Shown one piece after another: positions 1 to 64,000 of a stretch of 64,000 nt of DNA. Positions within the stretch are counted from its first letter, which is position 1; every line of letters begins with the position of its first letter. The DNA is taken from assembly GCA_951406725.2 (NCBI GenBank), contig OX597818.1, positions 70,060,001 to 70,124,000 of the forward strand, written 5' to 3'. A program made the position numbers and the translations under genes. Source of the stretch: Octopus vulgaris. Its lineage: Eukaryota. The notes under the pieces were generated by a model. It was not told where the DNA came from. It was given only the letters and a program-made list of their open reading frames with translations, and did not search any database.

Positions 1-189
1 TCAACAGAACATGAGTTTTGTTTTGAACAATTACAGAGAGTATTTTGTATATTTTGCTCAGATTTCTTATTAATTTGATTATTAGGGGTAAAACCAAATT
101 CATTTTTCCAAGACTCTTTATTATAATTTAGTAACATTATATTATTCCTCTCCCAAGAGGAATTTTTATTCGATTCAATGATTTGGTAA

Positions 190-600
190 AGTCTCTACGA
201 CTGGATGCCCTTCCTAATATGCCAGCCACACCATACATTGTAGTGGGTGCTTTCATGTGACACTAGATGGGTGCTTTTACGTGGTGCCACGCATGCGCTT
301 TTACACAGCACCATGCAGGTGCTTTTACGTGGCACTACATGGTGCTTTAATGTGTTGCCACATGAGCACTTTTACATGGCATCACCAAGAGTGTTTTTAC
401 ATGGCACCAGAAGGATTAGTCTTACAAATTCTACTGTGGAGTATGGGTCGTTCTGAGTATGGCAAGGTACCAGGTATCTCGGTTCTTTGACATCTCACCA
501 CAAAGGTTCAGCATTCTGAGGTTATTCTTCAGTTCTTCATCCCATGTCTTCCTGGGTCTTCCACTCCCACATGTTCCATCATGGAGCAGCCATAAATGAG
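190..600 (-). mobile_element. RTE-clade LINE 3' fragment (ORF C-terminus plus 3' UTR with ~21-bp tandem repeats)
   Basis: Minus-strand peptide GTCGSGRPRKTWDEELKNNLRMLNL..KNRDTW matches the C-terminus of the RTE at 11060-11200. The UTR ctggatgcccttcctaa...gtagtgggtgct matches 10665-10715. Confidence 0.8.
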
Positions 601-764
601 TAGGGTAAGATGCGGAATCATAGAACTGTGCAGCAGTCACAGAGAGCTCCTCGTACAGACTCGGCTGTCAGTCCATATAGTAATTACAAAGAAATCTAAT
701 GTGAAGTGTCCATATAGCTGAAAATCAAAAACAAATTTGATCAATGAACTTCTTTAATGTGTAT

Positions 765-930
765 ATAAAAACATAGTCTGAAAGTATTGCAGGTGAATAT
801 AAATATAACCTGTGTTGCCTATTTAACCATATGACTTCCATAAGATTATGCAGTGATCCTATGGAAGTCACATGGTTAAGTAAATATATATTCACCTCTC
901 ATCTCCCATAACTCCAGACTGCTTTTATAA
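765..930. repeat. Imperfect ~165-bp palindrome
   Basis: Inner arms ttaaccatatgacttccataagat (823-846) and atcctatggaagtcacatggttaa (856-879) are 22/24 complementary. Outer arms are aggtgaatata/tatattcacct and ataaaaacatagtctg/cagactgcttttata. Confidence 0.75.
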
Positions 931-973
931 CTGTGTGTGTGTGTATTATGAATATGTGTATATAAAAGCAACA

Positions 974-1024
<51 letters not shown>

Positions 1025-2189
1025 TGTATATATATGAAACAATTATTTTATTCTAGATGGGTAAAAATATAGAAAAAAGAAGTTGAAAATGCACTGGGAT
1101 TTGCTTATATTTTTAATTTTTTTATTTTTAAAGATTTAACGACTTTCACAGATTTCTTTGATTTTCAAAAGTCTTACCATCTCAACCTTTAATAATCAGA
1201 AAAATCAGTGAAACCAGTTAAGTCTTTAAAAATTTTTAAATACAAAAATTGAAATGAATCTCAGTGCATTATGTATGTACATACATGTATCTATATATGT
1301 ATAAATATATGTATTGTGTGTGTATACATATGTATATTTATATATGCACATACATAAATATACACTGGTGATGATGATATATATATATACACACACACAC
1401 ACACAGTGAGCTCCACACAATTATCTTCATTTGAATTTCAGTCACCAAATATTGATAAATTCATGACTATGGAAGAAGGCATTAGCCGAAGGTGCTGTGC
1501 AGTGGAATTGAACCCATCTGCATCAATTTTCCAGTTATTTTCTGCTTCCATATTCTTGCATTGAAACCTTCTTATGAAAGCTCTAGCTTTTCTCTGCTAG
1601 TGTACCAAGTGATTGGTAATGTTTCAGTGTGGCAGTTGTTGCGAGATAACATTGACGTACTGAGAGAACACATTCCCCTGCAGGGCCTGGCTTTTCCATG
1701 TTTACATACAAAGCACAACAGTACAGTCTTAATAAGACTCCACATGTGTTTGTGCTTCACCTGCACACACACACACACACACTCGCCATTTACATCACAC
1801 ATCTTCATCTTGATTACACCGAGATTTTTCACACATTCCATAAAGCTGTTTCATCTTCCCAGCAATTTCATCTACTGCTACCACCACAACCACTACTACT
1901 ACTACTGCTACTACTACTCACACACAGAGATATCACACTCATTGTCTATTCAACCACATGAGATTTGTTTAAAACAACATCAACAGCAGCAACTTAGCAA
2001 CAGCTGGCAACCAGATAGCAATTAAGTTATGTCATATAAATGAGCACCAAATGGAAAGTTTAAGTTGCTATTGATGATGTGACGTCTCCTGATATTGTCA
2101 TCGTTATGAATTGTTTGTTGGTTTGTTTATCTGTAGCACAAACAGACAGCATGGCAGATAGGATTCTATGAATTCAAACCCCATGCATA

Positions 2190-2430
2190 GTTCTAGAGTT
2201 GGGCAAGATGGTTAGGGTAGAATCGTTAGAGTTCCAATCAAAAATGCTTTGTATTATTTCTTCTGGATCTTCCCATCAATGTTAACTTTGCCTTTTCATT
2301 CTCTCAGGATCAATGAAAATAAAGGGACAATCAAGTACTGAGATCAATGATATCAACTGACTCTTTCTCATTCCCTCGAAGCTGTTAGCTTTCAGCTGAA
2401 ATCAGAAATAATAATAATCATAATAATAAT
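2190..2430 (+). mobile_element. tRNA-derived SINE with (A/T)-triplet tail, same family as the 21838-22960 cluster
   Basis: Contains aactttgccttttcatt...gatcaatgaaaataa...caagtactgagatcaatg and ends in (AAT)n. Confidence 0.6.
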
Positions 2431-2584
2431 AAATGCCCTGATGCAGTCCCAGGCAGTGGCTCTCATGGCTTTTTATCTTAACTGATTGGAAGTGTTTTCA
2501 TGTACATTTTGTCTTGGTATAAAAGATGAGATTTGCTTGTCAGTTGTTTGACCTTAACCAGTTAAGCATGTCTCTTAGTGTAGA

Positions 2585-2840
2585 CATGGTACTAATAGTA
2601 ATTGGTGCATTTGGAAGTATCAGCACTCAACTACCAACATGGCTGAAAAAGATTGATACAAGTGTGAAGGTAGAACACCTACAACAATCTGCCTTGCTTG
2701 GAACTGCAAGAATTCTTGGCAGGATTCTTGAAGTATGACCACTTAACAAGTGTCACCTTAGTCTGCTGGCTGTGGACAGCTGACACTTTCTCTCATACCC
2801 AGCTCAATAAGCTGAATTTTCAAATAATAATAATAATAAT
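2585..2840 (+). mobile_element. Dong/R4-like (restriction-like endonuclease) LINE 3' end
   Basis: IVIGAFGSISTQLPTWLKKI...LQQSALLGTARILGRILEV* followed by a short UTR and an (AAT)n tail. This is the typical R4/Dong C-terminus. Confidence 0.8.
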
Positions 2841-2864
2841 TTGTTATTGTTGTCATTATTACTA

Positions 2865-3360
2865 TTGAGTGAGAGAGCAGTGCATGCCATCAAAGTGACA
2901 CTGGGGTAAAATATACAAAGCCCATCATGACTACCCATCTGATAAGGGTACACCAGACACATACATAACAACCATATGCATGTGACAGGATGACCTCATA
3001 TGAAGATTAACAGTGCCTGACCTTGCAGGTGGGGCTCATAATTTTCATCAGGTCGAGTAGCCCAACCTGCTCAAAAGGTCCCTGAATAAGGGTCGTTCAA
3101 GGATGTGGAACGAAACACCCATGTTTCCAAAGGTATCCCATCTCCAAAGAATTCCTCTCAACAATGGCTGTGATGCTCCCCCCACTACTTCTGCTCATGG
3201 TCAGAGATGCACATATCGTCAGCCACTAAGGAACATGCTCGACTGGTTAAGGTTAAACAACTGAGAAGCCAATCTGTGGTATTGTGCAGAATATTCGCTG
3301 TAACCCATCTTTTATACTGAAGCCATGAAAGCCACTGCCTGGCACTGCATCAGGGCCTTT
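2865..3360 (-). mobile_element. Unclassified non-coding interspersed repeat; partial inverted copy at 2432-2590
   Basis: 3235-3360 is the reverse complement of 2432-2590 (gccctgatgcagt..caggcagtggct..catggct; ccttaaccagt..agcatgt..cttagtg). Both copies are bounded by (AAT)/(ATT) runs. Confidence 0.6.
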
Positions 3361-3361
3361 A

Positions 3362-3742
3362 TTATGACCACCGCCCTAGCGAAGGTGGAGGTATTGTTTT
3401 CAGTCTTGTTTGTCTGTCTGTTTGTTTGACCATGGACAAGATATCTCAAGAACCGCTGGATGGATTTGGATGAAATGTTCAAGGATGTTTGGCCTCATAA
3501 CTGGCATGAACTGATTAGATTTCACAATCGATCCAGTGCCACACAAAGATTCTAGATTATTTTTCCAGTTTTTTTAGCTTAATTTTTGTGAGCAGTCAGG
3601 TGCATTTTTAGTATTCTCGTTTGTGAGAGCAGTTGAGTTTATTTCAGATATTCTCATTCCAAAAATCCTCTCTGGCCAATCGTTGAGAGGATGTTGGTGT
3701 TGCCTTGGCAGAGGTATGTGCTCCCTGAGTACTCTTGCTGTT
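3362..3742 (+). mobile_element. Helentron-associated non-autonomous element (HINE/DINE-1-like)
   Basis: Has a 5' subTIR/inverted repeat (ccaccgccctagcgaaggtggagg), an internal (TGTT/TGTC)n tract, ggatttggatgaaa, a 3' subTIR ccttggcagagg, a terminal stem-loop gtgctc-cct-gagtac and TT-rich flanks. Confidence 0.7.
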
Positions 3743-3744
3743 AT

Positions 3745-4720
3745 TATTCTGAAAGACTCTCGGAGAGTTCTTAGTTATTCTTTACTTGAAAGCAGGCAAT
3801 AACAAATCACTAAAGGTTTCAAGTGGTGCCTTCTCTTGTGACTTATTATTATTATTATCATTATTATTATTATCTTTTGTCTTTTGCTTCGTATTTGTAC
3901 AAATTGACTCCAAGACTCACTCAGAGACCTCAAGAGACAACAAGTTAGAAGTTCAAGTTGGTGTTATGACTAGAATGCTATAGTTTTGGTCTTGTACTGA
4001 GTATTGTTCTAGAGAATGTCTGTCAAAATATAAGAAAATTATAAGTTTGTTTTAAAAGTAAGTTGATGATAAAATGATAATGTGATCTTAAGATGACAGT
4101 AATAGATGTTTGCAATTATACACATTTAAAAGTACTTTTGACATTTACAGATTAAAATGTTTTGGGGATTACATAGACAATATTTTTTGTAGGATATGAG
4201 CAGTTCCCATGAGCACTATTTTTTAAATTTCTTCCATTTTAGGGTTTCCTGGTATCAGCCCCTTTAGCTATCATTCCTCAATCACCTATAGCAACAGGTA
4301 TTGCTTTAGTCTTGAAGTTCCACATTTTGCCAATTTCAATTTCAATTTCTTTATACTTGCTCAGTTTTTGATAGGTTTTGACAGATCCATTTATGACAAT
4401 CAGAACAGTCATGTTGATGGGGAGGCATGATTTTTGTCTAAAATCCTTTAATATAACATATTATTATCATTTTGGTTTGACTCAGGTTCAGTGTTATTCC
4501 TGGTAAGATTTATATGGGTAGCAGGTTACTACCTGTAACCTTAGGAATCCACAGTTTTCGGTAGCCTTTTAAGTGCTTAAAACCCTCTTGATAATCTTTG
4601 CTGTTCCTTATTAGGAGCTCCACTGGGCATTCTATTCCAATCTCCTTCAACCATTTGTCTAGATTTTTGCTTACTCTTCCCAACACATCAATTATTATAG
4701 GCACATACAGAGTGAAGATA
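3745..4720 (-). mobile_element. Cluster of Dong/R4-like LINE 3' fragments
   Basis: Minus-strand 4180-4460 parallels 31140-31430 (KYKEIEIEIGKMWNFKTKAIPV...IVLMGTAHIL). 4590-4710 encodes VPIIIDVLGRVSKNLDKWLKEIGI. 3745-3843 matches the UTR at 31684-31790. Confidence 0.75.
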
Positions 4721-7704
4721 TAAAATAGAGGGCTTTGTTGTTGCTTTTTCTTGAATGTTATATTGTCTGTGAAGCCTTGACAAAATGACTTTGACAGAAA
4801 ACACCCTTCTAAGAGTAGAATAAAGTATGGACTAGAATATGGAATAACGTTGATAATCTGGTGTTCTCTGCAGTATTTGAAAGTGTTTCTATAATTTTTC
4901 AATAAAGAGACAGGGATCTGACGATGAATTGATGACTTTATCATCTGACAAAATATGAGTTCAAATCCACTACACATGCTTTATGTTATGTTCCTCCTGG
5001 GACTGACATTTTGTCGGGCTCAGTTCACACAACTATCATGATCAACACGTGATTGCAGAATTTATGGTTATTCCTGAGAGACTATTATCCCATCCAGGAG
5101 CGAAATTCATCTCTCATATAATTATGTTTAGAAACCAAAGCTCTATTCTGGCCTGATTTTGGCAACCTGCTGAATCCCAAACCAGAAGATGCATAATTAA
5201 TAAAATGCCATTGCAATCAGTCAGACAGAAATCTACGGTTGGACATTATTACAAACACCATTTTCTCTTTTACTCTTTCCAAATAGAATTGCTTAGAATT
5301 TGTATGTGCTTTTCTCCTTCTCTTCCCATTCACTCCCTCCCTCACTCTTTCTCACTCTCCCTTTCTCTCTCTCTCTCTCTCTCATACACACACACAAACA
5401 TACTCAAACATTCACATGATATGGAGTAGTGAGTGTATAGGTGGCTGTGTGTTTACAATTTGAAATATCAACTTCATTTCTTAAATGTCATGCTAACCAA
5501 GGGGTGTGTGTGTGTGTGTGTGTGTGTGTTTTTATAAATAAATGAGTATATGTATATGTTCGTGCCAGTCTGTGTGTGTATATGTATGCATAGATAAATA
5601 GATGATTGGATAGATATATAGACACACGCACACCCCTCTCTCTCTCTCACTCTCACTCTCTCACACACACACACAGACTCACAAGGGAAAGAGAGAGAAA
5701 TTAATATGCTAAAATTTAAAATTTCACACCTCCATTACTCAAGTTTCATGCCAAAACCAATTTATACATTATATGAGAGTTGTGTATGTGTGACAGAAAA
5801 AAATAATGAACGCAAGAGAGAGGCAGCAGAGAGAGAGAGAGAGATGGTATATATATAAACATTGAATTAATTGATGATTAAGATAGGATTGATCACAGTG
5901 AATATTTGCATAATTTTTTTGAAAGTCTAAGTGCGGAGAGAGATAAAGAAAAAGAAAATGAAAAGAGAACAACCACTTTATATTGTTTTTTCATTGTATC
6001 CTTCCCTTATATATTGACAATTAAAAGACATCTCCACTCACACACACATGTATATATGTATATGTGTGTGAGCATGTGTGTGCATAATTATATATATGTA
6101 TATATTTCGTTTTTATCGTATAGTTATTTAAATATGAATGTATATATGTGCGTGTGTGTGCTGTTTAAATAAGTACATATATATTTGGGCACAGCTACTG
6201 TAATATTGTGTATGTAAATGGCTATAGAATACATATATGTGAATCTGTATTTAAACAATATTCTAGGTGTATACCTACATACACACACACGGAGACTCAC
6301 ACACACACAACAGTCATGTATAACAGTGTACATTTTTATGTAGATTGTATATAGATATTCATATACATACATATATACAAGAGTATGTGTTTGAAAGTAA
6401 CTATACAATAATTGCGTGTATCTACTCAATAGTACATATGAGTGTATGTGTATATGATGTAATGGTGTTAAAATACACACACACTAATGTATGTATATAA
6501 TTTTATATATAACTTAGCATAAAACAAAATAGAAATGAAAAATCATGAGTGAATATGATAAAATTTTTATCTGTTACACATGAGATATTCTGTCTCCTCC
6601 AAGTAATAACATAATATATTAAATTGCACAAAAATATATCTCCTCGTCAGTCTTGGTTTTCTGTTTTTGGTGTTTTTGTTTTCTTATCTCACAATGATAA
6701 ATCTATGTTCAAAATTGATTAACTACGTTTAAATTTCCTCTTTCTCACAGAAATATATTTCTGAATAAACCACTTTGTGGTTTTGGTTACCTTTTTCATT
6801 TCCAAGTTTATTTAAAGCAGAAACATTGTCACTGTCAACATGTCCATCACCATCAGGCATATACACATATACATGTAAACATATATATATTCACATACAC
6901 ACACACACATATATATATGCACATACACACACGCACACACACATATATACACATACATATGCACATACACACACACATACATATATATATATACACATAC
7001 ATATGCACACACACAAACACAAATATACATATATATAAATGATGTTATATATATATGTGTATGTTATGGCTGTAATCCTATGGAAATCAGTCGGCTACAT
7101 TAATAAAAAATATATAGTCAACTCTCAAAACCACTGATTTTATATTATTATATATGTTATGTGTGTGTGTGTGTACTCAAACTCAAATTTCTTTTGCCCG
7201 TAGGGCTTACTGAAATATCATTTCAAATGAAGATTCTCACAGCATAAGCATACATTCACAAAGACAACTCACCACCTCACAATACAACTATATCACAAGA
7301 TAAAAGGATGATAATATTAAGAGTTACAGAATCGGTTGGTCTATAATAGAATATGTTTGCTTGCATGAATAACTCTGGAAGGTATAATCTTTATGTATCA
7401 TCCTTTTACAATCTACATTTCTTAAAAGGTTCAGAAATGCTGATTATTAACAAACACTGCCATCAATATCTATTTGCTAAAGTAGATTTGAATAAATCTG
7501 TTTTAAAAATGAATCTGTAAAAATAATCATTCAGTAATTAATCTCAAGTAAAACTTTACTAATTATGCTCATCTTCCCTGCCTTTTTCTATTTTACACAA
7601 ATGACAAAGAAGAAATGAAAATCTCACAAATATTTGCATGGAATCAGATGCTTGTATCAGGTTTATTTTGTAGTGCAACTGAATCTATAAGTTTGTAGTT
7701 TAGT

Positions 7705-8030
7705 GAAGGTGTGTGGCTAGGTGGTTAGGGAATTCAGCTCATGATGACAAGGTCATGATTTCAAAACCCAGAAGCACATTGGGTCCTTAAGCAAGACACT
7801 TTATTTGACATTACTCCAGTCAACTCAGCAGGCAAATATAAGTAGTACCTGTAATTCAAAGGGGCTGGTCTTGTCACACCCTGTGTCATGCTAAATTTCC
7901 CTGACAACCATGTAAAGGGTGCAAATGTCTGTGAACTGCTCAGCCACTTGTTCACTAATTTCAGGAGCAGACTCTTCCATTGACCCAATCGACTGGAACA
8001 CTTGTTGTCGTAACCGACAGGGGACCAGAA
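7705..8030 (+). mobile_element. tRNA-derived SINE (related copies at ~32745-33027 and ~44232-44470)
   Basis: A-box-like gtggctaggtggttagg, then gtccttaagcaagacacttt, and shared 3' ctcagccactt..ttaatttca..agc..actggaacact. Confidence 0.65.
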
Positions 8031-8295
8031 ACTTTGTTCTTTCCCCACAGTTATTGGCAACCAATCAAACTTTGATGATTCATCATATTTCAAACATCCA
8101 TATTTGCTTTTATCTCAATTCAGTGCTTCTTTTTTTGTAATTGTTTAATTAAACCACAACTTGAAATTCAGAGGAATAAATAAAATGTAGAAACCCTTGT
8201 TCCTTTCTTTATAGACACACAAGTTCACCAATCCACTCCTCTCTCTGTTTCTGTGTGTGTGTGTCTGTATGTCTCTCTCACACACACACTATCAT

Positions 8296-8337
<42 letters not shown>

Positions 8338-8493
8338 CATTTATGACCAAGGCTTTTCAGTGAACATGTTTATCCTTGCTGTGTAGACAGTATTGTTAAA
8401 CTCCAGGTTTTTTTCTATGTACCCATAAAAAGTGATCAAGCAAGCTTCAAGTCATTTGACCAACATCATGTGTGTGTGTGTGTGTGTGTACAT

Positions 8494-9090
8494 GCTGGCA
8501 TGACACTATGTGGTTAAGAAGTTTGCATCCCTATCTTGTGATTCCAGGTTCAATCCCACAAGGCAGCACCTTTAGCAATTATGTTCTACCCTGTAGTGCA
8601 AAATGAAAGACAGCTTTGTGAACGAATTTGGTTGACAGAAACTGAAAGAAGCCCTTTATGCGTTTGTGCTTCCTTGTTTTGACATCTCACAATAATTACA
8701 AAATAATCATCACTGTCATACGAATGGTATCGTTGAGGAAAGATTTCTCCTGTAAAATATATCTACCAATGAGTGAATATCACCTTGCTTGAAGACAGAT
8801 GAGGGTTAACCACAGGGAAGGCATTTGGCTGCAGAAAAACTGGTTCAATGAATTTTAACTCATGAAGACATTAAAATGATGATAATAAAATGCTGGTGCT
8901 GCATAAAAAGCATCCAGTACACTCTGTAAAGCTGCTGGTATTAGGAAGGGCATCCAGTTGTATGATAGAAACCATACCAAAACAGATAATGAAATTTGGT
9001 GTGGCTCCTGGCCCTTGCCAGCTTCAGTCAATTTGTCCAACCCATGCCAGCATGGAAAACAGATGTTAAATGTTGATGATGATGATGACG
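8494..9090 (+). mobile_element. tRNA-headed SINE with RTE-like tail, followed by an RTE 3'-end fragment
   Basis: Head tgtggttaagaag...ggttcaatccca. 8890-9090 carries aggaagggcatccagttg...aacccatgccagcatggaaaac...(GAT)n, the reverse complement of the RTE terminus at 10541-10690. Confidence 0.7.
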
Positions 9091-9910
9091 ATTAGTGTTA
9101 TTGAGAGAGAGTTAATCAACATATAGCTAGCAACCATGCACTGAGAATTAACTTAAAAACACCTCTGTCCAAGTCGGCATGCAACTGAAAGAGTTATGGG
9201 TTGTGTTTTCTAAATTGTAAATAACATATACTGACATGCAGACATGTGGACAGGATCTGTAAATGTCATTACACAAATCACACGTCCACAAGAGAATGCC
9301 ATAGCTCTCACTCTCACTCTCAAGATGTAGAGAGAGACTAAAAATTATGCATCTTCATGATACAACATATTCCATTACAAAAACCGTCCTGAAATATTAA
9401 AATTGCAGGAACTCTAAAGAAGAAAACAGAGTTAATATATAACTGCTGTCATGAAAGTAAGTTTTATCACAATAATCACCATAGAAACCTAAAAGCAGCA
9501 GACTGATTCATAGGGTTTACACTGTCCCCTAAATGGCATTGACCATAACCATGATGGAGCCAACCAGAAGCTTGCAAGGGGTTGCCATATTAGTGCAGTA
9601 AAAGACGTTCATACTAGAGCTGCCCTTGTTTACATACCTTCATCTGAAAATTACCAAAATAATAATAATAATAATTAGGTGTAAACACATGAATAAAATA
9701 AAAATAAGTAAAAACAAAAACAAATTACATGAACATATATAAACAGAAGATACAAATATTACAGGCACCCCCCCCCCCCACATACACACACTAAATAAAC
9801 ATAAACGCACATAGAGATATAAGCATGCGCAAATGAAGACATACAATAGAAATACAAAATGGCTGACGGTTAGTAAGGAGAGACACAAATAAGAAAGAAG
9901 AAAACAAAGG

Positions 9911-9953
9911 ACCACTGATGCGGTCACAGGAGTGTGACGAAAGAACTCTGGCC
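9911..9953 (+). ncRNA. Degenerate minimal type-I hammerhead ribozyme
   Basis: acca-CTGATGc-g-gtcac-aggagt-gtgac-GAAA-gaac-TC-tgg. Stem II is 5 bp, stem I is cca/tgg, and core A9 is changed to C. Confidence 0.55.
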
Positions 9954-10540
9954 GAAATAAGATTAAGATTAATGTAAAAAATAAATAACACTGAACCAAA
10001 ATAACACTAAATATATAGTGCATGTGTTTTTATTGGCTAAACTGGCAAAATGACCATTCCGAAATATAACAATATATACACACACACATACATATATACA
10101 AGACTTTCCATTTCTCCTTTGTGCCAGATTACTACATTCGTCTGATAGTCAAAAGACCCTTTCTGTTATTTATTTATTTGTAAATGCACAATTATTTGTA
10201 TTTTGTTGTATAGCCGAAAGGCGTTCGTCTGTTGTATGTGCATAATTCTAGCCTTCTTGTTCTTGCTTTCATTTTTGTGCACATTCATTTGGTTTTCCCA
10301 GAAGCTTAATCCTCTGGCACTTGCTGGATTCGAGCAGTCTCATGGGTAAAAAAGCACAAAACTGCTATGACTTTCTGGACACTGACTGATGAGGAAATCA
10401 GTTGCAAATAGCCTGAGTATCTTGTTTTGTCCAGTCTCTGTCTGTTATGTTATCATCTATTTTTCCATATGTTGTTTTTTGTTGGATTTCTGCTTGGTTT
10501 GTCCTTTCTGTCCTATCCTTGATAAGATGTGTGCATAAGT

Positions 10541-13500
10541 ATCATCATCATCATCATCGTTTTACGTCCGTTTTCCATGCTAGCATGGGTTGGACGATTC
10601 GACTGGGGTCTGGGAAGCCAGAAGGCTGCGCCAGGCCCAATCTGATCTGACAGTGTTTCTACAGCTGGATGCCCTTCCTAACGCCAACCACTCCGTGAGT
10701 GTAGTGGGTGCTCTTTACGTGCCACCTGCACAGGTGCCAGACGAGGCTGGCAATGGCCACAATCAGATGGTGCTTTTTTTACGTGCCACTGGCACGGAGG
10801 CCAGTTGGGGTGGTGCGGGCAACGGCCACGTTCGGATGGCTCTCTTACGTGCCACCAGCACTGGTATCACAGCTACAATTTCCATTGATGTTGATCGATT
10901 TTGATTTTGATTTTGATTTTTGATTTTTGATTTTTGATTTTTGATTTTCACTTGCCTCAACAGTTCTTCACAAGTAGGGTTTGTGTCACAAGAAGGAAAG
11001 GTATGCATAAGTGGGCTGGCTACGTCCCAGGTAGAGGCCATGGGTTATAGTCTCACTTGTCCTGCCAGGTTTCCCACGCACAGCATACTTCCAAAGGTCT
11101 CGGTCTCTGGTCATTTCCTCGGTGAGACCTAAAGTTCGAAGGTCATGCTTCACCACCTCGTCCCAGGTTTTCCTGGGTCTACCTCTTCCACAGGTTCCCT
11201 CAACTGCTAGGGTATGGCACTTTTTCACACAACTATCTTCATCCATTCTCGCCACATGACCATACCAGCGCAAACGTCTCTCTTGCACACCACAACTGAT
11301 GCTTCTTAGGTCCAACTTTTCTCTCAAGGTACTTACACTCTGTCAAGTGTGAACACTGACATTACACATCCATCAGAGCATACTGGCTTCATTTCTTGTG
11401 AGCTTACGCATATCATCAGCAGTCACGGCCCACGTTTCACTGCCATGTAGCATGGCTGTTCGTACACATGCGTCATACAGTCTGCCTTTTATTCTGTGCG
11501 CAAGAGGCCTTTTGTCACCAGCAGAGGTAAGAGCTCTCTGAACTTTGCCCAAGCTATTCTTACTCTAGCAGTGACTTGGTCACCTAGGTAATGGAAGCTA
11601 TTGACTACTTCTAGTTTTTCTCCCTGGAATGTGGCGGAAGTTGGTCTTTGAGCATTTTCAGTGTTTATTGCTCCTGAGTATCTGCCACATACAAAAACTA
11701 TCTTCACAGTTAGCCTTCCTTTGACATTGCTGCACCTCTTATGTGTCCATAGCTTGCACTTGGTGCATCTTATAGAGTTTCTACCTACGCCTTTTCTACA
11801 GATCGAGCAGGGCCATCTACCTGAAGGCGTTTGTGATTTGCCTGCCTTCCTACATATTAATAATTTAGTTTTAGCTAGGTTGATTTTAAGGCCATTCGAT
11901 TCTAATCCTTGTCTCCACACTTGAAACTTTGCCTCTAGTTCTGATAGTGACTCAGCAATTAGAGCAAGGTCATCAGCATAGAGGAACTCCCAGGGGCATC
12001 CTGTCTTGAATTCCTCCGTTATTGCCTGGAGGACTATGATAAATTGGAGGGGACTGAGGACTGAACCTTGGTGGACCCCTACCTCTACCCGAAATTCTTT
12101 AGTGTACTCATTGCCAACCCTCACCTTACTTACAGCGTCTCTGTACATGGCTTGCACAGCTCTCACTAACCATTCATTTATTCCTCATTGACCAACAGAT
12201 AAGGGATCGGGGGACCCTGTCGAAGGCCTTCTCCATGTCAACGAAAGCCAGGTACAGAGGCTTATCTTTGGCTAGATATTTCTCCTGCAGCTGTCTCACT
12301 AGAAATATGGCATCAGTGGTGCTCTTCCCTGGCACAAAACCAAACTGCATCTCATCCAAGCTGACTCCCTAATTAGTTGGGCTATGACCCTCTCCGTAAC
12401 CTTCATTACCTGATCCAACAGCTTGATACCTCTGTAATTATTTGTATCTAAAGCGTCACCTTTACCTTTGTAGCAGTTGACTATTATGCTGCTACACCAG
12501 TCATTGGGTATGACTCCTTCATGTATCACCTGGTTAACTATACAGGTGACTAGGCTATAGCCAACACTACCAGATATTTTAAGCATCTCTGCAGTAATTC
12601 CTGATAGGCCTAGGGCTTTCCCTGTCTTCATGCTTCTAATTGCCTTAACTACCAAAGAACTGTCAACTCGGATAGCTGGTCCCTCTGTTGGGTCATCATT
12701 CGGTAGACTCTCTTTATCCCATTCATTTTCTTTATTCAGCAACCTTTCATAGTGGCGTCTCCAAACCTCTCTCTTTGCATCCTCATTCAGCGCAAGTGAG
12801 CCATCATCCATGCAGACACATTTCTCTCCTACCACATCATGATTCTCTCTCACACACTGTCTTGCAACACAGAATACCTCAAGTCTTTGGTCCTCACAGC
12901 ACAGAACATTGGCAAATTTTTTCTTATCTGTTTCCCTTCTGGTTAAATAAACCTGTCTCCTAGCTTCTCTTTTGGTAGTCTGATACAATTCCCTGCTACC
13001 ACCGTTTTTCCAGTCCTTCCAAGCCTGTCTCTTTTCTCTAATAGCCCTGTCTACAACATTGTTCCACTACCACATTATTTTGGGTCAAGAGGGGACTTTG
13101 CACCATCCACAGATCTGGTCAGTGGCTCTCAGCAGGTTGTCCCTTAGAGACCTCTAGTTGTCTTCTACTCCATGTGAAGCTATATCCCCTTCTACTTCAT
13201 CAAAGGCTTCAAGTAATATGTCCCTAAGTCTCTGTCCATTTGCAGGATCTTTAAGCTTCCAGATCCTTCTTCTCCATGTTGGTCGTCTTCTGGTCGTCCT
13301 CTTAGTCCTGATCCTAAAGTCACTAACTACCAGTCTATGTTGTGGGGTACATTCTTCGCCTGGAAAGGTTTTAGCATTTATAAGGAGCCATCTTTCCCTT
13401 TTCCTGGCAAGGATGTAGTCAATTTGGCTAGTATGTTGGCCCGATCGGTAGGTGACTAGGTGGCTGGTAGGTTTCCTGAATTTAGTGTTGCAAACCATAA

Positions 13501-13652
13501 GATCATTTGCATCGCAGAACTCCAGCAGCCTGGTTCCCTCCTCATTGCGGGAACCATAACCATAGCCTCCATGTACACCATGGAATCCCCCAGCATGTCG
13601 TCCAACATGACCATTGAAGTCACCAGCCGCAAAGAGAAGGTCTCTGTCATTG
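10541..13652 (-). mobile_element. RTE-clade LINE, 5'-truncated in the AP-endonuclease domain, with (GAT)n tail
   Basis: APE motifs GDFNGHVG, NEEGTRLLEFC and SQIDYIL; RT motifs NYRGIKLL, QFGF.PGKSTTDAIF, FVDMEKAFDRV, GVHQGSVLSP and YADD; C-terminal RLRWYGHV and GRGRPRKTW; ~500-bp 3' UTR. Confidence 0.97.
11053..13650 (-). pseudogene. Frameshifted APE-RT ORF of the RTE element, with a PHD-type Cys/His insertion
   Basis: ORF-track pieces 13154-13498, 12299-12988, 12174-12359, 11489-12166 and 10986-11327 are consecutive parts of one protein broken by frameshifts and stops. Confidence 0.93.
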
Positions 13653-13799
13653 TATAATATATATATGATGTATTCATAAATATAGATATACAGACATATA
13701 ATGAATGATAGAGATATATATTAAACATATATATAAGATATATATATATATATATGTGTTTGTGTGTGCATATATATTTGAAAAATGAAAAGCTTGATT

Positions 13800-15125
13800 T
13801 CATTGATAGTTCTGATCAATTTAATTTTCTGATAATATATAATTTTCCGGTTTAGTTTGTAGACCTACTAAGGTCTTTGTTAATATCGGAGGGGAGAATT
13901 TTTTAAAGATTCCTTGTTAACTTTTCTGGAGAACATTCTTGCATTTGCCAGTGGCAGTTGCCAAACTAATCTGAGATTGTGTTGTGCTGTGTGATTCTAT
14001 ATATAAGAGATTTGGGTATGTTTGGGGTGGGTTTAGTGTTTGTTAATAAGTGTGGGAGTAAAAGAGTGTTGATGAACAAGAGCTGAAAGAACATAGTGAA
14101 TGGTAAAAAGGACTGAGGGTAGAGTTGGGAGGTGGTAGAGTGTCTAAGGAGTGTTTTATGAAGGGCTTTTGAAAGTGCCCTCTGCTGGTTCCATTTAGGT
14201 AGTTGACATTTGGAGAAAAATATAATGGTCATTTTTTTTTCAAATTCTCTTATGACTGAATCAACTATCTTAATTTCATAAAGTGAAACTTTGGTAATTT
14301 TCTATGATAGAGATGAGATTAGGTGTGTCGGTGGGGGAGATCATGCTAGCTCACATATTTACTTCCCTACATATAAACAAAAGTATATATATATAACAGA
14401 TAAACTTATTTGGAAATGGATGCGTGGCGTTCAATCATATAATATAAATAAAGTATATATACACACGCACATATGCATACATACACACATAAATACATAT
14501 ATACACACATACCGATATATACATACACAAACATATATATGCACACACATACACACACACACTCACATATTTTCTAGTTCATACGAACCCATATCTTTGC
14601 ACATACATTCACACCTCCATATTTATATACGCCTACATACACATGCATACGTACACACACACACACATATATGTACACATATCTAAACTACTCAAGTATT
14701 TAAGTTTATATGTACTTATTGGTGGGGAGGGGGATTAGTGAAATGGTTGAGTATCTCTGAGGGTTGTTCTTTTCTTCAATGATTGAATGATTGAAAGTGT
14801 CATCCACTTCTATTTCGGTAAAAAAGGAGGAATCCCGTTATTGGGATATCAGTTTTTGTGTTCAGGAGCGGTTTTTACTTTCTAATGAAAAATTCTTTAT
14901 ATTTCTGAAAATGTTCATTGTCTGACCATAACTTAAAGAAGTGGGAGACTGTGAATTTCCCTTTCTGCATGATGCGATGCATTCACGGCAAGTGGTGTTT
15001 CTGACAGAGGGGTCTTTAATTTGCCGTTTCTTTGTCTTGTAGTCCCATTCCAGTTTCACCAATGCAGTATTCTTTACATTGTAGGCAAGTTACACAGTAG
15101 ATTAAGTTTTGTTGTTTTGCAACAT
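13800..15125 (-). mobile_element. Penelope-like element remnants (GIY-YIG endonuclease at ~14860-15125; decayed ORF pieces at ~13800-14260)
   Basis: Minus strand reads NLIYCVTCLQCKEYCIGETG, then QIKDPSVRNTTC and KEFFIRK*KPLLN. Near 14000-14040, TKPTPNIPKSLIYRI resembles the PLE RT thumb. Confidence 0.75.
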
Positions 15126-15583
15126 ATGTATATATGTAAATGTATTTTCTTTGAGTGTATGTATAAACGTATATAGTATCTGTCTGTGCATATTCTAATA
15201 GTATAGAGGCCTATTCCTATCTCACTGAATGCAAATATATGATAAATTAAATATACCCCCATCAAGGGCAAATCCTAGGAAAATCAGTGATCAGTGATAA
15301 CTTAGATTCTTCACTTTGAAGAATAGCTGTTTGTGTGTGTGTGTGTGAGTGTGTGTGCATGCATGCGCAATCTAAAACCATTCTAATATAACTATGAGCT
15401 TACACTGTGATATATTGCCCCAGTATCAGATGAAAGTAATATTTCAATAATGTTCACAATTAGTATAAATATTATTACATTACAACCCTATATCTCCAAA
15501 CGTACACAAACACCCTTATAAGTGTGTGTGTGTGAGTGTCTGTATGTATAGGATACTGACAGAATAACATATATAGATATATT

Positions 15584-15619
<36 letters not shown>

Positions 15620-16213
15620 ATGATGGCTGTGTGTATATATGTGTGTGGGGAAGGGATGTGTATCTGCATATGTGAGACATGACTGTATATATTTATTTAA
15701 CCATTCCTTTCCACTGCCTGCAATATCTCTAGCTGACTAGTTCCTATATATTTATAGGATATTAGCTGTATATATCACAATGGCATAATTTCCTTCAATT
15801 CTTTTGTGTTTCAATGACAATATTTTTTTTTTTTTGCCATTTCTGCAATTGTGAAGCACACCTAATATGAAATATTTCTTTTTTGTTCGAATTATTTTCA
15901 TGATTATTTTTTCAAAATACAGAATTGAATGTGTTGTTAGTTTTTAACTGCTTTCATGCTTAATTCATCTACTTCACCGAGAAAGTCATTATACACGCAT
16001 ACAATTATACCAATTATACATACATATATATATGTGTATATATATATATATATATAATGTATATATATATATATATATATATGTATAATCACATTAATAC
16101 ACATATATGTATATGCACGTATACACACACATATATTTATATGTGTGTATACATACACACTCCACACATGCATTAACACACACACACACACACATAAAAA
16201 TGTAAGTGTATTA

Positions 16214-16251
<38 letters not shown>

Positions 16252-16491
16252 TTTAGTTATCTCTACAGCAACTTAACTAACTCAAAATTTGAGACTCTCA
16301 TGGCAGCACATGAATCTCTCAGATTTTGATTCTCTTCTGTAACTTTCTTCATAGCTTAATAACAAGGATATCGTCATCATCATAATCGTCTCTTAACATC
16401 TGTTTTGCATGCTGTCATACACAATGTCAGCTTAATATACACTTACATTTACATCTGTATGTATTGAACACTCCTCTTCCATTTGTCTACC

Positions 16492-16522
<31 letters not shown>

Positions 16523-16639
16523 TCTTCGTATGAGTATGTGTGTGTGTGTGTGTGTGCATGTATTTGTATGTGATCATATGAGTACATGTGTAATATAGAA
16601 GAGAAAAAAGAGCTGTAAATCCCCTGCAGGCACCAAATG

Positions 16640-17391
16640 CCCTGCCTGCTTTAAACTGTTAAGCCAAGTTATAGCGGATGTAGTAAACATCATTAGTGAT
16701 GATAGCAGTTATAAAAATGAGTAATTCTGACAAAAAGAATCCAGGGGAGATAACTTGAGTATTTTTTATGAATTTGAACTTAATTGAAATTAAGTGAAGC
16801 AGTGAGTAAGTTTGATTGTTTTGAGTTCCTTGGGGAAGTATTGTCTAATGAATAATTAGTTCTTAGAATAACCTGACGTATATATAATTATTGTGAGGAG
16901 ATGCAGAGTGGAGCTGTAGTTTTAGAAAATGACTGGAGGATAATACTCCAGGTGCTTATTGCATGAAAAATGTAATTTTAAAATTCTGGCATACTTCTGT
17001 AGAGAGTCAAGAGTCAGGATTAAACTCTTTCTAATGACATAATCATTCTCTAAATAATTAGGCAAAAATGCAGAGGTAGGCAACAATATTTTTGGGGTGA
17101 AGCCCTATTTTAATTAATTTAGATGAAATAATGGTTCTTATATAGTTAATTAGTGGGGACCAATATAATTAAGGAGGTAAAAATAACTTCTGATTAATTG
17201 AAATTACAGCAGTAATGAGAAGAAAAGATATTGTTAATGAGAATTATTGTTAAGAGCTGTAAGGGAACGAACATTGTAATTTAAATTAGATCAAAACTGA
17301 ACTGAAAATATGCACCGAAGTAGAATGTTTGATATTTGTTTCAGGAACAACTTCAGACATGTTTCCCTATCATTAGACTTCCTCAGTCTAA
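16640..17391 (-). mobile_element. Probable Penelope-like 5' region: HHR-like motif (17351-17391) upstream of a decayed ORF start
   Basis: Minus strand reads ttaga-CTGAGGA-a-gtcta-atga-tagg-GAAA-catg-TC-tga, with palindromic stem III ACAUGU. Downstream near 17100 is GFTPK, resembling PLE N-terminal PKGF motifs. Confidence 0.45.
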
Positions 17392-18290
17392 CATAGTCTA
17401 ACATACAACTAGCAGATTTATGTAAGAGTATGTGTGTCTGTGAATATGTGTATGAGAGTGTCTCTCACCACATAAAAACATGTGTAGGTCTCTTTACATC
17501 TCCAAAACTTAGCACTACTGCAATTAGAGATTGAATAAGTTCAGACTTTAAAACATAAATACAAGTGTCAATTTGACTAATTAAACCCTTAAAGTTGGTC
17601 GCCCCATATGGCCATTGAGTCCAATATGGTAGCCCCATATGGCCAATAGTTAAAAGAAGACTTATACATGACCAAGAATGCTCAATCCACTCTAGAGACA
17701 CTGATTAAGGAAAAATTCCTTCATCTTGGTCACAAACTGCTTATATACACACAGGTGTGTGAGAACTTAAAATTCCACTACCTATCACCTACATCCATGT
17801 ATGTAGGCTTCAAGGGAAATATGTATGTGACCTTTCACTTGGATCTTAAAAATTTATCAGCAGTAACTTGAATATTCCTTTCAAAACATATCCATATTCC
17901 CTCTAACTGATAAAATAAATGAGTCAAATTTCTTTCTTTTGCTGCTAAAGAGGATAATAGACATATTTAGAGATCTGGGTTTTTATCTGCCTATCAACAG
18001 ATGTTGGAAAACCCTCACTGGGATAAATTACTGTTTTCTTCTGATGATCTGGTGTTATAGGGCAATTATGCAACTGTCTTTGTAAATATTATTAGTGTAC
18101 ACGAGTAAAACATGTGTAAATCATCGTCGTTCATCGTCATCATTTAATATCCGCTTTCCATGCTGGCATGGGTTGGAAAGATTATGTAATCTATTACGTA
18201 ACAATAAAAAACAATTTGCAAATTTCAAGTTTTTCTCTGATCTTGAATGTGTGTGTGTATGCATGTAGACTGACAGACAGACAGACAGAC

Positions 18291-18354
<64 letters not shown>

Positions 18355-18488
18355 TAGCTATAGGATTCATTAGAATTTAGATACATCAATCTGTAAGATG
18401 CGTCTGAAGATGGTGAATTATATGCTATGATGTAATCTACGAATACATCAATAAAAAGCTGTCATTAATTTTCAACCACATTTGCATT

Positions 18489-18530
<42 letters not shown>

Positions 18531-18728
18531 CATACATACATACAAAAGTACACACACACACAGAAATACACATATACATTTGAAATTATCTACGAGTTAA
18601 AATTTCATTTTACTGATCTTATTTTGTGAATTATCTCCTTTGAGGAAAGTCAAAGCAAACATATATACGTGCATACTTAAATACATACACACGAATATAT
18701 GTATATTTGTATATAGACAGACAGACTG

Positions 18729-18763
<35 letters not shown>

Positions 18764-19739
18764 TAAGTTTGTGCAGTTAGATGTGGTTTACAGCAATGAG
18801 AAAATAAAATAATAATACAACAAAATGACAAGATCACAAAATAATAAACCAGACAATGAATGCTGATAGTTTATATATAAAGAGAGAAAGAAAGAGACAG
18901 ACAGACAGACAGAGACACACTCATACATAAAAAATACATATATATATATACATAAGCACTAATTAAGTTCTATTAAATTTTTCTATAATTTTGTTTTCCA
19001 TGACTTGTACAATGTGAGTTCACCAAGATCAGTTTGGCATCAAAATTTCACAAGCAAAAACTTGTTTATGAATTTATTTGTTTATTTATTTATTGTCTCT
19101 CTTTTCTCTGAATGGTTTTGTCACACAGAACAATCTAAGAAATATTATTAGTTCTGTGTTTGTGTAATCAAACATTATTCTCAATTCCATCCGTCCCCAA
19201 CCCATTGCCAAACATTAATAGCTGCATACATGGCCTGGTGGTTAAGAAACTCACTTCCCAGCCACGTTGTTTCTGGTTCAGTTCCACTTCATAGCACCTT
19301 GGGTAAGTGTCTTCTGCTGTAGTTGGGCTCAACCAAAGCCTTGTGAGTAAATTTGGTAGAGGGGAACTATATATATATGTGCATGTGTGTGGGTGTGTGT
19401 GTATATACACACGTGTTTCTGTCTGTATGATTGTTAACATATTCTCCAATATCCATGAACTACAAGCAGTGACACAGCTGTCCTTTCTCTTCATAGGCCG
19501 GTGCCTATGAAGACATATGAAATTAGAGGTCCATTGCTTGATTAAAAAAAGGGGAGGACATCCAACTATAAAACATAAGCACAGTAATACATTTCTTTAA
19601 TTCGTGCTTGAATGGAAAACTGAAGTAAGAATAAATAAATAAAAGAAAAATTACCTGAAAAAAAATCAAAAATTAAACAACCTTACTATAAGTACCTTTA
19701 TAAGTACCAGGTCCAGGGTCTGTGGCACAGCATGGCACC

Positions 19740-19995
19740 TTCAGTAAGAACTTTTTTCTCCAGCAATCAAAGGAAAAGGAAGGAATTGTGACATATCAGA
19801 ACCTAATCAGACAGATGAAGAGGATGTGAAATACAAAGGTGACAAATTTCCCTGTGCAAATTGGCGCATTTGGCACAGCACACAAACTGTGACGGAACTG
19901 GCTGAAAAGCATTGGAATTCAGCAATACATATTCTAAATTTTGAACAATACAGAGAAAACTATTATTATTGAGAAAATCATCATCATCATCATCA

Positions 19996-20029
<34 letters not shown>

Positions 20030-20330
20030 CATTATTATTATTATTATTACATGCTGCTTTAGTAAATAGGGACATTATCCTGATGTCTAATAAGTCTCTT
20101 CAAATCTCAAGAATCGTTCTCAGGGTTCTTACAGAATACAGGATGACACTTTGTTGCTGGTTGACAACACATATCTCTGTTCCAATGTCTTTTGGTCTGT
20201 TCAGTCACAGTTTGCGTGTTCTGCCAAGTACACCAATTAGCACTGGAACTGTTGTCACATTTATATCCCACAATCTCTTCTTCTGCCTGGTTAGGTCCTG
20301 ATATGTCACAATTTCCTCACTTTCCTTTGT
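19740..20330. mobile_element. Two opposed Dong/R4-like 3' fragments flanking a (CAT)n(ATT)n array
   Basis: Plus 19810-19960 encodes KVTNFPVQIGAFGT..WLKSIGI. Minus 20100-20330 encodes VTTVPVLIGVLGR...LQQQSVILYSVRTLRTILEI. Confidence 0.65.
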
Positions 20331-20399
20331 ATCCCCTTCACTATCAAATGGGTTTGCAATTGGCTGTTGTTTCCATTGTTTCTACCCTTGTGCCTGTGG

Positions 20400-21650
20400 A
20401 AGAAAAAGGTTGTTGTTGTGTTCTGGGCATGTTCAGAGAGAACTGGATTATTACCAAGCTATACATGATGAAATGTTTTCCTTTTTTAATTATTTTCCAA
20501 GCAGATGACTTTGAAATGTTGGAACACCTAGCCAAGTACCTGGGGTAGACAAAATATCTGTCTCTTGGACATTTTTTACTGAAATCTTCTTTGTTTACTT
20601 TATTCAAGATGGCTTTTAGTATGTGAGAGGCAGGATGAGGTATTAGAATGAATGAAAGTAGCATCAGATACACTGCCACCTCACTAAAGGAAATGTTGGA
20701 ATATCTTTTATATAAATGAAAACGAATTTTGCAAAGAATAAACAGAAGTGAAAAAAAAATAACAATAAAAGATGAAAACAAAACAAACAGATATACTTGC
20801 AAATACAAACAGTCATAATTTGATAAAAGGAAATACGAATTTGTTATGACATAAACATGACAGATAACGATGACAACAACAACAGCTCAAATTTGTATAT
20901 GAGTATGAGTACTAAAAGCAAATCATTTGCCAGCATTACAAGTCAAAGGGAGGATTTAGACATGGATAGATTCCAGTCATAGAAAGATGTATGGCAGCAG
21001 CAGCAGCAGCAGTATGTCACCAAAGAGTTGACCTCTTTCCTGGGGGAATTTATGCAACATTGGACAAAAAAGATGGGAACATAACTTTGCTTTATAAGAG
21101 TTGTTGGGGAGGAGCAAGGCATTTCATACCCATCAAAGAAACAGTTAAAGATGCTTTATATGATTGATAGATTAAGAAGTAGTGTGGATTTAGGGTTCAA
21201 ATCTGAGGATAAATGCAATAAAAACCAGGTTTAAATGGTGTGCCATATGTTTGGCTAATGTGGTTGATGTCACATCACAAGGAATAACATAACATTAGGG
21301 ACACAGCAAATGCCATTGGCATCAACACTGGTTCATCGTCACTTTGTACCTCAGTAAGGGCAGATGATGAACCCCAAGGTAAATGGAATGATAAATATGG
21401 TTAAGAGGATTCTGCAAGGATATAATGTCTCTCAATACAAAGCAATCCCAAAAGTTTATTCCATGGTGGATTTAGAGGGAAAGGCAATGAGGTTGGGGGT
21501 GTGTGACAGAAACCCTGGCTGTTAAACACATAGTAATAAGGGCCACTTGAAAGCTTTCTGCCTAGAAAAGGTAAGAAAATAGAAAAAGAAAGAATAAAGC
21601 AGCAATGGCTAACAAAAGAGGCTGCAGCAGCAACACCATCACCATATTGC
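20400..21650 (+). mobile_element. Decayed ORF1 (gag-like, zinc knuckle) fragments of a Tx1/L1-like LINE
   Basis: Near 21500-21570 reads VCDRNPGC*THSNKGHLKAFC, a decayed C-x2-C-x4-H-x4-C knuckle. Other pieces are DFEMLEHLAKYLG*TKYLSLG and DLFPGGIYATL. Confidence 0.5.
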
Positions 21651-21837
21651 AAAAGATGTTGTTTATAGCAATCACTCCACAAGTTACACCCTGAGGATCA
21701 CAAAAGAAATCCTTTGATTGTTAGAGCTAGAAGTCAATGACCAACGCTTCTCACTATCATACAATAAACAGACCTTCACATTGCTGTGTAATAATGAAAC
21801 AGGGTATGAAGATTATTATTATTATTATTATTATTGT

Positions 21838-22960
21838 AGAAGGTAGCAATCTGGATGAAGTGCTGAGAGGTATTTTGCCTGTTGCTCTGTTCTGACTTCA
21901 AATTCTGCTGAGGTCAACTTTGCGTTTCATCCCTTTGTGATCAATAAAATGAGTACCAGTGAAACACTGGGGTCGACTAGTCCCTTCCTCCAAAATTTCA
22001 GGCTTCGTGCCTTTAGTAGAAAGGATTATTATTATTATTATTGTTGTTAAGGCCGAAAGCTGGCAGGACTGTTAGCTTCATGGCATTCTATCAACCCTTA
22101 CCTTCTCAGTTCAAATGTTGCCATGGTCGACTTAGCTCTTCATTATTTTGGAGTCAATAAAATAGGCATCAGTCAAGCACTGAGGTCAATATGACCAACT
22201 GTCTGCCTCCCTGCAAATTCAGGCCTTGTGACGATAGTAGAAAAGGTTATTATCATTATTATTTTTATTATTATTCATTCTTGACACAGTGTAGGTAAAA
22301 ATGCACTGGAGTCTTTAGTCATCTCTCAAGTCACAACAAGGACCTCAGACAGATAATACTTTCTTAAGATGTGCGCTGTACCCACATTTCTTCTGAACTT
22401 ATGTTCTGAGTTCGAACACTGTTGAGGTTGATTTTGCCTTTCGTTCTTTCAGAGTCAAGAAAATAAGTATTAGTTGAACCCTGAAGTCGATGTAATCGAC
22501 TTAACTTCCTCCCCCAAACTTGCTGGCCTTGTGCCAAAATGTGAAACCATTATTATTTGAACACAGAACTCACCTGCCACTGCATTCTGTGTTCAAATTC
22601 TGCTGAGGTTGCTTTAGTCTTTCATCCTTTTGGGGCTGGATTAAATAAGTACCAGTTATGCACTGGGCTTGATGTTATCAACTTACCCCCTTCCCACAAA
22701 TTTCAGGCCTCGTGCCTGTAATGGAAAGGATTATTATAATTATTGTTATGATTATTATTATTAAGGTGGCACGATGGCAGAATCGTTAGCATGCCAGACA
22801 AAATGCTTAGCGGCATTTCACTCATCCCTATGTTCTGAGTTCAAATTCCAACGAGGTCAGCTTTGCTTTTCATCCTCTTGAGGTCAATGAAATAAGTACC
22901 AGTTATGCACTGGGGGTCAATGTAATTGACTGGCCCCCTTCCTCAAAATTTCAGGCCTTG
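21838..22960 (+). mobile_element. Head-to-tail cluster of at least 5 copies of one tRNA-derived SINE, separated by (ATT)n
   Basis: Each copy has gttctgagttcaaattc..gaggtc.actttgc.tttcatcc...aaataagtaccagtt...ctgggg...caaatttcaggcct. Starts are ~21838, 22050, 22395, 22580 and 22763; more copies at ~24120 and ~24402. Confidence 0.85.
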
Positions 22961-23648
22961 TGCAGTTATGCCCAACAGCTGCAGTTGTATGTGGGACACA
23001 TCCATCTGTCATCCAAGTCCATAGTGATGATTGCCCTGTTGTCCTCCTTTAATTGGGCAGGCAAGGTAGTCTTCCTTTGCCTGGTTGCATGTGGTGAGAG
23101 AAAGGTTGTCAGGTGGTCAAGGCTGAAAGGAATGAGTAAAGAGACTTCCCTCTTTGGTAAAGCTCTCTTCAACTTGAAAAAGAATCTAAGGTGGAGAGGG
23201 AAGTGCTGTCTGTGAGTGAAAGTTGCAAAAATGGCAAAAGTGGATGGTAAGTCAGGGGATGGGAGTTGGAAAGGGCACTTATCCTTGATATTCAGAATGT
23301 TTTTGGATGGTGGGGTTCCTCGTTTATCCCTAGAGGTCCTCCTGATATAGGAGAACCCCATCACTATTCCCATTTTTTTTTTTTTAGTGTCATATACTAT
23401 GTACACTTGCCTTCTTTTAATGTATACTGAGCCTACTTTTTTATTTTTATCATTCCATTATATGTAAATCCCCCACATTTTATGAGTAAAGATTATTTGC
23501 CGACATAACATGGCAGTCCTGGTTTAGGACAAATGTTGTTGTAATTTAGCCCCAGGAGAAATCGTCTCCAGCTGGTTATACGACACGATCTGTGTCTTTA
23601 TATTTTCGAATAAGGGAATCTAGCAACCCCACTCAGCTCAAAACAATA

Positions 23649-23690
23649 TCTGTGTATCGTGATTTCCGGGTTATTTCTCTTCATCAGCTG
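23649..23690 (-). ncRNA. Hammerhead ribozyme motif with intact core; 5' strand of stem I lost at the inversion
   Basis: Minus strand reads cag-CTGATGA-agag-aaataa-cccg-GAAA-tcacga-TA-cacaga. Confidence 0.7.
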
Positions 23691-23699
23691 AACAGTTAT

Positions 23700-23744
23700 T
23701 CTGTGCTTATGAAGGGAAATAACCCCAAAATCACGATACACAGA
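23700..23744 (+). ncRNA. Hammerhead ribozyme motif with intact stem I; core mutated
   Basis: tctgtg-CTtATGA-aggg-aaataa-cccc-aAAA-tcacga-TA-cacaga. Stem I tctgtg/cacaga is a perfect 6 bp. Confidence 0.7.
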
Positions 23745-24366
23745 TATTGTTTTGAGCTGAGTGGGGGTGCTAGATTCCCTTGTTCGAAAATACAAGGACA
23801 CAGATCGTGTTGTATAGCCAGCTGGAGACAATGTCTCCTGAGCTAAACTTCAGCAACATTCATCCTAAACCAGGACTGCCATGTTATGTTGGCAAATAAT
23901 CTTTACTCAAAAGTATTGTTGCTGAATGTCTCTCGTTGTGAGATTTACAAATAGTAATTTCCCTACACTTTATGTCTGTCTTTTTATTGCCCCCCCCCAT
24001 CCTTTACCCTGGTGCCAAACAAAAGTTATCATCATTATTATTATTATCAATATTTGGGATACCAAATTAAGAAATGCATTGGACAGTATTTCCAGAATTT
24101 ATCCCAGCATTTTACACCCTTAATTCAAATTGCTCTGAGGTCAACAACTTGGCATTTTATCCTTTTGAAAAAAATCAAGTACCAGTCATATATAAGGATC
24201 AATATAATCGTTTGCTCCCTCCCCTCATCCAATGTTTGGTCCTGCACCTATGTTAAAAAGTATCATTAATTTCGTATTTTGCCCCTGTGACAAATAGAAT
24301 AAAATCATATCATTAGCATCATCATCATTGTCATTACAGTCATTAGTATTAGAAATTTTATTATTA

Positions 24367-24401
<35 letters not shown>

Positions 24402-24519
24402 AAGGCAACAGAGTCGGCAGCATCCAGGACAAAATGCTTAGCAGTATTTCACTCATCGCTATGTTCTGAGTCCAAATTCTGTCGAGGTCAGCTTTGCCTT
24501 TCATCCTTTTGGGGTTTCA

Positions 24520-24800
24520 GGGTAATCTCAGGCAGTGGGCTTCCTTGATTATCCCTAGAGGCCTTCCTATATCAGGAGGGCCATGACTCTATCATCCTCC
24601 CTGTTATTTATTTTTTTTTTTTTTACCTTTGTATTTTATGCACATCTCCCTTCTTTGTCTACACTGTGTATGCTTTCTTTCTTTCTTTCTTTCATTTTTT
24701 ATTTTATCATTTCATTGTATGTAAAACCCCCACACTTTATGTCTGTCTTCGTATTCTCGCCCTCATCCTTAGCCCTTGTGGCAAATAAATGAAATTATTA
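24520..24800 (+). mobile_element. Second, uninterrupted copy of the Tx1/L1-like 3' UTR
   Basis: atccctagagg.c.tcct and ttttatcatt.catt.tatgtaaa.ccccaca.tttatgtctgtc are shared with 23326-23483 plus 23974-24030. Confidence 0.7.
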
Positions 24801-24855
24801 TTATTATCATTAATATTTATCATTTATTATCATTATTATTAATTATTAATATTAA

Positions 24856-24892
<37 letters not shown>

Positions 24893-25004
24893 CACTTCTA
24901 TTCTGTGTGAAATGTCATAAAATAACCGAGACTGGAAATGAATTCTGTTTATAGTTTTTATTTATTTTTCTCATTTCCCCTCATTTTGTTTTTTTTTTTT
25001 TTAG

Positions 25005-25880
25005 TTTGATGTGTGTATATATACAAGTGCATAGGTCCATGTCTATTTATACATGTGTGTGTCTATGTATATATTTCTATGCCAATGTTATGTGTATTAT
25101 ATGTATATGTGTGTATTTATGCGTGTTGGTCTTTATGTACACCCGTGTATTTTCATGTATAGGTGTCTGTGTATTCATATTTGCGTGTGAATGTGTATTA
25201 CATAGGCATAAGTGATTTTATATATGTGTGTATGCATACTGATATGTGTGTGTTTTATGTTTTTATTATATGCAAGTTTGAGTATATATGTGTGTGTATT
25301 TATACATGTGTGTGTACTTGTGAATCTATCTATGTGTATTTGTATTTCCATTTATATGTGTATGTCTTTATATGTTTGGCTATTTACACACGTGTATTTA
25401 TGTCTGTGTGTGTATTTATATGTACGAATTTATGCATTTATATATGTGTGTATATGTATATATGTGTGTGCTTTTGTGGATGTACATTTGTGTAAGTATT
25501 TGTAATTGTGTGCTTATGTACTTGTATATGAATGTGTGCGCTTTGTCTGTGGTTTTGTATGAATGCATCAATATGTCTGGGTATTTATGTATGTATATAT
25601 ATATATATATACATATGCATGTGTGTATTTCTGTGTGTGTGTCTTTCTGTATTTATAGATGTGTGTTTTGTGTGTACTTTAATGTGTGTGTTTGTGTATT
25701 TATAAACAAATATGTGTTTTACCAGTTTTTTTTTTTTTAACTCAGGAAATAGTCTTTTGTAGATATACACACTCACAAACACACAGAAACACTCATGCGT
25801 TAGCACATACATAAACACATGTGCACACAAAGCTACACGCACAGACCCACAGACATACGCACATATGTGCACTCTTTCCA
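25005..25880. repeat. Degenerate (TG/TA)n low-complexity block
   Basis: ~870 bp of interrupted TG/TA dinucleotides, which accounts for the Cys/Val/Tyr/Ile ORFs here. Confidence 0.9.
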
Positions 25881-26471
25881 TTGTATAACAAGCTTCCTGA
25901 TATTACATGGTCTACTGGTTAATATTTTAATAATCTAGAATGGGCCATAACCTTATCATCATCATCATCATCATCATCAATTTCATACTCATTGTCAACA
26001 TCATCATCATCATCATTGTAATTGCTGATGATGTCATCACCCTCATAAGCACCATTATTGTTTGTCGTCATAACTCATTTTCTTCATCATCATCATCACC
26101 ATCATCACTGCTGCTACCACCACCACCACCATCATACTCATTGCCATCATCACTACCATCATTAACATCATCATCGTCATCTTCATCATCACCATCATGA
26201 ACCTTAGTCATCATCATCATCATCATTGGTATGGTCCTACTCCACAGAAATCATCATCATTTAAAATAATACCACTAAAGTCTAATTGCTAAACAGTAAA
26301 ACCGTTGCAGCAAAGATAAGGGAGTTGATACTTGGTCATTCTACAAATTAGAAATAACAGCCAAATGTCTTTCATATCACAAGTCTACCAACATCAAAAA
26401 TGAAGACCAAAATTATATCAATATTCTTATTTCTCTCTCTCAGTGAAGTCAACATTATAAACGTTTCCATA

Positions 26472-26634
26472 GGTGCAGGAGTGGCTGTGTGGTAAGTAGC
26501 TTGCTTACCAACCGCATGGTTCTGGGTTCAATCCCACTGCATGGCACCTTGGGCAAATGTCTTCTACTATAGCCTTAGGTCAACCAAAGCCTAGTGAATG
26601 GATTTGGTAAACAGAAACCGAAAGAAGCCCATCG

Positions 26635-26678
<44 letters not shown>

Positions 26679-26875
26679 TGCCTGCCGCCCCCACCATCAC
26701 TTGACAACTGATGTTGCTGTGTTTATGTCCCCGTAACTTAGTGGTTCAGCAAAAGAAACTGATAGAATAAGTACTAGGCTTACAAAGAATAAGTCCTGGG
26801 GCTGATTTGTTCAACCAAAGGTGGTGCTCCAGCATGGGTGCAGTCAAAGGACTGAAACAAATCAAAGAATAAAAA
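26472..26875 (+). mobile_element. Full-length tRNA-derived SINE with internal (TG)n
   Basis: A box gtggctgtgtggtaag, B box ggttcaatccc, then ggcaccttgggcaa.tgtctt; 3' half gatagaataagtactaggcttacaaagaataag. Near-collinear with 55754-56153. Confidence 0.9.
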
Positions 26876-28928
26876 AAATAATAATTTAGGTTTTTGTATT
26901 TGCTTGGCAAGATGCTTGGTGTGAAAACATATTGAAAGATGTGTCGTCATTGTATGATGGAGTTAGGGTGGTTTTACCAATACAAAGGAGCTCAGACAAA
27001 CCAAGGGACTGATCAATTAATCAATTAATCAGTCAAGGAATTAACTGGTTAACAAGTTGATTAATTGATCTAATAATAATCAAAGAAGGGAAACAGAATC
27101 AGTGCATATGCTTATTGGCATAATGACCCTCCCAGGATGCAATAATTTTGGATGATGTAGTCCAAGATGGGATAGCTATGGATGGAAAGCCTTTGATAAT
27201 AAGTCTGCTCAGTGAAGGCTAACATAGAGCTGCATAACAATTTAAACTAGTAATAACACTTACAGTCAACAATTACTACTACTGCTGCAGTTGCTGCTAC
27301 AACTACTACTACAAGCCAATGGTAAACCTGTCTGCTGCCTTGCTAAGCATGCTAGAAATAGCTGCCAAATCTCACTCAGGTCTCATCAAACCAGAATAGA
27401 AAGCAAAGGACACATAAGACAATGTGGTCCTATACAAACTATATCTGAAAATATATCTGGGATGATCATGGTTGTAACATTTTTTGATCGTAAGTTTTCT
27501 CAAAGAAGCCATTTTGGTTCCCACCTTATATGGAGATATAAACTATGTATATATGAATGACAAGTTTCCATTATCAGAACGTAGTAATATAATAAACTAT
27601 CCTGTCAAAATATTCAATTAAAATAAATCTATAAAAAACAAAGATTATAATTACATTAGCAATGGTAATGTTTCAATTAAGCCCTCTTTTTCTTGGCTGT
27701 GTGCAATTTTCCAAACTTTGATCAGCATTGGTTGAGTTCAGTTTCAATGAATTAATTTATTACTTCAATTATCAACTTTTAAGAATTCCTATTTTATTCA
27801 TGGGGTATTTTCTCTTTTCTCTTTATTCTTTCATGCTCAACCTTTCACAAATGTTTAGAATTGTCCCTTATTAGACACCCCATATCAAAGACATTCGATT
27901 AATTAGCTGCTTTCATGTCTTAAAACGTTTTCCTTTCGTATCCCTTATTTTCGAAGTCTTCTTTGACGACAGCAATTTTATCCTGTTTCTGTGAGAGTCA
28001 TTTCATTGAGTGGCTTTTAGAAGCTACATTTATCAAGTTTCTTGAAAATGTTTAATCAAAAGCCTGATGGCTTTTTAAGTGAAATGATTAATGAAATTTT
28101 GGGTTCTTTCTCAATGTAAGTATGGGATACAATTCTAACACAATCACCGTTTCAACTGAGAAGTCACATGTTCAGCTTTGGAAATCAAATCCTGATGAGC
28201 AACCAAAGAAACATTTGAAAGAAACATCATCACCATCGTCAGTGTTTCAGTATCATGTCTCGCTCGTGTTGCCTTTTTCTTGGTTTTACTCATTACATCA
28301 CATTACACACACACACACGCACACACACACACAAAGCAATTGAGAGATTAATCAACAAAATGACTGGAAAGATACGTTGTGATATTTGATTTTACATTAC
28401 ATTGTGAGTTCAAATCCCACCCAGTCTAACTTATTTTTTGGAATTGTACCCGTCATGTATTGGGGTTGCTATAACCAACTATGCTCTTTAATACAGTACT
28501 CCAGCATGGCCAAAGTCAAATGTAATTGAAAGCAGTAAAAGGATAGTAATAGAATGAGGGAATATTCCAGCAGAAGATGACTTGTGAATACACCAACATA
28601 TTCAATATCAGCTCTTCTTGAGCCAGCCCTTTCTTTTTCCATTTTCCCTCTTGGGGTTTAAGGTCTACATCATTGTGGTCCTTCTATGCCTGACTAAAAA
28701 CCAAACATGCCAACAGCAATTGATGTAAAGCCACAGTGTTTTAGAGTAGATGGCGTTTCCTTTGTACAGGAATTTCATTGCATAAACTGACTCTAATAGT
28801 TTGGACATTTTTTGTTATTTCAGAAATAATTCCTTTAATAAATTTCGACCTGGACGCAATAAACCATTTGGATCTTCATAAAGCTACAGATATATTAGTA
28901 ATACACATACAAAGAGGTAGATGTACAT

Positions 28929-28929
<1 letters not shown>

Positions 28930-29010
<81 letters not shown>

Positions 29011-29151
29011 ATATGAATAGAGGGATAGATAAACAGACAGGCAAACAGGCAAAATAGACACAGACAAACAGGAAGGCAGGCAGACAGACAGATTGATAGA
29101 ATAGAATGATAGATAGACAGACAGACAGACAAGCAGGCAGGCAGGCAGGCA

Positions 29152-29209
<58 letters not shown>

Positions 29210-29226
29210 TAGGTAGGTAGATAGAT
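28930..29226. repeat. Compound microsatellite: (GT)n followed by (AGAC)/(AGAT)/(AGGC)/(AGGT)n
   Basis: Directly visible tandem units. Confidence 0.95.
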
Positions 29227-31139
29227 AATTAGTGTTTGTTTATATGTCAAGTTATATACATAAAACAATTTAATCGTAAATAGATGTATAGATTCCTCTA
29301 TACATTTTAGTGGAACAAAAGTTTAAGTTTTTAGAAGGAAAGTAGTTGACAGGGACTTTGAATTTTTGTTTTCTCACATTTGTCAGACTGAGCTCTACTC
29401 GAGTATAAAAAGCTTTTTGGCTTTATATAGAGTTTATGGATGATTACTTGGTTGTCCAGCATATGTCAGATTGTCATTGGATTGGTGTTGTACCAATGCC
29501 AATGCTGGGTGGCCAGCTAATTTCATCCAAATCCATTCTTTGTACAAGCTGAAACGCAACAAAAACCAAATTTTTACACACAGAATGTTGTGACCTAAAT
29601 TTAATAAACCTGAATGTGACAAACGTTTACACGGTTACTCTCATGCTTGACTCAGTCGAAAACAACAACATAGACCCACAACAAACCAGACAAACTATCT
29701 CCACCATAACACTCTGTCAGATACTTTCCTTCTACCTTCCTCTATCCTACTTTCTACACACTTCCCCCAGCCTATGTACACCTAATTATCAGGTCACATG
29801 ATGCCAAAGAAAAGACTTGCAAAAGACTATATGAAGCCGAAAAGAATCTAAATATTGCAAAGTCTGGTGATGGTGAACAAACCAAAACTTTGAAATCGTT
29901 GTCAAGATTATTCTTTGTAAAATTTATTTCTAGCACAAGCATGGCTGCAGATTGATGTTGATGCATGGTTGAGGATTTCCTTCAGAACTATGTGGTTTGG
30001 GTTCCAGTCTCCTACTGCATGGCATCTTAGACGTGTGCATGTGTTTGCACATGTGTGTGTGTGTGTGTGTTGATGCTTGTTTACTTGACTTGATATCACG
30101 GGATTATTGTAAATGAGTGTCACAATCATAAAAGCAGTGTGGTTCCTTTCTAATCTTTTATGAAAACATGTCCAACGAGGGCAAAAGAAATTTATCTTAC
30201 TTGGAAACAGATGAGAGATAGCATCAGGAAGGGCAGCAAGTCACAGAAAACCTGCTTCAACAAATGATATTTGCCCATGCAAGTGTGAAAAAACATTAAA
30301 ATGATGATCATCACATCCACACACTCACACACACACACACACATGTTAGTATTATTGAGATGGTTTCAATTTGAATGTTCCTTTGGTATCTCATCAATTT
30401 TTCCTACAAAGCTCGTTACTAGTTTGAGTTAATCTGGCAGAAAAATAATTAGGATTGCCATTTTGTGTTTGAGTTGTTACTATTAAATTAGTAAGGGGTG
30501 GTTTGGATGGGAAATACTTTAGTTGCATTACTTTGCGGAAGCTCTTTGAATTCTGAGTTCAAATCCTGCTGAGGTCGACCTTGCCTTTCATCCCTCCAAG
30601 GTCAATAAAATAAAGGATCAGTCAAATACTGTTGTTGATTCAATCAATTATATCCTTCCACCAAATTTGATTCATTGTTCCAAAGTTGGAAATCAATATT
30701 TCATTAGAAACTCAACAATACAAACTCATTCTTCAATAACTGAGGCAAATTTTGAAAATAAAGAAATACCTTTTTTCTTTTTATGTAGAAGTGTTCATTC
30801 AAGAGTGTGAGTCTTTACTCAGGGTTAGTAGCTTCTGCTCAAGACTGGTGGTGGTGGTACTGGGGAGGCTTCTTCTCTGAAGCAGGACTCTCTTACTCAT
30901 TAATGACAGAGTATTCTTCTGCTGTAGGATGAGAGACTCTTTTCAAAAATTGTGACAAGCCTTTACTCAGGAGTCTCCAATCAAGAGTGGATGGTGTCAT
31001 GTCCTCAAGAGTAGGAGTCATATACTCAGAAGTATGAGTCTCTATGAAAGAGCCTTTACTTCAGAGGCTGGTCATACAACCTGCTAGAAATTACAGCCAA
31101 ATTTCTCCCTACAATTTTGAATAGAAAGGTGAGACACAT

Positions 31140-31638
31140 TGGATACGTAGGATACGAGCAGTTCCCATGAGCACTATCTTTTGAATTTTTGCCATTTTTG
31201 GGTTTCCTGTTATCTGAGTTAGGTAGCGATCAGCCACTTTTTCTATCATTCCCAGGGCACCTATGACAACAGGTATTGTTTTAGTCTTCAGGTTCCACAT
31301 TTTGCTAATTTCTATTTCAAGATCTTTATATTTGCTCAGTTTTTGGTAGGTCTTGACAGATACGTTTATATCGATTGGGACAGTCATATTAATGAGGAGG
31401 AATGATTTTTGTCTGAAGTCTTTTACTATGATGTCTGGCATATTCACATCTATCTTTCTGTCAGTTTGAATGGTGAAGTTCCAGAGGAGTGAGATGTGAT
31501 CATTTTCAAGCACTGGAAGTGGTTTGTGTTCCCACCAGTTTTTATCATGGGGCAAGTCCAGGCTTTTGCAAATTACCCAGTGAATATAATGTGCAGCTCT
31601 ATCCTGCCTGTTGAGATATTCTGTAGGTGCAAGAAGAC

Positions 31639-31688
<50 letters not shown>

Positions 31689-31871
31689 TGAAAGACTCTC
31701 GGATATTTCTTAATTACCGGTCATTCTTTACTTAAAAGCAAACAATAACAAATCACCAATGGTTTCAAGTAGTGCCTTCTCCTGTGACTCAAAGAGACAA
31801 TACTCGCCTTAGAATGCAACCTGTACCCAACAATGCTGTCTTCTGGATCACCTCAAGCCTGATAGCAGCTC

Positions 31872-31875
<4 letters not shown>
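31140..31875 (-). mobile_element. Two Dong/R4-like LINE 3' fragments separated by (ATT)n
   Basis: WWEHKPLPVLEND..LLWNFTIQTDRKI..NMPDIIV..K.SKYKDL..PVVIGALG..IVLMGTARILR is the PD-(D/E)xK restriction-like endonuclease. 31790-31870 encodes IQKTALLGTGCILRRVL. Confidence 0.92.
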
Positions 31876-31910
<35 letters not shown>

Positions 31911-33119
31911 GATAAAGGCAGAGAGATGGCAGAATCATTAACATGGCAGGCAAAATGTTTAGTGGAATTTTGTCTGTATGCTCTGAGATCAAATTTTGTT
32001 GAGGTCAGCTTTACCTTTCATCCTTTCAGTAAGATATGTACCAGTCAAGTTGTGGCTTTGATGTAATTGATATCCCAACTCCCCTGAAAAACTGCTGACC
32101 CTGGGCCAAACCGTTGTTTTTGTTGTTACTCTGCACACAATGCTTTGCAGCATTTCTTCTGGTTTTACGCTCTGTGTTGAAATTCTGTCATGGTCGAATT
32201 TACTTTCCATCCTGTTGGGTTCTGTACGGCAACTGGCAGACCAAAGAATCAACTCGGCATTTCCTCTACTTGTCATAAAGGCTAACTAAAAGAGGTTGAG
32301 GTAGGATTTGCTCTCCAGCCTCATAAATTCCTCTCCAACAACGACTACCCAAACAGAACCATGGATTGGAAGGTCATTGCCTTAAGTGACAGAAAGATGT
32401 CATCTGCAAGGAGTAGGAAGGGATCACCAACAAACGGCCATGCTACCACTACCACTACTACTACTTTCAAGATCAATAAAATAAGGACCAGTTGAGGACT
32501 GAGTGTAAATGATTAGCCTCTCACCCAAACTTTCAGGCCTGGTACCTTTTGAAGGAAGGATTGTTATTTCATGCAAGCATGGTATGTATGGTTCTGTGGT
32601 TACAGACTTCGTTTTGTACCCCTACGGCTTCAGGCTTACTTCTATTGCTTGGGGTCTTTGACGTGGCTTCTACGGCAGCCTTGGACTCACCAATGCCTTA
32701 TAAGTGGAACTGGTACATATGTATATGCATGTGTGTGCGTGTGTGTGCACGTGCTTAGTGGTTACGGTATTTGACTGATGATCGTTAGGTCATGTGTTCT
32801 GTCTCCAGCAATGCTTTGTATCCTTGAGCAAGACACTCGATTTCACTTTGCTTCCATTCACTTTAGCTGTAACTCAAAGGCCCAGCCTTTGTCGTGTTCT
32901 CTGCCCTATGAATGTCCATGAAGTGTATGCATGTCTATAGTGTACTCAGCCACTTAGACGTTAATTTCATGAGCCTGCTTTTGAGCAGATCAACTGGAAC
33001 ACTCATCATAACCAATGGAGTGCCAGCAGACATATAGAACTTAGATAACTTAGATTGGTTTGGGCCATTATCAGCCCAGGCCATGGCTAACTCAATAGCA
33101 CCACCTAAAAAAGTCTTTT

Positions 33120-33720
33120 AGTTAATTATTTCGGGACACCATCGTCCACTCGAGCAGAGAGTTGTTGTTGTTTGAGACATATCCATGTGTAGGTGGTTTA
33201 TCCGGTATTTCCTGGAGGAATTTGTCCAAGTGCCATTTGAAAGTTGAGGGGTCTTTTTCTACTTCAATCTCTTTCAGGATAACATCGAAAAGAGCAGGAC
33301 CATTTGCAGTGAAAAAATTGTGTCGCAATGTTCTTATGTGATGTGATCTCAACCTTTGTAGGGGATACATTGCGGGGGGTGGGCTAGTCTTGGGTGAATT
33401 ATAAACATAATACCAATAGCATTTGGATAATATTAGTGGAATATTTTCAACGTGGGGCAAATAATGTATCACTCATGGAAGCACCGTATAAAATAGTTTC
33501 AGCCCAATAACCAAATCCCATCGTACCATTTATTCTTTTAGTGATTGATCTTTGTGGTGTTCAATCTCCATTATGTGTTCTTCTTTTGTAAGGGGACCAC
33601 AGTGGACAGCAGTATTCAAGGTAGGGTCTAGTGAATGTGGAGGAGAGAAGGATAATGGTTTCATGATCCCTAGATTGAAAAGTTCTGAGGATCCATGCAC
33701 ACATTCTGCAGGCACCATTG
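33120..33720 (-). mobile_element. CR1/L2-group LINE 3' fragment
   Basis: WILRTFQSRD...RPYLEYCCPLWSPY (33560-33715) and GPALF...FKWHLDKFLQEIPDKP..GY....NSLLEW. Confidence 0.8.
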
Positions 33721-34839
33721 ACTTCTTTGTTATATATATGAGAGAGTGAGAGAGAGGGAGAGTTTTGTCAGTTATGGTGTGGGAAAACCAGGGAAATTAA
33801 AATACTTTACCCGTAAAAGAGATATGGATTGGAGACAGGAAGAGGGTCCAGCTGATGCCTCGACAATTTTCTTGTGCCATCATGGAACAACATGTAAAAC
33901 AATCATGAAGATAAGGATTTTTTAATAATTCCTTTCTTAGTTTAAGGAACTTCTACCAAAATCTAATATCACGGAAAGTAAACAGCAATTAGTAGCATTG
34001 TTTTATAAAACATTTTATATTTATTTTATTCTGCATTTAATCCAGATTTCTTGCAGTCTTCTAGGGGATTCTAATAACATAGATTTAGAAAGTTTTCTCA
34101 TCTAATTTTGATTCCTGATTCAGTTAAACATTAGGTCCCAGCTCTTAGACAACATACTTCAGGAATCTTATGTGACTTCTTCACCATGTATTTGCAGAGG
34201 ATTTCCTTACTTCTCCATTTTCTGTCTGTTATTTGTTTCCTGATCCTGATTCTAGTTTTTCCATCTCTTGCAATAAGAATTATTCAATATACTTTTTGAA
34301 TTCTTCAGTATATCAAAATCTAGTTTCCTGATTTTATAGCTTTCCAAAGATGGCAACAAGATCTCAAAGGACTTTTGTATGATCCTTCAACTCAATTATA
34401 GATGTGCTTGACCATCATCCTTCTGCCCTCACCTCCCCAGCCATCATATCCACTTCCTCCTCTTTGCCCCATTACCACCAAAACCATTTAACTCATTCCC
34501 TTTCTCCACCATAAACTTCTCTTCATGATTCCTTCTCTTCCTCCACCTTTGACAATGTTAAACACCCCCACATTCTCTAACACCACACCCTGCCATTTCT
34601 GTTTTACCAACCAACTGAACCACTTTATTTCAGTCAGCCTCTGAAGAAGTCTTTGCTTAAATCTCTTCAACTCTCAAACTTCTTGCTTAGACTACTTACT
34701 TCCAAGTGACTCCAAAATATTCCTTTGAACGTGTCATCTCCATGTATACGTCATTTAACAGTTAAATCTAATTTACACTTTCCGCACAATATCAAGTTAT
34801 TTTATCTGTCTTTTTAGATAATTTATCAAATTCACTTAT

Positions 34840-35760
34840 CAAAAGTGTTAACCACTCACCAACTTTGCTATAAATTCTACATAATAGTGGTTTTGCCTAT
34901 AGAGAATTATAATTTACTTCTCAGTAACTATTCTTATGCTTTAATATCAGGCCTTAGGTGTGTCTTTCTTATCTCTAACAACAATTTACTCATATTTAAA
35001 CCGACATCCATCAACCAAGGAAAAAACATTCCTAACAATTGTTATTTTTTTCGCCATATCATCTTGGAATTTTTTTTATTTCTCCAAGATATCTACCCAT
35101 GAATTCTTTCAATTTTCTTCACCTAATCTAACTTCTCTCTTTTATTCCATTTTCAGATTATTCCACCCACTTCTAAAGAGATATGGGCCATTTACAAATA
35201 GTTATAGTTTTACCATTAACCTTGATTTACGCACTAATTTTAACTTGATGAAGTATTCCTTTCTAAAATGTTCTTTCATGTAAATTTACTAGCAACATTA
35301 AACCAAAGTATTTACAGCTTTCTGCATTTTCTTGTTTTATGATTTCCTTATGTAAATTCATTCCTCTCACACCCCAATGTCTTTACTCTGTTCAATATTA
35401 TAACTCCATACTTTTTAATATCAAATTCCAACCCAATATCTTCTCTAAATCCGTGAAATGGTTCTACTAAAATGTCTATTTGATGTTCATTTTTTGATAA
35501 GAGTTTCAAGTCATCCGTAAAGAAATGGCGATTATACTCCATGCTGACTGCTTTTGTTAACACACCCTTTCCTTCACTGTTCTTTGTAACAGTGTTAAAA
35601 CATCAGGCATCTCAAAAAACTTTGGCACCAAGAATTTTCTATTGATTCTTGATACTTCTAAAACTCATCACCAAAATTGCTTAGTTTTGGCTTCATTTCT
35701 TCAATCTCCTTTATTCTGCACTATCCTTAACATTACTAATTATTCCATAATCCAGGGATT
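34840..35760 (-). mobile_element. Highly decayed Dong/R4-like RT to zinc-finger region
   Basis: HFFTDDLKLLSKNEHQID...EDIGLEFDIKK (RT catalytic region); KEYFIKLKLVRKSR.; PLLCRIYSKVGE (decayed CCHC). Confidence 0.65.
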
Positions 35761-36059
35761 AAGAATAATCTCACAGGTCTAGTTCAGAACCAGTCCATGC
35801 CAATACCAATAGATTTAGCATATATATTTGCCTATCAATAATAGATCCTTCAGGCTAAAACTCCTTTTCTTTCTCTTCTACCTCTCTGATCTAACAAAAA
35901 ATAAAGCTTCAAAGTTACTGTCAACTTTTCCCTTCCGCAAATAAATTCGATTATCAACTTAAAAGTATTGAATGGTCCACCAACCAATGTCTGACTGTTT
36001 TTATTCTTCACTTTACATGGAAACAAACACGAACAGTAATATATATATATATATATATA

Positions 36060-36350
36060 TCCACCAAAGCTTTTCTCACTCCATCCATCCACACAAATCG
36101 AGGTCTGCCTCTGGTTCTGCTGCCTACCACTTCTGCCTTCATCACCCAACTTACCATCCGCTGCTCAGCCATCCTCTCCATGTGGCCAAACCACCTCAAC
36201 ATTTGTCTATCCATTTTGGTTGTTAGTTTTTCTCTCATTCCTGCTCACCTTTGCACCTCCTCATCCTGTCCATCCATGTCACACCAACCATAGCCCTCAG
36301 ACATCTCATCTCAAACACATCTAGTTGCCTCCTTTCCATGTCTCTCAGCC
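36060..36350 (-). mobile_element. RTE-clade LINE fragment (second family)
   Basis: LDVFEMRCLRAMVGVTW and MLRWFGHMERM...RGRPRFVWMDGV. Confidence 0.85.
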
Positions 36351-36604
36351 TGGAGGGTGTTTGTGGATAGATGAGTGAATTTCATGTTGCTCAAAGGAGT
36401 ACAGAACCAGCATGATGTGGCGGGGTAACAGCATGATGCTGTTGGGCCTCACTGCTGATATTGGGGGTTGTGTTCTATGCTTTCACCCTAGCATAGAATG
36501 GGGCTCACCTCTTTGAGCTGGGAAAAGGAATGGAATGCCTAGTGTGTGTCTTCTTGTGGCTACCCACTCCTAAAAAAATGGGGAATAGGCCTGAGTATAT
36601 ATAT

Positions 36605-36790
36605 TCGCCATGATAGATTGCTAGCCACCACACACATTTTTTCTCTCCTTGTTCTGTGTTCCTTTCTGTGGAAGAGCATAGGTTCGAAACGTTAAAGACT
36701 TTTTCACTTCCCGAGTGTTAAACTAATACATCTGTTTGTTGTCTACACCACTTGTCTTCGTCTTTTGTTTTTTTTTGTGAATTCTCCCCT
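36605..36790 (+). mobile_element. ~190-bp HHR-bearing element between TA repeats (copy 1); HHR-like motif at 36662-36697
   Basis: cttt-CTGtGGA-a-gagc-atag-gttc-GAAA-cg-TT-aaag. Collinear with 56898-57090. Confidence 0.7.
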
Positions 36791-37204
36791 CTGTATATAT
36801 AATCAGCAGCAGCATATAAATATATATAATCATCATCATCATTTAATGTCTGTTTTCTATGCAGGCACATATGTCTGTTGTCTGTGTGAGTGCATGTGTG
36901 TGAGTGTGTGAGTGTGTGTGTGTGTGTGTGTGCTTCTAATTGCTTGTCTTAACATCATACAAACAGAAACATCACATTATGTTTCAAGTGAACTTACTTG
37001 TTTCCAATCTCCTGTGAAAATAATATCCGTACTCAGTGAAACTAATACCTTAGTCATGATCAGGTGAGAGTCGATGACAGGAAGGACTTCCAGTTGCAGA
37101 AAATTCTCCTCACAGAATTCTACTTGAAACATGCGAGAATGCAACAGAAGATGTTGAAACAATGACAGTGACGATGGTGACAGTGGAGAGGATACACACA
37201 TACG

Positions 37205-37264
<60 letters not shown>

Positions 37265-37619
37265 CACACACATTCATTTCTCTCTTTCTCTCTCACTCTC
37301 TCTCTATATACATATATATATAAACACATACACACACACACAGATAGAGAGAGAGGTGTTATTAGCTGCTAAACATTTATGAGAAGATTTTCTATTTAAT
37401 TACCAGCTTTGTCGCTTTCATTTGAATCCTTCAAGTATGGAAAAGCAGCCACAGTTTGTATCATTCATCCTGGCTAACTTACATAGCATATCATTTAACT
37501 AATTAGCTATTCTCTTATGACAGGAAGTTCATAATTATAATTCTCTCATTATTTTTTATTTCATACTTTCACTGAATGTCTCGGTGCAGTTCCATATTCT
37601 TTGGGTACACAATGTCACA

Positions 37620-37880
37620 TTTTGATTGTGTGTTTATTCTGGTATCTTAAAAGTACTCTACAATGATATGTATCTCGTACTTTGTGGTATTATTCTCTGT
37701 AAGAGACCTGGGGTTTTTGGTTATGCATTTGGATCTTCTCTTCAAGACTTCCATCACAATAGGCATCACTTCTGTTTCCAGTCTGCACTTTCTGATTATT
37801 TCTATTTCCATACTTTTATTTTGGGAGTTTCTCCACTTCCTTAACAAATTTATTCTCATCTTTTGGATTTGATTCCACAA
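37620..37880 (-). mobile_element. Dong/R4-like LINE 3' fragment
   Basis: EIEIIRKCRLETEVMPIVMEVL..I.K..PG, a decayed endonuclease C-terminus. Confidence 0.6.
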
Positions 37881-38085
37881 TTTGGAGACATCTTTGCTTC
37901 TTGTTTGTCTGTGGTGAAATAAAAATAGATCAGAAATTTTAGAAGACAAAAATATTAAAAGAATACAACTTGGACTAGGCAACCCACTACATGCTCCAAC
38001 AGGGAAATTCAAATTTGTAGAATACATTTCTGAACTGCTTTTGTAATACACACTGCTTTTAAGAAAGAACGTAAATGAATTTCCT

Positions 38086-38204
38086 TGCTCTGAGGAAGAG
38101 AATAATGTGGTGGTAGTTCTCTATATTTTCAGTTGATAAATCGATTGATTGATAAATTAGAACCAAGAGTACAACTAGATGTGTATCTAAAACAGCTGTA
38201 AGAC
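38086..38204 (+). ncRNA. Degenerate HHR with a very long stem-II loop
   Basis: gct-CTGAGGA-a-gagaata...(~80 nt)...tatct-aAAA-cagctg-TA-agac. The 3' half aaacagctgtaagac is identical to 48550-48564. Confidence 0.5.
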
Positions 38205-38477
38205 TTTGATAAATAAATAAATACTTAGAACCTATTATATCCAGTTGCGGATAGGCCAGGTTGCCAGCTTCCTCGATGGCAAGAGGGCCCCTGTGCCATT
38301 AGAATCCATATATGGGGGCCCATGTTAGTATCTAAGGGGCCCATCTCCTCAACCTCCTCAAGTTTGAGAAATTTTTATTCACTCGTGGAATAATGCATTA
38401 ATTATTTCAGCCTGGCTGTGTTTGTAGACAGCTGAAAAGAAAACTTTTAACAAAACAAAAAAAATAATAATTAAAAT

Positions 38478-39034
38478 TCAGGTATCCTCACAAGAAAAAA
38501 TCCAGGTTAGTCAAGTCTGGGGAAGATAAAGGCCAGTTGACATTTCTGTAGCAGGAGATTATTCTCTATCCAAAGCACTGCTGAAGTGTTTCTCTTGCGG
38601 TATGAGCAGTTGCCCCATCTTGCTGGAACCATGTGTGAGGTCTACTTTGAATGGCCTTCACATTCCCCAGACTTGACCAGCCCAGATTTTTTTATTGTGA
38701 GGATACCTGAAAGAGAGAGTTTACATCAACAAACCAGAGACCCTGGTGCAACTGAAGGAGGACATTAATAGAGAAATCAGAGAAGTGGGGCCTGAAACTC
38801 TTGAGGGTTTTATGTTGCAAAGTTTGGAAAGAGCATGGGTGTGCAAAGCCGAAAATGGTTGCCATTTAAGTGATGTCATTTTTCATATGTGATCTAGTGG
38901 TATTGCAAAATTTGACTTGTGCATATTTATTTCCATTATGTCCTTTATTTTGTATCATAATTTCATGCATTTATTTGTGAAGTTAAGGAAGTTATTAGAA
39001 ATTGAAACCCTTCAGTGACTTTTGGAAGACCCTG
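38478..39034. mobile_element. IS630/Tc1/mariner transposase relic with internal inversion and 3' TIR
   Basis: Minus 38478-38632 encodes WFQQDGATAHTA...WPLSSPDL..DFFL*GYL. Plus 38645-38892 encodes WPSHSPDL..GYLKERVY.NKP.TL.QLK...ENGCHL. Ends ...ttttggaagaccctg followed by TA. Confidence 0.85.
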
Positions 39035-39759
39035 TATTTATATATATGCACACATATATTTCAATATAGAAATGTGTATAATCCAAAAGTAAGAAAAACA
39101 AAAACAAAGGTGCGGTAAAGGAACAACAAATAGGATGCCCTTGGAGCTGATGCTCAGGAAAATTGGATGAATTCTTTAACTTTTTGAACTTGCAATATTC
39201 TACAAGAAGGATAGATGAAGAGAGATGAAAGAGGAAGTGAGGAAAACAGACATGCTTGAATTTAATGGCTACCACATGGTGATAGGTGTGTAATAGGAAG
39301 AAAGTGGCTTGAGGCTTGGGGTACAAGGGACGAAACAGTGACCTGGCATGTGTGTGTGTGTGCATATGTGTGTATGCATGAGCAAGCACGTGTGTGTGTA
39401 TGTGTGGGAATGCATGTGTGTGTGAGTGCATGTGCATGAGCAAGCACATGTGTGTGTGTGTGTGTATAAATGTGTGTGCGCGTGTATATATGTGTGTGTG
39501 TTAGGCTATTTGACATACATGTGTACATGAGGCATGTATGTGTGTATACCGTGTGTGTGACACAATTGTGTGCATGTATATTGTATGTATGTGTGTGAGT
39601 CAGTGTGTGTGTGTGTGTGGCCTTGTTTTCAATTGGTATGTGTATATGAGGCTATCAGACAAGGATTTTGCATGTGTGCGTGTTCTGTGTGTTTGTGTGT
39701 GTATATATGTGTTTATGGGTGCTTATATGTATGTGTGAGGCTATCTCACATATGTGTGT

Positions 39760-40420
39760 GCTGTTGGAGGGTGTTGGGGGTGGCATCCTAGATGGAGGTG
39801 TTGAGTGGAGCCGAGGTGAGAAAAGTGGCAGGCGTTTGGAAGTGTAGGTGTTGTGTGATGATATACTTCTATTGTATGTGTGAAGATGGATATCAAAGGG
39901 ACCGGTGTAAGCAGAAGAAGGAGTGTGTTGTGCATATGGGTGCAAGTAAATGTGGTGTAGGACGAAGGAGTGTGTATGTGTGCAGGCGTATGTATATGCT
40001 GTTTGGATACAAGTAGTATGTGTGGTTTGAGGAATAAGTTAAAAAGTGTCCAGTAGGTGAGGTGGTCGTAGTGGTTGAAGGGTCAGTTGTGGTAAGACAT
40101 AAGTGGTATGTACAAATATGTATGAAGAGAGTGTTCAAAGGAAGTGGGATGGAGAATTAATACTATGAGGGGCTGAAGTATAGAGAAAGAAAATTAATTT
40201 CTGCTCTAGGCAGGAGCGGGAGTCCAGATGACCTCTATGCAAGATCAGTTCAAACATAAATAGATGTTGTAGGGAATGACCAATCAAGCAGAAATTGCAT
40301 GAGAATGGGATGTTATTCTTAAGTTTGGTATCCCAAAGATGTTCGGCAAAATGGTGAGAGTGGTACAGACCAGCTTGTCCAATGTACAATGAGTGGGAAG
40401 GATGGCAGATAAATATGCGT
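39760..40420 (-). mobile_element. Penelope-like element 3' part (GIY-YIG endonuclease at 40135-40420 plus downstream pLTR-like sequence)
   Basis: SLYIGQAG....FAEHLWD.....PFSCNF...GHS...EQKLIFFL....PHSIN matches the PLE GIY-YIG C-terminal pattern YIGQTG..RF.EH..HF..H..E..I..L..P.GLN. Confidence 0.8.
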
Positions 40421-40549
40421 ATGAATGTATGTATACGTGTATTTTTAAGATACATATATATATATATATATATATATATCAATAAATGCATGTATATATT
40501 TCTGTACATACATATGCTGATGTAAACAGGAAAAATAGAATTCAAAATA

Positions 40550-40598
<49 letters not shown>

Positions 40599-41807
40599 TT
40601 ACACATACATGTGTGTGTAAATGTATATGTGTGTTTATATATATAAATACACACACATCTATACATCTTTATCTATCTGTCTATCTATGTGTGTGTGTGT
40701 GTGTGTCTGTGTGTGTGTGTGTCTGTGTGTGCATGTATACACCTATGTATGAGTGTATTCTAATGATCCTGACTAACAAAGACCTCTTCTTCGGAATATT
40801 AACATAGTTCTGAAAACCCATTAAATAATTCTTCATCAGTTATTCTTGTTTACTGCCAACTGTTTTAACTCTGCAGGAGGACAATCAAGCAATACAGAGT
40901 AGCCATATTTCTAATCAGAAGTGTTTCATCTTTATTGAAAGTACATGCAATATTCTTCCAAGATATACAACTTCAAAACTGATATCTCCATTTTGAGAAA
41001 AGTAGTGAATTTGCTCTGCCAGATGTGACTACTATTTCAGAGCAGATTAGGAGAGAAACTACATAGATTTCAATGATATTTTGAGCAGATTAAGAGGTTC
41101 CATAGAAGATCTCATATTGGTTTCAAAACTAATCAGTTTCATTGTGATCTAAATCTCTACTTCATATCTATCATTCCTTCATTCTTCAATCTTCTTTGAA
41201 TATATATGAAGTAAAGAAGGCTGGTGGGATAGCAGAAACAGTTGAGCACCAAACTATGTTACAGTATTTACTTTGATCAGTCTGCTATCAGAGTTCAATC
41301 CATGCTGAGGTGGAATTTGTCACTTTCTTTTTCTGTTTTTTCTCCTTTTCTTTTTCTGTTTAGCCTCTTTGTTGTTGTTGTTGTTGGTTAGCTCAGATGC
41401 AGTCCAGAATAAGAATACCTATGATCAAAAACATTCTAGCAGGCATGGTTGTGTTGTTAAAAAATTGTCTTTGGATTCCTGTGGTTCCAGGTTCAATACC
41501 ACTGTGCAGCAACTTTGGAGAGTGCTTCTTGCAATAGCTTCAAATTGATTAATGCTTAATGAATGAAATTTGCTTAATAGACTATGTACCGAAGCCCACT
41601 AGATATCTATGGGTGTGCATGTATGTGTGCATGCATATATACATATATATAAGTTCAGCAAAAATTTAGATTCAAATGAATATGGTACTTAATTTAGATA
41701 CACCAGAATTCTGTACGGTGTTATCCATAAAAATCTGTGGGGTGATTATAATCAAAATAAGCAACAAGAATGACTCCGGAGTCATTCTAGTTGCTTATTT
41801 TGATTAT

Positions 41808-41857
<50 letters not shown>

Positions 41858-44625
41858 GCATTCTCTTCTGTGGTTCATTCGTTTTAGCCATTTTCATAAT
41901 ACTTGCAAAGGTTAATCATCAGATATGTTATTGTAGCTATGATTTACTGCTGGGTGCTCTTCCTACCGCTAACCCTCAAGTAAGAAAAATCTTTTATTCC
42001 ATGAGGTATTGAAAATATGAATTAAGCAGACGACTTGTTGTCAAAACAACTGAAAACAATAACATTGACAACATTCTTAGATGTGAGCAAACGTACGCAC
42101 ATATACATATGTGTGCGTATACACATACAAAAGGCTTCTCTCAGTTTCCATCTATCAAATCTTCACATCTGGACTAAAGCCCAAAGCACATGGAACATCC
42201 AGGAGGAACCAGCTGTTAGAAAGATAGACTGTACCAGAGATTAGCTGATACACTCACTTTCAACTGAATTGATTTGAGAAACAGGATATGAAGTGCCTTA
42301 CTGAAGAGCACAGTGCATTGGCCTGTAATGAACGCCACAACTTTTCATGTTCCGTCACTTACCAGAATTAATCATTGCAATGACGAATGTTTTTTCTCAT
42401 TAAGAATGTCGTTTTAGTTAATTAAAATTTATTTGCTCTCTACATTAATTAAGGTAACACTTAAATTATGCAACAAGCGGTTTATTTGTATTGAAGGACT
42501 AGGATTTTGATATCAGATACAAAACTATGATGCTGTGACTCTATGATGCTGTGACTCTATGATGCTATGACTCTCGAAGTCATAAACAAGATATATAAAA
42601 CTTTGCAGCAGTCTGAAGTTGACAGAAGATAAGTATCTGAGTAAATAAGTGTTTGTCTTTTTAGCATCTTTTCCTGTTCACCAGGATAACTCTGTGCTGT
42701 TTGTAAAACATTCTCACATCTGTGTGGAAAAACACAGACAATTGTTTGTGATTAGTATAGGTTGCAGTAATGATGCAGTATTTTTTTTTTTACCATCCAT
42801 TGCAATTAGGTTTTGTGTTGTACATTATTATGACAAAAACTGCATGTTTAATGAATTCATTCCCTTCCCACTCTCCACACACACTCACAAATGCATTTTC
42901 TTGGTTACAAAAACATAAAACTGAAAAAAGGTTTTAAAATGTTAGCATATGTCGTTGGTGAATAATGAATAAACAACAGAATGGCAGATGAGCCACAGCT
43001 GGATGTTCTAATTAAACAAACAACAAACAAGTTTCCCTTCTCTAATCAATTGAAACCATCATTTCTTCTGAAGCTGTTCATCTGGTGTCATCTATTAGGG
43101 CAAAGCTGTATGTTTAACAAGTTTACTTCACATCTGAATAGTTTTCGGTTCAATCCCATCATGCAACCCAGAATCAAGTGCTCAGTGCAGCAACCTCCCC
43201 CCACCTTCACCACCACACATTCTGCAACTTAACAAACATTTCAGCAACAAACTTGTATTATTCTCTTGTCTAAACAATATTGGTAACTATAACAAAAACG
43301 ATGCCATATCGGTTACATGCAAGCACTGTTATCACCTGCCTGACTTCATTGGTGCCGTATTAATTATACTTTCTATATTGAACCAGTGCTTTGGGTTGAC
43401 CAAAGCCTCGTGGGTGAGATTTGAGAGACAGAAACTCTATGGAAGCTTTTTTTGGAATTCTTGTTTTGCAGTGTTAGGTATAATTATCGATTAGTTTAAC
43501 TCTACTGCCTAACCTAGAGTACTTTTGTTGCACTCATTCATGTCAGGTATCCAGTCTGATAATAACTTCCTAAATTTCTCTGGCCGTGGTTTCTAAGTAA
43601 GGGATTTATCAGTCAAGGAATTTGCAAGTGCAGAACTAGTGAACAGTTGAATATGTCAACAAACATTGCTGGTTACAGCCCAGCTAGAAATGGTAATTTA
43701 CCATTTGTGACATTAGATTTTGTAAATATTCACACAGATATGCACAGGCACCCAAACTATCCATTAGCTCTGCAATTTTGAATTCCTCTGGAATAAAAAA
43801 ATCTCTTATTTGAAAAACAGTTATGGATCAGTGACAGGAAGGACATCCAGTCATAAAAGTTCGGCCTCCATTACCTTCCATTTAAATCCTGCTGGAATGG
43901 AAAAAAACATATATTAAATAAAATGTATGAAAGGCTTCCAATTTCTTGCTACTTAATCAAAGTTATGGTGTATTGTGTTCCCCATAAGTTGCAGCCTGTT
44001 TCTCTAGTATAGAGATTGTAAAACACAGCTGTCTTTATATCTCAATTGTCCACTTTACACTCAGGAAGGATGCTGTCCAAGGATGCTGGATATTTTACTC
44101 AGCACTGCAATTTTACCACATTGTTTATGTCCCATTTTCCAACTGGTGCTAAGCCTTGCTACCATAGACTCCCACCAGTCATCCTCAACTTTGTTTCATC
44201 TTACACACATGAACACACACACAGAAGACACTCAGCCATGTCTGTGTGGTGAAGAAGGTTGCTTTGAATCCTGATGATCAGGCTTGGACTTTACTGTGTG
44301 GCATTTTGAGCAAATGTCTTCCACAAAAGCAGCAAGTCAATGACCCAAGAGTTTTCAGGGAAACTAAAAAACTGCACCAGCATATGAAATGGTCAGACTT
44401 GTCACATGCAATGTAACATGGATTAGGTCAGAGGGTTAAGGCGTCTGTGGAATATTCAACCACTTACATTATGATGCAGTAATTAAATATTTCAGTGGAT
44501 ATGAATAACTGGAATTCTCCATATTCAAACCAGTGGAGATCACTTCAAAACATTTGTGCATGTGTGTGAGCACACGTGTGTGCAAGTGTGTGTGATTGTG
44601 TGTGTGTGTGTGTGTATATATATGG

Positions 44626-44670
<45 letters not shown>

Positions 44671-45540
44671 CACACACACATACACGTAATATATATGCAT
44701 GGTATATATATTAACACACACACATATACACACAATGGCCTGGGGAGTATATAAGATTCTTTGTGATATATAAGAGTAAGATAACAAAAACTGAGACAAA
44801 ACATAAAAAACACAACAAATAAACCATGCAATACATCAAACATTAACACATACACACAAGTCTACCTACATAAACACACACACACACACACACACATATA
44901 TACATATATTTATGCAATGCATACACAAACAAGTATTAAAAGTTGCACCTACACACACAGATTAGATATCTTCCAGTGTTCGTTAATTCTCTGCAGCTAA
45001 TACAATGTTTATGAAATGTACAAACGAACCATTGGCCATCTCTTGTAACATATACCCACTTGCAGCTATTTTATACAACCAACAAAATACACACACACAC
45101 ACACACACACACATAAATACAATATGGTAGATGTCTATATAAACACTTGAAGCAAGCAACAAGCAAAATCAATGTTTAAAGATGAAGTTAGCCGAGAATG
45201 TAAATGAACTGTTGGCAATGCATTGATGGGTTTTAGTGTTTTCTAGAAACTGGTGTTTGTGTGTTTGTATGGGAAGATACACATAGACAAATGCTCTTAT
45301 GAAGATCTGTGCATCATACATATATATGAATGAATATGCATGTATGTATGTGCATGCATACATTATATATACGTGTAAGAAGTAACATGCATGTGAGTGT
45401 ATTTGAATGTGTGTGTGTGTGTGTGTATACATGCACACACACACATATACGAACATATATATATATATATATATATATAAATGCATATATGTATACAAAT
45501 ATATATAGTTATACACATATATATGAATATATATAATATA

Positions 45541-45602
<62 letters not shown>

Positions 45603-46229
45603 CCAGATATGTAAATGCATATATATACCCATATGCATACATTAATATATATGGTTATGTTATATATATCATATATTTGTGTATGTATCATATAATAGAT
45701 ATATTCACACACACATATACATACATACATATGATGATGATATCTATCTGTTATTTGAGTAGAATAACCAATGTGTAGCAGTTAAAAGTATCTCTATAAA
45801 AATCCATGCTTGCTGCTTACTTTTTATGTTGTTTTTTTTTTTGTGATGTTTGTTATGTATGTTTTATTATTTGTTTTTCTGTGTAGTTTATGTTTGAAGG
45901 CAATATAACGTGTTTGCACTGCACATTCTGTGAAAATGATCTTTTGCTGTTCAGACAAATAGTCATCAAATTCATACTTATATTTTTCTCTTTCTATAAA
46001 TCTATACGGGACTTCAAGCAAAAGTTACAGTTATACATACACATGCTTGTGTGTGCATATGTGTATGTGTATGCTTTGATAATAATCTGAGAATGTGTAT
46101 GCATGTGTGTAGAAATACTCGTGCACATGCATATATACTTCCTGAACAATATGCCCACTGCTGTCAAACTGTCCAATCCATACCAGCGATGAAGGAGGCA
46201 TTAAATGACGATGGTGGTGATATATATGT

Positions 46230-46271
<42 letters not shown>

Positions 46272-47552
46272 ATACACATACATGCATAAATAGATTCATA
46301 CATGAGCATACATTGCAACACAGGATCAGTCTGTGTACTCAGACACCAAATAAAGCAAGCATTCGCATTTGTGTTTATCAAAACACTTAGAAATCCAAGG
46401 AAACATAAATGTTGTATATCAGCAAACTAACATATGAGTGTGTGTGTGTGTTTATGCATGCATGTATGTATGTATGTATGTATGTATGTATGTATAAATA
46501 TATATATATATACACACACACACAGACACACACATATCAGCAGAGGAATGATTATTCATATGTAAATCTTCTCCCGTGTACGCATGTGAACTATAACAAT
46601 CCATTGTTCTCGGTATTTCCTTGGAGTTTAGGTTGGTTGTCCATCAGATGAGAGAGAGAATGTTTCAGAGAAAGCTAGATAGAAAGATGGATTGATGGAT
46701 ATGCAGAGAGAGAGAGAGGGCGAAGAGAGAGGGGGAGTGGAGAGAGAGGGAGAGAGGGAATAAAAGATGAGATTGAGAGGTTCTCAATATAGAAAACACT
46801 TTGTTGCATTCAAATGATATGAACTTAGATTCCAAAATGTTTTGCAAGGACCAAGCCGATGCGGTAAAGAGTGGCTGGAAGAGGAATCCAGTTGAGCAGA
46901 TATTTAATTCTAATGACCTTCCACTTCACCAATTCTACCTTTAAATTTCCTAGCATATTGATTTGGAATGTTTGATATGTATCTCTCCATCCTGAAGACA
47001 GAGGTTGGATTTACCAAGTGTTTATATGTTTTTGCTACTGGTTGTAAATCTTTAACTTTTTGTGAACTACATCAGCCAGGATTATGACATAAGTCTGAGC
47101 CCCCAGAAACAGCCGTCAGATCTGTACCAACATACCTTCACCCCTTAATTTTCTCTGTCTATGTACTTTGCGTAAATCTGCTCTATTAATATATATCTGT
47201 ATATTTATACACAAATGTTCGTTATCTGAATATTTTCTGTCTTTATTGTCTCTCTATCTACATGTAGATATGGATATATATTGTATATGTATCTAGCCCA
47301 AGCAGTTTTATTTGTGTATTTGCATCATTATCTGTTTGTTTGTCTGTCTATCTATCTCTCTATCTATCTATATATATATACACACACATGTATGTGTGTA
47401 TGTATGTATGTATATATATGTGTGTGTGTATGTATGTATGTATGTATGTATATATATATATATGCCACCATGTATTGCACAGGCATTGCACAATAACAAC
47501 ATTGATTAAACTTCGTGCAATGGCCATACTCGATAACGAGGGGGCAGCCACC

Positions 47553-47586
<34 letters not shown>

Positions 47587-48425
47587 ATTTGCATATATAT
47601 GCATACAGCATATATAGATTCACACACACACATACAGACACACACACACAAGCAAAATTACAGCTATGTGGTTAAAAGTCTCATTTTCCAATCACTTGGC
47701 TTCATGTTCACTCCCGCAGGGCGTCACCTTTAGCAAGTGTCTTCTATCATGGCCCTGGGTGATCAAAGACACTTGAGACTTGATAAATGGAAAACTGAAA
47801 GAAGCTGATTGCATACAGCATCATCATCATTTAACATCCAGGTTCCTTGATGGCATGGTTAGAAATATATGTACATGTGAATGCGCATGCATATGTGAAT
47901 TGTCTTGACATGTTATTGTTGGAAACAGTAAATGTTGGTGGCAGAAAGAGCATCTGGTTGTAGAAAATGTACTTCAATAAATTCCATTTGACCGTTGCAA
48001 GTGTGGAATAGGGAGGAGGTCATGAAAATGATATGCACATTGACATACAAATATATCTGTTCACATAAACACACAATTATATAAACTATCTTACACATAG
48101 AAATGTATCATTGCACTCTCACACACGTGTGTGTGTATAGGAGTAAATATAAGGATGAGCAAGTTTGGCAGGTTGGTATACAAAGAATATTAAATAGGAA
48201 AACCCTTTAATTCTTGATATCATTTCTATTCAGTGTAAGTTGGACCTTTTTGTGTGCAAACATACTTTTTGTGTATTTAATGTATTAGATATTCCTTGTA
48301 TATTGATCTGTCTAATGTGCTTATCCCCACATCGAATTCTATACCTGCTCAAGTTTAAATCTCTTGAGCACTATAAGTGTATTTTATGTGGAGGATATTT
48401 GGATCTCATCTATGAAATATATATA

Positions 48426-48471
<46 letters not shown>

Positions 48472-48516
48472 GAGAGAGAGAGAGATAAAACTATTGCTTA
48501 ACCATCTTCTCATACC

Positions 48517-48564
48517 GTCTCCGGTGAGGGGATATAATAAATATCCTGGAAACAGCTGTAAGAC
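48517..48564 (+). ncRNA. Degenerate minimal type-I hammerhead ribozyme
   Basis: gtct-CcGgTGA-ggggatat-aataa-atatcctg-GAAA-cagctg-TA-agac. Stem I is gtct/agac, stem II is 7 bp, stem III is the palindrome ACAGCUGU, with a GUA site and two core substitutions. Confidence 0.7.
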
Positions 48565-49640
48565 CTTCTATTTATAAATGTTCTAAAATCTACACAGCCT
48601 TGGTTTTTTATCTCATTACGGAAAAAAAATCTTCTTAATATATCTCTATATATGTATATATCAGTAAAATATATTGGGAAATACACACTCTACCTATTTC
48701 TCTTAACACAGATTTACAGGCATAAAGGCACATGTGCATACACACACACACACACACACACGCATACACACACGCATACACATACAGGTGTATACATGCT
48801 TCCATCACCACAATATATAGACAGCCTGGATTGGCTTCAGAAAATCATACGATTCAGACATGGTAAACTAGTCTGATACAAACCTTTAAAAATGATCATA
48901 TATTATATCAAATACACACACTCACACACACATGCTGCTAGCACCCCTCTAGCCAACTTGAATATCTCTACTCAGATGAAAGAAATCTTTTAAAGATGAT
49001 CAACTTGTCAACAAGAACTTTTGGGGATCCATTTCTAATTATGTTGAATCACAGCAAGGGGCCATTGAAAGAGTGTTGATAAATGGAAGTGGGCAATGTT
49101 TAAGAGTCATTGACTTCAAGTATACAACTATGTTTATTATATTTACTGGAATTCAAAGAAGTGTGTGTGTGTGTGTGAGTGTGTGTGTGTGTGTGTAATA
49201 AAACAAACCAATGACTTTCTGAATCTTTCTACAGTAGTTTTCTTAGGCAGTTTTATTTCTATGTAAACATCCTGCCAGGTTCTGCAGACACTATGCAACT
49301 CCAAAGCTCATCAGGCAACTCTTCTTCAAATGTGACACAAATGATTTGTTGGCTTGTCCAGTCACTCTCAGCTTGGTGAGGATTGTATTATGCTTACATC
49401 GAAATAAATCTCATAACAAAACAATTGTAGCAACACTTGGGAATCCATTCATTACTACATGTTTTATTTTTTGCTGTATGGTTTGTAAATCATGGGAATA
49501 GCAGATTACCCAACGATAGCATTTTAATTTCATAGATACCTTCCAGGCTCCTAAGGGATAATTTCACTGCATGTCTCTCTTTAACCAATTAATGGCTTTC
49601 TTCAGGTTGATATGCCTTGATTCTTTATGGATTTTTGTTA

Positions 49641-49703
<63 letters not shown>

Positions 49704-49810
49704 GTATGTATATATGTGTTTATGCATGTGTGTATCTCTGTGTGAGTGTGTGTATGTGAGAGAGAGAAGGAGAGAAATTGATAGACAGATTAATGTGTAT
49801 ATTTTCATTA

Positions 49811-49849
<39 letters not shown>

Positions 49850-50162
49850 CACACACACTGTCATATATTTCACATTTATGAGAGATGATAACAGAAGCAA
49901 AAATACAGCTGTCCACATAAAGCCATCAATTTTCCATTTCTGGTGGGATTTGTCTGGACCAAGAATTGTTTTCAACTCTAATTAAATTAGTTGAGATTTC
50001 AGTAATTATTATTAGCAACTAAATTGTGATTGATTTACAGACCACATTACTTTCCATGTATGCGTGTGTGTGTGTGTGTGAAAATGTAATTTACATACAT
50101 ATGTATGTATATATGAAATAATTACACTGTTATATATGAGCTTATGTATATGCATGCATGTA

Positions 50163-51046
50163 CGAGGTCTGATCAATAAGTATCTGGACTGTTGCCATAG
50201 TAACGAAGCTAAAGCACACAGTATGAAGCTGCTTGGCAAAGGCTGCTCTTGCACTCTGTTGTGCATGTGCACTAAATTTTAATGTTCTACCTCACTTCTG
50301 CTCTTTACAGTAGTGCTTGGAAGGAAGGTGTGTAGCGTGTAATTGTTGCATTGACCGTGACAGAGAAAGTTGTCATAGCAATGCTGGCTCAGAGGCCTAC
50401 ACAAACTTGTAGAAAGGGTGTGGAGAGGTGAGCATCAGCCACAGACAAGTGTACAAGTGGTTCAGATGTTTCCAAGATGGCCAAAAAAATGTCAATATTG
50501 ACAAACGTTCTGGGTGACATGCAACCAGCAGAACTAAAAAAAACATCACAGATGTGTGTGAAACTTTGAGAGGAAATCGTTGAATCAGCATCCATGAGGA
50601 TGTGAGTATGGCTTGGTTCAGTCTATTATCACTGAAGATCTGTGTATGAGATGCATGTCTGCCAAGTTTGTGCCAAAACTGCTTTTAGCTGACCAAAAAG
50701 GCACTTGGATTTCAGTTGCACAAGATCTCATTGATTGTGTTGAGAACTATGGAAACTTTTTGAAAACTTTGCATAGGCCTCTGAGCTGGTATCACCAGGC
50801 TTTTGGCAAAATCTGATGCTGATTCTCTGCTCAACTTTCTCTGTCATGGTCTGGTCAATACAATGATCACACGCTACACACCTTCCTTCCAATCACTGCT
50901 CTAAACAGCAGAAGTGAAATACAATGTTAAAACTTTGTGCACAAGCACAACAGAGTTTAAGGTCGATCTATGTCAAGCAGCTTCACTCTGTGTGCTTTAG
51001 CTTCCTTACTATGGCAACAGTCCGGATACTTATTGATCAGACCATG
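50163..51046. mobile_element. Non-autonomous mariner with long inverted ends and TA target-site duplication
   Basis: TA-cgaggtctgatcaataagtatctggactgttgccatag ... ctatggcaacagtccggatacttattgatcagaccatg-TA. Internal peptides QVYKWFRCFQDG and VQSIITEDLCMRCMSAKFVPKLL (WVPR-like linker). Confidence 0.92.
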
Positions 51047-51491
51047 TATACATGTGTATATAAACCTGTATGTATATGTGCTTCCTTGTCTTGAAGGAGT
51101 GTGGGAAAATAATCTCAAAGAATCTGTAACTATTACAAAAACCAATAATTTCAATTTCTCCCCAACTCACAAACTACCAAAAGACCCTTCTTGACCTAAT
51201 TTCATAGTAAAACTAAATATACATACTGTGCATACCAGCAGATGTTTATTTATTCATCACCAACACTCCATTGGTAGTGTAGTAATTAGTGCAGTGCTGT
51301 CAAACGACACCATTATGCAAATTAGTTGTGTCAGGCAGGTTTCTGTTTACATTTTTAATAAGTCACCATCTGCTAATTTATCGCAGCATCTCAGCATCTG
51401 GGAAATGGTTGGGACGGGGAGAGAATCTTGATTCTTGTAGCTGAACACACATCCATATGTATGTGTATGTGTGTATATATATATATATATA

Positions 51492-51705
51492 TACTCTTTT
51501 ACTCTTTTACTTGTTTCAGTCATTTCACGGTGGCCATGCCGGAGCACTGCCTTTAATCGAGCTACTCGACCCCGGGACTTATTCTTTGTAAGCCCAGTAC
51601 TTATTCTATCAGTCTCTTTTGCCGAACCGCTAAGTGATGGGGACATAAACACATCAGCATCGGTTGTCAAGCAATGCTAGGGGGACAAACAGAGAACACA
51701 AACAT
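51492..51705 (-). mobile_element. 3' half of the 26472/55754 SINE family
   Basis: Reverse complement of gatagaataagtact.ggcttacaaagaataagtcc...actgaaacaagtaaaagagtaaaagag. Confidence 0.85.
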
Positions 51706-51771
<66 letters not shown>

Positions 51772-51784
51772 TATTCGTAAACTT

Positions 51785-51822
<38 letters not shown>

Positions 51823-52042
51823 CACACATACATACACATACATGTGGGTATATGTGTGCATATATGTGTATTTAGAAATATTCACAGGTGCATGCAGACA
51901 CACACACACACACACAAGTACCTGTTCAGTATAAATGGAAGAAAGTGCTCAATACCAAAACTTGGATGATAAACCTGTGAACATACAGGTGAAACAAAAC
52001 TGATAAAATGATATAACCAAGACACACACAAACACACACATG

Positions 52043-52092
<50 letters not shown>

Positions 52093-52724
52093 TGTCCAGA
52101 ACACATCCTGAGTCATGCAAATCTATAACAAATCTCATCTAAAATATTTGGTGAAATTGAAGAATTTGAAAACCATTAACATTGCAAATGACAGAGTTGA
52201 AGGAGAACGGGAAAACATTTATTGCACCTGTCTGTCTATCTCTCTCTGTCCACTCTGTGGAGAGGTTGGTGTTAGGAAGGACATCCGGCCCCCAAAAATA
52301 AAACCATGCCAAAAAGAAGCAGTGAAGCAGGGTGCAGTCTCTGCCTACCCACCTCTCCTCAAACCATCCAACCCATGCCAGCATGAAAAGCACTCGTTAA
52401 ACAACATGATGATGATGATGATGGTGATATATAATATAGCTTTAATTACAGACGATTCATAATATTGACAGTATTCTTGACAACTTGTTGATTAAGCAAC
52501 AAGTCCCTGTTCCTTCATTTATTTGGAAGAGAGATTATTTGGGAGTTATGTAAGTTGTTGCACCATCTCACCAATTGCATTTATGTCACAATAGAGATTC
52601 CTAAAGATACAATTGTAGCAATACCAGATAAACCCATTCAACCATGAAACCATCCAACCCATGCTAGCATAGAAAACAGACATACACATGACGATGACGA
52701 CGATGATGATGATGATGACGATGA

Positions 52725-52922
<198 letters not shown>

Positions 52923-52986
52923 TAAACATACACACCTTCCTTCATCTATGCAAAAGTATATGATAAAATTTTCTTTCTACTTGCAG

Positions 52987-53006
52987 TGACTTCAGAGATT
53001 TGCCAG
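52987..53006 (+). other. Candidate 20-nt micro-exon of an unidentified host gene
   Basis: ttttctttctacttgcag | TGACTTCAGAGATTTGCCAG | gtaagt. Consensus acceptor and a perfect CAG/GTAAGT donor in non-repeat sequence. Confidence 0.45.
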
Positions 53007-53267
53007 GTAAGTTGCTTACTCCAACTATCATTGATATTCTAACAGACATTAGATGCTGCACCTGTATTGAATCCTTCATTTAGCCAAGCTTTGTTGTTTT
53101 TGTATATGAATGGAAACAGTAATTTAACTACACATGTACACATACAAGTGCATATATATATATATATATACACACACATACTTATGTATATATGTGTATA
53201 TATATGTGTGTGTGTGTATATGTATATATGCACATATATATGTGTGTGTGTGTGTATGTATATATAA

Positions 53268-53307
<40 letters not shown>

Positions 53308-53659
53308 TGCTCACTGCTTCCTAGTTGTATACACAATAGTTTTGTTTATTTTATCAAATGTATATTTTTGATTGTTTTCTTTATTTTTCATCGGAATTCA
53401 GTTGCAACAATATCGGAAAAAAAAAGAAAAAAAAGTTAAAATAATAAACAAAAATAAATTTTAAAACATAAAAAAAATATATATATAAATGTTAAAATTG
53501 AAAGGTAATATAAAAGTTTTGAAGAAAACCAAAGAAATCTGAACCACAACAGAATTCTTTTTTTTTACTTTTTATAATGAACAAAACTAAAAATTCAAAC
53601 AAAAAACTATTTTTGTTTTCATTCAACTTCGTCCAACATTGATTCTGTAATTTCTACAT

Positions 53660-53691
<32 letters not shown>

Positions 53692-53837
53692 GCAATCACT
53701 ATTGCTACTGCTACTACAATTCCTCCCTCTACTACTGCTACTATAGTGACAACTACTACTACTACTACAACTACTGAACTTGCGAATGTAATGCTGATGA
53801 AGCTGTGTCAGTTGCTTTGGAATTTCTTTCCATTCGT

Positions 53838-54005
53838 ATGTGTGTGTGTGTGTGTATACGTGTGTGTGTGTGTGTGTATACATGTGTGTGTGTGTATACA
53901 TGTGTGTGTGTGTATACATGTGTGTGTGTGTATACATGTGTGTGTGTGTATACGTGTGTGTGTGTGTATACATGTGTGTGTGTGTGTATACATATGTGTG
54001 TGTGT
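53838..54005. repeat. Minisatellite of (GT)n-ATAC(A/G)T units
   Basis: About 8 units of ~18 bp, e.g. gtgtgtgtgtgtatacat. Confidence 0.9.
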
Positions 54006-54499
54006 ACATCATGTATGTGTGTATACAGTATGCAGGTACATGTATGAATATATTGTATATTGAACATATGCATGTATATTGTGTATGTATGTTTAATATT
54101 TTATCTCATCGAAAAATTTAATCTCAATACAATCAATAAAACACCCTGCAATTATACAGTGTCCCAACCAACTGTCTACATCAGTAAAATGTGCCTACAG
54201 AAATAGGTGATGCAGCAGAAAACTGCCCCATGTCTGGATTGTTTCACTGCACCCCTGCAAGTAATATGATCGTCACCTAGGTATACCCAGACAAAACGAC
54301 CTCATTCTTGCCATTTGGTTAATCCCTTTTCATACCATGAAATAAAAGACTGAAGAATTTAATTGAACAATTTTACTTGAAGTTTGCCATTGAACCCTGA
54401 AAGAATGAAAGACAAAGATGAACTCAACCGGATTTAAAATCAGAATGTAAAAGAGTCGGAAGAAAGGCTGCGGAGTATTTCGTGTGATGCCTGAAGGGT

Positions 54500-54762
54500 T
54501 TGGCCAGTTTGCCACCAACATAATGATAATGATTTCAAATCTTAGCACAAGGCCAGTGATTTCAGAGAGATGGTAAGTCAATTACATCAGCCCCAGGATT
54601 CAACTGGTATTTAGGTTTTCGACCCTGAAAAGATGAAAAGCAAAGTTGATCTTGACAGAATTTGAACTCAGAACCTAACAACAGACAAAATGTTGCTTAG
54701 TATTTTGCCTGCTGTGCTTATCATTCTCTTACCTCACCACCTTAAGAATAATAATTAATAAC

Positions 54763-54798
<36 letters not shown>

Positions 54799-55050
54799 TA
54801 ATAACAATAAAAATATATTTCTTTACTACCCACAAGGGGTTAAACACAGAGGAGACAAACAAGGATGGACAAATGGATTAAGTTGATTACATTGACCCCA
54901 GTACGTAACTGGTACTTATTTCATCGACCCCAAAAGGATGAAAGGCAAAGTAAACCTTGGTGGAATTTGAACCCAGAACGTAATGGCAGATGAAATATGG
55001 CTAAGCATTTCACCCGGCGTGCTAACGGTTCTGCCAGCTCGCCGCTTAAC
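54500..55050 (-). mobile_element. Two copies of the (ATT)n-associated SINE flanking an (AAT)n array
   Basis: Reverse complement of the 21838-22960 unit (aactggtactt.ttt.atcgaccc..aaaggatgaaaggcaaagt...ggaatttgaac) at ~54535-54745 and ~54870-55050. Confidence 0.8.
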
Positions 55051-55753
55051 AATAATAATAATAATAATGATGATAATAATATGTTGATGATGATGATGAT
55101 CATCATCATCATCATGGTGGTGTTGATGATGAAAACATTAGTAATTTTTAATTTGCCATTTTTCTCTCTGGTTCATTACATTCTGAGTTCAAATTTCACA
55201 AAGGTCGATTTTGCATTTCATCCCTCCAGGGTAGAGGAAAGAAAGTATTAGTCAAGCATTGGCATTGACACTATCAGCCGGTTCTCTTCCTCTAAAAATG
55301 CACCAAAATTTGAAGGAATCATTATTATTATTGTAAATAAGGACAAACCAGCCAGTTTGTTTGGGAAAATTTTTAGGTTAGGGATAGTTATGAGTAATTT
55401 CTAGAAATCCTTAACATGAAAATGTTGGTGAGTGGCCCTACTGATCTGAGATTAATTCTTCAAGTACAGAGATGCCACCAGGCAGCAGAACTGAAGATGA
55501 ATGCAAAGTAGCAAAATACTGCACACACAAATGCCTTTAGTAGAGAGGATTATTATAATTATAACTGAATCAATTTGTTTTCTAGCAGCTCATGAGGTAG
55601 GAATTAGCATTTTTGTATAAATTTTAGCTCTTAGCAATTTCTAAAAATGTGGAGGCTTTTGTTTCTTTGTTTTTTTATTAGGTGGTGTTGTAGTAGTTGC
55701 ATAGAATAGATGGCTATAAGTGGTTCATCAATGAGCATATATATATATATATA

Positions 55754-56153
55754 GGTATAGGAGTGGCTGTGTGGTAAGTAGCTTGCTTTCCAACCACACG
55801 GTTCCAGGTTCAGTCCCACAGCGTGGCACCTTGGGCAAGTGTCTTCTACTATAGCATCGGGCTGACCAAAGCCTTGTGAGTGGATTTGGTAGACGGAAAC
55901 TGAAAGAAGCCCATTGTATATACGTATATATATATATATGTATGTGTTTGTGTGTCTGTGTTTGTCTCCCTCAACATTGCTTGACAACTGATGCTGGTGT
56001 GTTTACGTTCCCGTAACTTAGCAGTTCAGCAAAAGAGACCGATAGAATAAGTACTAGGCTTACAAAGAATAACTCCTGGCTTCGATTTACTCGACTAAAG
56101 GCAGTGCTCCAGCATGGCCACAGTCAACTGAAACAAGTAAAAGAGTAAAAAAG
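55754..56153 (+). mobile_element. Full-length tRNA-derived SINE inserted in (TA)n
   Basis: Collinear with 26472-26875; A/B boxes present; tail gtaaaagagtaaaa. Confidence 0.9.
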
Positions 56154-56897
56154 TATACATATGTCAGAAAGAGAGAATGGACAAGCAAAACCTTGGCATC
56201 ACTTTAGAGTGTGTAATTGATAATTCAAATGTAATTGCAGTTGTTAAATTGTATAAGGATTAAGAAGTGGTCGGTGAAGTCTCTTACGGGGGTTTCTTGA
56301 ATAGCTGTGCATAAGGCACATATCTAATGGAGCAAAGGTTTCTGAATAAAAGCCAACTATTGAGTCTTCAGAGACGAAGAATTAAGGAATATCTTTGATA
56401 TTTCTGAAATGTCTTGCAAATATGAATTAGTTTGAATTATAAATTCCATGCTCCAAACTGACAGCCCATGTTTGGCCTGATCTTTCTTTCTAAAACACAA
56501 ATCAAACATTAAACAATACAAAGAATAAAAGAATAAAAGGACATACATATGGAATGTGTTAGTTTGACGCTCAGTAAAGGTGGTTAAAAGAAGACGTGTG
56601 TGTGTGTGTGTGCGTGTGTGTGTGCTTCTGTGAGTTTAATTCAAGTTCTTTTTGAGAGAGTTCAAGCCGGTCACTAACAAAGCAACAAAACATTTTGTGT
56701 TGAGAGAGTTCTTAGTGTTTGTAAATTTGTGGCTGAGTTGGTTGAACTGTTGATGCATGCACCCGGGTGTGTGCATCTGTCCACATAAGAATCTCATTTG
56801 GAGAATTTTTTAAATGTCTTGCAAATTATCACTGAGATTAGATTTGGAGAATTAATGTCAGTTTTTTTGCACATTTTCTGCAAAACTGATATATATC

Positions 56898-57090
56898 TAT
56901 CGTTATGATAGATCGCTAGCCACTACACACCCTTTATTTTCTCTCCTTGTTTCTTTCTGTGTTCCTTTCTGTGGAAGAGCGTAGGCTCGAAACATTAAAG
57001 ACTTTTTCTATTCCTGAGTGTTATACTAATACATCTGTTTGTCATCTACACTACCTGTCGTCGTCTTTTGTTTTTTTTTAATTCTCCCTA
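56898..57090 (+). mobile_element. ~190-bp HHR-bearing element between TA repeats (copy 2); HHR-like motif at 56965-57000
   Basis: cttt-CTGtGGA-a-gagc-gtag-gctc-GAAA-ca-TT-aaag, with a perfect stem II gagc/gctc. Confidence 0.7.
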
Positions 57091-57101
57091 TATATATACA
57101 T

Positions 57102-57198
<97 letters not shown>

Positions 57199-57970
57199 CA
57201 GACAGAAAAGGAGAGAGAATGAAATGTATATCTATATTCACTACAAAGGCTGACCAGAACCGAGAGAAAGAAGAATGAATTCCAATCGTAGCAATTGCAA
57301 CAGCAATGCATTGCCCAAACTGTTGGCCTCTTAGCACGCTAGAAAAGAGATGATATCATTGGAAAGAAATGAACCATGATTCATAAACTGGATGCTCAAC
57401 ATTCTTTTGACTCTTTTTGTTGTTTTTTTATTGTCCTGCCTGTAAAAAAAAACTTGTAATAATTTGTAATATTCGCACGGACAAAGCTGTGTGCTTATTA
57501 TTGACCTTCTAACTTGACAAACAATGGACATGCTATAATTTGTTTCGGAAATAATATTTCATTTGCAAATGATAATAATAAACGATAATAATAACAACAA
57601 TAATAATGATAATAATAATAATAATAATAATAACTGATTTCCTAAAAAAATAGCAAAAAATGTTGCTGCATCTGCTGCAATTATCCACTAAACTCTGGTG
57701 TTTAGTACATTCCCAGACATGACATCTCCTACCAAACCCTACCATTAATCTATTGAAAACTAGATTTCAATAAGTTTGGCGGATAAGGAAGGGGGTGGGG
57801 TAGGAGCAAAACCCTGCAAAACCTAAACAAAAACAACAAAATAAAAATGGTAACCATTTCTGTAATGATAGCTTCAATATTATTCAGATATACAATAATT
57901 CAAGCATGTCTGTGTGAAGCATTATAATACAAGACTCTCTGATCGTAGATCAATGTTTAGAGTCATCATC

Positions 57971-58003
<33 letters not shown>

Positions 58004-58735
58004 CCCAGAATTCAAAGGGACCAACATAATATGAAACTAGTTTTGTTTGTTTTGCACGTTTTGTGTTTGTTTTTGTATGTATTTTTCAGTCTTTTGTTTA
58101 AATTTTGTTTTGACTTTTTTTGTTTTGTTTTTTTTTGTTTCACATATTTTTTTTTTATTTTTAATTTCTAAATTGTTTTGTGCATTCGATGAAATTTGTC
58201 TTTCTTCCAATAGCTTTACATTCAACTGCCAATTATGATGACCAATTTATTGAATTAGTTGTAGCAGTTGCTGCTGCTGTTGTTGTCTAACCCTAGGCTA
58301 ACTCTGACTGAGCAGATCTATGATCAAAGGCGTTCCAGTTACGACCATGCTGCTGTTGTTTAGCCCTAGGTCAGTCCTGATTGAGCAGACCTATGATCAT
58401 TAGTATTTCTGTTATGACCAATCTGGTTTATTTCAGGCATAATGTATCTTGAAAGTCATTATGCTAAATTTTATCTCTTTCTTAATTGGTAGATTTCAAA
58501 TTTGGAGGAGATTTAGCTGCTATTTCTAGCTTGCTTATTAATCATAATGAGGCTTTCTTGTTGGTTTATTGTCGAAATAGTCAACTAAACTGGTTCACAT
58601 TTCCCGTTTATTTCCAAGAAAGAAATAAACATGCAATCTCCCTCTCTCTCACCCATTCTCTCCCACTCTCTCTCACTCCTTCACTCACTCTCTCTCTCAC
58701 CCACTCTCTCCCACTCTCTCTCACTCCTTCACTCA

Positions 58736-58767
<32 letters not shown>

Positions 58768-59789
58768 AACACAAGCATTGAGGCGTGTACATCTTTCTGC
58801 ATTCACTCCCAACTGCAGGAGAACTGACAGTCACAAGGGTTGTGAGGTCATGTTGTTGCTCTACCGAACACACATTCATTATTTCACACAGATATTCACA
58901 CTGGACTGACAGAATCATTAGAGCATTAGAAAACATGCTCTTTCAGCTCACTACATTCTGAGTTCAAATCCCAATGGGGTCAACTTTGCCTTTCATTGAA
59001 ATAAAGTATCAATCAACTCCTGGGGTTGAGAGTATCAATTAAACCCACACTCTTTCAAAATTGCTGATCCTGGGCCTAAATAAGGACTTATTATTTTGCA
59101 GAAGTGTTGATGCTATAAAACTTTGCTATATATATGCACCTAAAAAGTGAAGCACCTTGGTTGATGTTGGTGGTGTTATTGTTGTTGTTTAACCCCAGGT
59201 CAGCCCTGATCAAGCAGGCCTATCATCAAATCTATTTCAAATGTGATCATCATGACAGACTGCTTTATTCAATATATCTCTCTTAAGAGGTAGTAATTGA
59301 AAAGGATTTGGTTGCTATTTCTAGTAGGTTGATTGCTTATTAATTTAATCATTAATTTGAAGCACTTGGGGCATTCATATGAAGGAAACTCATCCCACAG
59401 GCTGCTAACTTACTCATAAATCAGGCTTCACCCTAATATTGTATTTTTACTAATAAATTGAAAAGGTGTACCACCAAAAGAAAAAAAAAATGTCCTTTTC
59501 AGAGAAAAAAAAGACACATTTCAAAGTTTTATGTAGATATTCCTTTATTTTCCTATCAAACAAAAACTATTCAAATTTAATTGTACATCAAGCAGAGACT
59601 TGCCACAAAATTTTCATTTTACAAATGAATAATGTTATCCTTTAAGTAATTTTGATTAGGTTTAATTAAGGACATACAACAACATTAATGCATAAAGATG
59701 TCACAATGTTGTTTGATTTTTAAGTTTAATTAGGAAAGTTATGTACAAACAACCTTTTCTCTATTAAGAAAAGGTTAAGTTATATGACT

Positions 59790-60120
59790 TTTAAGTCCAT
59801 AGATACTATGCTTTGCACATTTACTTCCAACTGTTCATAGATATAATGTTAGCTTTTGGCAAAAAGCCACAAAATCTGTTTCTTTGCATTTGAAATACCA
59901 ATCCAATTCTGGTACAATTGCTCTAAACCAATTTTCCTCATCTTCTTTATTGTTCGGATGTTTTGTTCTCGTTTTTCCATCAAAGATAAATTTACTTGTC
60001 AAGGTACCATCTCTGTTGTGAATTTTATAAAGTTAAGACTTCAAAATGTTTCTTTGTCCTTCCTTGCTTACAAAATCTTGGACAAGTTTTTCTATGTCAA
60101 ATATCCTAGTTTCGCTTATT
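59790..60120 (-). pseudogene. Unidentified decayed coding fragment
   Basis: ISETRIFDIEKLVQDFVSKEGQRNILKS*LYKIHNRDGTLTSKFIFDGKTRTKHPNNKEDEENWFRAIVPELDWYFKCKETDFVAFCQKL has protein-like composition with one internal stop. Confidence 0.4.
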
Positions 60121-60974
60121 CAAGTACCATATTTGCTTCTTTTCTCAGAGCTCTATTAACAAGGACCTAACACAGGGTGCCAGACAGAAAAAGATCAATA
60201 TTTTTTAATGTTTTTTCCAATCACAGCATGTCTATCCTTGTTCTCATTCTGACTGCAACTCTATCGAATAAAAATAATAATAACAATAATAAATAACGAT
60301 GATGACTGAGTGATCTTCATGCTCCTGGCTTCAAAATTAAGCAAATGAAAAATGAGAATAAACAAGCTGTGAACTGAAATAAATCACAAAATTTGATGAA
60401 AAAAAAGTTGTTTTTTCAATAATCATAATTCTTGTTTAATAATATTTAAGAAAAATTACTTTAGAGTTATGACAGTTCATACGTTTTAGTGTCTTTAAAG
60501 CTAAGGAGAAATGGCATTTTCATAGAAAGAAGCTGGAGAACTTCGATATCTACAATACATATCTAGTGAGCTTATGGCTATTTTAAGAGATACAGCTATT
60601 CAAATTATAGTGACAATATGGCATCGAGGCATAAGAAGTAAAAGAGGCAGCAAAATGTAAAAATATTTAACTCCCCTCCTCCCCATGCCCCAGCAGAATT
60701 AAAAATGTCAAATATTTTAAGAGTTTTCTATCTACAAGAAAATGGGAAAATGGTTATCAAAATATGTATGCACACCACCCTACACACACATACCCCTACA
60801 AACACACACACACTCACACACATAATGTATCAATACATCTATCTATCTATATTTAGTATCAAAACTGTCAACTGTACGCAATGTATTGAGTTCAGTAACA
60901 AACAATGCTTGCTCTATGTAAAATATATCTTTTTATATTTTACAATTCCCTCTCGCTCCTTCTCTCTCTCCCCC

Positions 60975-61032
<58 letters not shown>

Positions 61033-61439
61033 GTATACAGTATTATAGATACATTACAGCTAATCTCACCAATTGGTTTTCCAGAGAATATTAAATAATT
61101 GGGTATTGCATAAGAGCATGGTTAAGCATTACTATGAACCCTTGAGAGTTAGTAGGAATCGAAAAAATATGTTGCCTTATTTTTTTCCATTCTTACTATC
61201 TCTGAAGAGCAAAACTGCGTTGTTATCTAATATCTGGTCATTTGATACCCAGTGTGAAACTGATTGATAAGATCACCTCTCATGGGTTTATAATACTACA
61301 TATGTTCGTTAATACACACAGTTGACTGAAAATCTATACAAGGGCGTATTTTTCCTGATTTATGGATTCTTGGCAAAGTGTCTACAACATTTTATCAATT
61401 CTAGTAAACTTTCACATAGGACAGGATTGAAACTCAACC

Positions 61440-62200
61440 CTGTCCGTTGAGCACTGAAGAACCTTTCAACATCTCCTCAGCAGCTGCACCAGAGCTGTAA
61501 TTGATGGTCACTACAACTGGTGGTATGAGAAGGTTCTCAAGGAAGTAGCTGAAGTGATACTGACAGTGATTCAACCCAGTAAATACCACCCCAGGAAGGG
61601 GCCATCACTTTTCTCAGAGTCCAAGAGATACCCATTTCACTGAAGCTTCAATGACTTCCATTTCCACATTCCACAGGCCCAGACTGGCAACTGAAAGTGA
61701 ATCTTGCGGAACAGATAAATTTCCTAGAATACATTCTACCAACACCACTCCACCTGCACTTAGGGATCTTCTCAAATGCCACCAAATGAATGACCTTGTA
61801 GAAACTGAGGAGTGACACGTAGAGGAAGCTCATGAGAAGTTTGACAAACACCAGGAACTGGTAGAACAGTACAGAAACTGAGGCTGGCAGGCAGATTGTG
61901 GGGCAATAGAAAGGAGCTGATGAGGAATTTTTCTGAGGCTTTCTGACTGCAGAGCTCTGACTAGGCTTGCAATTGATGGCACAACAAAGAGGAGGGCCAT
62001 AAATTTCGTTGCTAAAGTTGCAGAGAAGGCCACTTGCTAGCTTTGGACAAAGCAGGTCCACCAGTGGTTGACTGCTATGGGAAAGCAAGCTGGGACTTGA
62101 TCAATTCCAGCTAGATTGACTGGATAAAGGGTCTCATGTTGAAAAAGCTAAAACACCTTGTGACCCCCAAAACATCACTAAGACAACACATCACCAAGCA
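61440..62200 (+). mobile_element. HERO/NeSL-like (R2 superfamily) LINE 3' fragment
   Basis: QHLLSSCTRA..DGHYNWWYEKVLKEVAE; DWQLKVNL..QINF..YI; EEAHEK..KHQELVEQ...GWQA.C.AIE; AEKATC*LWTK. Confidence 0.8.
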
Positions 62201-62245
62201 TTGGTGAGAGACATCTTAAAACAAGACTATAAAAATTTTATACAA

Positions 62246-62284
<39 letters not shown>

Positions 62285-63087
62285 CACATGTGTTGTGTGT
62301 GTGTGTGTGTGTGTGTGTCACATGCATAGACATCTCAAAAGTAAATAGACACCATTGCTTTTAGAATATGTATTTGTAGGAACAAAATGATGTCACTTGA
62401 TGCATTTAAAAAAATTTGATCTCAGATTTTGTTGTGCATAATACATAAAGTTTGAAGCAGCTGACGATGTCTGCTCCGATAAAATGGGATAAAAAGGATT
62501 ATCTACTTACTTGATGTCTATATATAATCACCCACAGTTTATGTTCACATTTCATGCTAGCATCGCTGGAATGAACCATAATAGTCTGAGTTGTGCTCAC
62601 TCAGTTGAAAATGTTGGCTGTGCCTCCCTAGACTAGGAGTCTTAGTTGGTCATGCTTGGGAATCCAGCCAGAAATTCTCATGACAGTCATTTTGGATGGG
62701 AACCTATGCAGGGTGTACATGAGGACTCTACCCCTGCATCCATCCTCCAAGAAAGAACGGGCAGAGAAAATGAATGGAAAGAAATATAAAAATTCATTTG
62801 AAATTCAATAGAAAAATGCTAATTTAATGCATGAAATTCAGTGGCGAATTCAGTAAAAATCTAATATTTTAATGTTAGACAGAAATAATGTCTGCTGTAG
62901 ATTTACATCAATGTATAGAACAACATGATTAATCCCATGGGTTGTGAGTTCAGCTGTGGAAGTCATGAAACATGGTTTAGTAGAAGAGAATAAACCCTAC
63001 CTACATTTTGTAGTGTGTGTGTGAGAGTGTGTATATATGTGAATACAACTATATAAAATAATGCATATGTTTCTCTATGATTCTGTA

Positions 63088-63133
<46 letters not shown>

Positions 63134-63154
63134 TATATACCTTGCTCAGAGATT

Positions 63155-63194
<40 letters not shown>

Positions 63195-63254
63195 GATATT
63201 TATGTTTGTCTACATGCATGAATAGGTACAACATATTTTATTTCAATAGATATG

Positions 63255-63296
<42 letters not shown>

Positions 63297-64000
63297 CATG
63301 TATGTTTCTGTTTGCAGAAAGCAGTATGCAATGCACCATACAGAGTGAGGTTATTTAATGAGAATCGTTGATTATTTACTTGATCGCTTGTCAGAGTTCT
63401 CCCCATGTTGTTTACACAGGATCAGCCAGGCAACATTCGATGAATGAACAAAGTTAAATGTTAGAAACAATTTAACTAGGTTGACTTTCATTGGTTGAGG
63501 CTGACCATATTGTCAAATAGGTGGGGAACTCAAGATATCATAACTGCTAGTCAACCTGCTCTGCTGTAAGGGAAAGTACCAGGTCCAGACATGTAGAACT
63601 TGTTGAATCCGTTTATCTGGGATTCCACTTGTTACAGCTAGGAACCTCAAGTGTTTGAAAACTATCCAAAAATATTTTTCCTCACTGATTTTGGTAACAC
63701 ATGGCACCCAATTTCTGATTGAATGGTGTGACAGTTTTGATAATGCACCTTGCTATTACAGATGAAGATCTGTAATCTCTGAGTCTCCAGATAAAGTAAG
63801 ATAAAGGTGTAAAGGTTTCTGTGGCCTTTGATCTGAATAAGAGGAAATTGTTTGCTTTGCCACTTAGTCAGAAAGGAAAAGCAGAATCCACGATCATTTA
63901 CAAAGCCTCCAAGATTGATGAGAAATGTCTTAGATCTTTTATGTCTTTCAGTTATTGGACTGTGGCCATGCTGCAGCACCAACTGGAAGGGTTTAGTTGA

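Follow-up and report, generated by a model that had tools for sequence, protein, structure and literature searches.

Head-to-head copies of a hammerhead-bearing repeat in the Octopus vulgaris genome: a likely retrozyme insertion with the end signature of Penelope-like elements

The stretch of DNA analyzed here, referred to as the window, comprises 64,000 nucleotides of the Octopus vulgaris genome (GenBank assembly GCA_951406725.2, contig OX597818.1, positions 70,060,001 to 70,124,000 of the forward strand; assembly size 2.8 Gb) and is rich in microsatellites and LINE fragments. The focal locus is a mirror-image element of 477 bp at positions 23484-23960, which sits within the 3′ end of a LINE (Table 1). 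Its two arms align with 188 identities over 208 columns and a single gap (~90% alike), in agreement with the inverted arms of ~205 bp described by a first-pass annotation of the window. The 16-nt spacer reported there is not a separate segment: the right arm runs 19 nt beyond the left one, and the presumed spacer corresponds to positions 77-92 of the repeat unit in this arm. Likewise, the unpaired extension exists as a one-sided tail, albeit with a length of ~52 bp instead of 45 bp, and the target site duplication (TSD), given as 13-20 bp, comprises 13 bp, the reading of 20 bp including a chance likeness of the element end to the target.

Table 1. Features of the focal insertion and its host LINE; positions refer to the window.
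Feature	Position	Strand	Remark
Host left of the insertion: 3′ part of an old LINE (ORF2 end and 3′ UTR)	23212..23470	+	paralogue comparison
Left TSD copy	23471..23483	+	13 bp; one change relative to the host-LINE target
Short-ended arm, unit 93-297, ending at fixed site A	23484..23688	-	~95% identical to family majority
Hammerhead remnant of the minus arm: both core boxes, stem II mismatch, predicted inactive	23649..23688	-	
Head-to-head junction	23686..23688	.	3-nt microhomology common to both arms
Long-ended arm, unit 74-349, ending at or near fixed site B	23686..23960	+	~93% identical to family majority
Unit 77-92 lacking a mirror partner (earlier "spacer")	23689..23704	+	
Hammerhead remnant of the plus arm: stem I intact, both core boxes mutated, predicted inactive	23700..23744	+	predicted cut after 23738
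One-sided tail, unit 298-349, interval between end sites A and B	23909..23960	+	~52 bp
Right TSD copy	23961..23973	+	13 bp
Host LINE 3′ UTR, carrying on to an ATT-rich tail	23974..24050	+	

The two copies of the duplication differ from each other by two mismatches, each being one base off the majority target of the host LINE. This target is uninterrupted in a sister copy at positions 24721-24750 and in 14 further copies of the host repeat. The sister copy had been taken for the empty site; it does display the uninterrupted target, but represents a paralogous copy of the host LINE (202/245 identical) and not the empty allele of this locus. Read joints that skip ~497 bases were rejected as an empty allele as well, as they have short sides and probably derive from paralogous LINE copies. 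A sequencing-run contig labelled as another organism spans positions 23000-23513 and crosses the left junction; therefore, the insertion is probably not private to the assembly. The host LINE yielded 692 first-look candidates in the genome, and its paralogues share at most 1.9 kb upstream, one of them with a weak match to RVT_1 (E 0.0015, below the cut-off). An interpretation of the left flank as a minus-strand ORF of a Penelope-like element (PLE) was dropped, since comparison with the paralogues identifies a plus-strand LINE there. Elsewhere in the window, a fragmented LINE with endonuclease- and RT-like frames is discernible by eye (10986-13720, minus strand), and two other inverted pairs at 50147-51062 (210 nt, 82%) and 19768-20329 (150 nt, 78%) are unrelated by BLAST to the repeat family described below.

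When one arm was used as query, the genome yielded 3,234 first-look candidates, the best 40 of which are ~90-93% identical. In addition, the 30-nt 3′ end of the unit has 436 exact matches in the genome, as compared to 0 for the reversed control, and the 5′ half of the hammerhead has 352. Natural tandems define a unit period of 352-354 bp, and both dimers and head-to-tail read-through past the unit boundary were observed; the arrays are short, and the longest arm comprises ~2.6 units. With a GC content of 0.41 and no long reading frame in its 354 bp, the unit is non-coding. Upstream of all 30 of 30 loci chosen by the unit start we found neither an ORF nor shared foreign sequence, most of them showing the unit's own 3′ end, and next to the inversion junctions there is no common foreign sequence except host repeats. 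The earlier designation as a protein-free retroelement is supported. Individual copies diverge from the family majority at 3.6% of the non-CpG sites and 27% of the CpG sites, and the focal locus is a dead copy of this abundant repeat. As to the suggestion of an undescribed non-autonomous family, a literature search conducted outside Repbase, Dfam and most subscription papers retrieved no description of an octopus hammerhead or retrozyme family; its kind, however, is known from the animal non-LTR retrozymes.

Positions 88-132 of the unit are predicted to form a type-I hammerhead with the cut site at unit position 127. Stem I consists of 6 bp and is followed by an internal loop and a second helix, the core is formed by CUGAUGA and GAAA boxes, stem II comprises 3 bp with a mismatch at its base, and stem III is palindromic. 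Within the family, the core boxes are conserved to 94-100% per position, and the hammerhead geometry is kept in a sister family that is ~60% identical. Of the 17 hammerhead pairs, 9 change on both sides across 10 sequences of the family and 6 of the sister family, including pairs of stems I and III, and 95.8% of the cells are paired versus 24-56% in slid controls, whereby the covariation between two related families amounts in effect to one comparison. Moreover, the natural unit folds at a z-score of -5.85 relative to shuffles, the hammerhead capping a long helix. The search with hammerhead models that had been proposed returned no Rfam hammerhead match for the window or for either of two copies of the family, and Rfam matches to miRNAs were rejected, since they merely reflect the hairpin. 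Likewise, the core pattern by itself gave 3 matches in the window versus 2.07 expected, which is not above chance. The support for the hammerhead therefore comes from the family and the covariation, not from the core pattern or Rfam.

At the focal locus, the minus arm carries both core boxes (match at 23663-23687) together with a stem I whose 5′ strand is reduced to 1 of its 6 bases. The plus arm retains the 6-bp stem I, but each of its boxes is altered at a G, which has become U in the first box and A in the second. The distribution of these elements agrees with the first-pass annotation, and the consensus that it reconstructed is essentially the family majority, except that stem III differs. 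Judged from the sequence, neither of the two hammerheads is predicted to cut. As the motifs lie on opposite strands, no single transcript joins them into one ribozyme, at variance with the notion that the two arms jointly reconstruct a hammerhead.

The geometry of the family was assessed with 90 loci taken from the first 100 of the 436 matches to the 3′ end (contigs C1-C3). Four duplicates and four complex loci were dropped, leaving 82 simple insertions, from which the focal copy is excluded. Head-to-head arrangement was observed in 66 of the 82. In 48 of these 66, an outer end at unit position 293-301 (site A, ~297) is paired with one at 349-354 (site B), ~55 nt apart; as the sample is anchored on site B, the long end, A+A pairs are not visible in it. 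Site A follows the cleavage site at a distance of ~170 nt and site B at ~225 nt. The 18 inverted insertions outside the A+B pairing may represent later deletions. TSDs flank 37 of the 48 A+B insertions; they are AT-rich and 8-17 bp long with a median of 13, as compared to 1/300 in a control with mismatched flank pairs. At the junctions of the 66 inverted insertions we observed an overlap of at least 2 nt in 34 cases and filler in 28, and 16 direct as well as 12 inverted arms extend beyond the unit boundary. Some arms end just upstream of the hammerhead and not at the usual sites, as seen at loci L056 and L062 (unit position 85) and L087 (92), possibly owing to a cryptic start site.

The Penelope-type inverted arm with a tail that had been recognized at the focal locus recurs in most of the sampled insertions. 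Long inverted arms inside a duplication would also be expected of a DNA-transposon MITE, or of a foldback element, that ends in long terminal inverted repeats. However, the two outer ends of the family differ in sequence and its centre is variable; moreover, 16 of the 82 copies are uninverted and many are arranged head to tail, and the duplications vary in length between 8 and 17 bp. We consider the probability of such an origin next to negligible, as the first-pass annotation had likewise argued from the focal copy.

The same sample bears on the model put forward in that annotation, namely a ribozyme-delimited element in which the hammerhead sets the inversion point. The focal copy does fit this description, and in 7 of the 66 inverted insertions both 5′ ends fall into unit positions 74-132. 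A mild enrichment is also seen in the wider window of 74-140 (42/148 5′ ends versus 32.3 expected, P 0.056). Within the hammerhead proper, however, the 5′ ends are not enriched (24/148 versus 21.7 expected under a rough uniform null), and neither are those within 5 nt of the cut site (5/148 versus 5.3). The densest zone is found at unit positions 150-194 with 39/148 ends versus 21.7 expected, a window chosen after seeing the data, which coincides with the 3′ side of the long helix, a potential stalling point of the RT. Moreover, the core is present in both arms in only 9 of the 66 inverted insertions and absent from 38 of the 82. The junction ends spread across the whole unit, a pattern that the annotation itself had regarded as incompatible with its model, and the fixed points are the outer ends downstream of the cut site. 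These results render a ribozyme-set inversion very improbable, and the mirror point of the focal copy lies at the ribozyme by chance.

The 5′ limit of the short-ended arm lies more than 10 nt upstream of that of the long-ended arm, in unit coordinates, in 31 of the 48 A+B insertions; therefore, a simple fold-back, in which one cDNA snaps back and is copied on itself, is not general. Self-priming of this kind has been proposed for PLE palindromes (excerpts of PMC3846280), and several observations are in its favor: at the focal locus the long arm encompasses the short one, with microhomology at the junction, the arms of an insertion share alleles, and their 5′ ends are no more than 20 nt apart in 16 of 66 inverted insertions versus 9.6 expected (P 0.02). 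On the other hand, only 17 of the 48 A+B insertions have a short arm that lies within the extent of the long one or is level with it, and in 30 of the 48 each arm contains sequence missing from the other, so that neither arm is a copy of the other. Fold-back is thus refuted as a general rule, although the focal locus taken alone is compatible with it, and as an explanation of this retrozyme insertion we regard it as quite unlikely. The start points of the arms are uncorrelated (rho 0.13; median arm lengths 182 and 186 in the A+B insertions). Together with the frequent further 5′ reach of the short arm, this fits two separate RT runs, whereas the slight excess of neighboring 5′ ends speaks against their full independence.

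Both arms nevertheless appear to share a template. The allele at site 286 agrees between the arms in 61 of 73 insertions (p 4e-6). Likewise, in the 105 head-to-head insertions among all fetched loci, shared non-CpG changes between arms amount to 0.36% within versus 0.095% between insertions, a 3.7-fold difference. This sharing of alleles indicates that both arms stem mostly from one template lineage. Disagreement at site 286 was observed in 12 of the 73 insertions versus ~5 estimated from decay rates, which suggests exceptions to the single template.

In 2 of the 105 insertions the private changes shared by both arms form A-to-G clusters on the hammerhead strand, comprising 6 of 6 changes at L063 (G000:C1:185.40 Mb) and 4 of 5 at L156 (G000:C4:60.445 Mb). 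Exact-pattern searches of the genome returned these haplotypes only at the respective insertions. The two clusters read best as A-to-I edited sense RNA that was copied twice; gene conversion between the arms is a possible alternative. Across the family there is no A-to-G excess (294 A>G versus 274 T>C), and the changes shared between arms (14 A>G versus 6 T>C, p 0.12) lose their excess when the two loci are left out. In RNA reads, A>G differences are indistinguishable from alleles of other copies. A literature search outside most subscription papers retrieved nothing on point concerning edited retrozyme or retrotransposon copies.

Intact ORFs encoding RT and GIY-YIG domains are present in the genome, among them an element (L147) that likewise bears an inverted arm, of 766 bp, as well as a hammerhead of its own. 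Among 40 GIY-YIG loci (20 loci and 20 longer stretches; 150 of 6,136 candidates scored), however, none has sequence in common with the unit; searching the family flanks by tblastn with two PLE ORFs, which may miss a clade as divergent as Hydra, revealed no autonomous partner either. Copies joined to a PLE ORF, as sought by the first-pass annotation, were thus found neither at these 40 loci nor at the 30 unit-start loci. Searches with a generic hammerhead-geometry pattern (747 matches) and one variant pattern returned only non-coding sister subfamilies or PLEs whose ends are unrelated. At L256, two hammerheads separated by 5.9 kb were rejected as a PLE partner, because the ORF between them belongs to a LINE in the opposite orientation and not to a PLE. 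The PLE ORF matched no solved structure or PHROG. The participation of a PLE is therefore deduced from the end signature of the insertions.

Besides these candidates, a young PLE family (L141-L146 and L151) with many near-identical copies encodes an RT and GIY-YIG frame of 781 aa (771 aa in L151) with a separate frame upstream; the hammerhead pattern has no match at its ends. The window itself contains two decayed GIY-YIG ends of PLEs on the minus strand, one at 14857-15126 (tblastn E 3e-5) and one at 40135-40668, the latter recognized by comparison by eye with L271.

These searches are pertinent to a further explanation, according to which the copies are solo pseudo-LTR (pLTR) stubs of an autonomous PLE. 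They would share the enzyme and the end signature, but their RNA would be that of the PLE, without an independent retrozyme cycle. The succession of a hammerhead, ~170 nt and a tail is indeed the geometry of the Penelope/Poseidon pLTR as given in excerpts of PMC11167929 and PMC3846280; moreover, the GIY-YIG search covered a fraction of the candidates, and circular RNA is not evident in three unstranded RNA-seq runs. Yet copies that reach past the unit start enter their own 3′ end or an inversion junction and never an ORF or shared foreign sequence, the unit lacks a long frame, and several subfamilies retain a closed unit of ~350 bp. We consequently hold this explanation to be unlikely.

In the same three unstranded runs, family reads occur on both strands with the same 3′-heavy profile as the genomic copies, and no pile-up of read ends was observed at the predicted cut site. 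The few reads across the unit junction fit tandem DNA equally. At L022:1709, 200-300 reads per run (X21-X23) continue from the short end of the unit into the same flank, so that a considerable fraction of the family reads stems from one expressed locus.

Animal non-LTR retrozymes, according to excerpts of PMC7229834, are characterized by a non-coding unit of 150-450 bp without LTR, PBS and PPT, a type-I hammerhead, tandem arrangement, a GC content below 50%, TSDs of more than 4 bp, self-cleavage, and linear as well as circular monomer RNA. The units comprise 350-390 bp in the mussel and 330/350 bp in the axolotl (excerpts of PMC7229834 and 10.64898/2026.07.22.740005). As far as these excerpts go, the octopus family resembles them in its non-coding unit of ~350 bp, the GC content of 41%, the canonical type-I hammerhead with a short palindromic stem III, the strongly self-paired fold, the long duplications and the presence of PLEs in the same genome. 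The mismatch at the base of stem II is likewise found in HHR_Amex2 of the axolotl. In contrast to the animal retrozymes portrayed there, the family occurs mostly as dispersed, 5′-truncated, head-to-head insertions and not as long arrays, and it is known here from genome sequence with predicted cleavage. Inverted arms or two fixed ends are not described for retrozymes in the excerpts of either source, and PMC7229834 contains no instance of the word "inverted".

With regard to PLEs, the excerpts of PMC8557442 and PMC3846280 report insertions with an adjacent inverted truncated copy and a one-sided tail. In vitro, a PLE protein cuts and extends both target strands, copying starts at two internal sites whose interval equals the tail, and hammerhead cleavage is not needed (excerpts of PMC11167929). 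Pairs of hammerheads on opposite strands, 100-700 bp apart, were noted as early as 2014 (excerpts of PMC4209133). Within what these excerpts cover, the family agrees with endonuclease-bearing PLEs in the inverted 5′-truncated copy, the one-sided tail, duplications of 8-10 bp or longer, microhomology at the junctions, AT-rich targets and a hammerhead upstream of the tail, which measures ~55 nt as compared to the 30-40 bp reported for PLEs. Unlike PLEs, the family has no ORF and shows no sequence match to the PLEs found in the genome; an RT and GIY-YIG ORF within the element, as carried by an autonomous PLE, is absent from the unit.

Inversions are also known from LINE-1 twin priming, where both cut target strands prime and an inversion with a microhomology junction arises inside the duplication. 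There, the two segments derive from neighboring stretches of the RNA that do not overlap, whereas both arms of the present family cover one region from two fixed start sites.

Taken together, these results make it likely that the focal element arose by insertion of a non-coding, hammerhead-bearing repeat of ~354 bp, which is likely a non-LTR retrozyme and was probably copied in by a Penelope-like RT/endonuclease as two 5′-truncated copies head to head. In such a process, the enzyme would cut the target with a stagger of ~13 nt and prime one cDNA from each cut end. One cDNA would begin at site A and the other at site B (~354), thereby leaving the one-sided tail. The stopping point of each would vary, frequently falling within the long helix that encloses the hammerhead, and the two cDNAs would be joined via microhomology or short filler. 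The template would be a multimer or circle of hammerhead-sense RNA, usually one molecule for both arms, and the ribozyme would act in making monomers or circles and not in setting the mirror point. At the focal locus, both RT runs would have stopped just past the hammerhead, and both ribozymes would have decayed later.

The use of PLE enzymes by retrozymes has already been proposed from their co-occurrence and the likeness to pLTRs (excerpts of PMC7229834 and 10.64898/2026.07.22.740005); here, most copies carry the PLE end signature themselves. We give an even chance to the reading that this ties the spread of retrozymes directly to the PLE machinery, with two reverse transcriptions starting ~55 nt apart on one hammerhead-sense RNA molecule (a multimer or circle), one per cut strand, and with rare insertions preserving the A-to-I edits of this molecule in both arms, which would fix the sense polarity. 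In the excerpts of PMC3846280 the polarity of the template is left open. The family as such matters modestly. Its 354-nt RNA with two mapped end sites would offer a compact substrate for testing the start of PLE copying and head-to-head insertion, and the shared A-to-G clusters serve as a barcode for template identity and strand. If the proposed mechanism is true, the family constitutes a natural archive of RNA copying by Penelope-type enzymes.

Among the fetched loci, L161-L180 and L234-L284 constitute a clade of related hammerhead repeats of ~350 bp, comprising several subfamilies with the same two-end geometry and differing palindromic stem III. These sister subfamilies end at two sites that correspond to A and B. 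Whereas the targets of the family are not (TA)n, many copies of the clade sit in (TA)n. At L281 (G000:C13:69.87 Mb), an arm that is ~80% like the family lies head to head with an arm of another subfamily within simple repeats, representing either two templates in one event or two events.
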